Assembly (NCBI GenBank): GCA_041640035.1
Contig: JBEQBC010000001.1
Coordinates: 128,001-192,000, forward strand
DNA from: Candidatus Nanohaloarchaea archaeon
Lineage (GTDB): Archaea; Nanohalarchaeota; Nanosalinia; Nanosalinales; Nanosalinaceae
Direction: 5' to 3'
DNA: 64,000 nucleotides
Both the position numbers and the translations under genes were made by a program. Positions 1-64,000 of this stretch are shown in pieces (the first letter of the stretch is position 1; each line of letters opens with the position of its first letter). The notes under the pieces are model-generated. The model made no database searches, was not told the DNA's origin, and saw only the letters and a program-made list of their open reading frames with translations.

Positions 1-229
1 AGAAGCCGAGGCCAACCAGTTCAAGGTTCCTGGCGATCTCTCCTCCGTAAAGATCTCTACCTCTGTAGATAGCTACAAGCGCTGCCAGAACTGCCAGTCC
101 GGAGGCAGCTGTTGCAGCAAGTATAATCATCACTATAGTCATCTGGCTCTGTATACCCATAGCGGCTAGGGCTGCAAACAGTGGTATCAGTGCGGCGCCT
201 GCGATTATCATCTGGTCAGTTCGTTCCAT
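1..229 (-). CDS. Membrane protein, partial (runs off left edge); paralog of the adjacent gene
   Basis: Manual translation from ATG at 229: MERTDQMIIAGAALIPLFAALAAMG...YRGRDLYGGEIARNLELVGLGF; hydrophobic; not in ORF track. Confidence 0.8.
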   Translation of the reverse strand, partial: MERTDQMIIAGAALIPLFAALAAMGIQSQMTIVMIILAATAASGLAVLAALVAIYRGRDLYGGEIARNLELVGLGF

Positions 230-231
230 AT

Positions 232-657
232 TCATTCTTCATCACCTACTTCTTGTGTTCCGAGTTTCCAGAAAAGGTAGAATCCGTAGGTTGTCACGAT
301 AAACATTCCTAGGATTCCCAGGCTGAGCAGAGTTGACCAGAAAGCTGGTGTTACGCCCCATGAAGGGAAACCGGCCGCGAAGTAGTTAGCCCATGCTAGC
401 CATAGAATTCCCAAGGCGCCTACTCCAGTGCCTATCACTTCTAGGTTTCTTCCTACCTGTCCGCCGTACCTGTCTCTTCCTAGGTAAACCATTACAAGTC
501 CGAACAGTAGGACAGGTCCGGGAAGGTAGAATGTCGCATCATGGATGCTTAGAAGCGTGCTTCCCTGAAAGTACTCCATCAGGAAACCTGAGAGAACAGA
601 GATTACTAAACTCGCAAATACTACATAGTAATCCTTTCTCTCAAGGTGTAATGACAT
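232..657 (-). CDS. 4-TM membrane protein of unknown function
   Basis: Four hydrophobic segments; motif GRDRYGGQVGRNLEVIG shared with the downstream gene. Confidence 0.8.
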   Translation of the reverse strand: MSLHLERKDYYVVFASLVISVLSGFLMEYFQGSTLLSIHDATFYLPGPVLLFGLVMVYLGRDRYGGQVGRNLEVIGTGVGALGILWLAWANYFAAGFPSWGVTPAFWSTLLSLGILGMFIVTTYGFYLFWKLGTQEVGDEE

Positions 658-799
658 AACTAGTTAACAAGCCGAAATTCTTAGATATAAAATTTAATCG
701 AAAAAAAAAGGGTTCAGACCATCCAGAATCGCTGGAACAGCAAACCCTAATAAAGATTACAGTGGATAAAATACTCTGTAAGTCACTTAGTGTTTTTAG

Positions 800-873
800 C
801 CCGGCTTAGCTCAGGCTGGCAGAGCGGTCGACTGTAGATCGACTTGTCCCAGGTTCAAATCCTGGAGCCGGGA
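800..873 (+). tRNA. tRNA-Tyr(GUA), intronless
   Basis: Acceptor CCCGGCT/AGCCGGG with archaeal C1-G72 and A73; anticodon arm GTCGA-CTGTAGA-TCGAC; T arm CCAGG-TTCAAAT-CCTGG. Confidence 0.97.
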
Positions 874-906
874 CTACCTTCAATCTCAAGTTTTCTGTAA
901 ACAAGA

Positions 907-1665
907 TTAGTCGTAGAAAACTTCCTGAAGCAGCTTATCTACATCCATATACTCCTCAAGAACATTTCTTCTCTCCTGTGCAGTAGCCAGAGTACTTTCA
1001 AAAGACTCCTCGGTATCCTGGATACTATGATCTATGAAACAGTTCAGTGTACGCTTATCACGACTGGAAAGATTCTTGCCGTACTTCTCCGCAGCTCTAC
1101 CACCAAGAATCAATCCAGGTTCATCTCTACCTATCATCCGAAGTAACTTTTTCCTCCACTCAGATTTCTGCTTGTAGATGAATGAGTCTATATCTCTTTC
1201 AGGGTAGTTCAGGAATTCTCCGAACCTGCGGTGATACTCATCACTCATACCCTTCCGGAAAGAAACTATCTTCTCAACTTCCTCCAAACTTGATTCACTG
1301 TGATCCAAGAAAATGTTACAGATTATTGATGCCTCGGTGAACTTCTCCATCTCGGACTTCGCGTCCTCATCATTTATCATTGATGAAATGCTGTGAACAG
1401 TAGATTCCTCTCTTTCAAGACTGTGATCGATGTAGCAATTGACTCCGTACCTGTTCACCAGTTCAGTAAAACTTTCAAGTTTTTCTCTATTATCGAAGTA
1501 TCCTTCTAGCTGCACGGAATCTCTGGCACCGGTCAACGCCAAGATCACGAGGAACTGATCACTCAAGATGATGGAATCTGAAAAGTTCTCACGGAAACCT
1601 TCGAGCACTTCCTCCGAAGGCTTCTCTTTCTGCTTTGAAATGTACTCTTCCACTTCCTCCGTCAT
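907..1665 (-). CDS. Hypothetical protein
   Basis: 252-aa acidic ORF, no recognised motif. Confidence 0.75.
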   Translation of the reverse strand: MTEEVEEYISKQKEKPSEEVLEGFRENFSDSIILSDQFLVILALTGARDSVQLEGYFDNREKLESFTELVNRYGVNCYIDHSLEREESTVHSISSMINDEDAKSEMEKFTEASIICNIFLDHSESSLEEVEKIVSFRKGMSDEYHRRFGEFLNYPERDIDSFIYKQKSEWRKKLLRMIGRDEPGLILGGRAAEKYGKNLSSRDKRTLNCFIDHSIQDTEESFESTLATAQERRNVLEEYMDVDKLLQEVFYD

Positions 1666-1708
1666 CTCAAATACATATCAGGTCTCACAGTGTTTAAAGA
1701 CAGGTAAT

Positions 1709-2758
1709 TCAGAGATCCTGTCTCAGGAACACTCCGTAAGCAGCGGTCAGCACCATGAACAACTGGCTTACTAGATAGATCAGGTATCCGATCGAGGATG
1801 AAAAGCTTTCGGCGAATGTCGGCTCCAATCCTTCTTCACTTGACTCATAGCTGGTACCAGACATGGCGCCAACGAAGTTGCTGTAGCTTGTTGCAGGTGA
1901 GATACGGGACACTGTGGAACGGAACTGCTCCCGCTTTGCCTCAACCTCCGCTCTCTGTTCCTCATAGCTCGGACCGCTACCACCGCCCATGCCAGGTTCT
2001 ACGGTAACTTCATCTGTACCTTCTGAGGAAACTCTAGCACCGCTTGATACACCTCTTTGTGGTCCGGGTAGTGGTTCTGGTCCGCCCTGACTGTTCTCAG
2101 GGTTGAACTTGTATATCTGGTTTGCTGCGATACCGGCTATGAAAGGCGTCCCTATGAAAGCGACCAGCAGGATTGCACCGACTCCCAGCGCTCTCCAACG
2201 GGATTTAAATAGTGTTGAAAGCAGGGTTCCAAGCGCCAGGAAGAATGTGATATATATCACGGTTCCCAGCCATATCATGGCTAGTCTTGAAATTGTTTCC
2301 AGTCCCGGTATTATCCCCAGCATGTAAACTGCCAGTCCTGAGGATATGCTGAAAGCCGTAAGTATCGATACCGCTACTGTGAAGGTTCCTGCAATCAGCT
2401 TACCGTTAATTATCTCATCTCTGTATACAGGGTAGGAAAGCAAGAGTTCTATGGTTCCTTCCTCTCGTTCACCTGAGATATAGTCGTAGCTAAGCAGCAG
2501 TCCAAGTATTCCGGCTGTCAGAGGCATGTTGAAGCTGAATAATGGTATGAATACATCGATAAGCCCAGGTTTTTCTGGTGCCGGTCCGTAACTGCTTCCT
2601 CCTCCGGCATATCTCTCCATCTGTGTCTGATAGCTTTGAATTCCTATGTAAACCGAGGCCAAGGATAGAACTATGAAAAGTCCAAGAACCATGAGGAACC
2701 GTCTGCTGGAGAATATATCTCGCATCTCCTTTCTTGCTATATCCCATTTATCTCCCAT
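1709..2758 (-). CDS. ABC-2 type (NosY-like) permease
   Basis: IARKEMRD N-terminus, ISGEREEGTIELLLSYPVYRDEI motif, multiple TMs, C-terminal FLRQDL. Confidence 0.9.
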   Translation of the reverse strand: MGDKWDIARKEMRDIFSSRRFLMVLGLFIVLSLASVYIGIQSYQTQMERYAGGGSSYGPAPEKPGLIDVFIPLFSFNMPLTAGILGLLLSYDYISGEREEGTIELLLSYPVYRDEIINGKLIAGTFTVAVSILTAFSISSGLAVYMLGIIPGLETISRLAMIWLGTVIYITFFLALGTLLSTLFKSRWRALGVGAILLVAFIGTPFIAGIAANQIYKFNPENSQGGPEPLPGPQRGVSSGARVSSEGTDEVTVEPGMGGGSGPSYEEQRAEVEAKREQFRSTVSRISPATSYSNFVGAMSGTSYESSEEGLEPTFAESFSSSIGYLIYLVSQLFMVLTAAYGVFLRQDL

Positions 2759-2761
2759 TGC

Positions 2762-3655
2762 TTAGGCACCTCCTGTCAGTTCCAGATAAGTTGATTCAAG
2801 AGTTGACTCACTTAGATCAAAGCTTTTGATATCAGCATCATCCTCAACTAGCTCTTCAAGTATCTTAGAACGGTCCAGATCAGATCTTACTCTGAAACTA
2901 TCTCCCGATCTCTCGAAATCAGTATCTAGCTGTTTAAGTGTTTTTTCGGCTGCATCAGGGTTACCTGCCTCTATCTCGATGTGTATACCGGTTCCTGCCT
3001 GTTTCCCAAGCTCTTCTTTCGTTCCTGAGACCTCAATTACTCCTCCGGTCAGTATTCCGAAGCGGTCACACAGGTCTGATATTTCTCCGGTTATATGTGA
3101 TGATATTATGACTGTCATGTTCTCCTCTCGGTTGATTTTCTCCACATGTCGCCTGAACTTGTTCTTTCCTTCAGGGTCCAGACCGGTGGTAGGTTCATCG
3201 TATATAGCGATCTTCGGCTCCTTGATTAGTGACTGAGCGATTCCCAGTCTCTTCTTCATACCGGTTGAGAACTTCCCGACCTTTCTATCTGCGTCGTCCT
3301 GAAGATCTACCAGTTCAAGTAAACTGTCTATATCAGGTTCTTTATCCGCCAGTTCAGAGAAGTATTCCAGGTTTTCCCGTGCAGTTTTTCCGTCGTAGAA
3401 GCTGATATCGGAGGGAAGGTAGCCTATCTCTCTTTTGATCTCTTTTCCTTGGTCATGGTCCTTTCCATCTATACGGATTGTTCCTGCGTCCGGTTTCAGA
3501 AGCCCGAGAATGGTCTGGAACAGAGTGGTTTTTCCTGCTCCGTTCGGACCGAGGATACCGTATATCTCACCTTCCTCGACCTTCAGGTCAACTCCTTTCA
3601 ATACTTCATGGCTTCCGTAGCTTTTCTTGACACCTTCAAGTTCCATCATCGGCAT
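2762..3655 (-). CDS. ABC transporter ATP-binding protein
   Basis: Walker A GPNGAGKTT, signature FSTGMKKR, Walker B IYDEPTTGLD, SSH. Confidence 0.95.
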   Translation of the reverse strand: MPMMELEGVKKSYGSHEVLKGVDLKVEEGEIYGILGPNGAGKTTLFQTILGLLKPDAGTIRIDGKDHDQGKEIKREIGYLPSDISFYDGKTARENLEYFSELADKEPDIDSLLELVDLQDDADRKVGKFSTGMKKRLGIAQSLIKEPKIAIYDEPTTGLDPEGKNKFRRHVEKINREENMTVIISSHITGEISDLCDRFGILTGGVIEVSGTKEELGKQAGTGIHIEIEAGNPDAAEKTLKQLDTDFERSGDSFRVRSDLDRSKILEELVEDDADIKSFDLSESTLESTYLELTGGA

Positions 3656-3661
3656 CGGGAA

Positions 3662-4774
3662 TCACCTCCTGCCGAACCTCCAGTAAACCAGAATCAAGGC
3701 TAGCAGGCTGACCACCATCAGTACGATTCCGATGTACCGCAGACCACTTTTCTCCGAAATATTGACTCTGATCTGCTGCGGTTCATCCAGCCCTACCTGA
3801 TCGCTTGAAGCACTTACATCCACGAAGAAGTCTCCCTGCTGTGCATCACTCGGCGGTGTAATGGTCAATGTAGTTCTACCTGAACGGTACTGGTCCAGGG
3901 TTCCGTGGTTTTTCGGTGTAAGCTCTGTTTCCCATCCTTCAGGGCCTTCGACACTTATCTCTACATTCTCAAGCACAACCCTTCCACTGTTCCGAACTGT
4001 TACAGGTACGGATAGTTCTTCACCAGGGTTGGTCCGTGCGTACTGTTCATTGAGACTTAGATCAATCCGTGGCTCCCCTCTTTCCTGTGACTCTTTTTCA
4101 AGAACTGAGAGAAGAACTTTATCTGAGGCTGTACTCCTGTTTTCAGCCAGTACTTCTACCTCTCTGAGTCCGATAGAAGTGTTTTCAGCTACATTCAGTT
4201 CAACATTAAGGTTTCTGGATTCGCCATACGGTACGAATACCTGTGAAACATTGTAGCCCTGGTATGTGAAGCTTGAGCTGATTCCTTCGCCCGTATTTGA
4301 GAGCTGGAAGGTCTGATTGACTACTCCTGTATTTTCGATTTCCACACCGAAACTTACGCTTCCTCCCTGGTCGACAAGCACTCTCTGAGGGTTGTCTGCT
4401 TTAAGTGATGCGTCTGAGAATATATCGCTGTCGGCTTCCGCCTGGATACGGATGTACTCTCCTCTGTAACTGTTTGAGTATTCTGTTATACTGTAGGAAA
4501 GGTTTTCATCAAGTCTGTATGTTTCTCCTGTAGTGTTTTCGATTTCCTCTCCGATCAACTGTTTGGTTATCAGTGTGCCGCCGTTCTGTTTGACAACTCC
4601 AGTCTGGAATATTCCTTTGTTGTTATCTCCTTCATAGAACCTGAATTCGTAGCCACCCAGCTGTATCTGGTTACCTGCATCAAGTTTGAAACTTTGACTA
4701 TAATTTTCCGAGGCCTGTACAGCACCAGTGAAAACCGTTAAGATTACGAAAAAAACCGCAAGTCGTTTTATCAT
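3662..4774 (-). CDS. Secreted, membrane-anchored NEW3/COG1470-like Ig-fold protein
   Basis: Signal peptide; two V.N.G...P.GW type repeats; C-terminal TM plus RFGRR; typical partner of this ABC pair. Confidence 0.8.
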   Translation of the reverse strand: MIKRLAVFFVILTVFTGAVQASENYSQSFKLDAGNQIQLGGYEFRFYEGDNNKGIFQTGVVKQNGGTLITKQLIGEEIENTTGETYRLDENLSYSITEYSNSYRGEYIRIQAEADSDIFSDASLKADNPQRVLVDQGGSVSFGVEIENTGVVNQTFQLSNTGEGISSSFTYQGYNVSQVFVPYGESRNLNVELNVAENTSIGLREVEVLAENRSTASDKVLLSVLEKESQERGEPRIDLSLNEQYARTNPGEELSVPVTVRNSGRVVLENVEISVEGPEGWETELTPKNHGTLDQYRSGRTTLTITPPSDAQQGDFFVDVSASSDQVGLDEPQQIRVNISEKSGLRYIGIVLMVVSLLALILVYWRFGRR

Positions 4775-4894
4775 ATGTAGGAAATCACTGATGATGATTT
4801 AAAAATGATTATAAGCTGTTCGAAAAAATACGAACCAACCCTTCTGAATCAGTTTGAAATGAAATAAAACCGTTGCCATACCACAATTCTAAAT

Positions 4895-5461
4895 ATGGAT
4901 TTCAAAAACCGCTACCAGGACTTCTTTGAGGAACTTAACAAAGAATACATGGATGAGGAAAGATTTGTTCCAGCTGTAGGACCTGAAGATGCTGAATACA
5001 TGCTCATAGGAGAAGCACCAGGAGCTAACGAAGTCGAGGAAGGAGAACCTTTCGTAGGAAGAGCAGGAGAAAAGATGAATGATATACTCGATGATATCGA
5101 TATGCAGCGATCCGACCTCTACATAACCAACCTGGTAAAGATCAGGCCGCCAGACAACAGAGATCCAAAGAAAGACGAGATTGAAGCCTGGGCACCGCTA
5201 CTTGAGAAAGAAATCGAGAAGGTGGAACCGGACATCATAATTACATTAGGTAACTTCCCGAGCAAATACATGCTGGATACATCTAAAGGAATCAGCAAGA
5301 TACACGGACGAACATTCACTAGGGAAGGTCAGAAGATCATGCCGGTGTACCATCCTGCTGCAACACTTTACGATAGATCCAAAACACCAGAACTTGAGAA
5401 AGACCTGCGGAAAGCGTTTGGTAAGGAGGATACAGGTCAGAGAAAATTAGGTAACTTCTAA
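4895..5461 (+). CDS. udg: Uracil-DNA glycosylase, family 4
   Basis: GEAPGANE, PFVGRAG, RPPDNRDP and YHPAA motifs; C-terminal QRKLGNF. Confidence 0.92.
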   Translation: MDFKNRYQDFFEELNKEYMDEERFVPAVGPEDAEYMLIGEAPGANEVEEGEPFVGRAGEKMNDILDDIDMQRSDLYITNLVKIRPPDNRDPKKDEIEAWAPLLEKEIEKVEPDIIITLGNFPSKYMLDTSKGISKIHGRTFTREGQKIMPVYHPAATLYDRSKTPELEKDLRKAFGKEDTGQRKLGNF

Positions 5462-5467
5462 AAGAAA

Positions 5468-6337
5468 ATGAAACGATACAAACCGATAATCGACAACTGG
5501 GAGAAATTCAAGAAGTACGGTGATAAGCATCAGCAGCCAGCAGTCAGGAAAAACCCGTTGAAAGCAGGAGAAGATTTTGAAGAAAAACTCGGGAAACACT
5601 TCGAATTCGAACAGACCGACTGGAACCAGAATGTCTACCGTGTAGATACGGAGAAACCTGGAAAATCACGGCTCCAGTGGAGAGGCGACTACTATGTACA
5701 GGAAGAATCAGCAGCACTACCTGTAGACATCTTGGATCCTCAGCCCGGTGAAACCGTACTTGACATGTGTTCGGCGCCCGGCGGTAAAACCACGCAGATG
5801 GCAGCAAAGACAGACAACGCCGCGGAGATAATAGCGAATGATGATTCCCGGAACAGGATACAGAGCCTTCAGATGAACCTTTACAGAACAGGGTCCGCAG
5901 CCGTCACAGTCACCAACTATGATGGAAGACACCTTCCCGAGGACAGAAAATACGACAGGATACTTCTAGACGCGCCATGTACAGGAGAAGGCGACCGTTA
6001 CAGGAAAACATTCGAATCAGCGAACGAAGGAGAGATCGCGGAACTAAGCCAGCTCCAGAAAGAACTCATAGAAAAAGCAGCCAAACTACTGAAAGACGAA
6101 GGAGCACTTGTATACAGCACCTGCACCATAAACCCGGCTGAAAACGAAGAAGTCGTCAAACACGCCATCCAAAACACGGAACTAAGTACTGAATCAATAG
6201 AATCGGATATAGAGCATGTAAGAGGGGTTGAAAGCTTTGAAGAAAATGAATATGGCGATGAGATGAAGGATACTGTTCGTGTATATCCTCATCATTTCAA
6301 TTCAGGGGTGATATTCGTTGCCAAACTCACAAAATGA
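5468..6337 (+). CDS. RsmB/NOP2-family RNA cytosine-5 methyltransferase
   Basis: DMCSAPGGKT, LLDAPCTGEG and YSTCT motifs. Confidence 0.93.
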   Translation: MKRYKPIIDNWEKFKKYGDKHQQPAVRKNPLKAGEDFEEKLGKHFEFEQTDWNQNVYRVDTEKPGKSRLQWRGDYYVQEESAALPVDILDPQPGETVLDMCSAPGGKTTQMAAKTDNAAEIIANDDSRNRIQSLQMNLYRTGSAAVTVTNYDGRHLPEDRKYDRILLDAPCTGEGDRYRKTFESANEGEIAELSQLQKELIEKAAKLLKDEGALVYSTCTINPAENEEVVKHAIQNTELSTESIESDIEHVRGVESFEENEYGDEMKDTVRVYPHHFNSGVIFVAKLTK

Positions 6338-6749
6338 AGCATACGAATATCTGGAGGAAAGGTTTGGTGTCACCAGAGAAGACTTGGAGCCGCTAGAACT
6401 CCGGAAGATCAATGGAGACTTCTGGCTGGCACCTGAAGAAAACGATCTTCAGGCAGAAACCGCTGGTATAAGGGCTTTGAGATCCAGTGAGAGAGGTTTC
6501 AAACCCACGACCTACTTTCTTCAACTACTTGGTGACAGGATATCCAAAAATGCGGTAGAGCTTTCAGATGAAGAGTACAGTACTATTCTGGACCGTGAAA
6601 TGATTGAGAAGACAGGTCTAGAGAAAGGCTATGTCGCATTGATCTATGAAGGAGATGTTATCGGATGCGGTTTCTTCAAGAACGAACTGGTGTCTACACG
6701 GATCTCGAAGGCCCGTACCAAGCACTTGGTTGATATTCTAGATATGTGA
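6318..6749 (+). CDS. PUA-like (RsmF C-terminal/NIP7-type) partner of the m5C methyltransferase
   Basis: Coupled to the methyltransferase; KPTTYFLQ and GYVAL...IGCG pattern; TTG start uncertain. Confidence 0.7.
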   Translation: MPNSQNEAYEYLEERFGVTREDLEPLELRKINGDFWLAPEENDLQAETAGIRALRSSERGFKPTTYFLQLLGDRISKNAVELSDEEYSTILDREMIEKTGLEKGYVALIYEGDVIGCGFFKNELVSTRISKARTKHLVDILDM

Positions 6750-6986
6750 ACTGCTACCCGTCAAACGATCGTAGATTAACTCCAGTGCGTAGATCGCGAT
6801 CAGAAATACGGATAACTGAAGTGCAAGCACATTCTGATCCGCTGCCAGTGTGAAAACATCGCTTTTGTTATAGCCCAGGTTGTTGTAGAGAACGAAACTG
6901 ACATAACTCAGTACAATCACTGTGAGAAGATCAATAAGTGTTGATTTCTCAAGTTTCTCTCCCAGAGAGTTCCCTACACCGGACAT
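6738..6986 (-). CDS. Small 2-TM membrane protein
   Basis: 82 aa, two hydrophobic segments. Confidence 0.6.
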   Translation of the reverse strand: MSGVGNSLGEKLEKSTLIDLLTVIVLSYVSFVLYNNLGYNKSDVFTLAADQNVLALQLSVFLIAIYALELIYDRLTGSSSHI

Positions 6987-7062
6987 AACTAACCATTAGA
7001 CCTCAAATGAAATAAAAAATACGGGTGACAGAAACGGACCCCAAAATCTGAGCACATTTAGG

Positions 7063-7070
7063 TATATAAA
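7063..7070 (+). promoter_or_regulatory. TATA box of the 5S rRNA gene
   Basis: TATATAAA about 25 nt upstream of the 5S 5' end. Confidence 0.7.
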
Positions 7071-7094
7071 ATTTACACCCATTCTTTGTGTATA

Positions 7095-7207
7095 CTGGCG
7101 GCCAGAGCGAGGGGGCAACACCCGTACCCATTCCGAACACGGAAGTAAAGTCCCTCAGCGATCTGGTCAGTACTGCCTTTTGGCGGGAGACCCAGGACGC
7201 TGCCAGA
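7095..7207 (+). rRNA. rrf: 5S rRNA (stand-alone)
   Basis: Terminal helix CTGGCGGC/GCTGCCAG; conserved ACACCCGTACCCATTCCGAACACGGAAGTAAAG; AGTA loop E; T-rich tract follows. Confidence 0.96.
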
Positions 7208-7313
7208 CTATTTTTCCCTTTCGTTTTCAACTTCTGCAGATTACTTTGAATTACAGAGTACATTTTTAGACTTGAATAATAGAAAGAAAATGAAGTAGGA
7301 GCTCCAGCCTTGT

Positions 7314-8279
7314 TTACAGCTGGGTGTGTTCTCCGAGAACTGCGTCGTTAAGCTCTGTGTTCGAGATCTCTACATCTCTATCGACTATGGAGCTTCTGAC
7401 CTCTGAGTCCTCGATATGGGCGTTCGGGAAGACGATAGTGTTCTCCAGACGGGAATCTTTCACTGTAGCTCCTTCCATAACTACTACATTGTCTCCGATA
7501 CGAGAGTCCTCGACTTCTCCCTTGATCAGGCTGTCACCGAGCAGTGTTCCGGTGGAACCTAGGTAGCCTTCTACTGTTCCGATATCGAACCAGTCTCCTT
7601 CAAAGCTGTAGGCGTACATCGGTGTCTTCTTGTGAGCCCACTCGATCAGCCGTCCTGGCTCATCCAGGTACTGATCCGCAGTTACATCCGTCTGCTTGAA
7701 ATGCTCCTCATACTCATCAAACAGGGATAGCTGGTCCTGCGGGAAGAAGTAGCATGCCGTGGAAGCTAGTGTGCTTGGCGGCTCATCCGGCTTCTCCTTG
7801 AATCCTGTGATCTTGGTATCCTCAGTATCCACGATACCAAATCCTGTTGCCTTGGCCTTAGTTCCTACATCGTAAACCACATTTGCAGGCGCGTCCTTCT
7901 CCTGAGCGAACCGTACGAATTCGTCGATATCGAAGCTGTAGTAGTTGTCTCCTCCTACTACCAGTAAGTCGTCGTTCAGGTTTTCGGTTTCGATTAGGTT
8001 GATTATCGCTCCGATAGTACCGGGTTTTTCTTCCTCACTGTCCTGATTCTCGACTACTACACGGGCGCTATGGCGGTCGTATTCCTGTATATAGTTTTCG
8101 AAGTCGTCTGCGAATTTCTCGTTTGTTGAGATTATGATTTCGTCTACTTCTTCGGTCATTCCTTCTATAATGTACTCTATGATCGGTTTCTCGCCGAGCG
8201 GAAGAAGAGGTTTAGCACGATTTTTGGTGATAGGCCAGAGACGGGTGGCATGTCCTCCTGCAAGTATAATCGCTTTCAT
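7314..8279 (-). CDS. Sugar-phosphate nucleotidyltransferase (NDP-sugar synthase)
   Basis: MKAIILAGGHATRLWPIT..RAKPLLP, WFDIGT, hexapeptide C-terminus; start moved to MKAII. Confidence 0.92.
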   Translation of the reverse strand: MKAIILAGGHATRLWPITKNRAKPLLPLGEKPIIEYIIEGMTEEVDEIIISTNEKFADDFENYIQEYDRHSARVVVENQDSEEEKPGTIGAIINLIETENLNDDLLVVGGDNYYSFDIDEFVRFAQEKDAPANVVYDVGTKAKATGFGIVDTEDTKITGFKEKPDEPPSTLASTACYFFPQDQLSLFDEYEEHFKQTDVTADQYLDEPGRLIEWAHKKTPMYAYSFEGDWFDIGTVEGYLGSTGTLLGDSLIKGEVEDSRIGDNVVVMEGATVKDSRLENTIVFPNAHIEDSEVRSSIVDRDVEISNTELNDAVLGEHTQL

Positions 8280-8407
8280 TGATACCAGATAATACAAAGT
8301 AATACTTCGGATTTTATATTGATTTTCAACCTGTCTTACTCAGCCAGTCAAGTCCTTCGGCAACTCCGTTTGATATAAGACAGTTCAAACACTAGATTTA
8401 GGTAGAG

Positions 8408-9487
8408 ATGGGTACAGTTCTGCATGTTGATATGGACGCGTTCTACGCATCGGTAGAGGCAGAGAGAAGAGATATCGAAGACGAACCGATAGTCGTATGT
8501 GTCTACTCGGGAAGAACCGAGGATTCAGGAGCAGTATCAACCTGTAGCTATGATGCAAGGGAACTCGGTATCCATGCCGCGATGCCGATAGTTGAGGCTA
8601 AGAGAATAGCGGAGCAATCCGGAAAAAATGTGCATTTCGTAGGTATGGACAAAGAGTTCTACGACCAGTTCTCCGACGATATAAGAGAAAACATACTAGA
8701 AGAACATACCGATACCATCGAGAAAGCATCGATCGACGAATTCTACCTGGAACTGGAAACTGACGACTTCAAACAGGCAGAGAAAACTGCGGAAACCATA
8801 CAGGAGAAAGTTAACTCGGAGTTCGGAGTAACCTGCTCTATCGGCGTAGCGCCCAACAAGCTTGTAGCCAAGATTGCTTCAGACCAGGACAAACCGGAAG
8901 GGATTACAGTGGTAGAATCTGAAGAGGTCAGAGGTTTCATGGAGACCTTGGAGATAGGTGATATTCATGGTATCGGCGATAAAACGGTTCAGAAACTGGA
9001 GGAACTCGGGATAGAAACGGTTGAGGAGCTGGCGGATTCAGACGCATCAGCTTTGGTCCGTGAGTTCGGAGAAAAGCAAGGTTTGGAGCTGCAGAAGAAG
9101 GCTAAAGGCATCGATGAAAGCGAGGTAGAGGACTCGATGCAGAAACAGATAACACGGATTACCACACTGGATCAAAACAGCAGAAGCTTCAACCATATCA
9201 GAAAAGTATTCCCAGAACTCGCATCAGATCTCCAGGAAAAAACCGAGAAGCTGAATGTAGACTTTCAGTCGGTCGTGCTTATAGCTATAGATACTGATAT
9301 GCAGATGCATACTCGTGCAAACAGTTTGAAGACACCGGTTAGAGATCAGCAGATAATCATAGATGAAGGGGAAGAACTACTACAGGACTTCTTGGAGAAT
9401 TTCGATGGTATGATACGCAGAGTAGGTTTAAGAGTCAAGAACTTGAAGGAGAGGAAAGGTCAGAAATCATTTACAGACTTCACATAG
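8408..9487 (+). CDS. dinB: Y-family DNA polymerase IV
   Basis: LHVDMDAFYASVE, SIDE, NKLVAKIASD.DKP.G; C-terminal QKSFTDF. Confidence 0.95.
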   Translation: MGTVLHVDMDAFYASVEAERRDIEDEPIVVCVYSGRTEDSGAVSTCSYDARELGIHAAMPIVEAKRIAEQSGKNVHFVGMDKEFYDQFSDDIRENILEEHTDTIEKASIDEFYLELETDDFKQAEKTAETIQEKVNSEFGVTCSIGVAPNKLVAKIASDQDKPEGITVVESEEVRGFMETLEIGDIHGIGDKTVQKLEELGIETVEELADSDASALVREFGEKQGLELQKKAKGIDESEVEDSMQKQITRITTLDQNSRSFNHIRKVFPELASDLQEKTEKLNVDFQSVVLIAIDTDMQMHTRANSLKTPVRDQQIIIDEGEELLQDFLENFDGMIRRVGLRVKNLKERKGQKSFTDFT

Positions 9488-9489
9488 CT

Positions 9490-10158
9490 TTATTCTGTAG
9501 CTAGTGACTTCAGTTTGTCTAGCCCATCGATGCTGAAGTCAGGCTGTACATCACCTTCAACATGTTCGCGGTTTAGCCATGCGGATTTCATGTTGGCTCT
9601 GTTCGCTGCTATGACATCTGATTCTGCGTCTCCAACATAGAGGATTGGATCTCTCTTGATCTCAATCTTCGCGATCTCAAGGTGGTTCGGGTTCGGTTTT
9701 CGGGCCTGAAGGTCTTCGAAGCTTCTTACGCCCATGTAGAAGTGGAAATATTTCTTTAAACTAAACTCTTCGATTGTGGCTTCGACTGCGTCCTCTGGAG
9801 CGTTGCTGATTATACCCATCTTGATATCTTCTTGGTGGAGCTCCTCGATTAACTGTTTGGCGCCGTCGAAAAGCTGGATATCACCGTTCTTAATTCTCTG
9901 TCTTCTTTTCAGGGTGGTTTCCTGAGCTACTTCGGTCCAGACCTTTTTCGGACTGAGTCCCAAGTTGTTACAGGCTTTGATGCATTCCTTGTATCCTTGA
10001 TCTCCCAGGATCGCGCCCAGTGTTTTCTTGTCTATTTTGTCGGCGTCAACGCCTTTGCTTCGGATCACTTTTCTTACTGCATCCCATTTCCACTCATCAT
10101 CGGTCATGGAGTCGAGAAGGACTCCATCCATATCGAAAACCACTGCGTTGAAGCTCAT
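9490..10158 (-). CDS. HAD-family hydrolase
   Basis: FDMDGVLLDS, ISN, KPNP, VGDAESD. Confidence 0.92.
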   Translation of the reverse strand: MSFNAVVFDMDGVLLDSMTDDEWKWDAVRKVIRSKGVDADKIDKKTLGAILGDQGYKECIKACNNLGLSPKKVWTEVAQETTLKRRQRIKNGDIQLFDGAKQLIEELHQEDIKMGIISNAPEDAVEATIEEFSLKKYFHFYMGVRSFEDLQARKPNPNHLEIAKIEIKRDPILYVGDAESDVIAANRANMKSAWLNREHVEGDVQPDFSIDGLDKLKSLATE

Positions 10159-10281
10159 CTATAACTTCAAATAATTACCCACAAACTTAAACCTGTAACC
10201 GCTTACAACGGTACTTCGAACAATATTTCCAGCCTATTGAAAAATATACACTTCAAAAACCAAATATACTCGGTAAATTTT

Positions 10282-10370
10282 GCCAGCGTGGCGGAGTCTG
10301 GTTGAACGCGGCAGATTCGAGATCTGCTGGGACATACCGTCCCTCCCCGGTTCAAATCCGGGCGCTGGCG
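10282..10370 (+). tRNA. tRNA-Ser(CGA)
   Basis: Acceptor GCCAGCG/CGCTGGC, G73; anticodon arm GCAGA-TTCGAGA-TCTGC; long variable arm GGGAC/GTCCC; GGTTCAAATCC. Confidence 0.96.
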
Positions 10371-10636
10371 CTCTAACTTTCTCTAGTTTCTGTAGGGATA
10401 TCTTTCTTTAAGGAGATTTCTTCAGCTAATTTCTATCGATATCTATAAAATGCTGTAGAATAGTCTTGTTATCTAGATAGCTATTTTTCCGTTACTAATT
10501 TTATTATTAAGATAGAATTAATCTGTTTTGATTTAATTAATTTGATTTGAAGACTTGAAATTGTTTATGAAGCCTGTATTGACCGTTAAATATTTAAGAA
10601 TTACTTGATAAAGTTGTTACTGCAAGGTGGCTAAAA

Positions 10637-11272
10637 ATGAATGGGGAATTTGACAACGGTGAAATGGACTTTGACGATGTATCCGAAACCCTGGAAGAAG
10701 AGGAAAATGATGGAATAGTCTCCCGAGCAAAAGAGGTAGGAGAGGAGATCTACGACTTCGCATCAGAAGCAGTCGGCCCATCAACTGCAGTGACAGTGCC
10801 TGTAGGAGCAGGTGCAGCAGCACTGACAAACCAGCCAATAGAAGTAGGAGCAGGAGCAGGAGTATCAGCATCCCTACTATACGAGGCAGCTAAACACCAG
10901 AAGGAAACCAACCGAGACTTCGACCTGGAAGATGGAGCATTCCTCGGAGGACTAACAGCGATGGGCCCGGTTGGAGGATACGCAGCATCAAAAAGAGATG
11001 AAATCGCAGAATACGCAGGTGAAGGTGTAGATACAGCGATCGACGCTGGACAGTCAGCTTACCAGACAGCTACAGAGGCAGGTGCTCAGGCAGCAAACTA
11101 TGTGATGGCGGAAGGACCACAGTTAGCGAATGAAGCAGTTGCCTCAGCTGGAGATGCAGCAGTCGGTGTAGGAGCAGGACTAGCAACCATCATGGGAGGA
11201 GCACTCGCCTATGGAAAGGCAAAGCAAGAGTTAACTGAAGATAGAGACTGGGAGATGGATGAGGAATACTAG
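10637..11272 (+). CDS. Ala/Gly-rich acidic hypothetical protein with glycine-zipper-like segments
   Basis: 211 aa, native codon usage, upstream TATTTAAG. Confidence 0.8.
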   Translation: MNGEFDNGEMDFDDVSETLEEEENDGIVSRAKEVGEEIYDFASEAVGPSTAVTVPVGAGAAALTNQPIEVGAGAGVSASLLYEAAKHQKETNRDFDLEDGAFLGGLTAMGPVGGYAASKRDEIAEYAGEGVDTAIDAGQSAYQTATEAGAQAANYVMAEGPQLANEAVASAGDAAVGVGAGLATIMGGALAYGKAKQELTEDRDWEMDEEY

Positions 11273-11286
11273 TTATTTCCCCTTCT

Positions 11287-11733
11287 TTATTCCCACATTT
11301 CTATGAAGTTGTCTACACGGTCTTCGAGTATGTCTGATGCGTATCTCCTGAATTTATTCGTTGTGCTTTCATCTACCTCGTACTGGTCTTTTTCTATAAG
11401 TCCGCTATCTTCTAGTACATCGAGGTGGGCGGATACGGTGGCAGGTGATTTGCCAACTTTATCTGATATTTCTGTTAGTTTTGAGTTCTGCTGGAGGTAG
11501 TAAAGTATTTCTCCTCGTGGTGAGTGGTTTAGCGCTGCCAGCAGGTTGCGGTCTTCTTCATCGGTTTCTTGTGGGTAGAATCTTCTGTAGCCGCGGATTT
11601 TCTCTTCCTCGATGTTGTCAAGGTTTCGGATGTGGTGGTTGATTGTGGATTTGGAGCATCCTACCTTTCTTTCCAGCTCTCTGAAATGTATTCCCGGTGA
11701 TTTCTGTACCGTGTTCTCGATTTTCTGTTTCAT
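11287..11733 (-). CDS. Double winged-HTH transcriptional regulator
   Basis: PGIHFRELERKVGCSKSTINHH and TEISDKVGKSPATVSAHL; true start MKQKIE at 11733 overlaps the upstream stop (ATGA). Confidence 0.85.
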   Translation of the reverse strand: MKQKIENTVQKSPGIHFRELERKVGCSKSTINHHIRNLDNIEEEKIRGYRRFYPQETDEEDRNLLAALNHSPRGEILYYLQQNSKLTEISDKVGKSPATVSAHLDVLEDSGLIEKDQYEVDESTTNKFRRYASDILEDRVDNFIEMWE

Positions 11734-11996
11734 CTGGTTGTACCTCTGTAGAACAGCAGCAGTATTGCCAGCGTTATTATGTGGTTTATCCAGGTGACCT
11801 CTGATTTGATGAACGCCATGTTGGTCAAGATGATTAGTTCGTTTACCGCGAATAATCCGAAAGCTGAGAATATGTACAGGAACTTCTCTGTCTCCTTGCG
11901 TTTGTATGACAGGTATGAAACTGTGAGAAGGAACACTGAGACTATCAAAGTCACTGTATGCAGGAACATATCTACAAGCATATTTTCGTGCATCAT
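11730..11996 (-). CDS. Small 3-TM membrane protein coupled to the HTH regulator
   Basis: Three TMs with SYKRK...FLY..SAF pattern; ATGA coupling. Confidence 0.8.
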   Translation of the reverse strand: MMHENMLVDMFLHTVTLIVSVFLLTVSYLSYKRKETEKFLYIFSAFGLFAVNELIILTNMAFIKSEVTWINHIITLAILLLFYRGTTR

Positions 11997-12058
11997 TTCT
12001 CAGGTATCCCTCACAGAAACTGTATTTGTAGGCGAACACTGTTATTTCTTTAGGTCGT

Positions 12059-12607
12059 TTACAGGTTGTTAACTATTTCTTTCAGTTCGTATGGATGTCC
12101 TCTCATACCCAGTTTTCTGATGGTGGCCTCTGATAATGCGCTGATTACCGGATTGTTCTTGAGGAAGTCGTCCTCGCTTGTTATTATGTCACCAATCGAG
12201 TAGATGAAAGTATTGTAAAGTATCTCGGAAACCTTCTCCGGATCGTTGCACTGGCTGATCGCTACCTGGAAGAACTCTTCACCTAACTGTTCGGCTCGCT
12301 CCGTTCTTTCATTAAGTATATCTCTTTCCTCGCTGTCTTTCTCAAGTTCTTCCTTCAGGCTTTCAACCCAGAAAACTGAGATACCATGGTAATCTACCTC
12401 GTAGTACTGTGCCCGGGTTCTTTTTCCTCGCTCTACAAAATCTTTTTCCGTCAGGTTGGTCAGCGCCCGGCATATTGAGGACTGTGGTTTCCCTAACTGT
12501 TCTGCAATATTTTTGCCATAATCCCCTTCATCCTTTCCAGCCAGCAGTTTAAGAATATCGCAGGCTAGTTCAGAGTTCAGGACCGGGTTAGATTCCTCTG
12601 AGTTCAC
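12059..12607 (-). CDS. Winged-HTH transcriptional regulator (ArsR/MarR-like N-terminus)
   Basis: YGKNIAEQLGKPQSSICRALTNL...VERGKR. Confidence 0.8.
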   Translation of the reverse strand: MNSEESNPVLNSELACDILKLLAGKDEGDYGKNIAEQLGKPQSSICRALTNLTEKDFVERGKRTRAQYYEVDYHGISVFWVESLKEELEKDSEERDILNERTERAEQLGEEFFQVAISQCNDPEKVSEILYNTFIYSIGDIITSEDDFLKNNPVISALSEATIRKLGMRGHPYELKEIVNNL

Positions 12608-12678
12608 TTCTAACGATTTAGATTTTACCTATACTTTAAAAAATATGGTTCACATCGTATGTTATAGGTTGATTTGAA

Positions 12679-12885
12679 ATGGAATTTTCAGTTAGAAGTA
12701 TGAAACTGCTCCTGAAAGAGAACACATCAAAAAGAGTAAGCGAAGACTCAGCAGAAGCACTCGGCGAACAACTAGAAGAATTCGCTGAAGAAGTTGCTTC
12801 AGGCTCTATAGACGAAGCAAATGAAGATGGAAGAAAAACAGTTCGAGCAGAAGACATCAGACAAGCCCTACTGAAAGCAGAATAA
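12679..12885 (+). CDS. Archaeal histone (single fold, acidic)
   Basis: KRVSEDSAEAL and GRKTVRAEDI histone-fold motifs; 68 aa. Confidence 0.92.
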   Translation: MEFSVRSMKLLLKENTSKRVSEDSAEALGEQLEEFAEEVASGSIDEANEDGRKTVRAEDIRQALLKAE

Positions 12886-12933
12886 GTTTTTCAGTACATC
12901 ATCTTTTTATTTGTCTTTTTCGCATTTTAATTT

Positions 12934-13563
12934 ATGAATAAGATTTTCTTATCAGGTATTCTTGCAGCAGTGGTTATCATATCTGGGTGCACCCAGTCTA
13001 CAACTCCTTCACAGGATGGAGGCCAGGGTGAGTTCGAACTACTGGTCAGTGATCAGCCGACAGAGATAAGCCAGTTCGACTATGTGAGAACCACATTATC
13101 TGAAGCAAGAGTCTACCAATCAAACACTTCAGAGAACCAGACCGATGAGTACCAGACCATCGAACTGGAACCAAACACAACAGTAGATCTAAGACAGCTC
13201 CAAGGAGACAAAGCAACCTCAATCATCAACGAAACACTGGAAGCAGGCAACCACACTGCAGTACACATCTCAGTAACCGATGTAAACGCATCGATCGACG
13301 GAGAATCAGCAGATGTAATGATCCCAAGTGAAAGACTGAAGATAAACCAGGAATTCACTGTAACTCCAAACGAGACAACTTCATTCGTATTCGACATAAA
13401 TGTAGTCCGCAGAGGACAGTCTGGCTCATACAACCTTCTACCGGTAATCTCTGAAAGTGGAGTAGTCGGTGAAGATGTAGAAGTCGAACGAGTTCCAAGA
13501 GACAGAGGACCTCAGAACAGTACAGGAGATCAGGCTCCTGAGACACCTGCAGAAGCTCCATAA
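12934..13563 (+). CDS. DUF4382-like lipoprotein
   Basis: Lipobox ISGC; LLVSDQP, VDL..L, PSERLKI and FVFD pattern. Confidence 0.8.
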   Translation: MNKIFLSGILAAVVIISGCTQSTTPSQDGGQGEFELLVSDQPTEISQFDYVRTTLSEARVYQSNTSENQTDEYQTIELEPNTTVDLRQLQGDKATSIINETLEAGNHTAVHISVTDVNASIDGESADVMIPSERLKINQEFTVTPNETTSFVFDINVVRRGQSGSYNLLPVISESGVVGEDVEVERVPRDRGPQNSTGDQAPETPAEAP

Positions 13564-13645
13564 AAGCTTAGATCATCTTTTCACTTTTTCTTCTTATACT
13601 GTTAAAATAGAAAGAGGATATGTAGTGTCGAAAATGTTGACTTTT

Positions 13646-13936
13646 CTAGATAGGAGGCATGTCGTCGTCTGGAGGCATTCCTTCGCCCATTCCCTGATCA
13701 GGTCCGCCGACAGGATCGTCCATCGGTTGTTCCTGAACCTGGTCCATAAGTTCTCTGATCTCATCGATCAGTTTCTGAAGAGATCTCTCGGAGTCAGGAT
13801 CCTGGATCTCTGATTCAAGCTCGCTTATCTTGCCTTCAAGCTCTCTGGTGGTGTCGGAACGCGGCATCGTCTCTATGATCATCTCTGCGGAATCAAGTAC
13901 GGCTTCAGCCTCCTCCTTTGTTTCTGCTAGACTCAT
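13646..13936 (-). CDS. Hypothetical acidic helical protein
   Basis: 96 aa; SD AGGTGA upstream; Pro/Gly/Met tail. Confidence 0.75.
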   Translation of the reverse strand: MSLAETKEEAEAVLDSAEMIIETMPRSDTTRELEGKISELESEIQDPDSERSLQKLIDEIRELMDQVQEQPMDDPVGGPDQGMGEGMPPDDDMPPI

Positions 13937-14027
13937 TTGATAATCACCTTGAGGTATTGTCTGAAGGGAATTTTTACTGGATGCGTTTTTTACTTCCCCT
14001 GTGCATCCAACTAAAACGAAATTCTTT

Positions 14028-15161
14028 TTAAATCCTTACTTTTTCAGCCTCTGAAAACAGCTTCTCCACCGTTTCCTCAAAATCAATCCGGTCCTTCAAC
14101 TCCTCAAACCGTTCAGCTTTAAGCTCGGTCGAAGGATTATCCGGAGAAATACTTCTACAGGCAGAATCAATTTTCGAATACTCAAAAGTACCGATCTCCT
14201 TAGCAGACTCCACTATACTGCTCTTATCCTCAGTCAAAAGAGGACGATGAACAGGCATATATAGCTCGCCTGAAGTATTATACAGATTCGTAGGTGTCTG
14301 TGATGATTTCTGACCTATCGCCTCTCCCGTCACCAATCCCTTCAAACCTTCTTCCTCAGCTATCCTTTCAGCTACCTTGAACATCAACGCCCTATGGATA
14401 ACCATCCGGCCTTTACCTACTTCATCCATCAACTTCTGGTTAATCTCATCCATATCAATTCTGTAGTAAAACCATTTCTTGGAGGGATGAAACTTCTTCA
14501 GTTCTTTTATAGACTGTTCAAAACGCATTAAATGGTCTTCAGCCGCTATGGGACGGTTGTAAAAGTAAATCGGCAGTACAGAGCTTCCACGCCTCATAAC
14601 CTCGAAAGCAGCTACCGGAGAATCGATACCTCCGCTTACAAGAGCTGCCAAACTACTTTCCACGCCCACAGGCAGACCGCCAACACCCTCTATCCGCTCG
14701 GTGAAAATATAGGTTTTTTCTTCCCGTATATCGACTCCTACCCATGTCTCAGGATTATCTAGATCAACAGAAGCATCTGTTTCCTCTTCAACAAATGCTC
14801 CAAGCTTTTCAGCGACTTCCTGGCTGTCGAAGCTGTGCTGGCCTGATCTATTAGTATCTATACCGAAGGTGTCTCCGATATCCAGTTGCTTTACGGTTTC
14901 TTTCATCGACTCGATATTCGAACTGGTTTCGATGCATGGTGAGGTTGATGCTACTCCTGGTGTTTCTGCTGCTATTTCTGCTGCTTCTCTACTTGTTTCT
15001 CTGATTATTAGTCTTCCTGGTGATTCGCTTACCTTGCTGAATTCTATTTCTTCATGTTCAAGTCGGTTGTTTACTCTCTGTCTGAGCGCCTGACGCATCT
15101 TTGATCTTACGCCGCCGGACTTGCTTCCTATCTCAGAGTACCTTACAACAACGGTGTTCAT
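14028..15161 (-). CDS. thiI: tRNA 4-thiouridine synthase
   Basis: VRYSEI.SK, THUMP domain, GGLPVG, PP-loop SGGIDSPVA, GEAIGQKSSQT. Confidence 0.93.
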   Translation of the reverse strand: MNTVVVRYSEIGSKSGGVRSKMRQALRQRVNNRLEHEEIEFSKVSESPGRLIIRETSREAAEIAAETPGVASTSPCIETSSNIESMKETVKQLDIGDTFGIDTNRSGQHSFDSQEVAEKLGAFVEEETDASVDLDNPETWVGVDIREEKTYIFTERIEGVGGLPVGVESSLAALVSGGIDSPVAAFEVMRRGSSVLPIYFYNRPIAAEDHLMRFEQSIKELKKFHPSKKWFYYRIDMDEINQKLMDEVGKGRMVIHRALMFKVAERIAEEEGLKGLVTGEAIGQKSSQTPTNLYNTSGELYMPVHRPLLTEDKSSIVESAKEIGTFEYSKIDSACRSISPDNPSTELKAERFEELKDRIDFEETVEKLFSEAEKVRI

Positions 15162-15240
15162 CTTGTTCTAACAGTGAGAAATGAAAATTAATAAGGAATG
15201 AAGGTGATAAGTGGGAAAAACTAGGTTTATCCGTGAAGTT

Positions 15241-15603
15241 TTATTCGCTGATCTCGGCGAACGCGAACTTTCTTCCGACGGATGTAACCTCTACATCGTA
15301 GGCTTCTCCTACTTCTCCACCGGGTACGAAGATTACGAATCCTTCTTTTCTGGCGATTCCGTCTCCTTTGCTTCCAAGGTCTTCGATCTCTACTTCTACA
15401 ATTTCGCCTTCGGAGACAGGTTTGTCAAAGTCTTCTTCTTCCTCTGCTTCCTGCTCTTCAGTCTCTTCTACTTCTTCTGCTTCCTCTGTTTCTTCTTCGA
15501 CTGTCTCTTCCTCGACAGGTTCCTCAACCTGCTCTTCTTCAACATTTTCTTCCTGATTTTCAACTTCTTCAACTTGTTCTTCGCGTTCAGAATCTTCTGA
15601 CAT
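15241..15603 (-). CDS. TRAM-domain RNA-binding protein with acidic N-terminal extension
   Basis: PV.EG...[24 protein letters not shown]...FAFAE; start moved to MSEDSE. Confidence 0.9.
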
Positions 15604-15725
15604 GATCTGTATAACACCTGTAAAATATGCTGCTAGTAAACAGATAACTACTTTCAAAACTTTATAAAAACAGCCGTAACCCGTTTCAGTCAATCATTTA
15701 ATTACAGAGACAACAAAAACAGTTT

Positions 15726-16394
15726 ATGCCGCCTCAAGGAGATCAATGCGTATTCTGCCAGTTGATCAACAACCCGGAACAGCTGAAACTAGTAGGAGAA
15801 ACAGAAAACTTCTACGCCTGGCTCGAAGTAAACCCTCGTGCCAAAGGCCACACGATGGTAGTACCCAAAGAACACATAGAATCAGTGATGGAATTTTCCC
15901 CAGCAGAATACGACGAAGGAATGAAACTAGCCCGGGAAGTAGTAGAAAAAGCAGAAAAAGGCTTAGGAGCAGACGGCGCATCAATCACAGTCAACATCAA
16001 AGAAGCAGGCGGCCAGATGATGCCACACGCATACATACAGGTATTCCCAAGATTCGAAGAAGACGAAAACGCAGGAACACCAACAGGAGCCATATTCCAG
16101 CATAGAGAAGATCTCCAAAGCAAGCTAGGCGAACTCAGCGAATCCATGAGCGGTGTAGATGTAAGCTTCGAGAAACAGAAACAGGAAAAACATCCAGAAA
16201 GCCAGAGATTCAAAGAAGACAGTTCTTCAGATGAGGAAGAAGACGATTCCGAGGACGATGCTGTATCCGGAAAAGCGCCTGGCAGACAGCCGATCACCGG
16301 AAACATCAATCACCACAGTACCTCTGAAAGCGACGAGGATGAAGAAGACCTTACTGACGGAGAGCTGAACGGCAAAAGCATAGAGTGGAAGTAG
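15726..16394 (+). CDS. HIT-family protein with altered histidine triad
   Basis: CVFC, NPRAKGHTMVVPKEH, GQMMPHAYIQVFPR; acidic tail. Confidence 0.85.
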   Translation: MPPQGDQCVFCQLINNPEQLKLVGETENFYAWLEVNPRAKGHTMVVPKEHIESVMEFSPAEYDEGMKLAREVVEKAEKGLGADGASITVNIKEAGGQMMPHAYIQVFPRFEEDENAGTPTGAIFQHREDLQSKLGELSESMSGVDVSFEKQKQEKHPESQRFKEDSSSDEEEDDSEDDAVSGKAPGRQPITGNINHHSTSESDEDEEDLTDGELNGKSIEWK

Positions 16395-16440
16395 CAACCG
16401 GTCAATTCTTTTAACATTTCAGAACTTACTTCTACAGTAT

Positions 16441-19400
16441 ATGGCCGATTACAATCCGCAGAAGATTGAAGACAAGATCGCCCAGTACTGGGACGAAAAT
16501 AATGTTAAACAGAAGGTCCGTGAATCAACGGAAGGAAACGAACCGTTCTTCCTGATCGACGGCCCACCGTACCTGAACGGAAGCCCTCATGTAGGACATA
16601 TGCAGGGAAAGGTCATCAAGGACACAATGCTACGGTTCAAACAGATGCGTGGCTACGATGTCCACGACCAGGCAGGATTCGACACACACGGACTACCAAA
16701 CGAACTAGCAACAGAAGAAGAACTCGGAATCGAAGATAAGAACGAGATCGGAGACAGTATTTCTGCGGAAAAATTCATCAACGAATGCAAAGACAGAGCA
16801 ACATCTGCCAAAGATACATGGCAGGATGTCATGGAGGATCTTGCCGTATGGCAGGACTTCGAAGATCCTTACATGACCTACGACCAGGATTATATCGAGA
16901 CAGCCTGGTGGCTACTACAGAAAACAGATAACCAGGACCTGCTTTACCAGGGAAGAAAACCGATTCACTGGTGTCCAAGATGCCAGACCTCACTTTCCGG
17001 ATACGAGGTAACAGACGAGTACCAGGATGTAGAGGATATCGCAGTATATGTCAAGTTCCCGCTCGAGGATAGAGAAGAGAAAGTCGTTATCTGGACCACA
17101 ACACCTTGGACCATCCCAAGCAACATGGCGGTGTTCACGCATCCAGACTATGTATACGCAGTAGTTGACACCGGAGACGAAAAACTGGTCGTCGCAGAAC
17201 AGCTAGTTGACATAGTAATGGAGAAAGCAGGAGTAGAAAGCTACGAAATCGAAAGAACACTCTCCGGATCCGACCTCAAAGGACTCAAATACCAGACACC
17301 GTTCATCGACGATATACCAAAACAGCAGGAACTGGACGAGGAAGACGGAGTTCACAGAATACATAATTCAGAGGAACTCGTCACACTGGAAGAAGGAACA
17401 GGGCTGGTCCACGCAGCAACAGGACACGGACCAGAGGACTACGAGGAAACACGGCCACTCGGACTACCGGTCTTCTCACCACTCGACAGCGAAGGATACT
17501 ACACAGAAGAAGCCGGCGAGCTAGAAGGAGAAAATGTACTTGAAGTCGATCCAGAGATCGTGGAAAGACTGAAGGAAAAAGAACTTCTTCTACACAGCGA
17601 GCCTTACCAGCATGAATACCCACACTGCTGGAGATGTAAAACAGAACTGATTTACCGGGCTGCTGATCAGTGGTTTATAGAGAACGAGGAAGTCAAGCAG
17701 CGGATGCTTGATGAAAATGAGAAAGTTGACTGGATGCCGGATTCAGCACAGAAACGGTTCCACAACTTCGTATCGGAAAGCCCTGACTGGTGTATCAGCC
17801 GTCAGAACTACTGGGGAATCCCGATCCCGGTATGGGTATGTGAGGACTGTGGAGAATACGAGGTAATCGGCAGCTTCGACCAACTGGAGGAAAAGGTCGA
17901 AGAGCTACCTGAAGACTTCGATCCCCACAAGCATGTGGTAGATGATATCTCATGGAGCTGTGAATGTGGAGGAGAGAAGGAAAGAATACCTGACATATTC
18001 GATGTATGGTACGACTCAGGTATCGCACCTTTCGCCTCACTGCATTATCCTTTCGAGGAGCAGCCTTTCGAGGATATGTGGCCGATGGACTTCATTACTG
18101 AAGCATCAGATCAGATCCGTGGATGGTTCTACCACCTGATGTTCGCAGGAATCCTAGGATTCGACGAAAAACCATACGAGAAAATTCTTTTCCAGGGCTA
18201 TGTACTTGACGCAGAAGGAGAGAAGATGAGCAAAAGCCTAGGAAATGTAGTAGATCCAGCCGACCAGCTGGAGGAGTACGGAGCAGATCTACCACGTTTC
18301 TACCAATTACGACTCGCTCCTCCATGGGAACAGAAGAACTACGATGAAACAGAGATTGAGGAAGAGATCTACCGATTAATGTCTGTCTTCTGGAACACCA
18401 AAGAGTTCTACACCACATATGTAGACGAAAAACCAGAAGAACCAAACCAGCTTGAAGTTGAAGACGAATGGGTTCTCTCACGAATCAACTCGATCACGGA
18501 GATGGCTCCAGAGAAGGTAAACGAGGGAAGATTCCACGAAATCACCCGTGAACTGGAAGAGTTCATCCTCAACGACCTATCACGATGGTATGTCAAAAAA
18601 GTCCGTAGCCGAGTCAAGCAAGGCGATGAAAAAGCACAGTGGACACTAGGAACAGTACTTGAACAACTGAACAAGCTGATGGCGCCATTCACACCGTACA
18701 TAACAGAAAGAGTGTACCAGGACCTGGAAGACGGAGTATCCGTACACCAAGAACAGTATCCAGAACCAGAAGAACGGTTCATCGATGAAGACCTCGAATG
18801 GTACATGGAGCTTTCCCGCGAGATTGTGGAGAAAGCGAACAAACTGCGGGACGAAGAAGAGTACAACCTGCGCTGGCCAGCCAAAAGACTGGTTATTTCA
18901 ACAGATGAAGAAACCGAAGAAGGACTGAAACCGTTGCTTGACCTGATTGAGGACATGGTCAATGTGAAATCCATAGAGTATGGTGAAGTAGCATCCCGAC
19001 TATCCGCCAAACCTGATTACTCAAGCCTTGGTCCAAAGTTCGGAGGTTCAGCTGATGAAGTAGCAACCAAGATAGAAGGCCTGGAACACGACCAGGTAGA
19101 GCAGCTCCGGGACATCGGAGAGATAGAGATCGACGGCTACGATGTAACTCTCGACGATGTAGAAGTCCGCAGCGAGACACGAGGCGATGCACACAGTAAA
19201 AGCTTCGAGGCGGGTGAGGTATTCCTTGACTTGGAGGAAACAAGTGAACTTGTCGAGGAAGCGTTCGTCAGTGAAGTCATCCGTGCGATCCAGGAGAAGC
19301 GGAAAGAAGCAGGTCTGGAAGTACATGACAGGATAAAGCTGTCCTTCCAAGGAGAACAGGAAGTACTGGAGCAACACCTCGAAGATGTTGAAAGCCGTAT

Positions 19401-19503
19401 GAAGATCGATGAGATTGTCTTCGGTGAGGAACTGGAGTACAGTGGCAAGGTTGAGCACCGTGGACTGGAAACCCGGTTCAGTTTCTCCGAGCCTGTCAAT
19501 TAA
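16441..19503 (+). CDS. ileS: Isoleucine--tRNA ligase
   Basis: DGPPY, HVGH, WTTTPWT, GTGLVH, DWCISRQ, KMSKS. Confidence 0.97.
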   Translation: MADYNPQKIEDKIAQYWDENNVKQKVRESTEGNEPFFLIDGPPYLNGSPHVGHMQGKVIKDTMLRFKQMRGYDVHDQAGFDTHGLPNELATEEELGIEDKNEIGDSISAEKFINECKDRATSAKDTWQDVMEDLAVWQDFEDPYMTYDQDYIETAWWLLQKTDNQDLLYQGRKPIHWCPRCQTSLSGYEVTDEYQDVEDIAVYVKFPLEDREEKVVIWTTTPWTIPSNMAVFTHPDYVYAVVDTGDEKLVVAEQLVDIVMEKAGVESYEIERTLSGSDLKGLKYQTPFIDDIPKQQELDEEDGVHRIHNSEELVTLEEGTGLVHAATGHGPEDYEETRPLGLPVFSPLDSEGYYTEEAGELEGENVLEVDPEIVERLKEKELLLHSEPYQHEYPHCWRCKTELIYRAADQWFIENEEVKQRMLDENEKVDWMPDSAQKRFHNFVSESPDWCISRQNYWGIPIPVWVCEDCGEYEVIGSFDQLEEKVEELPEDFDPHKHVVDDISWSCECGGEKERIPDIFDVWYDSGIAPFASLHYPFEEQPFEDMWPMDFITEASDQIRGWFYHLMFAGILGFDEKPYEKILFQGYVLDAEGEKMSKSLGNVVDPADQLEEYGADLPRFYQLRLAPPWEQKNYDETEIEEEIYRLMSVFWNTKEFYTTYVDEKPEEPNQLEVEDEWVLSRINSITEMAPEKVNEGRFHEITRELEEFILNDLSRWYVKKVRSRVKQGDEKAQWTLGTVLEQLNKLMAPFTPYITERVYQDLEDGVSVHQEQYPEPEERFIDEDLEWYMELSREIVEKANKLRDEEEYNLRWPAKRLVISTDEETEEGLKPLLDLIEDMVNVKSIEYGEVASRLSAKPDYSSLGPKFGGSADEVATKIEGLEHDQVEQLRDIGEIEIDGYDVTLDDVEVRSETRGDAHSKSFEAGEVFLDLEETSELVEEAFVSEVIRAIQEKRKEAGLEVHDRIKLSFQGEQEVLEQHLEDVESRMKIDEIVFGEELEYSGKVEHRGLETRFSFSEPVN

Positions 19504-19533
19504 AAAGACTCGACCTCTCCCTTCTTTCTTATT

Positions 19534-20631
19534 ATGGAACCTGAAAAACTCAATCCAGCAAAGGATTTCATAGACGATATAGAAAAATCAGAAGATGTAG
19601 TAATCATCCACCACTGGGATATGGACGGCATATCATCCTCAGTAATCATATCAAAAATACTAGAAAAAAACCGAGGAAGACCCGCGGACGAAGTAAAGAT
19701 CCCGGACGAACGAGCCTACCACTTGGAAGACTCGGACCGTGAAAGAGTCAGAGAAGCCGACCGGTTGATTGTTCTCGACTTCAACCTGAAAGCAGACGAA
19801 CTAGAGGAAATCAATGAAAGCGGTACAGATGTACTTGTAGTCGACCACCACAGCTTCGACCGCGTACCAGAAGTCAGCTTCGTCAACCCTCGTGAAGAAG
19901 ACGCAGAAGCATATGTACCATGCAGCAAGCTCTGCCTAGATATCTCAGAACTCTACGGACTTGAGGACGAAGTCCGATGGATCGCAGGAATGGGAATCAT
20001 CCAGGACTTCGGAGTAGATCAGTGCATGGAAGTATTCGAACAACTGGAAGAAGATTACGAACAGTACCTTCCTAAAGAACTTACACAGGAAGAACTTGCC
20101 AAGAACTGCGAGTACGGACGCTACGCTTCCGTATTGAATATCAAGCCTTACCGTGACTCGCAGCATTTCGCCAAACTGGCTTACGAGGCTCTGATGAAGT
20201 CTGACGGACTTCTTGAGATCGAGGCTCAGGAAGAGTACCGTCAGGTTTACGAGGTCTACTTGGAGATGCAGGAAGAGTTCAACGAAGTGATGGAGAACTA
20301 TGAAGAGGAAAGAGAGATTGACCGGGATAAGATGATAATCTTTTTCGAACTGGAATCCGACTTCCACATCACCTCATCTATCTCAACAAACATGTCAACT
20401 AAGACACCTGACTGGATACATCTAGTGATCCAGAAGGATGACGAGGCGAATATCAGCGCCCGGTGTCAGTCCGGCCGTGTAGATTTGGGCAAGCTTATGG
20501 AGGATGCCCTTCCTGAAGAAGCCGTCGAAAAAGGTGCTGAGGCAGGAGGTCACCGTAAAGCTGCTGGAGCATCTATGGATATCGAGTACCTTGAGGAGTT
20601 CAAGCAGAACTTCAAAGACTTGGTAGAGTAA
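19534..20631 (+). CDS. DHH/DHHA1 phosphoesterase (RecJ-like)
   Basis: HHWDMDG, VLD, DHH, GGH..AAG. Confidence 0.9.
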   Translation: MEPEKLNPAKDFIDDIEKSEDVVIIHHWDMDGISSSVIISKILEKNRGRPADEVKIPDERAYHLEDSDRERVREADRLIVLDFNLKADELEEINESGTDVLVVDHHSFDRVPEVSFVNPREEDAEAYVPCSKLCLDISELYGLEDEVRWIAGMGIIQDFGVDQCMEVFEQLEEDYEQYLPKELTQEELAKNCEYGRYASVLNIKPYRDSQHFAKLAYEALMKSDGLLEIEAQEEYRQVYEVYLEMQEEFNEVMENYEEEREIDRDKMIIFFELESDFHITSSISTNMSTKTPDWIHLVIQKDDEANISARCQSGRVDLGKLMEDALPEEAVEKGAEAGGHRKAAGASMDIEYLEEFKQNFKDLVE

Positions 20632-20704
20632 CCCGGTAAGGCTTAAACAACGGTTTTACCGGTCTGGAACCTATTTAAATAGGGAGTTACAATTTCAAGG
20701 TACA

Positions 20705-20845
20705 ATGGACAAGAAACAGGCAGCTGAAAAACAGAAGGAGAAAGCCAAGGAAATGCTAGGTATCAGCGACGACAGAGCAGAGGAAATCTTCGAAGAACAA
20801 GCAGACCGCAAGCAGCAGAAGAAACAAGAACTAGAAGACGAGTAA
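20705..20845 (+). CDS. Small charged protein (46 aa)
   Basis: MDKKQAAEKQKEKAKEMLGISDDRAEEIFEEQADRKQQKKQELEDE; TATTTAAATA about 23 nt upstream; native codon usage; below ORF-track cutoff. Confidence 0.75.
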   Translation: MDKKQAAEKQKEKAKEMLGISDDRAEEIFEEQADRKQQKKQELEDE

Positions 20846-20921
20846 ACGATGCTCTGAAACAGAAATTCTTTCTGTTCAGTTCTTAGTATCTCCTATTCTA
20901 TCAGCAAATTTAATCTATTTT

Positions 20922-21272
20922 TCACAACTTATTCTTCTCTCTTATACGATTCTTGTAATACCACATAGGTAGGTCAATAAGAGAATGAAGAATTGGATGG
21001 TGCTCCGGATTGAACCGTTCCAGATGCGCGACTATCACATCTGACTTCATCTCATCCCGATCAACACCTCTGAAATCCGTGATATGCACACTCTTCCGTT
21101 TCTCATCATCTCGGTAACTCTCTGCATCAGGATAGATATCTGTCACCGTAGTTCTATCCGTCAAATGGAGACTATGCTTTTCTTCTTCGAAAAGTTCTTC
21201 CGGTATCTCAGTATCATAACTGAAGCCAGACTGATCCAAAAGGTACTCTACCAGTCCATTCGGTTCAGCCAC
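20922..21272 (-). CDS. Hypothetical protein
   Basis: 116 aa, GTG start directly after cysS. Confidence 0.65.
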   Translation of the reverse strand: MAEPNGLVEYLLDQSGFSYDTEIPEELFEEEKHSLHLTDRTTVTDIYPDAESYRDDEKRKSVHITDFRGVDRDEMKSDVIVAHLERFNPEHHPILHSLIDLPMWYYKNRIREKNKL

Positions 21273-21279
21273 TTCTTTT

Positions 21280-22695
21280 TCACCCTTTGAACCATTCAGA
21301 GCCGTCTTCAGAGTCCTCTATCTCGAAACCAAGTTCCTGCAACCGGTCACGGATCAGGTCACTTGTCTCGTAATCCTCCTCTTCACGAGCCTCATCCCTC
21401 AGCTCGATTAGTTTATCAGCAAGAGAGGACTCCTCCTCTGATATCTCGGGATTTACATCTACTCCGAGGATGCCGAAAAGCTCTTCCAGGGTCTCAGCGA
21501 CTTCCTCGCCAGGTTTTTCTCCTTTCTCGATGCTGGAGTTAACCTGTTTAACGAACTTCATCAACGCCTGTTTCGCTCTCGCTGTGTTCAGGTCGTCATC
21601 CATCTCTTCCTCAAAACTTTCTCTCACCGTTTCTGTATCTATATCGGCGTCGCCAGGATTTCTCCTGATTTTCTGTACCGTGGTTCTGACCTTTTCCAGC
21701 TCCTTCTCAGCTTTTTCAAGTCCTTCGATACTGAAATCGCTTTCAGTACGGTAATGAGTGCTGATTAGGTACAGCCGGATTACATCTCCGGAGAAACCTT
21801 TTTCCAGAAGTTCTCTAACTGTGTAGAAGTTGCCTTCACTTTTACTCATCTTTTCTCCTTCGACCTGGATGAACTCGTTGTGAAGCCAGTATTTTGCCTG
21901 TCCTTCTCCGCTTGCCGCGAATGCCTGTGCGCGTTCATTCGGGTGGTGTGGGAAGATATGGTCTTTTCCTCCGGCGTGGATATCGAACAGGTCTCCAAGG
22001 TACTTCTGGCTCATGACAGAACATTCGATATGCCAGCCCGGGTAGCCGACTCCCCACGGGCTCTCCCATTTCATCAGGTGGTCTTCGTCTGCGTTGATCC
22101 ATAATGCGAAGTCGTACTGATTTCTCTTATCGCTGTCGTGTTCTACACGGGCTTCGGCTTCTTCCTTCAACTGTTCTAGGTCCTTGTTCGCCATCTCACC
22201 GTACGGATAGTCTTCCGCGAATTTCTCCACATCGAAGTAGACATTGCCGTCGACCTCGTAGCCGTAACCGTTCTCTATTATCTTTTCAACATAATGAATC
22301 ATTTCGTTGATGTGGCCGGTGGCGCGAGGCATGATATCCTGCCGTGGGACATTGATCGCCTGTGTGTCTTCGAAGTATCTTTCTATCTGGTCTTCTACCA
22401 GTTCCATAGGCTCTAATCCCATCTCTTTAGCTCGTTTCTCGACCTTGTCCTCTCCCTGATCTCCATCATCTGTCAGGTGTCCTACATCGGTGATGTTCTG
22501 GATATGCCGGACCTTGTAGCCTTTCCACCGTAGGTACCGTGTCAGTGTGTCCCATGCTGTGTAGGCTTTGGCGTTTCCGATATGCAGGTCGTCGTAGATT
22601 GTCTGCCCGCAGCTGTAGAACCGTACTTTTCCTTCTTCTATAGGTTTGAATTCTTCTTTCTCCCGTGTCAGCGTATTGAATAGCTTTAAAGTCAT
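21280..22695 (-). CDS. cysS: Cysteine--tRNA ligase
   Basis: YSCG.T, HIGN, PGWHIECS, DIHAGG.D..FPHH.NE, KMSKS. Confidence 0.97.
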   Translation of the reverse strand: MTLKLFNTLTREKEEFKPIEEGKVRFYSCGQTIYDDLHIGNAKAYTAWDTLTRYLRWKGYKVRHIQNITDVGHLTDDGDQGEDKVEKRAKEMGLEPMELVEDQIERYFEDTQAINVPRQDIMPRATGHINEMIHYVEKIIENGYGYEVDGNVYFDVEKFAEDYPYGEMANKDLEQLKEEAEARVEHDSDKRNQYDFALWINADEDHLMKWESPWGVGYPGWHIECSVMSQKYLGDLFDIHAGGKDHIFPHHPNERAQAFAASGEGQAKYWLHNEFIQVEGEKMSKSEGNFYTVRELLEKGFSGDVIRLYLISTHYRTESDFSIEGLEKAEKELEKVRTTVQKIRRNPGDADIDTETVRESFEEEMDDDLNTARAKQALMKFVKQVNSSIEKGEKPGEEVAETLEELFGILGVDVNPEISEEESSLADKLIELRDEAREEEDYETSDLIRDRLQELGFEIEDSEDGSEWFKG

Positions 22696-22746
22696 TTTAG
22701 TTCAGCTCCGAGCAGTGATATATCTAGGTTTAGAAGTCGCAGGTTT

Positions 22747-22782
22747 TCAAATGTGCCGTGGACAAAAACGATCACTGCTCAT
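22747..22782 (-). promoter_or_regulatory. Candidate leaderless leader-peptide uORF (MSSDRFCPRHI) upstream of cysS
   Basis: ATG lies 25 nt after TTTTTAAC; contains a Cys codon; overlaps one arm of a 10-bp inverted repeat. Confidence 0.5.
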
Positions 22783-22807
22783 ATACTTTGACTTTCTTCT
22801 CTTGAAT

Positions 22808-22823
22808 GTTAAAAATCCTTTTC
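22808..22823 (-). promoter_or_regulatory. BRE/TATA promoter of the cysS transcript
   Basis: GAAAAGGA-TTTTTAAC on the minus strand; same box and spacing as upstream of ileS. Confidence 0.6.
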
Positions 22824-22869
22824 ACCTGCGCAACGGTTTTTTATCCAGCTTAGAGTAAAAACTCTGCAA

Positions 22870-24243
22870 ATGGTTTTCCCCGCGGTTGAAGGATTCCAAT
22901 TGACAGGATTTCTGATGGAGAGAGGTATCGGCCTCGTCTACCTCCTGGCATTCCTAGTTTTCTACCGCCAGTACCCTGCACTCGTAGGAGAAAACGGTTT
23001 AGAACCGCTGAAAGAAGGAAATGAGATAAGGAAATACTTCAGTATATTCTACTACCTCCAGAAAGACTGGTTCCTCAAAGCCTCAGCAATAACCGGAGTA
23101 ATCCTTTCGACCATTGTTTTATCAGGTCTAACAGAGCTCCTTGGATATAATATCCGTATCATAGTATTTGTTTCTCTATGGATCCTGATCGTATCTTTCA
23201 TCAACTCCGGTGGTATCTTCACAAGGCCTGGCTGGGAGACGATACTGGCGGAAACAGGGTTCATCGCGATCTTCCTGGGAGGTTTATCCTACCAGACGCC
23301 GGATGTAGTTGTATGGATGTTCCGTTGGGTACTTTTCAGGATGATGCTAGGTTCAGCCATAGTGAAGCTTCGAGGAGGAACTGAGTGGACGGATCTGGAT
23401 GCGTTAAAGAATCATTTTGAATCGCAGCCCTTCCCCGGCCCGTTCAGCTACTACCTGAACAATCTTCCTGAAAAAGTACTGGAGTCTGGAGCTGTAGTGA
23501 TGCAGTCAGCTATGATGTTTCTTCCGCTCCTCTACTTTATGCCACAGCCATGGGCAGCGATAGCCGGTTTATTCACTCTTTTGATTCAGTTGATGATCTT
23601 CCTTAGCGGGAACTACGCATGGCTGAATGTAATCACATCGGTGCTAGTCCTGAGTACATTTGATGACAGTATAATATCGTCTTTGACAGGTATTTCTGCT
23701 GGATCAGCTGTTTCAAATCCTTTATCCGGTACAGCAACTTTGGCAGGTCTTTTGATTCTTGTTTTAAGCATCAATCCTGTGCTTAACTTCTTCTCTCGTG
23801 ACCCACATCAGAATATGAGTTACAATCCGTTGCATCTCGCGAACTCATACGGTGCATTCCCGGATGTGACAGAGAATCATAGAGAAATAATTATAGAAGG
23901 GTTTATCGACGGCGAATGGAGGGAATACAAGAATCACAGTTCTTTCAGAGAACAAGAGAGTAGAAATGTTCAGATAGCGCCCTACCAGCACATGATGGAG
24001 TATCTTATGTACTTCCAAGTACACGGCAAGACACCTGATGATCAGTGGCTGGATAAACTACTGGAGAACCTTTTAGAGAGCGACAAGAATACAGAGAGCC
24101 TCTTTGAATCAAAACCTGATAAAGATGACAATCCAGAGAAGATAAGAGCTGTAGAATACATTTACAGATTTGATTACAGTAAATGGGAAATATACTGGGA
24201 AAGAGAATCAGTTCAGGTTCTCAAACAGAAGTCAAGAGACTAG
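22870..24243 (+). CDS. Lipase maturation factor (LMF1) family membrane protein
   Basis: LVGENGLEP, GWETILAETGF, RWVLFRMMLGS..VKLR, HFESQP.P, SGNYAWLN, NSYGAF. Confidence 0.85.
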   Translation: MVFPAVEGFQLTGFLMERGIGLVYLLAFLVFYRQYPALVGENGLEPLKEGNEIRKYFSIFYYLQKDWFLKASAITGVILSTIVLSGLTELLGYNIRIIVFVSLWILIVSFINSGGIFTRPGWETILAETGFIAIFLGGLSYQTPDVVVWMFRWVLFRMMLGSAIVKLRGGTEWTDLDALKNHFESQPFPGPFSYYLNNLPEKVLESGAVVMQSAMMFLPLLYFMPQPWAAIAGLFTLLIQLMIFLSGNYAWLNVITSVLVLSTFDDSIISSLTGISAGSAVSNPLSGTATLAGLLILVLSINPVLNFFSRDPHQNMSYNPLHLANSYGAFPDVTENHREIIIEGFIDGEWREYKNHSSFREQESRNVQIAPYQHMMEYLMYFQVHGKTPDDQWLDKLLENLLESDKNTESLFESKPDKDDNPEKIRAVEYIYRFDYSKWEIYWERESVQVLKQKSRD

Positions 24244-24722
24244 TAATCTACCGGTTCTCCAAACTCCAGGTCCTTCCAGAAATCTACTTTATCTTTATCC
24301 GGCACATTCAGTGACAGGAAAATTCCATGTGTTACGGCCATACTTTCTTGCTCAGCTTCTTTCAGGAATTTTTTGAACCGTTCTTTCACCTCTTCTTGGT
24401 CTTCCCAGTCGGCCTCTGATCTCCCTGAGAGGTAGTCTTCAACCAGTTCGATGTAACGGTCGTGGTCTTCCACGAATCCTTCTTTGCTGCGGTCGACTTC
24501 GCACAGCAACTGTGTTTTGACCAGTTCTGCATCCGCTTCTTCTGCTATCTTTTCAGCGGTCTTTACTGCTTTGGGTTCTGTGCTTGTGTATACTTTGTCT
24601 ATGTTGAAGCTGTGGTTTTCCACAAATTCTTGACTTGCCTGTTTGCCTTCTTCTGACAGCTCCCATTCCGATACAGGTGTTTCAGGTTCTACTTCTGTCT
24701 GGAAATGCCGTAGAAATCTCAT
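24240..24722 (-). CDS. Histidine phosphatase superfamily protein
   Basis: FLRH, LSEEG..QA, S.E.KA..TA, VTHG. Confidence 0.85.
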   Translation of the reverse strand: MRFLRHFQTEVEPETPVSEWELSEEGKQASQEFVENHSFNIDKVYTSTEPKAVKTAEKIAEEADAELVKTQLLCEVDRSKEGFVEDHDRYIELVEDYLSGRSEADWEDQEEVKERFKKFLKEAEQESMAVTHGIFLSLNVPDKDKVDFWKDLEFGEPVDY

Positions 24723-24727
24723 TTTCT

Positions 24728-25171
24728 CTAGAAAGGTGCTTTTTTGACTTTTTCAAGGAACTGAGACTGGTTTTTCCGGTCTCTAAGTCTCTGTGCTTCT
24801 CCGCTGTGTACATAGTCCTTTAGTTTGTCTGGTCCGACCCATTTTACTTCTTTGAGGTCGTCCAGTGCTTCTGCGTTTTTGGTTTCTGCTTCGCAGTGGA
24901 ATACTATCTGTAAGGAGTCTTTTTCTTCTCCGTCCCATGGAAAGGTCATGACATCGACGGTTTGATGTACTTCTACTTCCAGGCCGGTTTCCTCTTCTAC
25001 TTCTCTTTCGATCGCTTCCTCAACCTGTTCTCCGTGTTCGAGGTGTCCGCCAAGAAGATGCCATTCCTCGCTTATCGGGTGTCCAGGTGTTTCTTCCTTT
25101 TTTCCTATCAGGAACTCTCCTTTATGTGTTATCAAGCCTTTGACCACGGTTCTGAATTTTTCTTCACTCAT
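24728..25171 (-). CDS. NUDIX hydrolase
   Basis: Nudix box GGHLEHGEQVEEAIEREVEEETG. Confidence 0.92.
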   Translation of the reverse strand: MSEEKFRTVVKGLITHKGEFLIGKKEETPGHPISEEWHLLGGHLEHGEQVEEAIEREVEEETGLEVEVHQTVDVMTFPWDGEEKDSLQIVFHCEAETKNAEALDDLKEVKWVGPDKLKDYVHSGEAQRLRDRKNQSQFLEKVKKAPF

Positions 25172-25205
25172 TCTTCTATCCTCTTACTGTGTAATTAATC
25201 TTCAA

Positions 25206-25637
25206 TTATCTTAAGGATTCATCGCCGGATAACTCATTCAGCTTTCTGAGGTCCTCCTTCAAACCTTTCACTGTTTCAAATTCATCCAGATCTTCAGGCT
25301 CAACCCATCGGTATTCCGTATGTTCAGAGTTCAATTCGGGTTCATCCCCGGTTCTGAACAGTACAGGATGTATCCTGAACTTTCCGTCAACAGTCTCCAC
25401 GATGAAGCTTTCCCCTGTCTGGAAAGGTTTTTCCTTCAGTTTTGTTTCCTCTTTGAGTTCTCGTCGAGCTGCTTCCGCAGCATTTTCGTCTTTTCCCTCT
25501 ATTTTTCCGCCCGGGAAGTTCCATTTTCCAGGCTGTATATCTGTATCTGTGGTCCTTTTAGCTAGAAGATACTTCTTCGAGTCTTTCTTCTTGACTACTG
25601 CTGTCGCTACTTCTGTAACGCTGATCTCTTTTTTCAC
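25206..25637 (-). CDS. NUDIX hydrolase
   Basis: Nudix box [24 protein letters not shown]; LNSEH...W. Confidence 0.9.
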
Positions 25638-26035
25638 CTGAAGTTTATGCCGAGTGATTCAAGCTCTTTTTCTACTCCTGCGACTGTTTCAATGTCTTTG
25701 AAGTATTTTTTCTTCACCCACTGGTGGTCCTGATGTTCTCTGCTTAACTCGACCTCTTTCTCCTCTACAACTGCTAGAAAAGGATGTATCTCGAGAACTC
25801 CTCTATCAAGATGTACCTTACCTGATTCCCCGGTCTGGACGATCTTGCCCTTCAGTCCAGTTTCTTCCTCAAGCTCCCGAAGTGCTGCCTGCCGGGGTGT
25901 TTCACCATCTTCTACTCCTCCGCCAGGAAACTCCCATTTACCTGAACGGTCCTTGGATTCAGCTATCTTCATAAGTAGAAATTTCTCTTCTTCTGGATGG
26001 TATACAACTGTTTTTGCAGCTCTGTGATCTACCAA
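25634..26035 (-). CDS. NUDIX hydrolase
   Basis: Nudix box [23 protein letters not shown]; LSREH...W. Confidence 0.92.
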
Positions 26036-26045
26036 GGAAATTTTT

Positions 26046-26843
26046 TCACCTCAGATTCAGGTTTTCAAGTGCCTGAAGTTCTCCCAGTGTTTCCTTCTCA
26101 CTGAGTTTCTCCAGCTTTATCCATTCATAGTCGCTGTGCTCACTGTCCAGAACCGGATCCTCATCCTCTACTTTAACTAGGAAGGAAAAGATACGCCAGT
26201 ATCCGAGCTGTCCTTCATCAATATATGGTTCTCCTTTCTTCTTGATCTCGCCGTGAAGCTTTGTTTCTTCCTCCAGTTCCCGTAGAACTGCTGCTTTTCC
26301 GTCTTCATGGTTCTCTATCTTTCCACCAGGGAAGCTCCAGAAACCGGAGCTTGTGTTTGATTCCGATCTTTTCATCAAAAGATATTTCTGCCCGTTGTAC
26401 GGTACTGCGATCGAGACATCTCCGTTAACTATACCCAGGTTTTTCAGGGCTTCAAACTGGCCTAATGTATCGTGACTGTAGAAATCCTTCACATCTACCC
26501 ATTCGTATTTGCTGTGGTCCGGCATTTCAGACAGCTGTATATCCGAGAAAGTATCCTTTTTCACTATGAGTTCCATGGGGTTGAGGACAAACTTTCCGTC
26601 CTCTTCGCTTCTGTAGCTTTCTCCGTGCCTGTAATCGATCACATCTTCTACAGTGATGCCTACGCCGGTTTCTTCACGGAGTTCTCTTAGTCCGGCTTCT
26701 AGTATATCTTCGTTTTCCTCTAGTTTGCCACCCAAGAACTCCCAGTAACTGTCTCTCTTCCTTTTACCCATCAGAAGCTTGTCTTTGCTTCCTCTTCTGC
26801 GGACGACGCATTGAACCACTTGCTGTCTTTTCCTGACATCCAT
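26046..26843 (-). CDS. Tandem double-NUDIX hydrolase
   Basis: Two Nudix boxes: [23 protein letters not shown] and [23 protein letters not shown]. Confidence 0.92.
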
Positions 26844-26907
26844 GAAACTGGTTAACCGTATTCCTTATTCAAGTCTTTTTCGGATAGAAAATAGGGGAGA
26901 GTACATT

Positions 26908-27381
26908 TTAATCCAGGTCTTTGATCATCATAGTCCGCTCTTTCCTGAAATCCTTCTTTTCGTAAAGTTCTATAGCTGAACGGTTACGGACATTAACCGA
27001 TAAACGGATCATATCGAAACCCTGTTTCCGGCTGAAATCCTCGATTCTCTCAAGCAGCTTGGAAGCAACGCCTTTCCGTCTGTGCTCCTTTCTGACAAAA
27101 AGTTCATGTATATGACCATAGCTATCTCTCTCAAATACAGGTCTGGCAGTCCGCTTCTCCATACTGATGAAACCCATGAGCTCACCATTCTCCTTAGCTA
27201 TCAGAAAAGTATGTTTATCCTTCCTCAACCGGTCAGTAAAGTATTTGACAGCATTAGCTCTTACTTCTGAATCTGCCAAACGGTTAAAGTCGGATAACTC
27301 CTCCATCTCCTTCGCCAAGGGGGTCCACAGACGGTCAACTAGCTCCTCAGCATCTGATTTATCAGCTTCAAATACCTTCAT
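26908..27381 (-). CDS. GNAT acetyltransferase
   Basis: LFVRKEHRRKGVASKLL and N..AIELYEK.DF; start moved to MKVFEA. Confidence 0.9.
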   Translation of the reverse strand: MKVFEADKSDAEELVDRLWTPLAKEMEELSDFNRLADSEVRANAVKYFTDRLRKDKHTFLIAKENGELMGFISMEKRTARPVFERDSYGHIHELFVRKEHRRKGVASKLLERIEDFSRKQGFDMIRLSVNVRNRSAIELYEKKDFRKERTMMIKDLD

Positions 27382-27539
27382 CAAGACTCTGTTAAGCAAG
27401 AATTGCGGTAACCCTATTGAAAAAGCAGTGTGTCAGAGGACTTTTCTTATTAGAATTTACTAGTTTTCAACTTAGAAGAATTCTTGAAGAGAAGACGGAG
27501 AGAAAAAATTGTCTGAAGAAGTAAGGAAAAGGATAGATG

Positions 27540-27947
27540 CTATGGTAAATTAATCACAAACATCCAATGGTAGATAACTAGAGCACTTGATATCATTAGG
27601 CTTAGTACAAGCGTTGTAGATATTGCTTCTTTTCTTATTTCCTCCTCTTCGGTCTTTATCTCCACATATTTTTCTATATCGAAGTAACTGTTTAGCTTAT
27701 TCGTAATGTCGTAACTTGCTCTCATAATCTGCCAAGTAAATACGATTAGAAGCATAGTGGGAAAGAAACCGAAAAGTATAGATTGTATCAGTCTATCAAA
27801 GAATGTCAATGACAGGAAATAATCTTCCACCGTAAATAGAAGTAGTGAATATCCGTTCAGAAACATTGAAAGTGCTTGGATGGGTACATCATCCTCTATA
27901 TAGTCGCTCAACATATTCCAATAATCGCTCAAAAAACTCTCTTTCAT
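27540..27947 (-). CDS. AT-rich hypothetical membrane protein
   Basis: 3 TMs; atypical codon usage; downstream of tRNA-Cys. Confidence 0.65.
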   Translation of the reverse strand: MKESFLSDYWNMLSDYIEDDVPIQALSMFLNGYSLLLFTVEDYFLSLTFFDRLIQSILFGFFPTMLLIVFTWQIMRASYDITNKLNSYFDIEKYVEIKTEEEEIRKEAISTTLVLSLMISSALVIYHWMFVINLP

Positions 27948-28199
27948 GGAAAAAATTTGAGACTTGATTTTTACATATGTAAATATCTTCCATTGGAGGA
28001 TAGTCTACATACGACTCATTATGAAAAATAGTTCTCTTTTTGTGAATAGTCGGATTTACCTGTATCTTCTTTTTTGAAACTTTTTTGGTACTACCTCAAA
28101 TAATTATTTCGTCTGTTATTCTCAGAAATACAATTAGGTTATAATATCATCGGATGTCAGCCTCACAAACCTTGAAAACCTTAAATTCCGACAGAAGAG

Positions 28200-28270
28200 A
28201 GCCGGGACAGGGATTTGCACCCTGGTAGGCGGCTTTGCAGGCCGCTGCATAACTCCTCTGCCATCCCGGC
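28200..28270 (-). tRNA. tRNA-Cys(GCA)
   Basis: Acceptor GCCGGGA/TCCCGGC, U73; anticodon arm GCGGC-CTGCAAA-GCCGC; T arm CAGGG-TGCAAAT-CCCTG. Confidence 0.95.
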
Positions 28271-28408
28271 GAACAGCCTCTGTATACTTTTTACGGGTTA
28301 GAAGTTTTTTAATAAGAAGAGGTGGTGCTTTCCTCGAGGGAAGTTTCGAATTTTTAACTTTTGGGTGCAGAAATTTCTACACCTAACTCGGGGGAGAAAC
28401 GATAAATT

Positions 28409-29215
28409 ATGAAAGTTGAAATACTCGGAAATGTCCAGGACGGAGGAGTACCTCATCTTGGATGTGAATGTGATGTATGTGAAGCAGCAAGAGAGGACCA
28501 GCGAAACCAGAAATATGTAGGAGCCTTGATGGTCAAGGAAAACGATGCCAAAGATACTATTCGATATCTGATTGATGCCACCCCTGACATCAAGTACCAG
28601 ATTAAGGGCGACTATCTAGACGGCGTATTCCTCAGCCACGGACACTTGGGACATATCGCAGGACTACCTTTCTTCGGAACAGAGAGCCTGGACACCAACC
28701 AATTATCAGTTTTCTGTACACCTGAGATGCGGCAGTTCATCATGAACAACGACCCATTCAGACTGCTCGTCGACAGAAACCAGATCGAGATAGAGAAGAA
28801 ATCCCATGGTGACGAAGTCGAGGTTCAGGGAGGTTCAATCGAGTTCAGGAATGTACTCCACCGATATGTTAATACTGACACAACATCCTTCATGATCGAG
28901 GGAGAAGACAAGAAACTGTACTATCTCACTGATATCGACGAATGGACAGATGAAGCAGCCCAAAGCGTCAGAGAAGCTGACATAGCAATCGTTGATGGAA
29001 CTTTCTGGACCAAGGACGAGATCGGACGGTACGAAGAAGTACCACACCCAACGATCAAGGAATCGATGGAACGGTTCGATGACAGCGACACAGAAATCTA
29101 CTTCACACACCTCAACCACACCAACCCAGTCCTCAGAGAAGACAGCGAAGAAAGACAAGAACTAGAAGACAAAGGATACCATGTCGCAGAAAAAGGAATA
29201 GAAATCGAACTCTGA
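28409..29215 (+). CDS. Metallo-beta-lactamase-fold hydrolase (PqqB/PhnP-like)
   Basis: LG.VQDGGVPH.GCECDVC, LIDATPD, HGHLGH, DGTF, THLNHTNP. Confidence 0.88.
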   Translation: MKVEILGNVQDGGVPHLGCECDVCEAAREDQRNQKYVGALMVKENDAKDTIRYLIDATPDIKYQIKGDYLDGVFLSHGHLGHIAGLPFFGTESLDTNQLSVFCTPEMRQFIMNNDPFRLLVDRNQIEIEKKSHGDEVEVQGGSIEFRNVLHRYVNTDTTSFMIEGEDKKLYYLTDIDEWTDEAAQSVREADIAIVDGTFWTKDEIGRYEEVPHPTIKESMERFDDSDTEIYFTHLNHTNPVLREDSEERQELEDKGYHVAEKGIEIEL

Positions 29216-29217
29216 AT

Positions 29218-30177
29218 TTATTCTATTCCAATTAAATGTTCATCTTTCTTACATGCTTTTTCGATATCCTCTTTCTCAATTACGCCCTCTCTATTAAAAA
29301 AGAATCTTCTATCTTCTTCGCTCATTTTATTAAGAGCTGAAGAAGTAATCTCTATTTCCTTGCCTTGATGACCGTTTTTGACCGTTCCTGCAGCGATTTT
29401 TAAATTAATAGAGTCATCAATCATTTGCAGCGAAAATTCTCCCAGATCCACGCTCATACTCGGAGGTAGCTCCTCATAACCTTTATTTCCTAGAAAGTAT
29501 GTTCCGTTGAGTACTTTGTCACTTAATCCGGTAAAATTTGATATGTCTGCAGCATCCTCATTCATCTTCAGTAGCAAATGTGATTTTTCTGCACCAATTT
29601 CTCCATCATTATATACACCTATAGAAATTTTGTACTCTTTCTTAGATTGCAATAAACTATTGCTTACTTCGAAGAAGGGAAGTATTTTAGGTTTTCTTCT
29701 CCTGTTGAATAGGGCCTCAACCTGTCCATGAGGTGCGGGTACGCTTCTGTTTTTCAATCGGATATAATAGGTGTTTTTAGAATGTGTGGACATGTGAGGC
29801 GGGTTTTCACTTTGAGGAACCTCTATTACAGCTGCTGATTTATCATCATAGGTCTCTATTTCGAAAATTCTGATGTTATTTTCATATGGATCAATATTAT
29901 CAGAGATTAATTGACTTATTCGTTCCGTATCCAAATTTTTTTCAAGTAAATCTAAATCTCTTGGGCTACCGTCATCGTCTTCTTCGATACCGAAAATTAT
30001 CACGCCTCCATCCGTATTGAGGAAAGCTGAGACTTCTTTGGCAAGTTTTGAATTTCCCAAAAACTCAATACTTTTGTATTCCAAATTTCCAGACTCCTTC
30101 ACATTATTATTGACTAATTTCTTCAAGTCTTCAGCGTCTAAATTTTTAGGTTTCTTCCCTAATACCTGAGTTGTCAT
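29218..30177 (-). CDS. Schlafen/AlbA_2-domain protein
   Basis: KESGNLEYKS, KEVSAFLNTDGGVIIFGIEE, PPH, YYIR; AT-rich. Confidence 0.88.
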   Translation of the reverse strand: MTTQVLGKKPKNLDAEDLKKLVNNNVKESGNLEYKSIEFLGNSKLAKEVSAFLNTDGGVIIFGIEEDDDGSPRDLDLLEKNLDTERISQLISDNIDPYENNIRIFEIETYDDKSAAVIEVPQSENPPHMSTHSKNTYYIRLKNRSVPAPHGQVEALFNRRRKPKILPFFEVSNSLLQSKKEYKISIGVYNDGEIGAEKSHLLLKMNEDAADISNFTGLSDKVLNGTYFLGNKGYEELPPSMSVDLGEFSLQMIDDSINLKIAAGTVKNGHQGKEIEITSSALNKMSEEDRRFFFNREGVIEKEDIEKACKKDEHLIGIE

Positions 30178-30265
30178 AGAAAAATTAGGTGAAATTAATG
30201 CTTATGTCTTTTACTGAAAAGGGTATCCCTCCGACTTTTAACCTTTCCAGTCTGTAATGTTTCTA

Positions 30266-30535
30266 TGGGTAGGCTGGGCGGTTCGGGGTCGCCTGTAACC
30301 CGGAAATCCTCTACATGCCGGGAGCCGAAAATCAGGGAGAGGCATCGATGAATCGTTGCCGGTCCCTGGATATATTCCTGACGATCCGTCCTCCGGGGTG
30401 CTGCCTGGTGTGAACCAGGTCAGGCCTTGACGGGAGCAGCCTTAAGCATCAGGTAGTATGTTCGGAGGGTGGCGGATCCGAGATATATCCGGGGAATCAC
30501 CGGCACGGTGCGTCGTGTCCATCCCTGAGAACCCA
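30266..30535 (+). ncRNA. ffs: Signal recognition particle RNA
   Basis: Alu domain with TGTAA between two hairpins; long helix 5; SRP54-binding motif GAACC-AGGTCAGG-CCT-TGAC-GGG-AGCAGCCT; ends pair TGGGT/ACCCA. Confidence 0.93.
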
Positions 30536-30559
30536 CTACTGTTTACACTTTGAAGTATA

Positions 30560-31204
30560 ATGATCGATATCTACGGTACCTCACATGTCTCACACGAGAG
30601 CATAGACAAAATAGAAGAAGCACTCAACGATAATGACTATGATATAGTCGCCCTGGAACTCGACCCACAGAGACTTCACGCACTACAGCAACAAGGAGAA
30701 ACCAGTTCAGAAGGCTCACCTGTATTTCTAAGACTTATAAGATACTTCCAGAAAGCTATAGGCAAACGCACAGGAGTCATGCCCGGCGAAGAAATGCTTC
30801 ACGCATACAACAAAGCATTGGATACAGGAAAAGATGTAGCACTTATCGACCAGGATATACAGTTAACTCTCGGCCGGTTAAACAGTATCAGCCGGAAGGA
30901 AAAAGTCAAAGCCGGTTTCTCCATGATAGCAGGACTATTTGTAGGCGAAAGATTCGATGTTAGCAAGATACCGGAGGAAGATCAGATCAGTCAGATGACA
31001 GAGGAACTGGAAGACGCGTTTCCCGGACTTTATCAGGTACTGATACAGGAAAGAAACGAGTACATGTATAGATCACTGAAACAGCTTCAGGAAAACAACC
31101 CTGAAAAAGATATAGCTGCGTTCGTAGGCGCAGGACACAGAAAAGCATTGGAGGATATGCTAGATGAGAGCGATCGTCAAAGTAGTCTGGAAGAACACAA
31201 GTAA
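30560..31204 (+). CDS. TraB/PrgY-domain protein
   Basis: GTSHVS, VALELD..R, PGEEM, ERN, FVGAGH. Confidence 0.88.
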   Translation: MIDIYGTSHVSHESIDKIEEALNDNDYDIVALELDPQRLHALQQQGETSSEGSPVFLRLIRYFQKAIGKRTGVMPGEEMLHAYNKALDTGKDVALIDQDIQLTLGRLNSISRKEKVKAGFSMIAGLFVGERFDVSKIPEEDQISQMTEELEDAFPGLYQVLIQERNEYMYRSLKQLQENNPEKDIAAFVGAGHRKALEDMLDESDRQSSLEEHK

Positions 31205-31913
31205 AGGCTGGAAAGCAGTTCTAAAAACAACTGACGGAACAGGTTTCGACCACCAGGGACTTGAACCTGGAAGAGAACTCAGCATGGAGATCAAAAATGA
31301 ACGCCGATGTACAGGCTACGCGCCTGAAAAAGGGGAAAGAACAGTCTGCCCGGAATTCAGAGAGATACAGAGCGGAAGCCAGTGCCCGGAATGCAGAGGA
31401 AAAGATATCTACTCAGGATATGTCAGAGGCGACCGGAACACGGATCTTGAAGGCGAATTCTCGGTTTACCTGGCACAGATAGGCAGAAAAGTAAAGGTAG
31501 GAGTCACCAGGTCGGAGAAGATCCCGAAGAGATGGATCGAACAGGGAGCGGACTACGGCGCAGAACTTGAATCAGGACTAGCTGCTTCTGAAGCACTTGA
31601 AAAAGAGCAGAATATCTCCGAGGAAAATGATATCACGGAGAGGATAAGGAAGGAGAGCAAGATTCAGGAGAAGTCGGAGCAACTTATACAGGGAGAAATT
31701 GAGGATCTGGGATATGATTCCAGTGTGGTGGATGTTCAGGAGCTGACTGTCTACGATGATATCAGTTTGCCGAGTTTGAGCCGTTCAGGTGTTCTTAGAG
31801 GCGAGATTAGATCGGTTAAAGGACAGATAATCATGACGGACAGGATAGCTATGGCGATGACGGAGGGTAAAATTATAGAGCCTCCCAGCCAGAAAGGGCT
31901 TGAAAACTTCTGA
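31164..31913 (+). CDS. DUF2797-family protein
   Basis: C.G...CP...QCPEC zinc ribbon; VYLA...KVGVT...RWIEQGA; G.I.SVKG. Confidence 0.82.
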   Translation: MRAIVKVVWKNTSKGWKAVLKTTDGTGFDHQGLEPGRELSMEIKNERRCTGYAPEKGERTVCPEFREIQSGSQCPECRGKDIYSGYVRGDRNTDLEGEFSVYLAQIGRKVKVGVTRSEKIPKRWIEQGADYGAELESGLAASEALEKEQNISEENDITERIRKESKIQEKSEQLIQGEIEDLGYDSSVVDVQELTVYDDISLPSLSRSGVLRGEIRSVKGQIIMTDRIAMAMTEGKIIEPPSQKGLENF

Positions 31914-31954
31914 AATATGCTATTTTTAATGCAAGAACTATCTATTACTGAACT

Positions 31955-32290
31955 ATGTTGAAAACAGTATTCCGTTACCTGGTATCTCTTCTTTTACTTC
32001 CACCAGCAGTAGGTGTAGGTTACCTAACGATGCAGTTCATCTTGACACCTTTAACCGGTACAGGAACACTTCTATTCCTCACTGCCACAACATTGATCTC
32101 AACAATCGGTTTTGTGCTATCGCTTCCACAGATTGAAACCATTTTCATGGAGAAACTATCGGACAGCACACAGATCTACTGGATCACGATCATCGCAGTA
32201 TTCCTTATCACGGTAGGAATGGCCTATCTAAGCGTAACATTCGTTGGAGCTGAATACACACAGTTCATGACACAGAATACAACGGGATGA
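31955..32290 (+). CDS. 3-TM membrane protein
   Basis: Hydrophobic 111-aa ORF. Confidence 0.75.
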   Translation: MLKTVFRYLVSLLLLPPAVGVGYLTMQFILTPLTGTGTLLFLTATTLISTIGFVLSLPQIETIFMEKLSDSTQIYWITIIAVFLITVGMAYLSVTFVGAEYTQFMTQNTTG

Positions 32291-32321
32291 ATTTTTATGT
32301 TACAAGTAACAAACAGTCTTT

Positions 32322-32834
32322 ATGACTGATTTCGAGAGATCGCTGGTAAACTCCTTCAACAAATACTTTGACCAGGAAGGAATGCAGGGAATAGCCCATA
32401 GAAAGAAACAGCACCGTTTTTCCAGCCAGCTATGTGATGTACTGGTCGACTCACCGCATGAAACATTTTACCTCGCGATCGAGAACAAATCAGTCAAGGA
32501 AAGTTCCACAAACAAACTTTACTTCTCTCAGCACTTCTCGGTATCTGATGGTGGCCACCAAGTCGAACGAATAACAGATTTCCTCAACCGTTCAGGCCGT
32601 ACAGGATTCCTCGCAGTAGAAATCAAAAGAGGAAGAGGAAAAAGCCGGCAAGCCTACATGGTTCCATGGAAATACCTGCTGGAAAAGTACGAGAGCGACG
32701 AAGCAGGACTGCACTTAGATGAGATCAGAAGGTTCCCGGAACTGTTCAGGGACTCCGCGGAGTACGATATCGGCGAGAACATAGCCGAGATATTTATAGA
32801 AAAGACCTATAATACCGAAACAGTGGAACAGTGA
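32322..32834 (+). CDS. PD-(D/E)xK nuclease, Holliday-junction-resolvase-like
   Basis: N-terminal FERSL, CDVLV, AIENKS, QVER..DF, GFLAVE. Confidence 0.72.
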   Translation: MTDFERSLVNSFNKYFDQEGMQGIAHRKKQHRFSSQLCDVLVDSPHETFYLAIENKSVKESSTNKLYFSQHFSVSDGGHQVERITDFLNRSGRTGFLAVEIKRGRGKSRQAYMVPWKYLLEKYESDEAGLHLDEIRRFPELFRDSAEYDIGENIAEIFIEKTYNTETVEQ

Positions 32835-33451
32835 GCGAGATAAAATCAAGCTTCCATCCATCAGCAGATGACATACAGGCATTCCTGCTATCATCAGCAC
32901 TGATATCAGCAGCCTTCATAGTATTCTACGAAAACTATACAACTGCAGCCGCACTCACAACAGTACTAGGATCCGTACTCGTACTTCTGGCTAGGGAAAC
33001 AGGTCAGAGAACCGTAGCACAATGGATGGACGCATATGTAGACCTAGAAGTATCACAGGAAGGATCAGTCACCACAGTCCTCGGAATAATAATCACAGCA
33101 CTCACAAACCTGCCTCTACTGCTTCTATTCCCGCTTCAATCAGAGTTCGAAGGCCACAAATACGAACAATGGGGTAAATCAGTTGACGCCATCTGGGCCA
33201 AAAGACAGTACTGGCTCGTATCCGGAGGAATAATAGGAATGCTAACCCTCTCCATACTCGCATTAATCGCCGGCTTCACACAGACCGCTCAGATGAGCAT
33301 CTACTTCGGAACACTACAGCTCCTTCCATTCGACTTCTGGGGAATACCAACAGGAGAACTGGACGGAGCATACATCCTGCGGTGGAGCGGCTTCACATGG
33401 CTGGCAATGATGGGAGCCAATCTCATAATTCTCGGACTCACCGTGGTCTAA
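32831..33451 (+). CDS. Membrane protein, degenerate site-2-protease (M50)-like
   Basis: Multi-TM; RETGQ at the HExxH position; QLLP...ELDG at the NLLP...LDG position. Confidence 0.65.
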   Translation: MSEIKSSFHPSADDIQAFLLSSALISAAFIVFYENYTTAAALTTVLGSVLVLLARETGQRTVAQWMDAYVDLEVSQEGSVTTVLGIIITALTNLPLLLLFPLQSEFEGHKYEQWGKSVDAIWAKRQYWLVSGGIIGMLTLSILALIAGFTQTAQMSIYFGTLQLLPFDFWGIPTGELDGAYILRWSGFTWLAMMGANLIILGLTVV

Positions 33452-33496
33452 AATCATTTACTTTAATATTCCCGCAACCGCAAAAGTTGAATTGTA

Positions 33497-34759
33497 ATGC
33501 CAAAGATCAGTGTTGGAAGAGGAGAAAGTGAACGAGAAGAACACGGACTGGACGGAACAGGAGTTATCGGAAGACATCTCGTAGGAGAAAACGAAGAAGC
33601 ACATATGGCAAACCCGATCTACTTCGATGTAGCCACTCCCCATGTCATGGGAGTATTCGGAAAAAGAGGAACCGGAAAATCCTACTCACTCGGAACACTG
33701 GCAGAAGAAATACAGGACACCAAGATATCAGACAACCTTTCTACCATCATAGTCGACCCGATGGGTATCTACTGGTCCATGAAACGGCCAAACGACCGTA
33801 TGGCAAGCGAACTCGACAACTGGGATATCAAACCCGAAGCCATGGATGTACAGGTATTCATCCCACAGGGTAAACAGAAAGAATTCGAAGAAAAAGAGAT
33901 GCCCTACGATAAGACATTCAGCTTGAAAGCAGGAGACTTCTCAACCTCAGAATGGCGGATGGCATTTGACATAGAAGCCAACGAAAAAGAAGGAATACTA
34001 CTACAGAGAGTTATATCAGAACTATCCGAAAAATTCGGATCAGAATACACACTAGACCACATAATAAAAGCACTAAGCAACTTCGACTTCGATGAAGCCA
34101 CAGTAAAATCCCTGGAAAACCGGTTCATGTCCGCAAAAGACTGGGGAGTATTCGGAAAAGAATCCTCACTCGACGAATTTACCAACCGAGGAGAACTATC
34201 AGTAATCGACCTATCAGTCTTCGGAGACATGAGCTCAGGATGGTCAGTAAGAGGACTGGTCGTCGGACTGCTGGCAAGAAAACTACTAGCAGACAGAATG
34301 GCAGCAAGAAGAATGGAGGAGCTGGACGAGATGCAGGGTATAAGCAAGAACGAGATGCCTATCGTCTGGATGCTAATCGACGAGGCACACCAGTTCCTGC
34401 CCGCAAAGGGAGAAACACCGGCCTCCAAACCACTGCTCCGATGGGTCAAGATCGGAAGAGAACCAGGAGTATCACTCGCACTCTGTACACAGCAGCCCGC
34501 AAAGCTGCATCCAAACGCATTATCACAGTGCGATATCATTCTTTCACATCGTTTAACAGCGAAACAGGATATCGAGGCGCTTGGAGAGATTATGCAGAGC
34601 TACATGCGACATGACCTGGCACATTACATCGATGCGCTTCCAGACCGTCCTGGAACCGGTATCGTGCTTGACGACAACTCGGAGAGAGTTTACCCTGTAC
34701 AGATGAGACCGCGTAAATCATGGCATGCAGGAGGAACACCGGATGCATTCGAGGACTAG
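33497..34759 (+). CDS. HerA/FtsK/VirB4-clade ATPase (DUF87)
   Basis: Walker A GKRGTGKS, IVDPMG, Walker B LIDEAH, GREPG, TQQP. Confidence 0.9.
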   Translation: MPKISVGRGESEREEHGLDGTGVIGRHLVGENEEAHMANPIYFDVATPHVMGVFGKRGTGKSYSLGTLAEEIQDTKISDNLSTIIVDPMGIYWSMKRPNDRMASELDNWDIKPEAMDVQVFIPQGKQKEFEEKEMPYDKTFSLKAGDFSTSEWRMAFDIEANEKEGILLQRVISELSEKFGSEYTLDHIIKALSNFDFDEATVKSLENRFMSAKDWGVFGKESSLDEFTNRGELSVIDLSVFGDMSSGWSVRGLVVGLLARKLLADRMAARRMEELDEMQGISKNEMPIVWMLIDEAHQFLPAKGETPASKPLLRWVKIGREPGVSLALCTQQPAKLHPNALSQCDIILSHRLTAKQDIEALGEIMQSYMRHDLAHYIDALPDRPGTGIVLDDNSERVYPVQMRPRKSWHAGGTPDAFED

Positions 34760-35273
34760 CCTAATAGAACAGTTTTTCCAGGAAGAAGTATTCAGCACAG
34801 CTATATCCATCTTTCTAGCACCTGTGCAGAACACAGATATAGTTCCAACGGTCCTACCGCTTATTCTTGGAGGACTGATAGTTGAACTCTACCTCGGAAA
34901 GTACAAGAGCGAGGATCTTGGATGGAATACAGCGGTAGGAAACGCAGTAGTCTGGTTCGCAACAGGAGTATCACTTCTCGTAACTGAAAGCCTCGAAGGA
35001 CTGGAGGTACAGGCCACTTTCTTCCTCATACTCCTCGGACTATTCGTAGGCTTCATGGACTTCTTCCATATATGGCCGGCAAGAATAGCCTTCCTTGTAT
35101 CATCATCAGGCCTGGTATACACAATCGCCTACACGATTGTCGTCATGATAAAGACGGGTATCGAGGTCAATCACTCAACTCTGATAGGCGCAGGGCTTTT
35201 CATAGCTTTGATACAGGCGGGATTCCTTTTCATCAAGTTCATAGAACAGCCAAGAGACAGTATCGGTATATGA
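34725..35273 (+). CDS. Multi-TM membrane protein of unknown function
   Basis: About 5 TMs; ELY.G....E.LGWNTAVGN motif; overlaps the ATPase end. Confidence 0.75.
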   Translation: MQEEHRMHSRTSLIEQFFQEEVFSTAISIFLAPVQNTDIVPTVLPLILGGLIVELYLGKYKSEDLGWNTAVGNAVVWFATGVSLLVTESLEGLEVQATFFLILLGLFVGFMDFFHIWPARIAFLVSSSGLVYTIAYTIVVMIKTGIEVNHSTLIGAGLFIALIQAGFLFIKFIEQPRDSIGI

Positions 35274-35328
35274 AAAAGGTCTGTGGCGGGAAACGGTTTT
35301 ATCATTTAACCTACTCAACATCTACTAG

Positions 35329-37494
35329 ATGTCCGACCTTCTGAAGACCGACAAGATAGAGCAGAGAACCTACCAGGGAGTGATAGCCGCGTCCGCGATG
35401 GACAAAAACACGCTGGTAGTCCTTCCTACAGGCCTTGGAAAAACAGTTATCGCCGCCATGGTCGCAGCGAAGAAACTGGAGGAAGGAAAAGTACTCTTCA
35501 TGGCTCCAACCAAACCACTGGTACAACAGCACTTCAAAACATTCAACGAATTCCTGCATGTCGACAGCAGCGTAATGCATATCATGACAGGAAGCACACG
35601 GCCAGCAGAAAGATACGAAAAATGGCAGAACGGCAAAGTATTCTTCGGAACACCACAAGTAGTTGAAAACGACCTGATATCCGGAGAAGTACCCACAGAA
35701 GAATTCTCACTTGTAATATTCGATGAAGCACATAGAGCAACGGGAGACTACAGCTATGTATTCATAAACGAGAAAATGAAGTCCCAGAAACTAGCCTTGA
35801 CCGCATCACCAGGAGGCTCAAAAGAGAAGATCATGGAGGTAGCGGACAACCTGGACATTGAGAACTTCGAGGTACGTACAGAAGACGATCCCGATGTAAA
35901 ACCGTTCATCGAGGACAAACAGGTTGACTGGACACATGTATCCCTGGACGATACCTTCGAGAAGGCGAGAGAACATCTTCAGAATGCATACAGAGAACAG
36001 TTGAAGAAACTGAAATCCATGGGTATGCTGGACTCGACCTCCGATGTACACAAAGGAGAACTCCTGAAACTGAGAGGAGAGATAAGCAGCAAACTATCAA
36101 CCTCGGATGACTCCAAACTTTACTCAGCAATCTCACGCGTAGCAACCGGACTAAAAATCTCCCAGGCTATCGAACTACTGGAAACACAGGGAGTAAGCCA
36201 GGCATACGACTACCTTCAGGGACTTGAAACTGATGACTCCAAGGCAGCTGGAAGAGCACTTGAAAACGAAGATGTACAGAGAGCCAAACAGTTAATCACG
36301 CATCTGAAGAAGAAAGGAGAGGAGCACCCGAAGATCGATGAGCTACTGGACATACTGGGGGACATGGATGATGAAAACGCGATAGTATTCACAGAATACC
36401 GTGCCTCCGCTCAGAACATAGCAGATGAACTAGAGACGATAGGACTCTCCGCAACCAAGTTCATCGGGCAGCAGGGCGAGGAAGGAATGAGCCAGAGCGA
36501 TCAAATCGAAACACTGGACGAGTTCGAGAACGGAAAATATGATGTACTGGTATCCACTTCAATCGGAGAAGAAGGACTAGATATACCCGCTGTCGACTAT
36601 GTGATTTTCTACGAGCCTGTCGCATCAGGTATCAGGGATATTCAGAGAGCAGGTCGAACCGGTCGACAGGAAGAAGGAAAAGTAATAGTACTAATAGCAG
36701 AGAACACTAGAGACGAAGGTAACTACTGGAGCGCATACCACAAAAAGAAGAAGATGAACAATGTACTCCAGCAGCTGAAGGAGGAGGACATCGAGAGCTC
36801 CAAACAGCAAACCTTGGAACAGAACTACGACAACGAAGAAGATGAAGAGGAGGATGAAGAGGACGGCGTTACCGTAGTGGTAGACGACCGTGAAAACTCG
36901 GTAGCCAAGGAACTCTCCCGGAAAGAAATCGAAGTCGATAAGACCCGGCTTGAGGTAGCAGACTTCATGGTCTCCGATGACACAGTCGTGGAGAGAAAGA
37001 GAACCGACGACTTCGTTGACTCGATCGTTGATAACCGATTGTTTGATCAGATAAGAGAGATCCAGCAGTTCCAGAACCCGGTACTTCTTCTGGAGGGAGA
37101 AAACCTTTACACACATAGAGATATCTCTCCCGAGGCAATTCAAGGAGCCTTAACATCTATCATTCTGGATTATGAGATGCCTATACTCTGGAGCGATGAC
37201 GAAAGCGAAACTGTACAACTGCTTCTCTCAATGGCGAAAAGAGAGCAGGAAGAAAGAAACAAGGATGTACAGGTAAGAGGTCAGAGCGAAGGTAAGACAC
37301 AGGCAGAGCTACAGGAGTTCATCGCCGCTGGTCTACCAGGCGTAAATACGAAGATTGCGGAAAGACTGTTGAAGGAGTTCGGTGATCTGGAGAAGATATT
37401 TACCGCTTCAGAAGAAGAACTTAGAAATGTGGAGGGTATAGGCGAGAAGAAAGCCGAGAAAATCCGCTCCACAGTCAAAAGACAGTACGGGTGA
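35329..37494 (+). CDS. hef: Hef helicase/ERCC4 nuclease
   Basis: LPTGLGKT, DEAH, TAS, QRAGRTGR; nuclease ADF...VERK...D; C-terminal HhH. Confidence 0.95.
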   Translation: MSDLLKTDKIEQRTYQGVIAASAMDKNTLVVLPTGLGKTVIAAMVAAKKLEEGKVLFMAPTKPLVQQHFKTFNEFLHVDSSVMHIMTGSTRPAERYEKWQNGKVFFGTPQVVENDLISGEVPTEEFSLVIFDEAHRATGDYSYVFINEKMKSQKLALTASPGGSKEKIMEVADNLDIENFEVRTEDDPDVKPFIEDKQVDWTHVSLDDTFEKAREHLQNAYREQLKKLKSMGMLDSTSDVHKGELLKLRGEISSKLSTSDDSKLYSAISRVATGLKISQAIELLETQGVSQAYDYLQGLETDDSKAAGRALENEDVQRAKQLITHLKKKGEEHPKIDELLDILGDMDDENAIVFTEYRASAQNIADELETIGLSATKFIGQQGEEGMSQSDQIETLDEFENGKYDVLVSTSIGEEGLDIPAVDYVIFYEPVASGIRDIQRAGRTGRQEEGKVIVLIAENTRDEGNYWSAYHKKKKMNNVLQQLKEEDIESSKQQTLEQNYDNEEDEEEDEEDGVTVVVDDRENSVAKELSRKEIEVDKTRLEVADFMVSDDTVVERKRTDDFVDSIVDNRLFDQIREIQQFQNPVLLLEGENLYTHRDISPEAIQGALTSIILDYEMPILWSDDESETVQLLLSMAKREQEERNKDVQVRGQSEGKTQAELQEFIAAGLPGVNTKIAERLLKEFGDLEKIFTASEEELRNVEGIGEKKAEKIRSTVKRQYG

Positions 37495-37503
37495 CCTAAA
37501 GCA

Positions 37504-38469
37504 CTGGACGCTATAATAGTCGGAATCGATCCGGGAAACACATCAGCAGTAGCAGCAGTAAACATGGAAGGCGAAATCAAGTTTCTAGACAGCTGGCGTC
37601 ACGCATCCCAAAGCAAACTTATCAGAGAAATAATAGACGAAGGCAAACCCGTGGTAGTCGCATCAGATAAAGGCAAAACTCCTTCAACCGTCGAAAAAAT
37701 AGCAAGTTCTCTCGGAGCCGAAGTATTCGAACCAGAAGAAGATGTAGACTCAGATAAAAAAGATGAACTAGGTAAAGGAGATAACTCACATGAAAAAGAC
37801 GCTTCAGCATCAGCACTTAACGCATACAACCATCTGCACAGGGAAAGAAGAAAGATACGGAAGATAGCACAGAAAAAAGATGTATCCATCGACCTAGCCG
37901 CACAGAACTACTTTTTAGACAAGCAGATAGAATCTGAACCACAGGAACAGGTTGAAGATCCGGGTACATCTAAAGAAGCAGAGACCGCTGTTGAGAAGGA
38001 TCCCGAGAAAGATGCGGAGAAAGAAAGACTGGAAAAGAAAATAGAGAACCTAGAGGAACAAAACAAAGATCTTAGACAGAAGGTTTCAATTCTTGAAGAT
38101 GAGAAAGAGAGTCTGCAGGACAAATTAGATGATCTGAGAGAAGAAAACCGTTATGAAGCGGTGAAGGATCAGGAGATATCGAAACGGGATGCAGTTATAT
38201 CAGAAAAACAGGACAGAATCAACAGTCTTGAAAAGGAGATTGAGAACTCTAACCTGAGAGAAAAACAGTACAGGAAAGCCGTCAAACATATCTTCCACGA
38301 TAACTACATCGAACTGATACCGAAGGACGGAGATGAAGCAGTATTCAAATCTGACCAATACAATATAGAAGACTTGGAGGGAGTTGAGCTTGATAAGTAC
38401 TTCCTGCTTCTTCAGAAACCTGAACCTGACATGAAAAAGGTTCTCAACGAATTCAAGGAGGAAGAATAA
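37504..38469 (+). CDS. DUF460-family protein (RNase H-like N-terminus plus coiled coil)
   Basis: IIVGIDPG motif lies upstream of the tracked ATG; GKPVVVASD, NSHEKDA..SA..AY; CTG start inferred. Confidence 0.8.
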   Translation: MDAIIVGIDPGNTSAVAAVNMEGEIKFLDSWRHASQSKLIREIIDEGKPVVVASDKGKTPSTVEKIASSLGAEVFEPEEDVDSDKKDELGKGDNSHEKDASASALNAYNHLHRERRKIRKIAQKKDVSIDLAAQNYFLDKQIESEPQEQVEDPGTSKEAETAVEKDPEKDAEKERLEKKIENLEEQNKDLRQKVSILEDEKESLQDKLDDLREENRYEAVKDQEISKRDAVISEKQDRINSLEKEIENSNLREKQYRKAVKHIFHDNYIELIPKDGDEAVFKSDQYNIEDLEGVELDKYFLLLQKPEPDMKKVLNEFKEEE

Positions 38470-38473
38470 CAGT

Positions 38474-39052
38474 ATGAAGGACCTGAAACTAGAAAGATTC
38501 AAGGAGTTCGAGAAGAAGCTGGAAACCGAGAGGCAGGAAAAACTGTATCAGACCATGATATTCCTGGTCAAACTGGTCTTCCTGGGCCTCATATTCCGAT
38601 TGATACTTTTCATGTATCCAGACACCTATTCCCTTCAGAACGCTTTCGCATCACTGATCGCACTGATTCTCTCACCTTTTATGCAGATACAGGTCAACGA
38701 AATATATTTGCTTACCCTTGAAAACTCATACATAATTGTACAGGACTGTCTGGGCTGGAAATCCATGGCTGTATTCGCAGCGCTATTCTTCTCCTCAATA
38801 CCTGTCGAAAAAGTGAGAAATAATCTGGAGTACCTTTTGTACGGACTGGCAGCAATATTTGTCGCCAATATAATCCGTGTATCGACCACTGTCTACCTCG
38901 CAGAAATCGGATTAATCAGTTTTGAAGTTATTCACTCGCTGCTGTGGCGATGGGGACTCACTTTGATTGTGTTCGCTGTCTGGCTTTACTGGTTCACACA
39001 ACTCCTAGATACCGAAAGCGAAGATATTGACGAGGAAACCGATTCCGAGTGA
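38474..39052 (+). CDS. Exosortase/archaeosortase-family transpeptidase
   Basis: Cys-Arg-His triad: DCLG, ANIIR, IHS; multi-TM. Confidence 0.85.
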   Translation: MKDLKLERFKEFEKKLETERQEKLYQTMIFLVKLVFLGLIFRLILFMYPDTYSLQNAFASLIALILSPFMQIQVNEIYLLTLENSYIIVQDCLGWKSMAVFAALFFSSIPVEKVRNNLEYLLYGLAAIFVANIIRVSTTVYLAEIGLISFEVIHSLLWRWGLTLIVFAVWLYWFTQLLDTESEDIDEETDSE

Positions 39053-39838
39053 AGTAAAATCAGTCAGTAGAAGAGCTACAGGGAAAACAGGTACGAAACG
39101 GATACCTGACTTAACCTTCACAGACTCAACATCACTCTTCTTCAACTCCTCAAGTTCATCCTCCTCGATACCTCTTATACGGCCATCCAAGGCCTCTGTA
39201 TCCACAATCTCACCCGGTTGAACATCTTCAATATCTTTCTCAACTTCGAACACTTCAGACTCTATCGCTCGCATAAAACGGATCAGAAGAACCATAGATA
39301 TGAAGAAAACTGCGTACAGGAATCCCTGCATACCCGCTTTCTGGGCGATAAAGGCAAACATCAGGCTTCCCATCAGTTCGAGTACAAGCCGCGTCTTATC
39401 CGTTCTCAGGTTTTCATATGTCTTTGAAAGCACCTTTTCCGGCTTCCTTGCTGCCAGAACTATAGACCAGACAAGTGTTACCAATAGTCCTGCGATCAAC
39501 AGGTTTACTATCAGGTCGATGCTGTAGCCGGAGGTTATACCTGAGACTCCGTATGGTGCGGTGAATCCTAGTACTGCTAGTGCCAGTGCGTCTGCTCCTC
39601 CCCAGCCTCCGAGTAGGTAGGCGGTCCAGCCCATGACGAAGAAGCCGGTTCCGATGCCGAGGCTCCATAGAATTGGTTGGATGCTTCCGGTTTGGATGGA
39701 TGCTCCTGCGTGTAAAAGTATTCCTAGTGCTATTCCTATCAGGCTGATGTAGTCGGGTACCTCTCCCTTTCTCAGGTCGTGTATTGAGGCGGCTAGAAGT
39801 GTTGCAAAACCTGCTGCGTGGGAGAGAGTTACTAGCAT
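39005..39838 (-). CDS. A24 prepilin peptidase
   Basis: ASIHDL...EVPD, GGWGGAD, C-terminal IRFVP. Confidence 0.9.
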   Translation of the reverse strand: MLVTLSHAAGFATLLAASIHDLRKGEVPDYISLIGIALGILLHAGASIQTGSIQPILWSLGIGTGFFVMGWTAYLLGGWGGADALALAVLGFTAPYGVSGITSGYSIDLIVNLLIAGLLVTLVWSIVLAARKPEKVLSKTYENLRTDKTRLVLELMGSLMFAFIAQKAGMQGFLYAVFFISMVLLIRFMRAIESEVFEVEKDIEDVQPGEIVDTEALDGRIRGIEEDELEELKKSDVESVKVKSGIRFVPVFPVALLLTDFTSLGIGFLVNIFAFGI

Positions 39839-39885
39839 AACAGTCTTTAAAACCAGCTGGAGTTATAATTTATACTGTTCTAACA

Positions 39886-40917
39886 ATGACAGAATGGGAA
39901 AATATAGTGATTGAAACAGGGATCGACACCCTGATGACATATCTATCTCAGAACGGAGAGGCTTCTCTATCCCGAATATCCAGCGATACAGGTATCTCAC
40001 AGCAGAGACTGAAGAACTGGGCGGACTCACTTGAAAAAGAGAACCTGCTCGAAAAAGAATACACCTACCGGAAAGGAATCGTACTCAAATACACAGAACA
40101 GAACAAAGAAGAAACAGAAGAACGGAAGGACGAACTTGAAGAAGACCTCGAAGAACATACGGACCAGGTCTCAGACGAGATGAAGGAAAGACTGGACGAC
40201 CTGAGAGAAACCAAGTCAGAGCTCAGAACCATATCCACAGATCTTGAAGAACAGAAACAGGATGAAGAAGAGATCAAGAAAAAGATCGATGCAGTAGAGG
40301 ATATGGAGGAAGAGCTCGAATCCAAACTTGAGGAAATGGATGACCTCAGCGATGAGGACATCAAAACCCTTCAGGATGTTGAGGAAACATTAGATAATAT
40401 TGAAGAAGTTGAGACAGCGGACTTCGAGCAGAACCGTGATCAAGTCAGAGCCAAGCTCAAAGCCCTCAACAAGCTCGAAGAACATATAGAGAACTATGAA
40501 GATAATGTAGAGGAGGAATCAGGAGGAATGCTATCGAAGATAAAATCATTCCTGCCAGGAGGAGGCTCCAAGCAGGATGAAGAATCAAGTGAAGCAGAAG
40601 AAAACCAGGAACCAGAGGAAACCGATGAAGATTCAGTAGAACTGGAGAAAACTCCGGATATTGACGAGGAAACAGAGATTGAGGAAGTAGAAGAAAGGGA
40701 GCCACGAGGCGAAGAAACAGGCTCTCATCCTATAACTGTTGATCATGTGGAGGATTCAGATGCATTTATCCACATGTTGAATAATTCGAACATTGATCAG
40801 TCGAAGGAGATGATTCAGATGATTGAGAATCCGGATTACGAGAGGCTTCTGGAGCTTGAGGAACAGGCTAAAGACCGTAAAACTCTGAAAAAATGGATTA
40901 AAAGGAGGATGGAGTAG
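39886..40917 (+). CDS. Acidic coiled-coil protein with N-terminal winged-HTH-like domain
   Basis: IETGIDTL...WADSLEKENLL; abuts the secretion ATPase. Confidence 0.75.
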   Translation: MTEWENIVIETGIDTLMTYLSQNGEASLSRISSDTGISQQRLKNWADSLEKENLLEKEYTYRKGIVLKYTEQNKEETEERKDELEEDLEEHTDQVSDEMKERLDDLRETKSELRTISTDLEEQKQDEEEIKKKIDAVEDMEEELESKLEEMDDLSDEDIKTLQDVEETLDNIEEVETADFEQNRDQVRAKLKALNKLEEHIENYEDNVEEESGGMLSKIKSFLPGGGSKQDEESSEAEENQEPEETDEDSVELEKTPDIDEETEIEEVEEREPRGEETGSHPITVDHVEDSDAFIHMLNNSNIDQSKEMIQMIENPDYERLLELEEQAKDRKTLKKWIKRRME

Positions 40918-42459
40918 ATGCACGATCTTGACTCGGTGGAAGACGAGTACGAGATCGAATCCGACGGAATAAAGGCACATGTATATGTAGGAGAGAAAAG
41001 CAACGAATATGTTCTCCAGTACCGGATGATCAGAGCCGAAATCAGCGAAGGAACTCAGCAGTACCTTGAAGAACTTAGAGAAGATGTAATCGAATCAGTA
41101 CAGCTCTCAAGAGAAGAGTTCACGGATTCAGACGAACTTGAACAGGTAAAAGAGAAATACAGAAACGAAGTAAGAGACAGAGTAGAAGACCAGTTCCCGG
41201 AACTGGCAGAAGACGAGAAAAAACACCTGATCGGTACAATAATTCACGACATGGTCGGACTCGGCCAGATAGAACTACTTCTAAACGACCCACAACTCGA
41301 GGAACTGGTAGTCAACAACGCAGAAGAACCAGCATGGGTCTACCATCAGGACCACGGATGGCTGAAATCCAACATAACCTTCGAGGACGAAGAAGAAATC
41401 AAGAACTACTCCTCAGACATCGCAAGAAGAGTAGGAAAGAACATATCCAGCCTCGACCCGCTGCTAGACGCCCAACTACCAACAGGAGACCGAACCAACG
41501 CCACATTACAGCCAATTTCTACCAAAGGAAATACTATAACAATCCGTAAGTTCGCAAGAGATCCATGGACAGTAACAGACTTCATCAAGAACGAAACACT
41601 CAACAAGGAAGTCGCAGCATTCCTATGGCTCTGCATGCAGTACGAACTAAGCATACTGGTATCAGGCGGTACAGGATCCGGAAAAACATCCCTCCTGAAT
41701 GTTCTCATGCCCTTCATGCCTCCAAGCCAGAGGATTATCAGCATCGAGGACACACGAGAGATACAGCTACCTGACTTCCTGCACTGGGTACCAACAACCA
41801 CTAGAGAAGCAAACCCAGAAGGAAAAGGAGAAGTATCAATGCTTGACCTACTGGTCAACTCCCTCCGTATGCGTCCAGACCGTATCCTAGTAGGAGAAAT
41901 CCGTAGAAAACGCCAAGCAGAAGTACTGTTCGAAGCTATGCACACAGGACACTCAGTTTACTCCACACTGCACGCAGACACAGCTGAACAGACAGTACAG
42001 CGATTGAACAACCCACCGATCGATGTACCGGAACAGATGGTTAAATCCGTCGATGTCAATGTAGTGTGCTACAGAGACCGAAGAAGAAACTTCAGAAGAG
42101 TACTTGAAGTAGCTGAAGTCACGGAATCCGGTTACAGGAGAGGGGATGAAGGAACACAGCTCGGAGCAAACTCCATCTACAAATGGGACAGCGAGGACGA
42201 TGAGATCAGGAAGGAAAGAGACTCCCAGAACATCTTCGAGACACTCAAACTACATACCGGTATGACCCGTGGAGAAATCACAGAGAACCTGAACGGAAAA
42301 GAGGATGTGCTTCAGTGGCTTGTAGATAATGATGTAACCAGTATCGGACCGGTCGGAAAAATCATCGCACAGTACTACAGCGCACCGGATGAAGTCGTTG
42401 AACTAGCACGGAATAATGGAGATCCTCAGGAAATCCTGAAACGGTACGAGGACAAATAA
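40918..42459 (+). CDS. Type II/IV secretion (pilus assembly) ATPase, CpaF/VirB11/ArlI family
   Basis: TIRKF, GGTGSGKT, SIEDTREI, LRMRPDRILVGEIR, MHTGH..YSTLH. Confidence 0.95.
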   Translation: MHDLDSVEDEYEIESDGIKAHVYVGEKSNEYVLQYRMIRAEISEGTQQYLEELREDVIESVQLSREEFTDSDELEQVKEKYRNEVRDRVEDQFPELAEDEKKHLIGTIIHDMVGLGQIELLLNDPQLEELVVNNAEEPAWVYHQDHGWLKSNITFEDEEEIKNYSSDIARRVGKNISSLDPLLDAQLPTGDRTNATLQPISTKGNTITIRKFARDPWTVTDFIKNETLNKEVAAFLWLCMQYELSILVSGGTGSGKTSLLNVLMPFMPPSQRIISIEDTREIQLPDFLHWVPTTTREANPEGKGEVSMLDLLVNSLRMRPDRILVGEIRRKRQAEVLFEAMHTGHSVYSTLHADTAEQTVQRLNNPPIDVPEQMVKSVDVNVVCYRDRRRNFRRVLEVAEVTESGYRRGDEGTQLGANSIYKWDSEDDEIRKERDSQNIFETLKLHTGMTRGEITENLNGKEDVLQWLVDNDVTSIGPVGKIIAQYYSAPDEVVELARNNGDPQEILKRYEDK

Positions 42460-42523
42460 CTCTACTTTTTTCTTGAACTGTTTTTTGTAAACCCATTTAA
42501 GATTGAAGACTGGTTTTCTCTAT

Positions 42524-42703
42524 ATGCCAGAATTCAAAGCAACGGGCGAAGTAGATTACGGAAAAAAGACAACCAGCTTCGACAAGACAGTTGAAGCCGG
42601 TTCCAAAAGCCATGCAGAAGATGTAGTATACTCCGATATCGGCAGTAAGCACGGAGTCACACGCGGCAAAATTGAAATTGATACTTTAGAGGAGACAGAA
42701 TAA
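42524..42703 (+). CDS. rpl18a: 50S ribosomal protein eL20 (L18Ae/LX)
   Basis: F.K.VEA....A...VYS.IGSKH.V.R..I.I; precedes pfdA. Confidence 0.88.
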   Translation: MPEFKATGEVDYGKKTTSFDKTVEAGSKSHAEDVVYSDIGSKHGVTRGKIEIDTLEETE

Positions 42704-43116
42704 TGAATCAGCAAGCAGTACAGCAGTACCAGCAAATGCAGCAACAGCTCGAACAAGTCAACGACTACATCGAGCAAGTCGAAAACCAGATAGATAGAAT
42801 CGAGGACGCACAGGAAGCAGTCCAGCAACTTGAAAATGTAGAAGACGGAGCAGAGATCATGGCTCCAATTGGAGACGGCGCATTCGTCAAAGCAGAGATC
42901 AAGGACGCATCCACAGTAACCACAAACATCGGCGGCGACACGATGCAGGAACAGGATCGTGAAGGAGCTATCGACAGCCTTCAGGAACAGATCGATATCC
43001 TGAATTCCACGAAGGACGAACTTGAAGATCAGACAGAAGAGATCCAGAAACAGCTACAGGAACTTCAGCAGGACCTTCAGGAACAGCAACAGCAAGAACA
43101 ACAAGAACAGGAATAA
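42703..43116 (+). CDS. pfdA: Prefoldin alpha subunit
   Basis: EIMAPIGDGAFVKA...NIGG hairpins between coiled coils; synteny. Confidence 0.92.
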   Translation: MNQQAVQQYQQMQQQLEQVNDYIEQVENQIDRIEDAQEAVQQLENVEDGAEIMAPIGDGAFVKAEIKDASTVTTNIGGDTMQEQDREGAIDSLQEQIDILNSTKDELEDQTEEIQKQLQELQQDLQEQQQQEQQEQE

Positions 43117-43177
43117 ACACTTCCTGTCTATTTTTATTTTCTAAACAACCTTATTTTAACAAGAGTTGAACTATACG

Positions 43178-44065
43178 ATGCTGGACAAATTCAAAGATAC
43201 AGTAAAAGATTTCTCGGAAAGCGTGAAGAGCGCAGTAGCAGAAAAAGAACTAGATGAAGATACCTTAGACCCGCTTCTTGAGAAGATGCGTATGAAACTG
43301 CTTCAGAACAATGTATCACTTGAAGCAGCTGAAACAATCGAAGAGGACCTGAGAAATGAACTTCTCGGTGAAGAAGTCCAGCGAAACAAAGTACAGGATA
43401 AAATAGATGAAGCACTTGAAAACGCGCTTAAAGATGTACTGGACGACAGCTTTGATTTCAAAGAAGAGATCGCAGGTATCGAAAGTCCGACAGTTTTCTT
43501 TGTAGGATTTAACGGTTCTGGTAAGACGACTACAACTGCAAAGATTGCCAAGAGTCTTCAGGAAGATGGTGAGGAAGTAGTTATGGGTGCTGGAGATACA
43601 TTTAGAGCTGCATCCATCGAACAGCTGGAGAAACACGGCGAGAACCTTGATGCTAAAGTAATTAGCCATGAATACGAATCAGATCCGGCCGCTGTAGCTT
43701 ATGACGCTGTAGAGCATGCGGAAAAAACAGGTAAAGTTGCACTGGTAGATACCGCCGGTCGCTCACATGCAGATACTAATTTGATGCAGGAACTGGAGAA
43801 AATGGTTGATGTGAATAATCCTGATGTAACTTTCCTGGTTGTTGACGCATTGAGCGGTAACGATGTGAACGAGCAGGCAGATGCATATGAAGGCATGTTT
43901 GATGCTATTATCGTTACGAAGATGGATGTCGATGAGAACGGTGGAGCTCTTCTGTCGATAGCTCAGAAGACTGGTAAGCCTGTAGCCTACATCGGTACGG
44001 GACAGGATTATGATGATTTAGAGGAATTTGATAAGGATAGTTTCGTGGAAGATATTCTGGAATAA
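43178..44065 (+). CDS. ftsY: SRP receptor FtsY (NG domain only)
   Basis: GFNGSGKTTT, DTFRAA, DTAGR, TKMD, GTGQ.YDDL. Confidence 0.95.
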   Translation: MLDKFKDTVKDFSESVKSAVAEKELDEDTLDPLLEKMRMKLLQNNVSLEAAETIEEDLRNELLGEEVQRNKVQDKIDEALENALKDVLDDSFDFKEEIAGIESPTVFFVGFNGSGKTTTTAKIAKSLQEDGEEVVMGAGDTFRAASIEQLEKHGENLDAKVISHEYESDPAAVAYDAVEHAEKTGKVALVDTAGRSHADTNLMQELEKMVDVNNPDVTFLVVDALSGNDVNEQADAYEGMFDAIIVTKMDVDENGGALLSIAQKTGKPVAYIGTGQDYDDLEEFDKDSFVEDILE

Positions 44066-44114
44066 CTAACTTGGTTGAGAATTAAAGGAGAAAAATTAGG
44101 TTGTGTAGTGAGAT

Positions 44115-44447
44115 CTAGCTGTAGGCCTTCTGCTCGTCAAGTCTTTTCTGCATAGACTTCTCCAGTTTCTGAAGCTTGGACTTGAGCGGTTCAAGATCTT
44201 CGTCATTACTCATCTCGATCTCGTTTGAGCCTTCCTGAATTCTCTGTTTTCTCATCTTGGCCAGCAAATGATTAACTTCAGCTACAAGCTGTTCATACTC
44301 CTTCATCTGTGCCTCTATGTAGGAAATCTCCTGTTCAAACTCCTGTCTGAGTTCCTCTGTTACCTCGTCCTTCATCTCGTTTTTCAGTTCTTCCTTTTCC
44401 AGGCCTAGCTTGCCTCTGACCGTTGAATAGAATTTTTCCATACCCAT
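44115..44447 (-). CDS. Hypothetical coiled-coil protein
   Basis: 110 aa, heptad-rich. Confidence 0.7.
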   Translation of the reverse strand: MGMEKFYSTVRGKLGLEKEELKNEMKDEVTEELRQEFEQEISYIEAQMKEYEQLVAEVNHLLAKMRKQRIQEGSNEIEMSNDEDLEPLKSKLQKLEKSMQKRLDEQKAYS

Positions 44448-44508
44448 AAATCTAATTTTAAACCTCTGTATTCACCTATTAATCCTAAAACTCTTTTTAA
44501 CTTTTCGA

Positions 44509-45072
44509 TTACTCCCGTGGATCCTTAGGCACTTCATCATCCTGATCTTCTTCCTCATCCTCTTCTCCAGGGATTATTATACCCATGTCACGGAAAGCAC
44601 CCTGCTCATAGTAACGGCCGGTAACTGCTCCAAGTAAGGCATCAAACTCATGGCTGTTCGAAAGAGGACTGGTATCAAAACCGAGGCTTTCCAAGGCCTG
44701 ATCGCCGTGGATAGCCAGTTCCTCAGAAGTGATGTGTGGGTTGAACCGGATGATTTCAGGTGCATCAACACCCATAGCATGCTCCAAGTGAGCACTGAGG
44801 CTTTCTAGCCTCTTCATCTTCTTCACCTGGTGACCTGAAGGAACGAAATTGTATCCTTCATCTTCCAGCTTTTGCTCTTTCTTCGTCAGTTCATCTCTTC
44901 CTTGCTCCATGCCAACATCAGCTGCAAGGATATCGACTTCTTCCTCTTCTATCTTCTCTATTATCTCATCGTTTGTACTAAGATTCCAGGTACTGGTTTC
45001 TTCGCTGTCAGCAACAGCCAGTATGCTGTCCTCTTTGGTATTATCTTTTAGAAGTAGTCCTGCGAACTTCAT
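44509..45072 (-). CDS. Divergent DUF429-like (RNase H-fold) protein
   Basis: ILAAD and HEFDALLGAVTG..Y..G patterns. Confidence 0.5.
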   Translation of the reverse strand: MKFAGLLLKDNTKEDSILAVADSEETSTWNLSTNDEIIEKIEEEEVDILAADVGMEQGRDELTKKEQKLEDEGYNFVPSGHQVKKMKRLESLSAHLEHAMGVDAPEIIRFNPHITSEELAIHGDQALESLGFDTSPLSNSHEFDALLGAVTGRYYEQGAFRDMGIIIPGEEDEEEDQDDEVPKDPRE

Positions 45073-45914
45073 ACTGTTTTAACCTTCTTTTTTCTCTCCA
45101 GATTTTCCTCATCCTTTTTTCCTTCGCCGCGTCTGTCTGTAAATTCTTTAAGTGAGGAATTCATCTCTTTAACCCTTTGAAGCTTCTCCTGCTTCTTCTC
45201 CTGTTTCAAACCTTTCAGGAAATCGTGTATAGCTTTGTTGTACTCCTCCGGCTTCTCGAAGAACGGGAACGAACCTGCGCCCTGTAAACGGCTTACCATC
45301 GGTCTTTCAAGCTCCCGCGCAAAATCGATACTTGAAAACCGGTCATCGCTTGGATGAAGAACAAGAGACTTCTTCACCGGTCTTCTGAAACGGTAGTTCT
45401 CTACAAAGGATTCTACATCTCTGTAATTTGGCTTATCTACGAGCTCTGAGAACTCCTTAACCACCTTGAAATCAGTTTTACCTGAGAAAGCGTACTTCTT
45501 CAATATTTTTGGATAGTTGACTATACTTTTCCATCCCCAGTTGTATACAGGTCTTGGAGGCATGGAAACTGTCCCCCTAAAAGCTGAGGTCAGTACTAAT
45601 GCTTCCACAGATTCGTGTTGTTCGAACTCAAGCGCGAGACTGTTGCCGAAAAGACTCGATACAAGCACTACATTATCTAGATCTTCTCTCTCAAGTACAT
45701 TTTTCAGAGCTGATTTCTCGCCTTCATAGTCTCTGAAGCTTTCGGTAGGCTGGAAACAGACGGTTTTGAACTCTCTGGAGAAGTAACGATATTGATTACG
45801 CCATAACTCCGGGTTCAAACCACCTGGAACAAAAACGAGCTGGATCGGTGAATCCTTCTCGGACTCGAAGAAATGCATGTTCTCTTCACCAACTCTCTCT
45901 ACCGAAAAATCCAT
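45069..45914 (-). CDS. Alpha/beta-hydrolase-fold protein lacking catalytic Ser/His
   Basis: LVFVPGG...W..Q; VVLVSSLFG; GAGSFPFFEKPEEYNKAIHDFL. Confidence 0.78.
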   Translation of the reverse strand: MDFSVERVGEENMHFFESEKDSPIQLVFVPGGLNPELWRNQYRYFSREFKTVCFQPTESFRDYEGEKSALKNVLEREDLDNVVLVSSLFGNSLALEFEQHESVEALVLTSAFRGTVSMPPRPVYNWGWKSIVNYPKILKKYAFSGKTDFKVVKEFSELVDKPNYRDVESFVENYRFRRPVKKSLVLHPSDDRFSSIDFARELERPMVSRLQGAGSFPFFEKPEEYNKAIHDFLKGLKQEKKQEKLQRVKEMNSSLKEFTDRRGEGKKDEENLERKKKVKTV

Positions 45915-45978
45915 AACAAGACACAGTATGACTACAAAGTCTTAAAACAGTTTAATCACTGAAGATTGGTAGAAACCA

Positions 45979-46317
45979 TTGATAACCCGAAAAAGAATAC
46001 TGGCAGCGGAAATCCTGTTGACCGCGTTACCACTCGGATACCATGTACACAGAAAGACAGGCAGCCTTCTCACAGCAACCCTCACCTTCGGAATAACACT
46101 CTTCATCATCGACAGCTTCCTAATCTCGCCGGTCAAGGCATGGGACAACCTAGCGCTCTTCCTCAATCCGTTCATGGTTTCGACCGGGACCTTCATCACC
46201 TCACTGATCTACATCAACTACACAGGTACAGCCCTGGCAGCAGCCAAATGGCAGGCACTAGGCCTATCCTTTATCACACTGGTCTTCGGTTTCATGTTCC
46301 TCAGGACTTGGCCCTGA
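45979..46317 (+). CDS. Small multi-TM membrane protein
   Basis: Hydrophobic frame with native codon usage; TTG start. Confidence 0.65.
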   Translation: MITRKRILAAEILLTALPLGYHVHRKTGSLLTATLTFGITLFIIDSFLISPVKAWDNLALFLNPFMVSTGTFITSLIYINYTGTALAAAKWQALGLSFITLVFGFMFLRTWP

Positions 46318-46370
46318 AAACGCCGGGGTTACCATAAAAACATTCATCCCACAAAAACTTTCTTAGAACG

Positions 46371-47669
46371 ATGTTTGACCGCATAAAAGACTCTATACAG
46401 AAATTCTCCCGGAAAGACAGGGCAGACAAGGAAGCAGTAGAAGAACTGGTTAAAGACATACAGAGAGATCTCATCCAGGCAGATGTAGACATAGAACTCG
46501 TATCAGAACTCAGCGACGAAATAAGAGAAGAAGCACTCGAAGACGATGTACCCAGCGGTCTAACACGCAAAGAACATGTACTCGAAATAATATACAACAA
46601 ACTAGAAGACCTGCTAGGAGAAAAACCCGAAGTCGAGGTTAAGCCACATAACATCCTTCTATGCGGACTATACGGAGCAGGAAAAACAACAACAGCCGGA
46701 AAACTAGCCGACTACTACCGAAAACGCGGACTGAAAACCGGAGTAATCGCAGCAGACACAGACCGGCCAGCAGCACACGAACAACTGCAGCAGATAGCAG
46801 AAGATGTAGAAGCCGAATTCTACGGAGAAAAAGAAACAGACGAACCAAGCAAGATTGTAGAAAACGGACTTGAACAGATGGAAGCAGATGTAATAATCGT
46901 CGACTCCGCAGGAAGAGACTCACTCAACCAAGACCTCAAAGACGAACTCGCAAGAATAAACGAAGTACTACAGCCAGAAGAAAAATACCTAGTCATGCCT
47001 GGAGACATCGGACAGTCAGCCAAAGACCAGGCACAGAACTTCAACGAAGCAGTCGACATCACAGGCGTAATAATGACAAAACTCGACTCCTCAGCCAAAG
47101 GAGGAGGAGCACTCGTAGCATGCAGACAGACAGGCGCACCAGTCAAATTCATCGGAACGGGAGAAGAAATGGGCGACCTAGAAGTATACGACCCCATCAA
47201 GTATGTCTCCGAGATAATCGGACAACCCGACCTCGAATCACTTCTAGAAAAAGTCGAGGAAATGGACACCGATCCTGAAGAACTGCTCGAAGGAGAATTC
47301 ACCCTAGAAGACTTCCAGCAGCAGATAGAACAAGTCACCGAGACCGGAATGATGGAAGACCTGATGAAACAACTGCCGATCGGCGGCGGACAGATGCCAG
47401 ACAACCTATCAGATATGACAGAAGGAAAGGCAGAAACCTACCAGGTCATAATGAACTCGATGACTGCAGAGGAAAAGAAAGATCCGTCAATAATCAAGCG
47501 TTCACACAAGGAGAGAATCGCAGAAGGAAGCGCCACCTCTGTAGAAGAAGTTCAGGAACTGATCAAGCATTACCGCCAAACCAAGAACATGATGGACAAG
47601 TTCGACAAAGGAGACATGAAGCGTGGAGGCGGCAACCTCCAGAGCATGATGCAGAACATGGGACTCTAA
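46371..47669 (+). CDS. srp54: Signal recognition particle protein SRP54
   Basis: GLYGAGKTTT, DTDRPAA, DSAGR, TKLD, M domain IMNSMT.EE. Confidence 0.96.
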   Translation: MFDRIKDSIQKFSRKDRADKEAVEELVKDIQRDLIQADVDIELVSELSDEIREEALEDDVPSGLTRKEHVLEIIYNKLEDLLGEKPEVEVKPHNILLCGLYGAGKTTTAGKLADYYRKRGLKTGVIAADTDRPAAHEQLQQIAEDVEAEFYGEKETDEPSKIVENGLEQMEADVIIVDSAGRDSLNQDLKDELARINEVLQPEEKYLVMPGDIGQSAKDQAQNFNEAVDITGVIMTKLDSSAKGGGALVACRQTGAPVKFIGTGEEMGDLEVYDPIKYVSEIIGQPDLESLLEKVEEMDTDPEELLEGEFTLEDFQQQIEQVTETGMMEDLMKQLPIGGGQMPDNLSDMTEGKAETYQVIMNSMTAEEKKDPSIIKRSHKERIAEGSATSVEEVQELIKHYRQTKNMMDKFDKGDMKRGGGNLQSMMQNMGL

Positions 47670-47672
47670 GAG

Positions 47673-48269
47673 GTGACAGACAAGTTGATAGCCGTTCTAT
47701 CCGACTCACATATACCTACGCGGGCAGATGAGATACCGGAACCTTTCTGGGATAAAGTAGAAGAATCCGACATAACTGTACACGCCGGAGACTATGACCG
47801 CGAAGAAACATTCAACGCACTAGAAACATACTCAAACAATTTTTACGGAGTAGAGGGAAACTGCGACTTCTTCGAAGCAGAAGAAATGAGCCAAAGCCAC
47901 ACCTTCCAACATGAAGAACTTGATTTCGGAGTCTACCACGGTACAGGCATAACTCCTCGCGCCCATACACCGACACTTCTGAAGATAGCTGAGGAAGACC
48001 TTGGAGTAGATATACTGATTCACGGGCATTCACATCAGGAGGATATCGAACTGGCTGAAGGAAAACTGCTTCTCAACCCTGGAAGCAGTACAGGCGCCGG
48101 CGGCGGAACAGCAAACCCGTCAAAGCCCGCGATGATGGAGATAGAAGTTGAAGACGGCGATATAGAGGTAAAAATTCTTCAGCTAGTAGATGAAGAGCTT
48201 GAAATCAAAGAAGAACAGGTATTCGATACCGAACAAATTAAAAACTCAGAGAAAGCAGGTGAAGAATAA
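47673..48269 (+). CDS. MJ0936/YfcE/Vps29-family metallophosphoesterase
   Basis: SDSH, HAGD, GNCD, HG, GHSH, NPGS. Confidence 0.92.
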   Translation: MTDKLIAVLSDSHIPTRADEIPEPFWDKVEESDITVHAGDYDREETFNALETYSNNFYGVEGNCDFFEAEEMSQSHTFQHEELDFGVYHGTGITPRAHTPTLLKIAEEDLGVDILIHGHSHQEDIELAEGKLLLNPGSSTGAGGGTANPSKPAMMEIEVEDGDIEVKILQLVDEELEIKEEQVFDTEQIKNSEKAGEE

Positions 48270-48733
48270 TGGCTTTCCAGAAACTGGACTCAAGAATCAA
48301 ATGGTTCTGGCTGTTAGAAGCATCAGTGATCTCGCTCTTCGTATCTCTGGTACTTTCTGCTTTGGCATATGAATATACAGCTAATGCAGTTTCTTTTGCG
48401 CTGATGCCTCTGTTGGTGGCCGCAGGTGCATGGTATGGACTCAGAAGATATGCTAACTGGGGTTTCGAAATAAGAGATGACCATCTTTACATCGAGCATG
48501 GTGTTATCAAGAAAGTTTACTCTATGGTTCCGTTCGTACGGGTGCAGCACATCGATACGGATAGAGGACCAATCGACCGTATGCTGGGACTTTCAACGCT
48601 TCGAGTCTACACTGCAGGATCGAAAGGCGCTGATATCAAGGTTCCAGGACTTGATAGAGAGGAAGCATCTGAACTGCAGAAAAAGCTTCGTGACTCAGCA
48701 ATCGACTCAGAGAAAGGATTCGATGCAGTATGA
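48269..48733 (+). CDS. YdbS-like membrane protein with bacterial PH domain
   Basis: 2 TMs plus VP..RVQH.D..RGP..R.LGL.TL...TAG. Confidence 0.88.
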   Translation: MAFQKLDSRIKWFWLLEASVISLFVSLVLSALAYEYTANAVSFALMPLLVAAGAWYGLRRYANWGFEIRDDHLYIEHGVIKKVYSMVPFVRVQHIDTDRGPIDRMLGLSTLRVYTAGSKGADIKVPGLDREEASELQKKLRDSAIDSEKGFDAV

Positions 48734-50172
48734 AACTAGCGAAGATATCAATACCTTACAGAGCTCTCAAGAAAGTATTCACAGTCCTCGTATTCCTGAT
48801 ATTCACTAGTGTAGACGCGTTAACAGCAGCTAACCCGGCCATAATCGTATCATTTCTGGTAATAGTTTCTCTTGCAGTATTCCTCATGCTCGGATACGAG
48901 TACCTTTACTGGCGTAACTTCGAGTACGAGATAAGGGAAGACGGACTCAAGATTATCTCAGGTGTCATAACCAAGAACGACAGGGATATACCGCTGAAAA
49001 GAATCCAGAACATCGATGTAAACCGTAATATAATCCAGAGAATGATCGGAATCGCCAAAGTAGATGTTGAAACAGCGGGAGGTAACGAAACAGAAGCAGC
49101 ACTCAAATTCCTCACCCTGGAAGACGCAGAAAACATGCAGAAAAAAGTCAGAGAACTCAAAAACCGGCGGAAAACAACAGAACAGGAGAAAAAAGGTTCA
49201 GAAAGAGAAGACTTCGCACTCTCAAACCGCGACCTAACGATACTCAGCCTAGCATCTGTTGACCAGAGACTGCTTGGAGGAGCAATTGGACTAATCTCGA
49301 TAATCGGAGGATCTGCAGGAATCCAATTAATCGATGGCTCACTCTCAATGACACAGTTGGTGATTGGAGGGATCATCGCGGTACTGGTATCCGCAGGTTT
49401 CTGGATAGCAACATCATTCTCCACATTCATCAAGTTCTTCGACTTCAAACTCTACTTCCACGACAACGCACTGGAATACGAGAGAGGGCTTCTCAACCGG
49501 GCCAGCGGAACTATACCAGAGGAAAAAATACAGGACATAATAATTGAAGAAAACTTCATACAGAGATACTTCAACTACGCATCACTAAAAGTCGAGACAG
49601 CAGGATATGTCTCATCCGGCAACCAGCAAGAACTTGACACCGGAAAGGAAACAGTGATACCTCTAGCTAAGAAACATGAAATCAAGAAATATGCGGAAGA
49701 AATCGGCGGATACACGGATCCGGAGTTCAACAAGATCCACGAAAAAGCCAGGACAAGATACTTCAGAAGATACCTTCTGGCAGGAACAGCCCTGGCAGCA
49801 CTCACCTTCACAGTCAGCCAGGTCTACCCGCTTCCATTCACAGCATACATCCCATCAGCACTATTAATCCTCTCCTCGAAGAAAGCAGCCGAACTCAAAT
49901 GGACAAACATCGGTTACGCATTGAAGGATGATCACTTCTACACGCGTAAGGGGTTCTGGAACCGTCAAACCTATGTAGTACCTTACTTCCGTGTACAGAA
50001 CGTGATGCAGAACCAGAGCATACTTCAGAGAAGATGGAACCAGTCATCACTGCTTATGGATACAGCAGGATCGGTAATCAGCTTCCCGGTCATACCGGAC
50101 ATGGATACAGAACAGGCTGAAAAGGTTAGAGAACAGGTTTACAATCGTTTCAGAGAATCACTGAAACGGTAA
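48730..50172 (+). CDS. YdbT-like membrane protein with three bacterial PH domains
   Basis: Three IP..RIQ...QR...TAG repeats separated by TM pairs. Confidence 0.88.
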   Translation: MKLAKISIPYRALKKVFTVLVFLIFTSVDALTAANPAIIVSFLVIVSLAVFLMLGYEYLYWRNFEYEIREDGLKIISGVITKNDRDIPLKRIQNIDVNRNIIQRMIGIAKVDVETAGGNETEAALKFLTLEDAENMQKKVRELKNRRKTTEQEKKGSEREDFALSNRDLTILSLASVDQRLLGGAIGLISIIGGSAGIQLIDGSLSMTQLVIGGIIAVLVSAGFWIATSFSTFIKFFDFKLYFHDNALEYERGLLNRASGTIPEEKIQDIIIEENFIQRYFNYASLKVETAGYVSSGNQQELDTGKETVIPLAKKHEIKKYAEEIGGYTDPEFNKIHEKARTRYFRRYLLAGTALAALTFTVSQVYPLPFTAYIPSALLILSSKKAAELKWTNIGYALKDDHFYTRKGFWNRQTYVVPYFRVQNVMQNQSILQRRWNQSSLLMDTAGSVISFPVIPDMDTEQAEKVREQVYNRFRESLKR

Positions 50173-50243
50173 AAAAGTACTCTTCGATTCAACCGTTCTT
50201 GGGTTATCTCGTTTTATAAGAATCATTTTTACCTGTAACAGGT

Positions 50244-51503
50244 ATGGAAGACAAACAAATCAAAGAAAAGGCGGAAGCACTTCTCGAGAACGAGGAACTA
50301 TGCAGCCACTGCCTCGGAAGACAGTTCGCACAACTCGGACACGGACTCGAAAACTACGAAAGAGCAGCAATCATCCGTGAAACACCGATCGAAGAACTGG
50401 GAGAAGACAGCTTCGATCCGGAAAAAGTCCCTGAATCAGTCACTGAAGGCGGCGAATGCCGTATCTGCCAGGGAGTATTCCACGACCTTGACCGTTACAC
50501 TGATATGGTGATCGACTCGTTCGACCGTTACGAACTCGAAACCTTTCTTGTAGGTATCCGTCCGCCGGAAGATGTGGAAAGAGCTGAGGAAGAACTTTGG
50601 GAAGAGTACGGCATCGAGTACACTGAACCGATAAAGACAGAGATATCCCGATTGATAGGAAAACGGATCGAATCCCGGCTTGATATTCTGGTAGACTTTG
50701 AACGCGCCGATATAATGGCGGTCATCGACATGCGTGAAGGAAAAGAACGGGTCGAACTACAGGTCAACTCCATCCTGTTCTACGCACAATATAACAAATA
50801 CAGCCGAGAGATACCGCAGACAGAATGGCACTGCAGAAACTGCCGAGGAAGCGGATGTGACGAATGCGACTGGACAGGGAAACAGTACCCAACAAGTGTA
50901 CAGGAAGAGATACAGGATCCTTTCATTCGGGAAAGCAACGCTATCGAAGCCAAATTCCACGGAAATGGCAGAGAAGATGTTGATGCCAAATGCCTCGGTA
51001 AAAGAGAATTCGTACTGGAACTAATCGAACCCTTAAACCGTGACCTCGATGTAAAAGAACTTCAAAAAGAGGTAAACGAATCCAGCGACAAAGTAGAGAT
51101 CTTCGAGCTCGAGGAGACCTACAAGGACAAGGTTGAGGAGATCAAGGAGACGAGGACCAAGAAAGAGTACCGTGCCAAGGTGAAGGCGGGAGAAGAAGTT
51201 TCTGACGAAGATCTGGAGAAACTGAAAAATCTGGAAAAAGTTATAGAGCAGGAAACACCGGAGAGAGTCAAGCACCGTAGAGCTGACAAAGTCCGTGAAA
51301 GAGAAGTACATGAGATCGACTGGGAAAGAATCAGTGAAGATACATTCTACCTCTATGTGAAAGCGGAAGCCGGTACATACATCAAAGAACTGATCCACGG
51401 TGATGAAGGCCGCACACAGCCGAATGTGTCGGAAACACTGGGTACATCATGTGAATGCCTTGAACTGGATATAACCTGGGTCGAAAAAGTAGGTAATCAG
51501 TAA
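50244..51503 (+). CDS. pus10: tRNA pseudouridine(54/55) synthase Pus10
   Basis: LC.HCLGR, YNKYSR.IPQT.W, FHGNGREDVDA, GTYIKELIHGD.GRT. Confidence 0.95.
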   Translation: MEDKQIKEKAEALLENEELCSHCLGRQFAQLGHGLENYERAAIIRETPIEELGEDSFDPEKVPESVTEGGECRICQGVFHDLDRYTDMVIDSFDRYELETFLVGIRPPEDVERAEEELWEEYGIEYTEPIKTEISRLIGKRIESRLDILVDFERADIMAVIDMREGKERVELQVNSILFYAQYNKYSREIPQTEWHCRNCRGSGCDECDWTGKQYPTSVQEEIQDPFIRESNAIEAKFHGNGREDVDAKCLGKREFVLELIEPLNRDLDVKELQKEVNESSDKVEIFELEETYKDKVEEIKETRTKKEYRAKVKAGEEVSDEDLEKLKNLEKVIEQETPERVKHRRADKVREREVHEIDWERISEDTFYLYVKAEAGTYIKELIHGDEGRTQPNVSETLGTSCECLELDITWVEKVGNQ

Positions 51504-51543
51504 CCAGTACAGCTATTTCAACCTTCAAACCTCTTTATTCTAT

Positions 51544-52416
51544 ATGACTTCTAATAGATATGCCGACCTACATATGCATACAACTGCCAGCGATGGAACC
51601 GACAGTATAGAACAGAGAATACGGCAGGCAGAGGAATACGGCCTAGATGCAGTAGCCATAACAGATCACGATACTATAAACAGGGAACTCGATCAGCGGT
51701 CATACGAAGCTGAAAACGGGGTAGAGGTCATAACTGGAACCGAGATTAAGTGCGAGGTCGGTGGCACAAAGATAGAGATACTGGGCTACTTTGTAGATCC
51801 GGAAAACAAAGCGCTTAACCAGATTTTCGAGGAACTATCCGAAAAAAGGATCCAGAGAATGAGTGAAATAGTGGAGAAACTGGATCAGGTAATCGAAGAG
51901 GACATCAGCCTGGAAGATATACTTGAATACGAGGATACCACACCGGGAAGACCACATCTGGCACAGCTTCTTATCGACAGAGATGTAGCGGATGACTGGC
52001 AACATGCATTTAACAAATTTATAGGGAAAGACTCCGAAGCATATGTAGAAGTGGAGAAGATACCGGCGGAAAAAGTTATTGAAGCAGTACACCGTGCAGG
52101 AGGCGTAGCATCAGTAGCACACCCAGGAAGAAGCCTCACCAAGGATGAAGCAGTAGAGAAAATCGGTCACCTAGTTAAGAAAGGCTTGGATGGATTAGAG
52201 GTCGAATATACTTACAGAGGAAAGGTCAGGAAATCAAGTTACGATGTCTACTTTACAGAAGTCCACGCTAACCGGCTGGCGGAAATGTATGATTTGATTC
52301 CTACCGGTGGAAGCGACTGCCACGGTATGAAGTCAGACAAGTATAACATAGGAAAGGTCAAGATTGACTACGAAAATGTAGCCCGGCTCAGAACTGTTTC
52401 CCGTGAATATCGGTGA
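51544..52416 (+). CDS. PHP-domain phosphoesterase (TrpH/YciV-like)
   Basis: DLHMHTTASDG, AITDHD, AHP, GGSDCHG. Confidence 0.92.
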   Translation: MTSNRYADLHMHTTASDGTDSIEQRIRQAEEYGLDAVAITDHDTINRELDQRSYEAENGVEVITGTEIKCEVGGTKIEILGYFVDPENKALNQIFEELSEKRIQRMSEIVEKLDQVIEEDISLEDILEYEDTTPGRPHLAQLLIDRDVADDWQHAFNKFIGKDSEAYVEVEKIPAEKVIEAVHRAGGVASVAHPGRSLTKDEAVEKIGHLVKKGLDGLEVEYTYRGKVRKSSYDVYFTEVHANRLAEMYDLIPTGGSDCHGMKSDKYNIGKVKIDYENVARLRTVSREYR

Positions 52417-52491
52417 AGCCCGGTCTATTTGGTAAGTGTTTAAAAGATTCAACTTTACACTCTCCTTATATAACGAGAGGTAAACTGAAAA

Positions 52492-52782
52492 ATGGCAGAG
52501 AAATCCAGAGGTCCACAGCACGGAGCAAGACACAAGTTATCCAAGGAAAACAGGGCAAAAACTACTGTAAACGAACAACTGAAGGAATTTGACGAAGGAG
52601 AAAGAGTACTTATCAAAGTAAATCCTTCCGTTCAAGAATCCCGTCCACACATGAGATTCCACGGAGTAACAGGAGAAGTAACAGGAATGCAGGGAGAAAG
52701 CTACGAAGTAACAGTACAGGACGGAGACCAGACAAAGAAACTCTACATCCCACCAGTCCACCTAAAGGAAACAGGTGAATAA
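52492..52782 (+). CDS. rpl21e: 50S ribosomal protein eL21
   Basis: KS.G...G.R.KL, PHMRFHG.TG.V, PVHLK. Confidence 0.95.
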   Translation: MAEKSRGPQHGARHKLSKENRAKTTVNEQLKEFDEGERVLIKVNPSVQESRPHMRFHGVTGEVTGMQGESYEVTVQDGDQTKKLYIPPVHLKETGE

Positions 52783-52785
52783 ACA

Positions 52786-53124
52786 GTGGAGATCAAAGAC
52801 GAAGAATATGTCTACCCAGCAGAAATCCTTGAAGAACTTCAGGAAAAAGACGAAGCAGAAGAAGAACTAACCCACGAACAGAAAATCGCTCTTGAGAACC
52901 TGACAAGAAACATCCAGGTAGATGATGTTGATACACTGAAGGAGCTTAACGACGAGCTTTCAGAAATCGATGCATTGAAGCAGAAGCACATCTACAAGGT
53001 ACTGGAAGTAATGCCGGAACAGCCTTCCACAGTAAACACGATGTTCTCAAAGGAACGAGTTAAGCTTGAGGACGAAGATGTAGAAAGGATCCTGGAGATC
53101 TGCGGAAGCGTATCCACAGAGTAA
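52786..53124 (+). CDS. rpoF: RNA polymerase subunit Rpo4 (F)
   Basis: LTHEQK.ALE, K..EVMP pattern; canonical position after rpl21e. Confidence 0.88.
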   Translation: MEIKDEEYVYPAEILEELQEKDEAEEELTHEQKIALENLTRNIQVDDVDTLKELNDELSEIDALKQKHIYKVLEVMPEQPSTVNTMFSKERVKLEDEDVERILEICGSVSTE

Positions 53125-53265
53125 AACTCTCTATTTTCTCAGTTCATTTACTTCAGATAACAGGGAAAAGCTGTTAAAATCTGTAAAATCAGTAAATGTT
53201 TACGGACAGCTATAACCCTGATATCCCAAGAAATAAGATAATCAAGGAGTTGACAAAAATATACT

Positions 53266-53808
53266 ATGACAGAACAAAGCAAAGACGAGTACATCAAAGT
53301 ACTTGACTTCCTAGAAAGAGGAGGTCAAGGCGGAAGCGGAGAACCAACAGTACAAGGAATAGGAACAGAAAACTACAACCTCCTAGAAGTAGTAACCAGA
53401 GACGGAGTACATCCAAAAGGAGGAGAAGAACTGTACATCGGAGAAGGCGACCGAGAAAAAGTAAAATACATCAAGGACCGGATCAGCTTCGACGACCTAA
53501 CAGGAAACTCAAGAGCAGAACTCAAATATGTGCTTCAAGCACTAATCAAAGACAAGGAAGACGAATTCGTAGAGTTCTTCAACGAAGCAACACCGGTAAC
53601 ACCGCGAAGACACGCATTCGAACTACTGCCAGGAATCGGAAACAAACACATGCAAAAACTCCTGGATGAAAGAAGAGAAAGCGACTTCGAAAGCTTCGAA
53701 GACATCAAGGAAAGAGTACCTTCAATCCCCGACCCAGAAACCACGATCAGCAAACGGATCAAACAGGAACTCAAGGGAGAAACCAAGAGAAAAATGTTCA
53801 CAGGGTAG
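53266..53808 (+). CDS. DUF655 putative RNA-binding protein
   Basis: VLDFL, Q.IG...LLE, FFN.A.P.T.R.H..ELLPGIG.K; synteny. Confidence 0.92.
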   Translation: MTEQSKDEYIKVLDFLERGGQGGSGEPTVQGIGTENYNLLEVVTRDGVHPKGGEELYIGEGDREKVKYIKDRISFDDLTGNSRAELKYVLQALIKDKEDEFVEFFNEATPVTPRRHAFELLPGIGNKHMQKLLDERRESDFESFEDIKERVPSIPDPETTISKRIKQELKGETKRKMFTG

Positions 53809-53855
53809 AAAAACACTCTTCCAACTCTTCTATCTTTCTACTTTAATTTAGTAAA

Positions 53856-54683
53856 ATGTCTCTCAAAGAAGAAACACTCCAGGAAATAAACGAAATAGGT
53901 CTCAAAACGGTCAGAGGCCAGAACTTCATAATCAACGAACACATGATCACAGCACTGGTCGAAGCCGGAGAAATCGAAGACCAAGACATACTGGAAATCG
54001 GACCAGGAACAGGAAACATAACAGAAGAACTCCTAGAAAAGAAAGGAGAAAAAGGAACAGTAACCGCCGTAGAAAAAGACACAGTACTCTACGAACACCT
54101 AAACGAAAAATTCAACGAACAGATAGAAGACAGAAAACTATCACTTCTAAACGAAGACATACTGGAAACAGATTTATCTGGATACGACCGTTGTGTCGGC
54201 AATCTTCCATTCCAGATTACCAGTGATATAATCGAAAAACTGGGAGAACACCAGATACAGTCAGCAGTGATAGTACAGGACGACCTGGCAGACAAGATAA
54301 CCGCAGATCCCGGCGAAAAGAAGTACGGACCCGCAACGGTCAGAGCACAGTACTACTTTATACCGGTCAAACTACAGACCATACCGAAGATCAACTACCA
54401 CCCGGAACCGGAAGTCGATACAGCGATAGTCAAACTTTACCCTAATCGGGATAGACACGCAGTAGATGACGAAGAATGGTTCTTCACGGTCGTAAAAGCT
54501 TTGTTCACTCACAAGATGAAGAAGGTAAGAAACGCAGTAGTAGACAGTAGACATATCATCGGAGAGGTAAAAGACCGACTGAAAGCGATCCGTGATGAAT
54601 TACCGAATTCGGAGAAGAGAGTGGTTCAGCTAAATATCAAGGAGATGAACGAGATAGCTGAAGAACTTCAAGACAAGCTGTGA
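53856..54683 (+). CDS. rsmA: 16S rRNA dimethyladenosine transferase
   Basis: GQNFI, LEIGPGTG.IT, GNLPFQI, P.P.VD. Confidence 0.94.
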   Translation: MSLKEETLQEINEIGLKTVRGQNFIINEHMITALVEAGEIEDQDILEIGPGTGNITEELLEKKGEKGTVTAVEKDTVLYEHLNEKFNEQIEDRKLSLLNEDILETDLSGYDRCVGNLPFQITSDIIEKLGEHQIQSAVIVQDDLADKITADPGEKKYGPATVRAQYYFIPVKLQTIPKINYHPEPEVDTAIVKLYPNRDRHAVDDEEWFFTVVKALFTHKMKKVRNAVVDSRHIIGEVKDRLKAIRDELPNSEKRVVQLNIKEMNEIAEELQDKL

Positions 54684-54744
54684 AAAACTGTTCAAAACAA
54701 TTCAACAAGGATAGATATTTAACACCAGTTGGATCGTTTAATTT

Positions 54745-56307
54745 ATGCCGAGCGACACGAAATGGATATTCGTCTCCGGCGGAGTTCTATCAGGCCTGGG
54801 CAAAGGCATCGTCTCCGCAAGTATCTCAAAACTTCTACAACTACATGACACCGAGGTAGCACCTGTCAAATGTGACGGCTACCTGAATGTAGATCCCGGA
54901 ACTATGAACCCACACGAACACGGAGAAGTGTTCGTACTGGAAGACGGAACAGAAGTCGACATGGACTTCGGACACTACGAAAGATTTCTGGATATCGAAA
55001 CCACAGGGAAGCAGAATCTGACATCAGGAAAAATATTCAACGAAGTAATCGATAAAGAGAGAAAAGGAGACTTCCTCGGCGAAACCGTACAGATGGTGCC
55101 ACATGTAACAGATCACATCAAGGACACCATTAGAGAAGCAGGGGGACATGCAGATGTGATAGCCGTTGAAATAGGCGGAACAGTCGGAGACATGGAAAAC
55201 CGGCTATACCTGGAAGCAGCACGGCAAATACTAAGCGAAGAAGATGGAATACTTGTACATACTACACTAGTACCGTTCCTGGAAACAACAGGAGAGCAGA
55301 AAACTAAGCCAACACAGCACTCAGTCAAAGAACTACGGGAAATGGGCTTGGAACCCGATATAATTATAACACGGACGGAAGAAGAACTAGAAGACTACTC
55401 AAGAGAAAAGATATCACTCTTCTGCGATGTAGAGGAAAAGGAAGTTATCTCAGACCCTAACATGGAAACCATATACGAACTACCGCTCAAGTTCTACGAA
55501 CAGGATGTAGATAAACTGGTAGCCGACAAACTAGACCTACCTGAGAGACAAGAGAACCTTGATAACTGGAGAGAAAAAGTTGAGGCAGTTAAATCTGAAC
55601 CAGTAGCGGACATCGCAATATGCGGAAAGTACACCGATATGGATGACAGCTACGCATCCGTAGAGGAAGCATTGAAGCATGCAGCAGCAGAACTAGGCGG
55701 ATCAGTAAACACAGAGTATGTAGACACAGAAGAATTCACCTCGGAAACACTGGAAGGCTTCGATGGAGTGATCATACCTGGCGGATTCGGCTCAAGAGGG
55801 GTAGAAGGTAAAATCAAAACAGCACAGTACTGCCGAGAAAACAATATACCATTACTTGGTCTCTGCTACGGAATGCAGCTCATGGTAGTTGAATACGCCA
55901 GAAATGTACTCGGACTCGACGCAGTATCAGAAGAATTCGCTGACGGCGAGGAACACCATGTAATAGCAGAACTGCCTGAACAGAAAAACATAGAGGAAAA
56001 AGGAGGTACCATGAGGTTAGGAAACTACACGGCTCAGCTGGAAGGACAGGTCAAAGAGATCTACGGAAGCAGTGAAGCAGACGAAAGACACCGGCACAGA
56101 TACGAAGTCGATCCGGCATACCACGAACAACTCGAATCTAATGGTTTGAGGATAACAGGTACATCACACGACGGCAGACTCGCAGAGTACATAGAACTAC
56201 CGGAGAACAGCTTCTACATAGGTACACAGGCCCATCCAGAGTTCAACTCCACACTGGAAAACCCGAATCCACTCTACCTCGCATTCATGAAGAACTCAGT
56301 AAACTAG
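54745..56307 (+). CDS. pyrG: CTP synthase
   Basis: [44 protein letters not shown]. Confidence 0.97.
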
Positions 56308-56835
56308 ATGAGATCAACCGTATACCCGCCCAGAGAAGACACCTACCTGCTCAAAGAAAAAGTAGAGCAGATGGATCTGGAAGGGTCAAAAGTACTCGAA
56401 CTTGGATGCGGGAACGGAGTAATCACCAAAGCTTTGGAACAAGCCGGAACCGAGCTGACCGCGGTAGATATCAACAAGAACGCTGTTGAAACAACAAAGG
56501 AAAAGCTTGAGCATCCGGAAAAACACGAGATAAAGTACTCAGATTTGTTCGAAAATATTGGTTCTCAAGAATTTGATTACATCTTCTTCAACCCTCCGTA
56601 TCTAGAAGGTGAGACCGGGATAGGTGATGAGGAAAAATGGCATGTAGGCGATGAAAATATCCTAAACCGGTTTTTTGAACAAGTAGGCAGCTATTTGTCG
56701 GATAATGGTCAGGCGTTTCTGGTTCTCAGCAGTCAGACTCCGGGGCTGGAAAAGTTGATGGAGGAGAAAAATCTTGAAATAGAGGCGGAGAAGAAGGTCT
56801 GGTTCGAAAAGCTTTATGTTGTTCGCTATAAATAG
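56308..56835 (+). CDS. HemK2/PrmC-family methyltransferase
   Basis: VYPPREDTYLL, LELGCGNG, FNPPY. Confidence 0.9.
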   Translation: MRSTVYPPREDTYLLKEKVEQMDLEGSKVLELGCGNGVITKALEQAGTELTAVDINKNAVETTKEKLEHPEKHEIKYSDLFENIGSQEFDYIFFNPPYLEGETGIGDEEKWHVGDENILNRFFEQVGSYLSDNGQAFLVLSSQTPGLEKLMEEKNLEIEAEKKVWFEKLYVVRYK

Positions 56836-56868
56836 AATTTTTATACCATCCGAGGTAAACATACATCA

Positions 56869-59643
56869 ATGAACTCCAAAAGAGCAATCCTAATTCTAAC
56901 CGCAATTATATTCTCAGTTACAACAGCTCAAGCATCACATGATTATAACATAGAACCATTGGGAGAGCCACAATCCTACGACTTTGTATCTAATGAAAGC
57001 CAATCTTTTAGAGCTGTCAACTTAACCTATAATAACCAGCCAGTATCTCCGGAGAACCTGGCAGCGGATCAAGGAGAGTTTATCTACGAATATCCTGAAA
57101 GCGGGACATTCAACGATACAATGCAGTACTTCAACGACGGTATCTGGTATGCTAATATCCAGACATTGAATGAAACAGCAGATATCAATTATACTGCGAG
57201 AAATGAGACAGAAGCATCTTTACATATCTATGCGGAAGAGAGCGAAACTCTTGATGTATCAGAACTCAAAATAAAAGATGTCGAAATTATGCAGATGGAA
57301 AGTCTTGATGATCCTGTGAAGGCAGGTAGAGCAGTAACACTTAGACTTGATGTAGAGAACACAACTGATGGTTCACAGGAACAGAACGCGGATGTAAACA
57401 TCAGATTCGTCAATGGAACATACTCTACAAGCGTAGTAAATGTCGGATACAACGATGCAGACAACCTTTTCAGAACATCTCTGGACATGCCAGACTATAC
57501 AAATCAGAAATTTATCGGACAGATAACAGCCGAAGACGGAAGCGAACAGTCAAGTTATTCCTTTGAAATTAATACAAAGCCAGCGGTAGAAGGAAATATA
57601 GACCGCCTGGAATCACTGAACGGAGGATGTAACGCAAACTCCATGCCAGAACAGTGTGAAGGAAACGCAACACTTGAAGCAGGTTACAATGTAACAAGCG
57701 TACCAGCAGAATCCGTAAACATGACAGTATGGAAGCACGATAACCAGGGTAACCCTGTGAAACATACAGAGTACTCACTGGCAAGAAACGGTTCAAAACC
57801 GTCAAGCGAGCCAGGTTACTACTCAGCAGAGTTTGACTTCCCGTTCATCAACAGAAGTCAGTACGGTAACGAAGTAAAACTGATGTTCAACGCATCAACA
57901 GACAACAGAGAAGACATCGATAACTACACAATCGATTACCGTTCATTCAGAGCAAATATCGACCTTGAGAAAGGATATGCCTACCAGAGCGGAGAGATGA
58001 CAATACCGCTCACACTTGAAAGATACTTCACATTGAACACAGTTGAAGAGGATGAGATCAGAGAACTTGATGTAAATGTCACGGATCCAAACGGAGAAAT
58101 CTTCGAATCCTATGATCTAAACAATGTATCCCTAGGAACTGATGAACAGTACACAGAAGTAATTGATATCCCTGGAGACGCCATGACAGGAGATTACCAG
58201 ATCGATCTCTTCGTGGAAGATGTCTTCAGAGCAAACAAGACAGTAATGAGAAGTTTCTCAGTCAGAGAAAACACACAAACCTTTGAACTCAGTGATGACA
58301 CACTAGAGCCAGAGTTCCAAAGAGCAGGAGATTACAGTACTGAAATGAACATCACTGATATCTCAGGAACAGGACTAAACATGTCTGTAGATGTATCCAG
58401 CGACCTACAGGATATCCTTGATATGCCTACCGATTTCGAGGTAGAAAATGGCCAGATGAGAACACTGGATCTGAACTGGAACATCGATGAGGTGCAGGAG
58501 TACAGCGGAGAACTTGAATTCAAGGATGAAGACTCAAACTACAACACGACTGTTGATGTGAACACTCAGTCACCTGACTGCCAGTTCCAGAACGGAAACC
58601 TTTGCTCATTGACATCAAAGGATATAGAGCACACAATGGCTCAGAGAGAAACCGATGAACTCGACTTCGAAATCCTGAACATAGGACAGGCAGACTCAAC
58701 GAGAGATGTCTCAATAAGTGTGTCAGGAAATATCTCAGACTATGTTGAAGTGGTTTCAAGCGCATCATTCTCCGACAACCAAGTTATTCCGTTCAACTTA
58801 ACAGCTCAGGAAAGAGGAGTATTCACAGGATCCATGACTGTCTCATCAAGTGACAGCGAACTGGTATACGACCTGGTTCTCGACTCAAATGTTCCTTCCG
58901 GAGCACCACAGGTAGATGTGACGGAAAGCGTGGAAATCGGACCACTGGTAGAAGGAGAATCAGCAACAGCAGATGTCACAATGGATAACACGGGAGAAGT
59001 AGCGATAACCAACATTTCAATCAGCTCAGAAACATACAATATAGAAGCTGATACGGAAGGAATGGAGATACCAGAAGACTCCTCAGACACCATAGAAGTA
59101 ACATTTAACGATGTATCATCAAGCTCAGGACAGCTAAGTATAGATCTTGAAGCACTTGAGGAAGCAACCGAGACGGTAGATGTAACCGCACAGGTCTACT
59201 CAGATTACGGAACAAGAATCGACAACCTGTTCGATGACATCCAGAACCTCAGAGACAGTACAGGAAACCAGCAAGCACTATCTACATTAGATGAAGCAGA
59301 AACAACCTTGGATAGTGCAGAGGTCAGCTGGGAGAACGGTAACTACGAAGAAGCCGTAAACACATACGAGGACGCTGACAGCACATACCAGCAGGCACAG
59401 AGCACAGTTGACTCAAGCGAACCGGAAAACCCTGGTGGCAGTGATCCAGGAACAAGTCCTGAAGACCCAGGTACAGAACAACCAGATCCTGGAACAGAAC
59501 AGCCTGACGACAATGGCGGCGGAAGACTGCCGATCCTGCCGATAATCATAGTTCTGGTCCTGTTGATTGCAGGAGGCTTCGTATTTTACGAGAGCTACAT
59601 TCCTGAAGAAGGAGACCCACTCTACGATGTATTAGGACAATGA
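56869..59643 (+). CDS. Large secreted cell-surface (S-layer-like) glycoprotein with C-terminal TM anchor
   Basis: Signal peptide, beta-rich Ig-like segments, many N-x-S/T sequons, helical stalk, DPGTEQP linker repeats, TM. Confidence 0.82.
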   Translation: MNSKRAILILTAIIFSVTTAQASHDYNIEPLGEPQSYDFVSNESQSFRAVNLTYNNQPVSPENLAADQGEFIYEYPESGTFNDTMQYFNDGIWYANIQTLNETADINYTARNETEASLHIYAEESETLDVSELKIKDVEIMQMESLDDPVKAGRAVTLRLDVENTTDGSQEQNADVNIRFVNGTYSTSVVNVGYNDADNLFRTSLDMPDYTNQKFIGQITAEDGSEQSSYSFEINTKPAVEGNIDRLESLNGGCNANSMPEQCEGNATLEAGYNVTSVPAESVNMTVWKHDNQGNPVKHTEYSLARNGSKPSSEPGYYSAEFDFPFINRSQYGNEVKLMFNASTDNREDIDNYTIDYRSFRANIDLEKGYAYQSGEMTIPLTLERYFTLNTVEEDEIRELDVNVTDPNGEIFESYDLNNVSLGTDEQYTEVIDIPGDAMTGDYQIDLFVEDVFRANKTVMRSFSVRENTQTFELSDDTLEPEFQRAGDYSTEMNITDISGTGLNMSVDVSSDLQDILDMPTDFEVENGQMRTLDLNWNIDEVQEYSGELEFKDEDSNYNTTVDVNTQSPDCQFQNGNLCSLTSKDIEHTMAQRETDELDFEILNIGQADSTRDVSISVSGNISDYVEVVSSASFSDNQVIPFNLTAQERGVFTGSMTVSSSDSELVYDLVLDSNVPSGAPQVDVTESVEIGPLVEGESATADVTMDNTGEVAITNISISSETYNIEADTEGMEIPEDSSDTIEVTFNDVSSSSGQLSIDLEALEEATETVDVTAQVYSDYGTRIDNLFDDIQNLRDSTGNQQALSTLDEAETTLDSAEVSWENGNYEEAVNTYEDADSTYQQAQSTVDSSEPENPGGSDPGTSPEDPGTEQPDPGTEQPDDNGGGRLPILPIIIVLVLLIAGGFVFYESYIPEEGDPLYDVLGQ

Positions 59644-60146
59644 TTCATGAAGCAATACCGCTACCACCTGAAGCAACAACGCTCGCATTACTGGTAGGAC
59701 TGGTAGCGGTATTCTACATCGCCTACAAACTGATGGAGATGGTCTTCCAAACAATCACTATGTCCATTCTATCCGGAGCCTTCTACACAGCATTCTCATT
59801 CCTATTCCTAGGAGGAATACCGGGACTTGTGGATATACTGATGTTCTCACTGCTAGGCTCTGTACTCTACATAGTATTCACGCTGCTTGAATCAGCATAC
59901 ACAGTATCCAAACACCTGGTCAAGATACCAGTAGCGATCCTGGAAGCAATCCTGTACCCAGTAAAAAAATTATACAGCGCCTTAAAGGCGGAGATGGAGA
60001 AGGAGAGAACCAGCAACAGTAATGGAGAAGATGATTCTCAGGATTCCACGCCTCAAGAAGGTGGTGGAGATGACGATAACTCGGATGGTGGAAAAGGGAC
60101 TAAAGAAGTAGTTATTGATAAGGTCAGTCAGGAAGACGAAAATTAA
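59640..60146 (+). CDS. Membrane protein with acidic tail
   Basis: 3-4 TMs; ATGA-coupled to the surface protein. Confidence 0.78.
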   Translation: MIHEAIPLPPEATTLALLVGLVAVFYIAYKLMEMVFQTITMSILSGAFYTAFSFLFLGGIPGLVDILMFSLLGSVLYIVFTLLESAYTVSKHLVKIPVAILEAILYPVKKLYSALKAEMEKERTSNSNGEDDSQDSTPQEGGGDDDNSDGGKGTKEVVIDKVSQEDEN

Positions 60147-60712
60147 TTCTCTTTGAAATCTTGAAGTTCTCCTATCAAACGATCGAACTCTTCTTCAGTA
60201 GGTGATCCACGCAGAATCAGTTCTGAAATTATATTGTCTCCTACAAGATCCTTAAGGTACTCTGTCCTTCCACCTATATTCTCACCTTCACCTTCCTCTG
60301 TAAAACCATGCATTAGAACAGCTGCAGCGTGACTCAGATTCATGGAACTGTATCCAGGCGTATCGATATGAACGACTGCATCACAAATTTCAAGTTCCTC
60401 ATTACTCAGACCTGAATCCTCTCTCCCCAGAACCAAGGAGGTATTTTCTCTTGGCTGAAAATCTTCGAGACTGGATGCACGGCCCGGCTTAGTACCAACC
60501 ACAAAATCTAAATCTTCTATTGCATTACCTAGTTTTTCGAATATCTCTGCCTCGTCGAGTACATTCTGTGCGTTTGCCGCTGTATCCCGGCTTTCAGAAA
60601 GGTTGAATTCAGAATTAACTATCCGAAGTTCGGTATCATAGTTGCTGCATAGACGGGCTATGAATCCGGTGTTTTCCGGTATCTGCGGTTCTACAAGTAT
60701 TACTGCTTCCAT
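60143..60712 (-). CDS. SPOUT RNA methyltransferase (TrmJ/TrmH family)
   Basis: ILVEP..PEN.G.IAR, LGREDSGLSNEEL, YSSMNLSHA; start moved to MEAVIL. Confidence 0.9.
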   Translation of the reverse strand: MEAVILVEPQIPENTGFIARLCSNYDTELRIVNSEFNLSESRDTAANAQNVLDEAEIFEKLGNAIEDLDFVVGTKPGRASSLEDFQPRENTSLVLGREDSGLSNEELEICDAVVHIDTPGYSSMNLSHAAAVLMHGFTEEGEGENIGGRTEYLKDLVGDNIISELILRGSPTEEEFDRLIGELQDFKEN

Positions 60713-60760
60713 CCTGTGTACCAACCTATAAAACCATGTTAGGACATAAAATGTTTTACA

Positions 60761-61402
60761 GTGTTTGACGGAAAAACAGTAACCGCAGTATTTGTATCAC
60801 TCGCAATTATCGCCGTAGTAACATCAGGAGGAAATATCCAGACACCGGAAAACCTAAGTGAGGGCGGACTAGATCTAGGAAACCTGATTCCATCAGGCGA
60901 CCTATCATTTGAGAACCGTCCTGAACCAAACAATACGGTAGAGGCAGATTTCTCAGCAACTCTAGCTAACGATACCTTGAAAGTATACGATACTAACATG
61001 ACCTCCTCCGGACTTACAGAGATCGAATCAGAGCAGATTCAGGCAGATGAACCTATCCAGTTGATAGGATACAGCGGAGAAATACGGATCGGCTCCTCCG
61101 GAAAAGTTACACTTGTTGGAGAGGCTTCAGGATACAGTACCTCCGGTGTATCCTCAATGGAAACTTTTGAAGTAAACGCAACCCACACCACTTCCAGTAT
61201 GAACATGGATACAGTACGGCTTCAACATGCTTTCAACAACACTGAAGGCTCACTAAACAGTGCGACAAATCAGGGTTCAACCGCTGATACAGTTGAATTC
61301 AACTCCTTCACCGGAAATATAGTACTAGGCCTGAATCAGGGTAGTGTGGAGATGAATGGTAAGGTTGATCAACTTGAATCAGGTTCATTCGTGATTAATT
61401 AG
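60761..61402 (+). CDS. N-terminally anchored extracellular protein
   Basis: N-terminal TM, Ser/Thr/Asn-rich beta domain. Confidence 0.75.
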   Translation: MFDGKTVTAVFVSLAIIAVVTSGGNIQTPENLSEGGLDLGNLIPSGDLSFENRPEPNNTVEADFSATLANDTLKVYDTNMTSSGLTEIESEQIQADEPIQLIGYSGEIRIGSSGKVTLVGEASGYSTSGVSSMETFEVNATHTTSSMNMDTVRLQHAFNNTEGSLNSATNQGSTADTVEFNSFTGNIVLGLNQGSVEMNGKVDQLESGSFVIN

Positions 61403-61434
61403 GGTTAAAAAACTGGAGTGGCTTTAAACTTTCT

Positions 61435-62700
61435 ATGCTAGACCAACTTATCCCAGAGTTCGGAAACATCTATGTGATACTACAAATTCTGTCATTCTTC
61501 CTGTTCATCGGAATGTTCCTGTTCTTCCCAAAGATAATGATATGGCAGGCAAACAGGAAGCTAAGAGACACAATGATAGATCTAGAAGGCTACAAAGAGA
61601 CCACAGAGCAACTGTTCTTAGATAACCTTACAGATAACAAGACAGAAGCACTTGAACAGAAGTTCGAGAGCATGAAAGACTTCAAGGTTTCCGCGCCAAG
61701 CAATATCGATCCATCGGGAGCAGTACAGAGACTTGAACATGTACTCGACACATCCGAACACAAGTTCGACCGATTCGTCAAAAAGTACGCAGATACAGAA
61801 GACGAAGACGAACTAGCAAACCTCAACATGACATTCAAAGGCGTCATGGGAACCAACCAGATCTACAGAGTAGTAAGACACTTCAAAGAACTAATCAACA
61901 AGACAGGAAACATCCAGATCATCAGCATGGTCCAGATGACCCTTCCGATCTACAAAGAACTGGCAGAAAGCCAGAAAGAAGCATCAAGAGCATTCGCAGA
62001 CCAGGCACCAATCGGAGACAGCATCGGACCACTCGTCGCAGCACGACTTATCGAAAGCGAAGAACCGGAAGAAATCAGCGAAGACATTGTACACAGCGAA
62101 GAAGAGATTGACGACCAAGAAGTACATGTCCTGAAAAGCAACGGTCCAGGAGCACGACTAGGAAAATACGGCGACGCAATCGACCAACTAACAGATGAAA
62201 ACGATCTAGAAGCCATCATCACGGTAGACGCAGCCTCCAAGTTCGAAGGAGAAACAACCGGAGATGTAGCAGAAGGAGTAGGAGTCATGATGGGAGGACC
62301 AGGAGTAGAGAAAACAAAGATTGAGGAAGCAGCAACAGAACACGATGTACCGCTCGAAGGAGTAGTCATCAAACAATCTGCACCAGAAGCAAGCAAAGCG
62401 ATGAAACAGGAGATCTACAACTCCCACGAAGAAGCCGAAGACAAAGCTAAAGAACTAGCAGCAGAGTTCGACGGCCCGGTAGCAATCATCGGTGTAGGAA
62501 ACACAGTAGGAATACCAAACCGGAGAGAAGAAACCAGCACCGTACACAACCAATTACACAAGTACTGGGAAGAGTACGAGGAAGAGGAAGAAGACGAAGT
62601 CAGCTACATGGGAATCATGGGTATCATGCCTGGTGGCGACCAACAGGTCAGTCGAGTCCAGAACTTGAAGGATCAGGTACTCTGGACACTGGCGAGATAA
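61435..62700 (+). CDS. DUF1512-family protein
   Basis: DPSG.V..L, PIGDSIGPLVA, GPGA..GK.G, ITVDAA.K.EGE.TG.VAEGVGV.MGG.G.EK, GVGNT.GI. Confidence 0.88.
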   Translation: MLDQLIPEFGNIYVILQILSFFLFIGMFLFFPKIMIWQANRKLRDTMIDLEGYKETTEQLFLDNLTDNKTEALEQKFESMKDFKVSAPSNIDPSGAVQRLEHVLDTSEHKFDRFVKKYADTEDEDELANLNMTFKGVMGTNQIYRVVRHFKELINKTGNIQIISMVQMTLPIYKELAESQKEASRAFADQAPIGDSIGPLVAARLIESEEPEEISEDIVHSEEEIDDQEVHVLKSNGPGARLGKYGDAIDQLTDENDLEAIITVDAASKFEGETTGDVAEGVGVMMGGPGVEKTKIEEAATEHDVPLEGVVIKQSAPEASKAMKQEIYNSHEEAEDKAKELAAEFDGPVAIIGVGNTVGIPNRREETSTVHNQLHKYWEEYEEEEEDEVSYMGIMGIMPGGDQQVSRVQNLKDQVLWTLAR

Positions 62701-62788
62701 TTTCTCTATACTTTTTCTTCTCACTATTTTTCTATTTCTACCGTAGTTATCCCAAATCCATTTAATTAAGAATAGATATATCCTAATC

Positions 62789-64000
62789 ATGGGCAACAGT
62801 TTTAGGAAATTTTCTATACTACTAATCACAGTAATCTTTCTGATCTCGTTTTCTACAGCGGCTGAGTTAGCAACTTCAATTAACCCGGATACTGGATTAG
62901 AATCAGTTCCTTACGAAGATGGTGATACAGTTCAGGGCACAGTCAATGTCCAGTGGACTCAAGATGACCCTGACGATGTTCTGCCATGTGGAGGTTGTAC
63001 AGGTCCTACACAGCTTAAATGGGAGATCTGGATGACCTATCAGGACTCAAACGGAAACTGGTATACAGAACAGGTTGGAGAAACATCTTTCGGTCCGGGA
63101 GATTCGAGAAAGGAAGGAGATAATACAGACGAAACAATTAATTCGGTTACAATAAGTACTGAAAATAATGTGGATACAAGTAAGTATAATCAATTGGCTG
63201 TTAAACCGATTCTATCTTCGACGACAGGTACTGGCACTGATGAGGCAGATAGGCAGTACCTGATGTCTGAAAAGTCCGCAGATGATGGAGGAGGTACTGG
63301 TGGTAGTGGGAATACTAACCCTGTACCAAAACTCGATGTACCCTCTCAAGTTCAAGAAGGTAATAGCTTCACTGCGGATGCATCCGCCAGTAATGATCCT
63401 GACGGTTCAATCGAAAGTTATGATTGGGATTGGACTGACGATGGAACATATGAAAATTATGGTGCCCTAAAGACCGCAGATCATTTTTACATGTATCCGG
63501 GGACAAAGACTATCAGACTTAGGGTGAAAGATGACGATGGAGCAACATCCACCGTTACAAAGGACATAGAAGTAACACAAGACTGTCCTGAGGAGATGGT
63601 GGGTCAAATAGAGGTCACGCCTCCGGCAGGATTTATCAGTTATCCTATAAAGGCAGCTCTATGGAATAAGGATCCCTCTGGAACATATGAAGACTGGCTT
63701 TCGGGCTGTAATTATAACAGTGCCAACCCGAATGGCTGGTATGATTTGATTGACGGAACTGCACCGGTAAATGCCTCTGCAAATCAACCAAAACAATTCG
63801 TATGTGAGAACGGTACAACAAATCAGCTATCGGGATATGATTACCCTTCAGATCTAACTACTCAGCAGGAGAATTACTGGTTAAAAGCGGAGGACATGGC
63901 TCAAGAAAAGTGTCAGACAATTTCAAAAGAGGCATTTAATGTGACAGGTGAAACAGCACCTGTAACACAGTACTACATACCGCTATCAGCAATTCCGACC
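62789..64000 (+). CDS. Secreted PKD-domain surface protein, partial (runs off right edge)
   Basis: Open frame from ATG 62789 to window end; signal peptide MGNSFRKFSILLITVIFLISFSTA; PKD motif DASASNDPDGSIESYDWDW...PGTKTIRLRVKDDDG; not in ORF track. Confidence 0.88.
   Translation, partial: MGNSFRKFSILLITVIFLISFSTAAELATSINPDTGLESVPYEDGDTVQGTVNVQWTQDDPDDVLPCGGCTGPTQLKWEIWMTYQDSNGNWYTEQVGETSFGPGDSRKEGDNTDETINSVTISTENNVDTSKYNQLAVKPILSSTTGTGTDEADRQYLMSEKSADDGGGTGGSGNTNPVPKLDVPSQVQEGNSFTADASASNDPDGSIESYDWDWTDDGTYENYGALKTADHFYMYPGTKTIRLRVKDDDGATSTVTKDIEVTQDCPEEMVGQIEVTPPAGFISYPIKAALWNKDPSGTYEDWLSGCNYNSANPNGWYDLIDGTAPVNASANQPKQFVCENGTTNQLSGYDYPSDLTTQQENYWLKAEDMAQEKCQTISKEAFNVTGETAPVTQYYIPLSAIPT

Follow-up and report, generated by a model that had tools for sequence, protein, structure and literature searches.

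The cysS locus and its leader

The window analysed here is a stretch of 64,000 nucleotides from a Candidatus Nanohaloarchaea archaeon. On its minus strand, positions 21280..22695 hold cysS, the gene for cysteine--tRNA ligase (Pfam PF01406; NCBIfam TIGR00435, 486 bits against a cut-off of 340), whose start codon is kept in 28 relatives. Promoter P1 (22808..22823, minus strand) comprises the TATA box TTTTTAAC (22815-22808) and a purine-rich stretch (22823-22816), which the original prediction had taken for a BRE. After TTTTTAAC follow 25 nt and then, at 22782-22780 of the same strand, the ATG of a leaderless short open reading frame (sORF; 22747..22782, minus strand), which reads ATG AGC AGT GAT CGT TTT TGT CCA CGG CAC ATT TGA and encodes MSSDRFCPRHI in the 0 frame. 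The tRNA-Cys(GCA) gene of the window (28199..28270, minus strand), identified by ARAGORN and from its sequence, has a TATA-like box of its own and lacks such an sORF.

The TATA box, the 25-nt gap, the 11-codon sORF, the 10-bp inverted repeat and the SD-like motif that had been predicted for this minus-strand leader are all confirmed. The claimed parallel with ileS is borne out as well (TTTTAAC followed by 25 nt, with an identical AGTAT-ATG context), and so is the similar layout of the divergent LMF1-like gene, in which TTTTTTAT at 22837-22844 is followed by 25 nt and an ATG at 22870. Genome-wide, the A+T content peaks at -31 to -25 before the ATG of long ORFs, and a TTTA[A/T] weight matrix peaks at the same place, which shows that the leaderless layout is common in the source genome. 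P1 scores 9.1 with the genome-derived TATA matrix and starts at -34 from the sORF ATG, within the genome-wide peak.

Several short elements lie between the sORF start and cysS, all on the minus strand. An SD-like AGUGAUC (22770..22776; mRNA nt 7-13), which includes an invariant GUG and is complementary to the 16S 3' end, precedes the UUU codon at 22765..22767, the putative P-site (shift) codon. This is followed by the UGU specifier codon for Cys (22762..22764), the proposed hungry A-site codon, with C as the next base. Further downstream are the UUCUAAAC box (22728..22735) and an SD-like GGAGCTGA / GGAGCUGA (22702..22709), placed 6 nt before the cysS ATG at 22695. Two of the frames close early, the 0 frame at 22749-22747 and the -1 frame 37 nt ahead of cysS. 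From the specifier codon on, the +1 frame has no stop (22692..22763) until a UGA that overlaps the cysS start codon in an AUGA at 22695-22692.

The inverted repeat consists of a 5' arm, GAGCAGTGAT / GAGCAGUGAU (22771..22780, minus strand), and a 3' arm, ATCACTGCTC / AUCACUGCUC (22710..22719, minus strand), which are complementary at all 10 nt (100%) and 51 nt apart. Of 500 shuffles, 1 gave an equal or better helix joining the 5' end to the remainder of the leader (p 0.002), and the whole leader folds with -21.8 kcal/mol (z -2.1). The strongest argument against chance is conservation in relatives. In leaders of the MSS type the GCUGCU(C/U) arm is kept and the stem recurs with exchanges between U-A, U.G and C-G and between A-U and G-C; an ungapped helix search with shuffles did not recover it in Cys leaders of the MKGG type. 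Only 8 of 21 Cys leaders have a helix with a shuffle p of 0.05 or less. As judged by this search, conservation of the stem is confined to a single lineage of Cys leaders. The MAFFT alignment is out of register in the 5' arm of G058, G001 and G020 and in the 3' arm of G019. Leaders as a class are not unusually stable either: over 43 leaders with 25 shuffles the mean z was about 0 and a single leader fell below -2, and a general structured leader was rejected on these values. Opening of the stem had been predicted to free the ribosome-binding region of cysS; the stem itself does not extend over the SD-like motif.

A leader family with a common cassette

Homologous sORFs with the motif MSS[D/G]RFC or MKGGRFC occur in 26 of the 70 genomes of the phylum, 15 of them directly before cysS and 11 before tRNA-Cys. 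All are leaderless and carry an in-frame Cys codon after (D/G)R(F/V); equivalent TATA boxes lie at the same distance in the 21 homologous Cys leaders, as read from 20 of them (all but G010). All indels in the stretch from the ATG to the Cys codon have lengths divisible by three (0, +6, +12 nt). The 16-mer RGTGRNCGTTTTTGTC is present in exactly one copy each in 18 of 70 genomes, and its reversed control gave one match in total. A conserved cysteine-decoding sORF upstream of cysS, which the original prediction had proposed to look for in relatives, thus exists, and it always precedes cysS or tRNA-Cys. At tRNA-Cys-type loci, cysS follows downstream on the same strand in 7 of 11 cases (G032, G004, G052, G013, G009, G015 and G040). 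Peptide length (9-30 aa) and sequence after the specifier codon are not conserved, and several Cys sORFs carry 2-6 Cys codons.

The same arrangement extends beyond cysteine. A cassette (A/G)GUG(A/G)N-NGU-KUU-X is common to the leaders of several synthetase genes, and X is always a cognate codon of the synthetase downstream, which holds for eight amino acids (Gly, Ser, Thr, Tyr, Val, Pro, Lys and Cys). In genome G000 the cassette precedes 7 of 19 synthetase genes, named by NCBIfam equivalog models as cysS, lysS, proS, glyS, thrS, serS and valS, and the codon after KUU is Cys, Lys, Pro (at two sites), Gly, Thr, Ser and Val, respectively; in G022 a Tyr codon precedes tyrS. Of the two proS sites, the second (KGGRV-Pro) is in the +1 frame relative to the first. 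Searching 185,579 species genomes for ATGAARGGTGGAYGTTTT gave 109 stretches. Among the 80 of these that were listed, 34 have the leader layout, and all 34 are codon-matched (8 Gly, 9 Ser, 11 Thr, 4 Tyr, 1 Val and 1 Cys), with the synthetases typed by likeness of their N-termini to verified proteins. A single cognate codon at a fixed place is thus the rule of the family, and the reservation that the cysS sORF has only one Cys codon falls away.

The cysS leader represents cysteine in a modular family of leaderless sORFs that is found across the phylum. The counts given for this family overstate independence, as many leaders are related to one another. The GUG is invariant in 64/64 aligned leaders at 9-11 nt before X, and (A/G)GUG(A/G)NY, a putative stimulator, occupies -12 to -6 from X in all 64. 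KUU precedes X in 63 leaders, the exception being GUC at the first proS site of G000, and C directly follows X in 47/64. U stands at the third codon positions -10, -4 and -1 in 64, 61 and 63 of the 64 leaders, while the encoded residues vary (G/S, G/D/E, R/C/D/H) over fixed nucleotides. The constraint on the cassette acts on the RNA and not on the peptide. The GUG motif is complementary to the 16S 3' end ...GGAUCACCUCC, which was read in four relatives, as the 16S 3' end of G000 was not found in the G000 assembly. Two further features recur closer to the synthetase: counterparts of the UUCUAAAC box (AAAAC/AAACC) in 29/43 leaders (about 4 expected), at a median of 41-42 nt before the synthetase start, and SD-like words before that start in 35/43 leaders, compared to 303 of 872 long ORFs genome-wide.

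The promoter layout inside the leaders deserves separate mention. A fixed internal promoter before the synthetase start was rejected: the best TATA-matrix matches are scattered from -89 to -22, and 4/43 score 8 or more. Good boxes at -32 to -39 in G019, G005, L204 and L167 make a second promoter possible in these leaders. TATA-like words inside some leaders (G019, G005) could give rise to transcripts without the sORF, which counts against the frameshift reading set out below.

Reading frames and the decoding of the leader

In 43/43 leaders, the +1 frame read from X meets no stop until it is close to the synthetase start, at -12 to +10 nt, whereas the 0 frame reaches this region in 0/43 and the -1 frame in 2/43. 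The mean probability of the +1 frame staying open was 0.275 in shuffles. In 20/43 leaders the stop begins at +1, 1 nt past the first base of the start codon (an AUGA- or GUGA-type overlap). The distance from X to the start ranges from 60 to 117 nt and is a multiple of three in 33/43. In 7 of 10 evaluable tRNA-type Cys leaders, the +1 frame crosses tRNA-Cys together with its intron and continues to the start of the next gene; in G032 it extends over 337 nt to the AUGA of cysS. The remaining 3/10 break the rule, which speaks against a reading by frameshifting.

Leaders of the Leu type parallel this pattern. In 14/29 of them the +1 frame ends in a poly-Leu run, which is found in 0/29 in the other phases, and in G015 the +1 frame leads without a break into a GATase ORF. 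Two Leu-type leaders of G000 precede non-synthetases (GATase and a 576-aa protein without family), which counts against the frameshift reading; apart from GATase, the proteins behind Leu-type leaders matched no Pfam or NCBIfam family.

In our view, each leader of the family probably senses one charged tRNA by means of a programmed +1 frameshift at a hungry codon, which would feed ribosomes to the synthetase start. For cysS, the spacing suggests a transcription start about 25 nt past the TATA box, at the sORF AUG itself. A ribosome would translate six codons; at that point (A/G)GUG(A/G)NY can pair with the 16S 3' end, with UUU/GUU in the P site and the specifier (here UGU, Cys) in the A site. 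When Cys-tRNA is plentiful, decoding would proceed in the 0 frame and terminate after 11 codons, 54 nt before cysS. When Cys-tRNA is scarce, the empty A site would permit a +1 shift, and the shifted ribosome would read the open frame through the leader and terminate at the UGA overlapping the cysS AUG (AUGA). It would be delivered there for reinitiation, having cleared the 5'/3' stem en route and possibly having protected the transcript, with more CysRS at low charging as the expected outcome. Clearing of structure may be dispensable in general, given that the leaders are not unusually structured, and the synthetase genes could also be translated without coupling, given the SD-like words of their own.

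The possible re-pairing in the P site differs among contexts. After a +1 slip it would be perfect for UUU-U (Cys, Tyr and Ser) and poor for UUU-A, UUU-G and GUU-C, and the poor cases count against a frameshift. UUU never precedes C among the 64 aligned leaders, in which GUY is found instead, and a possible UUU-CU case lies outside them (G064). Transcriptional slippage at the T run was rejected as a source of the shift: the runs comprise only 4-5 T and are missing in the GUU variants.

The alternative that survives best is stalling without frameshifting, a generalised form of the original prediction, which we regard as unlikely. A ribosome paused at the specifier codon would cover the mRNA 5' end and thereby alter the folding of the leader, or keep a termination or degradation factor away from the nascent RNA, with more cysS or tRNA-Cys as a result; the open +1 frame would be a by-product or serve another purpose. 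The cognate codon and the leaderless layout fit such classical leader-peptide sensing, for which the poly-Cys leaderless sORFs of mycobacteria, as described in 10.1101/834739, are a precedent. The poly-Cys sORFs of G009, G040 and G034 (6 Cys in 22-25 residues) likewise resemble classical attenuator leaders. The model can work with a downstream tRNA gene and can make use of the 5'/3' stem kept in MSS-type leaders, but this stem is missing in the MKGG type, there is no general excess of structure, and no terminator-like site is seen. Stalling leaves unexplained why the +1 frame, and hardly ever another, is open to the start in all 43 leaders, why poly-Leu occurs in the +1 frame of Leu leaders, and why synonymous positions are invariant. 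The specific form of the model, in which a stalled ribosome unmasks the ribosome-binding site of cysS, is not supported: the +1-frame rule favours frameshifting and coupling instead, and in the 11 genomes where the element precedes a tRNA gene there is nothing to unmask, as a tRNA gene has no ribosome-binding site. Taken as a whole, the original interpretation is partly supported. A bacterial-type terminator was rejected for 22600-22950, where a scan that covers archaeal termination signals only partly, as these differ from bacterial ones, returned no terminator-like site.

Two overlapping upstream ORFs are a further, quite improbable, explanation. The 5'-terminal AUG would open a short 0-frame ORF and the GUG 7 nt on a +1-frame ORF coupled to the synthetase start, and occupancy of the first would modulate initiation on the second. 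Independent initiation at the GUG is compatible with the ORF structure, since this invariant triplet (64/64) sits in the +1 frame, which is open from there to the synthetase start. The regulation would, however, have the wrong sign, because a ribosome stalled at X would hide the GUG and lower synthetase production upon starvation. The GUG moreover stands at a fixed distance from X, but its distance from the 5' end varies (some leaders are N-terminally extended by 2 to 8 codons), has no SD of its own, and is surrounded by purine-purine and pyrimidine-pyrimidine swaps that fit pairing with rRNA.

The strongly conserved N-terminal block might instead suggest a functional micropeptide, an operator bound by a protein, or a promoter-proximal element, so that decoding would play no part. 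This we consider very improbable, since peptide length and post-X sequence vary, residues of the block change over fixed nucleotides, and X tracks the downstream gene. Least credible of all is a direct, T-box-like sensing of tRNA by the RNA, in which the specifier pairs with the anticodon of an uncharged tRNA and another segment reads its 3' end: the single specifier codon does match the synthetase and UGGA within GGUGGA could pair with the UCCA end, but the specifier is always in frame with the 5'-terminal AUG with indels in multiples of three, UGGA is constant across amino acids and missing from MSS-type Cys leaders, neither an Rfam match nor a terminator/antiterminator is seen, and the +1 frame is unexplained. 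The Rfam searches covered the cysS leader (E up to 10) and nine other leader-bearing loci (gathering score) and yielded no T-box and nothing else relevant. A T-box-like contact between GGAGC or UGGA and the 3' end of the tRNA was rejected separately: the motif does not vary with the discriminator base, and neither tRNA-type nor MSS-type leaders contain it.

Implications and comparison with known systems

On the whole, we lean towards the view that the Nanohaloarchaeota have an analogue of the T-box regulon that works through translation: a portable leaderless cassette (SD-like GUG motif, spacer, UUU or GUU and one specifier codon) would answer the shortage of any chosen aminoacyl-tRNA with a +1 frameshift. 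After the shift, the ribosome is proposed to be carried to the cognate synthetase start, in some lineages through a tRNA-Cys gene and its intron. Proposed variants of the cassette are serial sites (proS), parallel sites (Ile or Val plus Leu), fusion to poly-Leu and fusion to a coding gene.

To our knowledge, no control of archaeal aminoacyl-tRNA synthetase genes that is specific to an amino acid has been described, and neither such control nor a published description of the leader family was found in the full-text literature searched. If correct, our reading would provide the first case of such control in this domain, as well as the first regulon in nature that relies on frameshifting at hungry codons. 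Frameshifting of this kind is known mainly as a starvation error and would here act as natural sensor and effector. A host-dependent symbiont phylum would monitor at least nine charged tRNAs with one reusable module, whose specificity could be reprogrammed by one codon change, making it a useful biosensor part. For annotation, the sORFs and the frames that cross tRNA genes are invisible to gene callers.

A close functional parallel is the autoregulatory +1 frameshift of RF2 (prfB), where an SD-like element lies 5' of the shift codon and a slow A-site codon is the sensor; frameshifting rises when the factor reading this codon is scarce, and the output restores the factor. The leaders described here likewise combine a short 0-frame ORF that ends early, an SD-like motif at a short fixed distance from the putative shift codon, a proposed A-site sensor codon, a +1 frame open to the output and a proposed restoring output. 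In contrast to RF2, which has a stop codon as its sensor, the proposed sensor is a sense codon read by an aminoacyl-tRNA, one cassette serves for at least 9 different codons, and the new frame mostly ends at the start of a separate gene, which suggests coupling, with the G015 GATase as an exception. The mRNA is furthermore archaeal and leaderless, and the frameshift is proposed from sequence.

T-box leaders of bacterial synthetase genes share the regulatory logic and the modularity, with one specifier codon cognate to the downstream gene and many amino acids served, whereas the present family also precedes other genes (Leu type). It differs in being archaeal, in having its codon in a translated frame, and in the lack of a model match and of a terminator/antiterminator. 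Leader-peptide attenuation, of which the pheST leader is an example, is similar in that a ribosome on the leader ORF reads the supply of the cognate charged tRNA. In mycobacteria, poly-Cys leaderless sORFs are described in these terms (10.1101/834739), and some of the relatives studied here also have poly-Cys sORFs. The norm in our leaders is nevertheless a single cognate codon, at a fixed site of a conserved cassette in all of them, alternative hairpins with an intrinsic terminator are not seen and the stem is lineage-specific, and the +1-frame architecture has no counterpart in attenuation.

A precedent, by analogy, for a leader-ORF frameshift that activates a downstream gene is ermC, in which, according to PMC5009743, ketolides cause frameshifting on the leader ORF, ribosomes enter the intergenic spacer and the downstream gene is initiated. 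Induction of ermC comes from an antibiotic that acts on the ribosome and takes effect by unfolding mRNA structure (PMC5009743), whereas in the nanohaloarchaeal leaders the proposed inducer would be a lack of the cognate charged tRNA, with the start codon itself as the end point of the new frame.

The cysS leader and its relatives

The elements that the original prediction placed upstream of cysS are all present in the window at the predicted coordinates. On the minus strand, a box TTTTTAAC (22815-22808) stands exactly 25 nt before the ATG (22782) of an 11-codon sORF read as MSSDRFCPRHI (stop 22749-22747), the arms GAGCAGTGAT (22780-22771) and ATCACTGCTC (22719-22710) form a perfect inverted repeat, and 6 nt separate an SD-like GGAGCTGA (22709-22702) from the cysS ATG (22695). 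Pfam and NCBIfam TIGR00435 matches identify cysS, whose start codon is kept in 28 relatives. The same layout, a box with 25 nt between it and an ATG, is seen at ileS, as had been claimed, and also at the divergent LMF1-like gene (22870). Throughout the genome of the window (G000; 978,572 bp, 24 contigs, 45% G+C), the A+T content before the ATGs of 872 long ORFs is highest at -31 to -25, where the maximum of a TTTA[A/T] matrix likewise falls; from both peaks, leaderless transcripts would seem to be common in this genome.

The LMF1-like gene (PF06762, PF25179; 22870-24243, plus strand, the neighbourhood also including 24240-25171, minus strand) separates cysS from the NUDIX and histidine-phosphatase genes, which in relatives are directly upstream of cysS within a tRNA-Cys...cysS string. 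This suggests that the ancestral string was apparently broken in G000, the sORF remaining with cysS. The tRNA-Cys of G000 (28199-28270 in the window, 5.5 kb upstream of cysS) has its own box and no sORF.

We read the upstream regions of cysS loci from 40 relatives and added an exact-word search, a 16-mer search and a sequence-only covariance model. Homologous Cys sORFs occur in 26 of the 70 genomes of the phylum in the collection, directly before cysS in 15 and before tRNA-Cys(GCA) in 11; seven of the latter loci have cysS downstream on the same strand (genomes G032, G004, G052, G013, G009, G015 and G040). The 16-mer RGTGRNCGTTTTTGTC is found exactly once in each of 18 genomes, and its reversed control has one match in total. 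The peptides read MSS[D/G]RFC[P/L]... (MSS-type) or MKGGRFC... (MKGG-type). Insertions between the ATG and the Cys codon (+6 and +12 nt) keep the frame, while sequence and length (9-30 aa) are variable downstream of this codon; a second Cys (CPCH) is present in many sORFs, and six Cys in those of G009, G040 and G034. A TATA-like box lies about 25 nt before the ATG in 21 aligned Cys leaders. By this comparison the predicted Cys-containing uORF is conserved and tied to cysteine decoding.

At loci L066 (G032) and L068 (G051), a second copy of the first ~15 bases of tRNA-Cys stands upstream of that gene, followed by a conserved segment of ~40 nt. ARAGORN (with -i) gave tRNA-Cys introns of 48-84 nt in G004, G032 and G052; the tRNA-Cys of G009, without an ARAGORN call, was identified by eye, and Rfam at gathering score did not call the tRNAs in L065 and L066.

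The predicted stem stands for one of the two classes. In MSS-type leaders an arm further downstream is paired with the 5' end, with shuffle p of 0.002 (G000, G004), 0.006 (G024), 0.018 (G008, G019), about 0.03 (G052, G010) and 0.044 (G023), and of 0.05-0.2 in the others (G050, G013, G058, G020, G001, G003, G045, G005). The pairing survives base exchanges, the seventh pair being U-A, U.G or C-G and the ninth changing from A-U to G-C, and the four changes between G000 and G004 all lead to wobble pairs. The stem was not found in MKGG-type Cys leaders (shuffle p 0.3-0.9), and leaders as a class are no more stable than their shuffles. We interpret this pattern as indicating that the stem is a real, lineage-specific addition, which may make repeated initiation at the 5' AUG less frequent, or keep basal initiation at cysS low until a ribosome shifted into the +1 frame passes.

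A cassette before synthetase genes

Weaker matches of the covariance model have the same MKGGR(F/V) start, another seventh codon and another synthetase gene. In G000, a cassette (A/G)GUG(A/G)N-NGU-KUU-X (K, G or U; X, the specifier codon) precedes seven genes named by NCBIfam equivalog models above cut-offs, namely cysS (MSSDRF-C), lysS (MTGDRF-K), glyS (MKGECF-G), thrS (MKGGCF-T), serS (MKGGDV-S), valS (..AKGGCF-V) and, with two sites, proS (MNGGCV-P and ..KGGRV-P). They are seven of 19 synthetase genes, a set made up of cysS and those that nine Pfam searches of the genome located; the cassette is absent from the other twelve, and for at least six of them (ileS, tyrS, gluS, argS, leuS, pheS-alpha) a TATA-like box stands about 25 nt upstream of the gene's own start. 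MKGGRF-Y precedes tyrS in the related genome G022. Two class IIa genes are close together in G000 (contig C1:201644-202849 and C1:204382-); the bacterial-type proS (TIGR00409) has the leader, and the neighbouring class IIa gene, a 511-aa open frame matching PF00587, has none.

Scanning one genome per species (185,579 species) with the word ATGAARGGTGGAYGTTTT gave 109 stretches. Among the 80 of these listed, 34 combine a short 0 frame (that of the sORF) with a long ORF starting at the +1 stop, and in all 34 the seventh codon fits the downstream gene, typed by the likeness of its N-terminus to NCBIfam-verified proteins (8 Gly, 9 Ser, 11 Thr, 4 Tyr, 1 Val, 1 Cys). The 34 are in records titled nanohaloarchaea or uncultured archaeon, bar one titled Colwellia MAG, and the bacterial matches among those listed lack this layout. 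Motif-bearing records carry the titles Nanohaloarchaea, Nanohalobium or Nanosalina. Two contigs (L197, L171) of one MAG titled Colwellia polaris, a gammaproteobacterium label, hold nanohaloarchaeal-type cassettes (MKGGRF-Ser before a serS-like gene, and MKGGRF-His) and are probably mis-binned.

Among 64 aligned leaders (34 chosen by the ATGAARGGTGGAYGTTTT word, 30 not), the GUG at -11 to -9 from X is invariant, its flanks show purine-for-purine changes at -12 and -8 and pyrimidine-for-pyrimidine changes at -6, and U occupies the third codon positions -10, -4 and -1 in 64, 61 and 63 leaders, respectively. The encoded residues vary despite the fixed bases (G/S, G/D/E, R/C/D/H, F/V), and C directly follows X in 47 of the 64. 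Judged from this alignment, the constraint on the cassette acts on the RNA. The element (A/G)GUG(A/G)NY is complementary to the 16S rRNA 3' end, ...GGAUCACCUCC, as read in four relatives, the G000 copy being absent from the assembly. UUU before a codon beginning with C occurs in none of the 64, GUU or GUC standing there instead; a search for cassettes with a Leu codon as X (Leu-type) gave GUU before CUN in nearly all matches, with one possible UUU-CU case (G064).

Reading frames of the leaders

Synthetase starts were located independently via N-terminal peptides for 43 leaders, many of which are mutually related, so that the counts overstate independence. From X onward, the +1 frame meets no stop in any of the 43 until one at -12 to +10 nt of the start codon. 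In 20 leaders, stop and start overlap (AUGA/GUGA-type), the stop beginning 1 nt past the first base of the start codon. The 0 frame gets that far in none of the 43 and the -1 frame in two; the mean probability of an open +1 frame in shuffles is 0.275. The distance from X to the start is 60-117 nt and a multiple of three in 33 leaders. In the window, the 0 frame ends 54 nt and the -1 frame 37 nt before cysS, and the stop of the +1 frame is the UGA within AUGA (22695-22692). In Cys leaders before tRNA-Cys, the +1 frame crosses the tRNA gene and intron to at most 14 nt from the next gene start in 7 of 10 evaluable cases, and spans 337 nt to the cysS AUGA in G032; the rule does not hold in G013, G009 and G034.

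In proS, the second site (KGGRV-Pro) lies in the +1 frame of the first. The G000 leader (C1:201442-201646; L116:442-646) has MNGGCV-Pro and then ..KGGRV-Pro in series. The second cassette includes an AUG in its frame, with GAGGU lying 7 nt before it, and the GUGA at the proS start closes the +1 frame of this cassette. The arrangement looks like a two-step gate.

The Leu-type cassette GGUGGAYGCGUU-CUN has 54 matches in 38 of the 70 genomes (control, 2). A poly-Leu run closes the +1 frame in 14 of 29 Leu-type leaders (loci L244-L270 in relatives; C1:237984 and C1:220127, minus strand, in G000), and any other phase in none of the 29. Such serial proS sites and poly-Leu runs are difficult to account for if the +1 frame is not read.

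In 12 of the 14, the run lies ~100-160 nt before small proteins without a known family; at L251 no small protein could be located, and at L255 the one called is 11 nt. Of the two leaders in G000, one stands before a GATase and the other before a 576-aa protein without a known family; other Leu-type cassettes precede a GATase or 390-576-aa proteins without a Pfam match. In G015 (L256, contig C8), the +1 frame of the Leu-type sORF runs uninterrupted into the GATase ORF, 727 nt without a stop, and the GATase could therefore be made as a trans-frame fusion. At L246, L247, L248, L267 and L270, a single sORF has two same-frame cassettes, SGG(C/R)F-Ile or -Val and then KGGCV-Leu; either of two branched-chain amino acids would then elicit a response.

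A proposed +1 shift and known systems

Taken together, the cassette and the frame features lead us to favour, with moderate confidence, a +1 shift at a hungry A-site codon. Scarcity of the cognate charged tRNA would leave X hungry in the A site, and the ribosome would slip +1, assisted by the SD-like element at a fixed short distance upstream; the shifted ribosome would terminate and then reinitiate at the synthetase start. SD-like words stand before this start in 35 of 43 leaders, compared with 303 of 872 long ORFs genome-wide. The frameshift reading has weak points: many X allow only poor re-pairing once the ribosome has slipped, GUG could serve as a start codon of the +1 frame, and the synthetase genes could be translated independently.

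Leaderless poly-Cys attenuators of mycobacteria, to which the original prediction refers, do exist, according to the available excerpt of 10.1101/834739. Full-text searches returned no description of such synthetase leaders among the matches listed, and the accessible portion of a recoding review (PMC8211752) has no passage on them.

An AAAAC/AAACC box, often UUCUAAAAC, is present in 29 of 43 leaders where about 4 are expected, lying ~41 nt upstream of the synthetase start without keeping to one frame; the cysS leader has a similar one at 22728-22735. It resembles a weak TATA box, and TATA-matrix hits fall inside leaders at no fixed distance; the role of the AAAAC/AAACC box may be that of a weak internal TATA box or of a signal in the RNA.

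In the autoregulation of bacterial RF2, an SD-like element lies a short distance upstream of a +1 shift, and the GUG motif of the cassette would parallel this at its own fixed short distance. Sensor frameshifting, ermC, pheL and RF2 are covered in the available part of PMC5009743, according to which a frameshift in the ermC leader ORF with ketolides takes ribosomes into the spacer and turns on the next gene.
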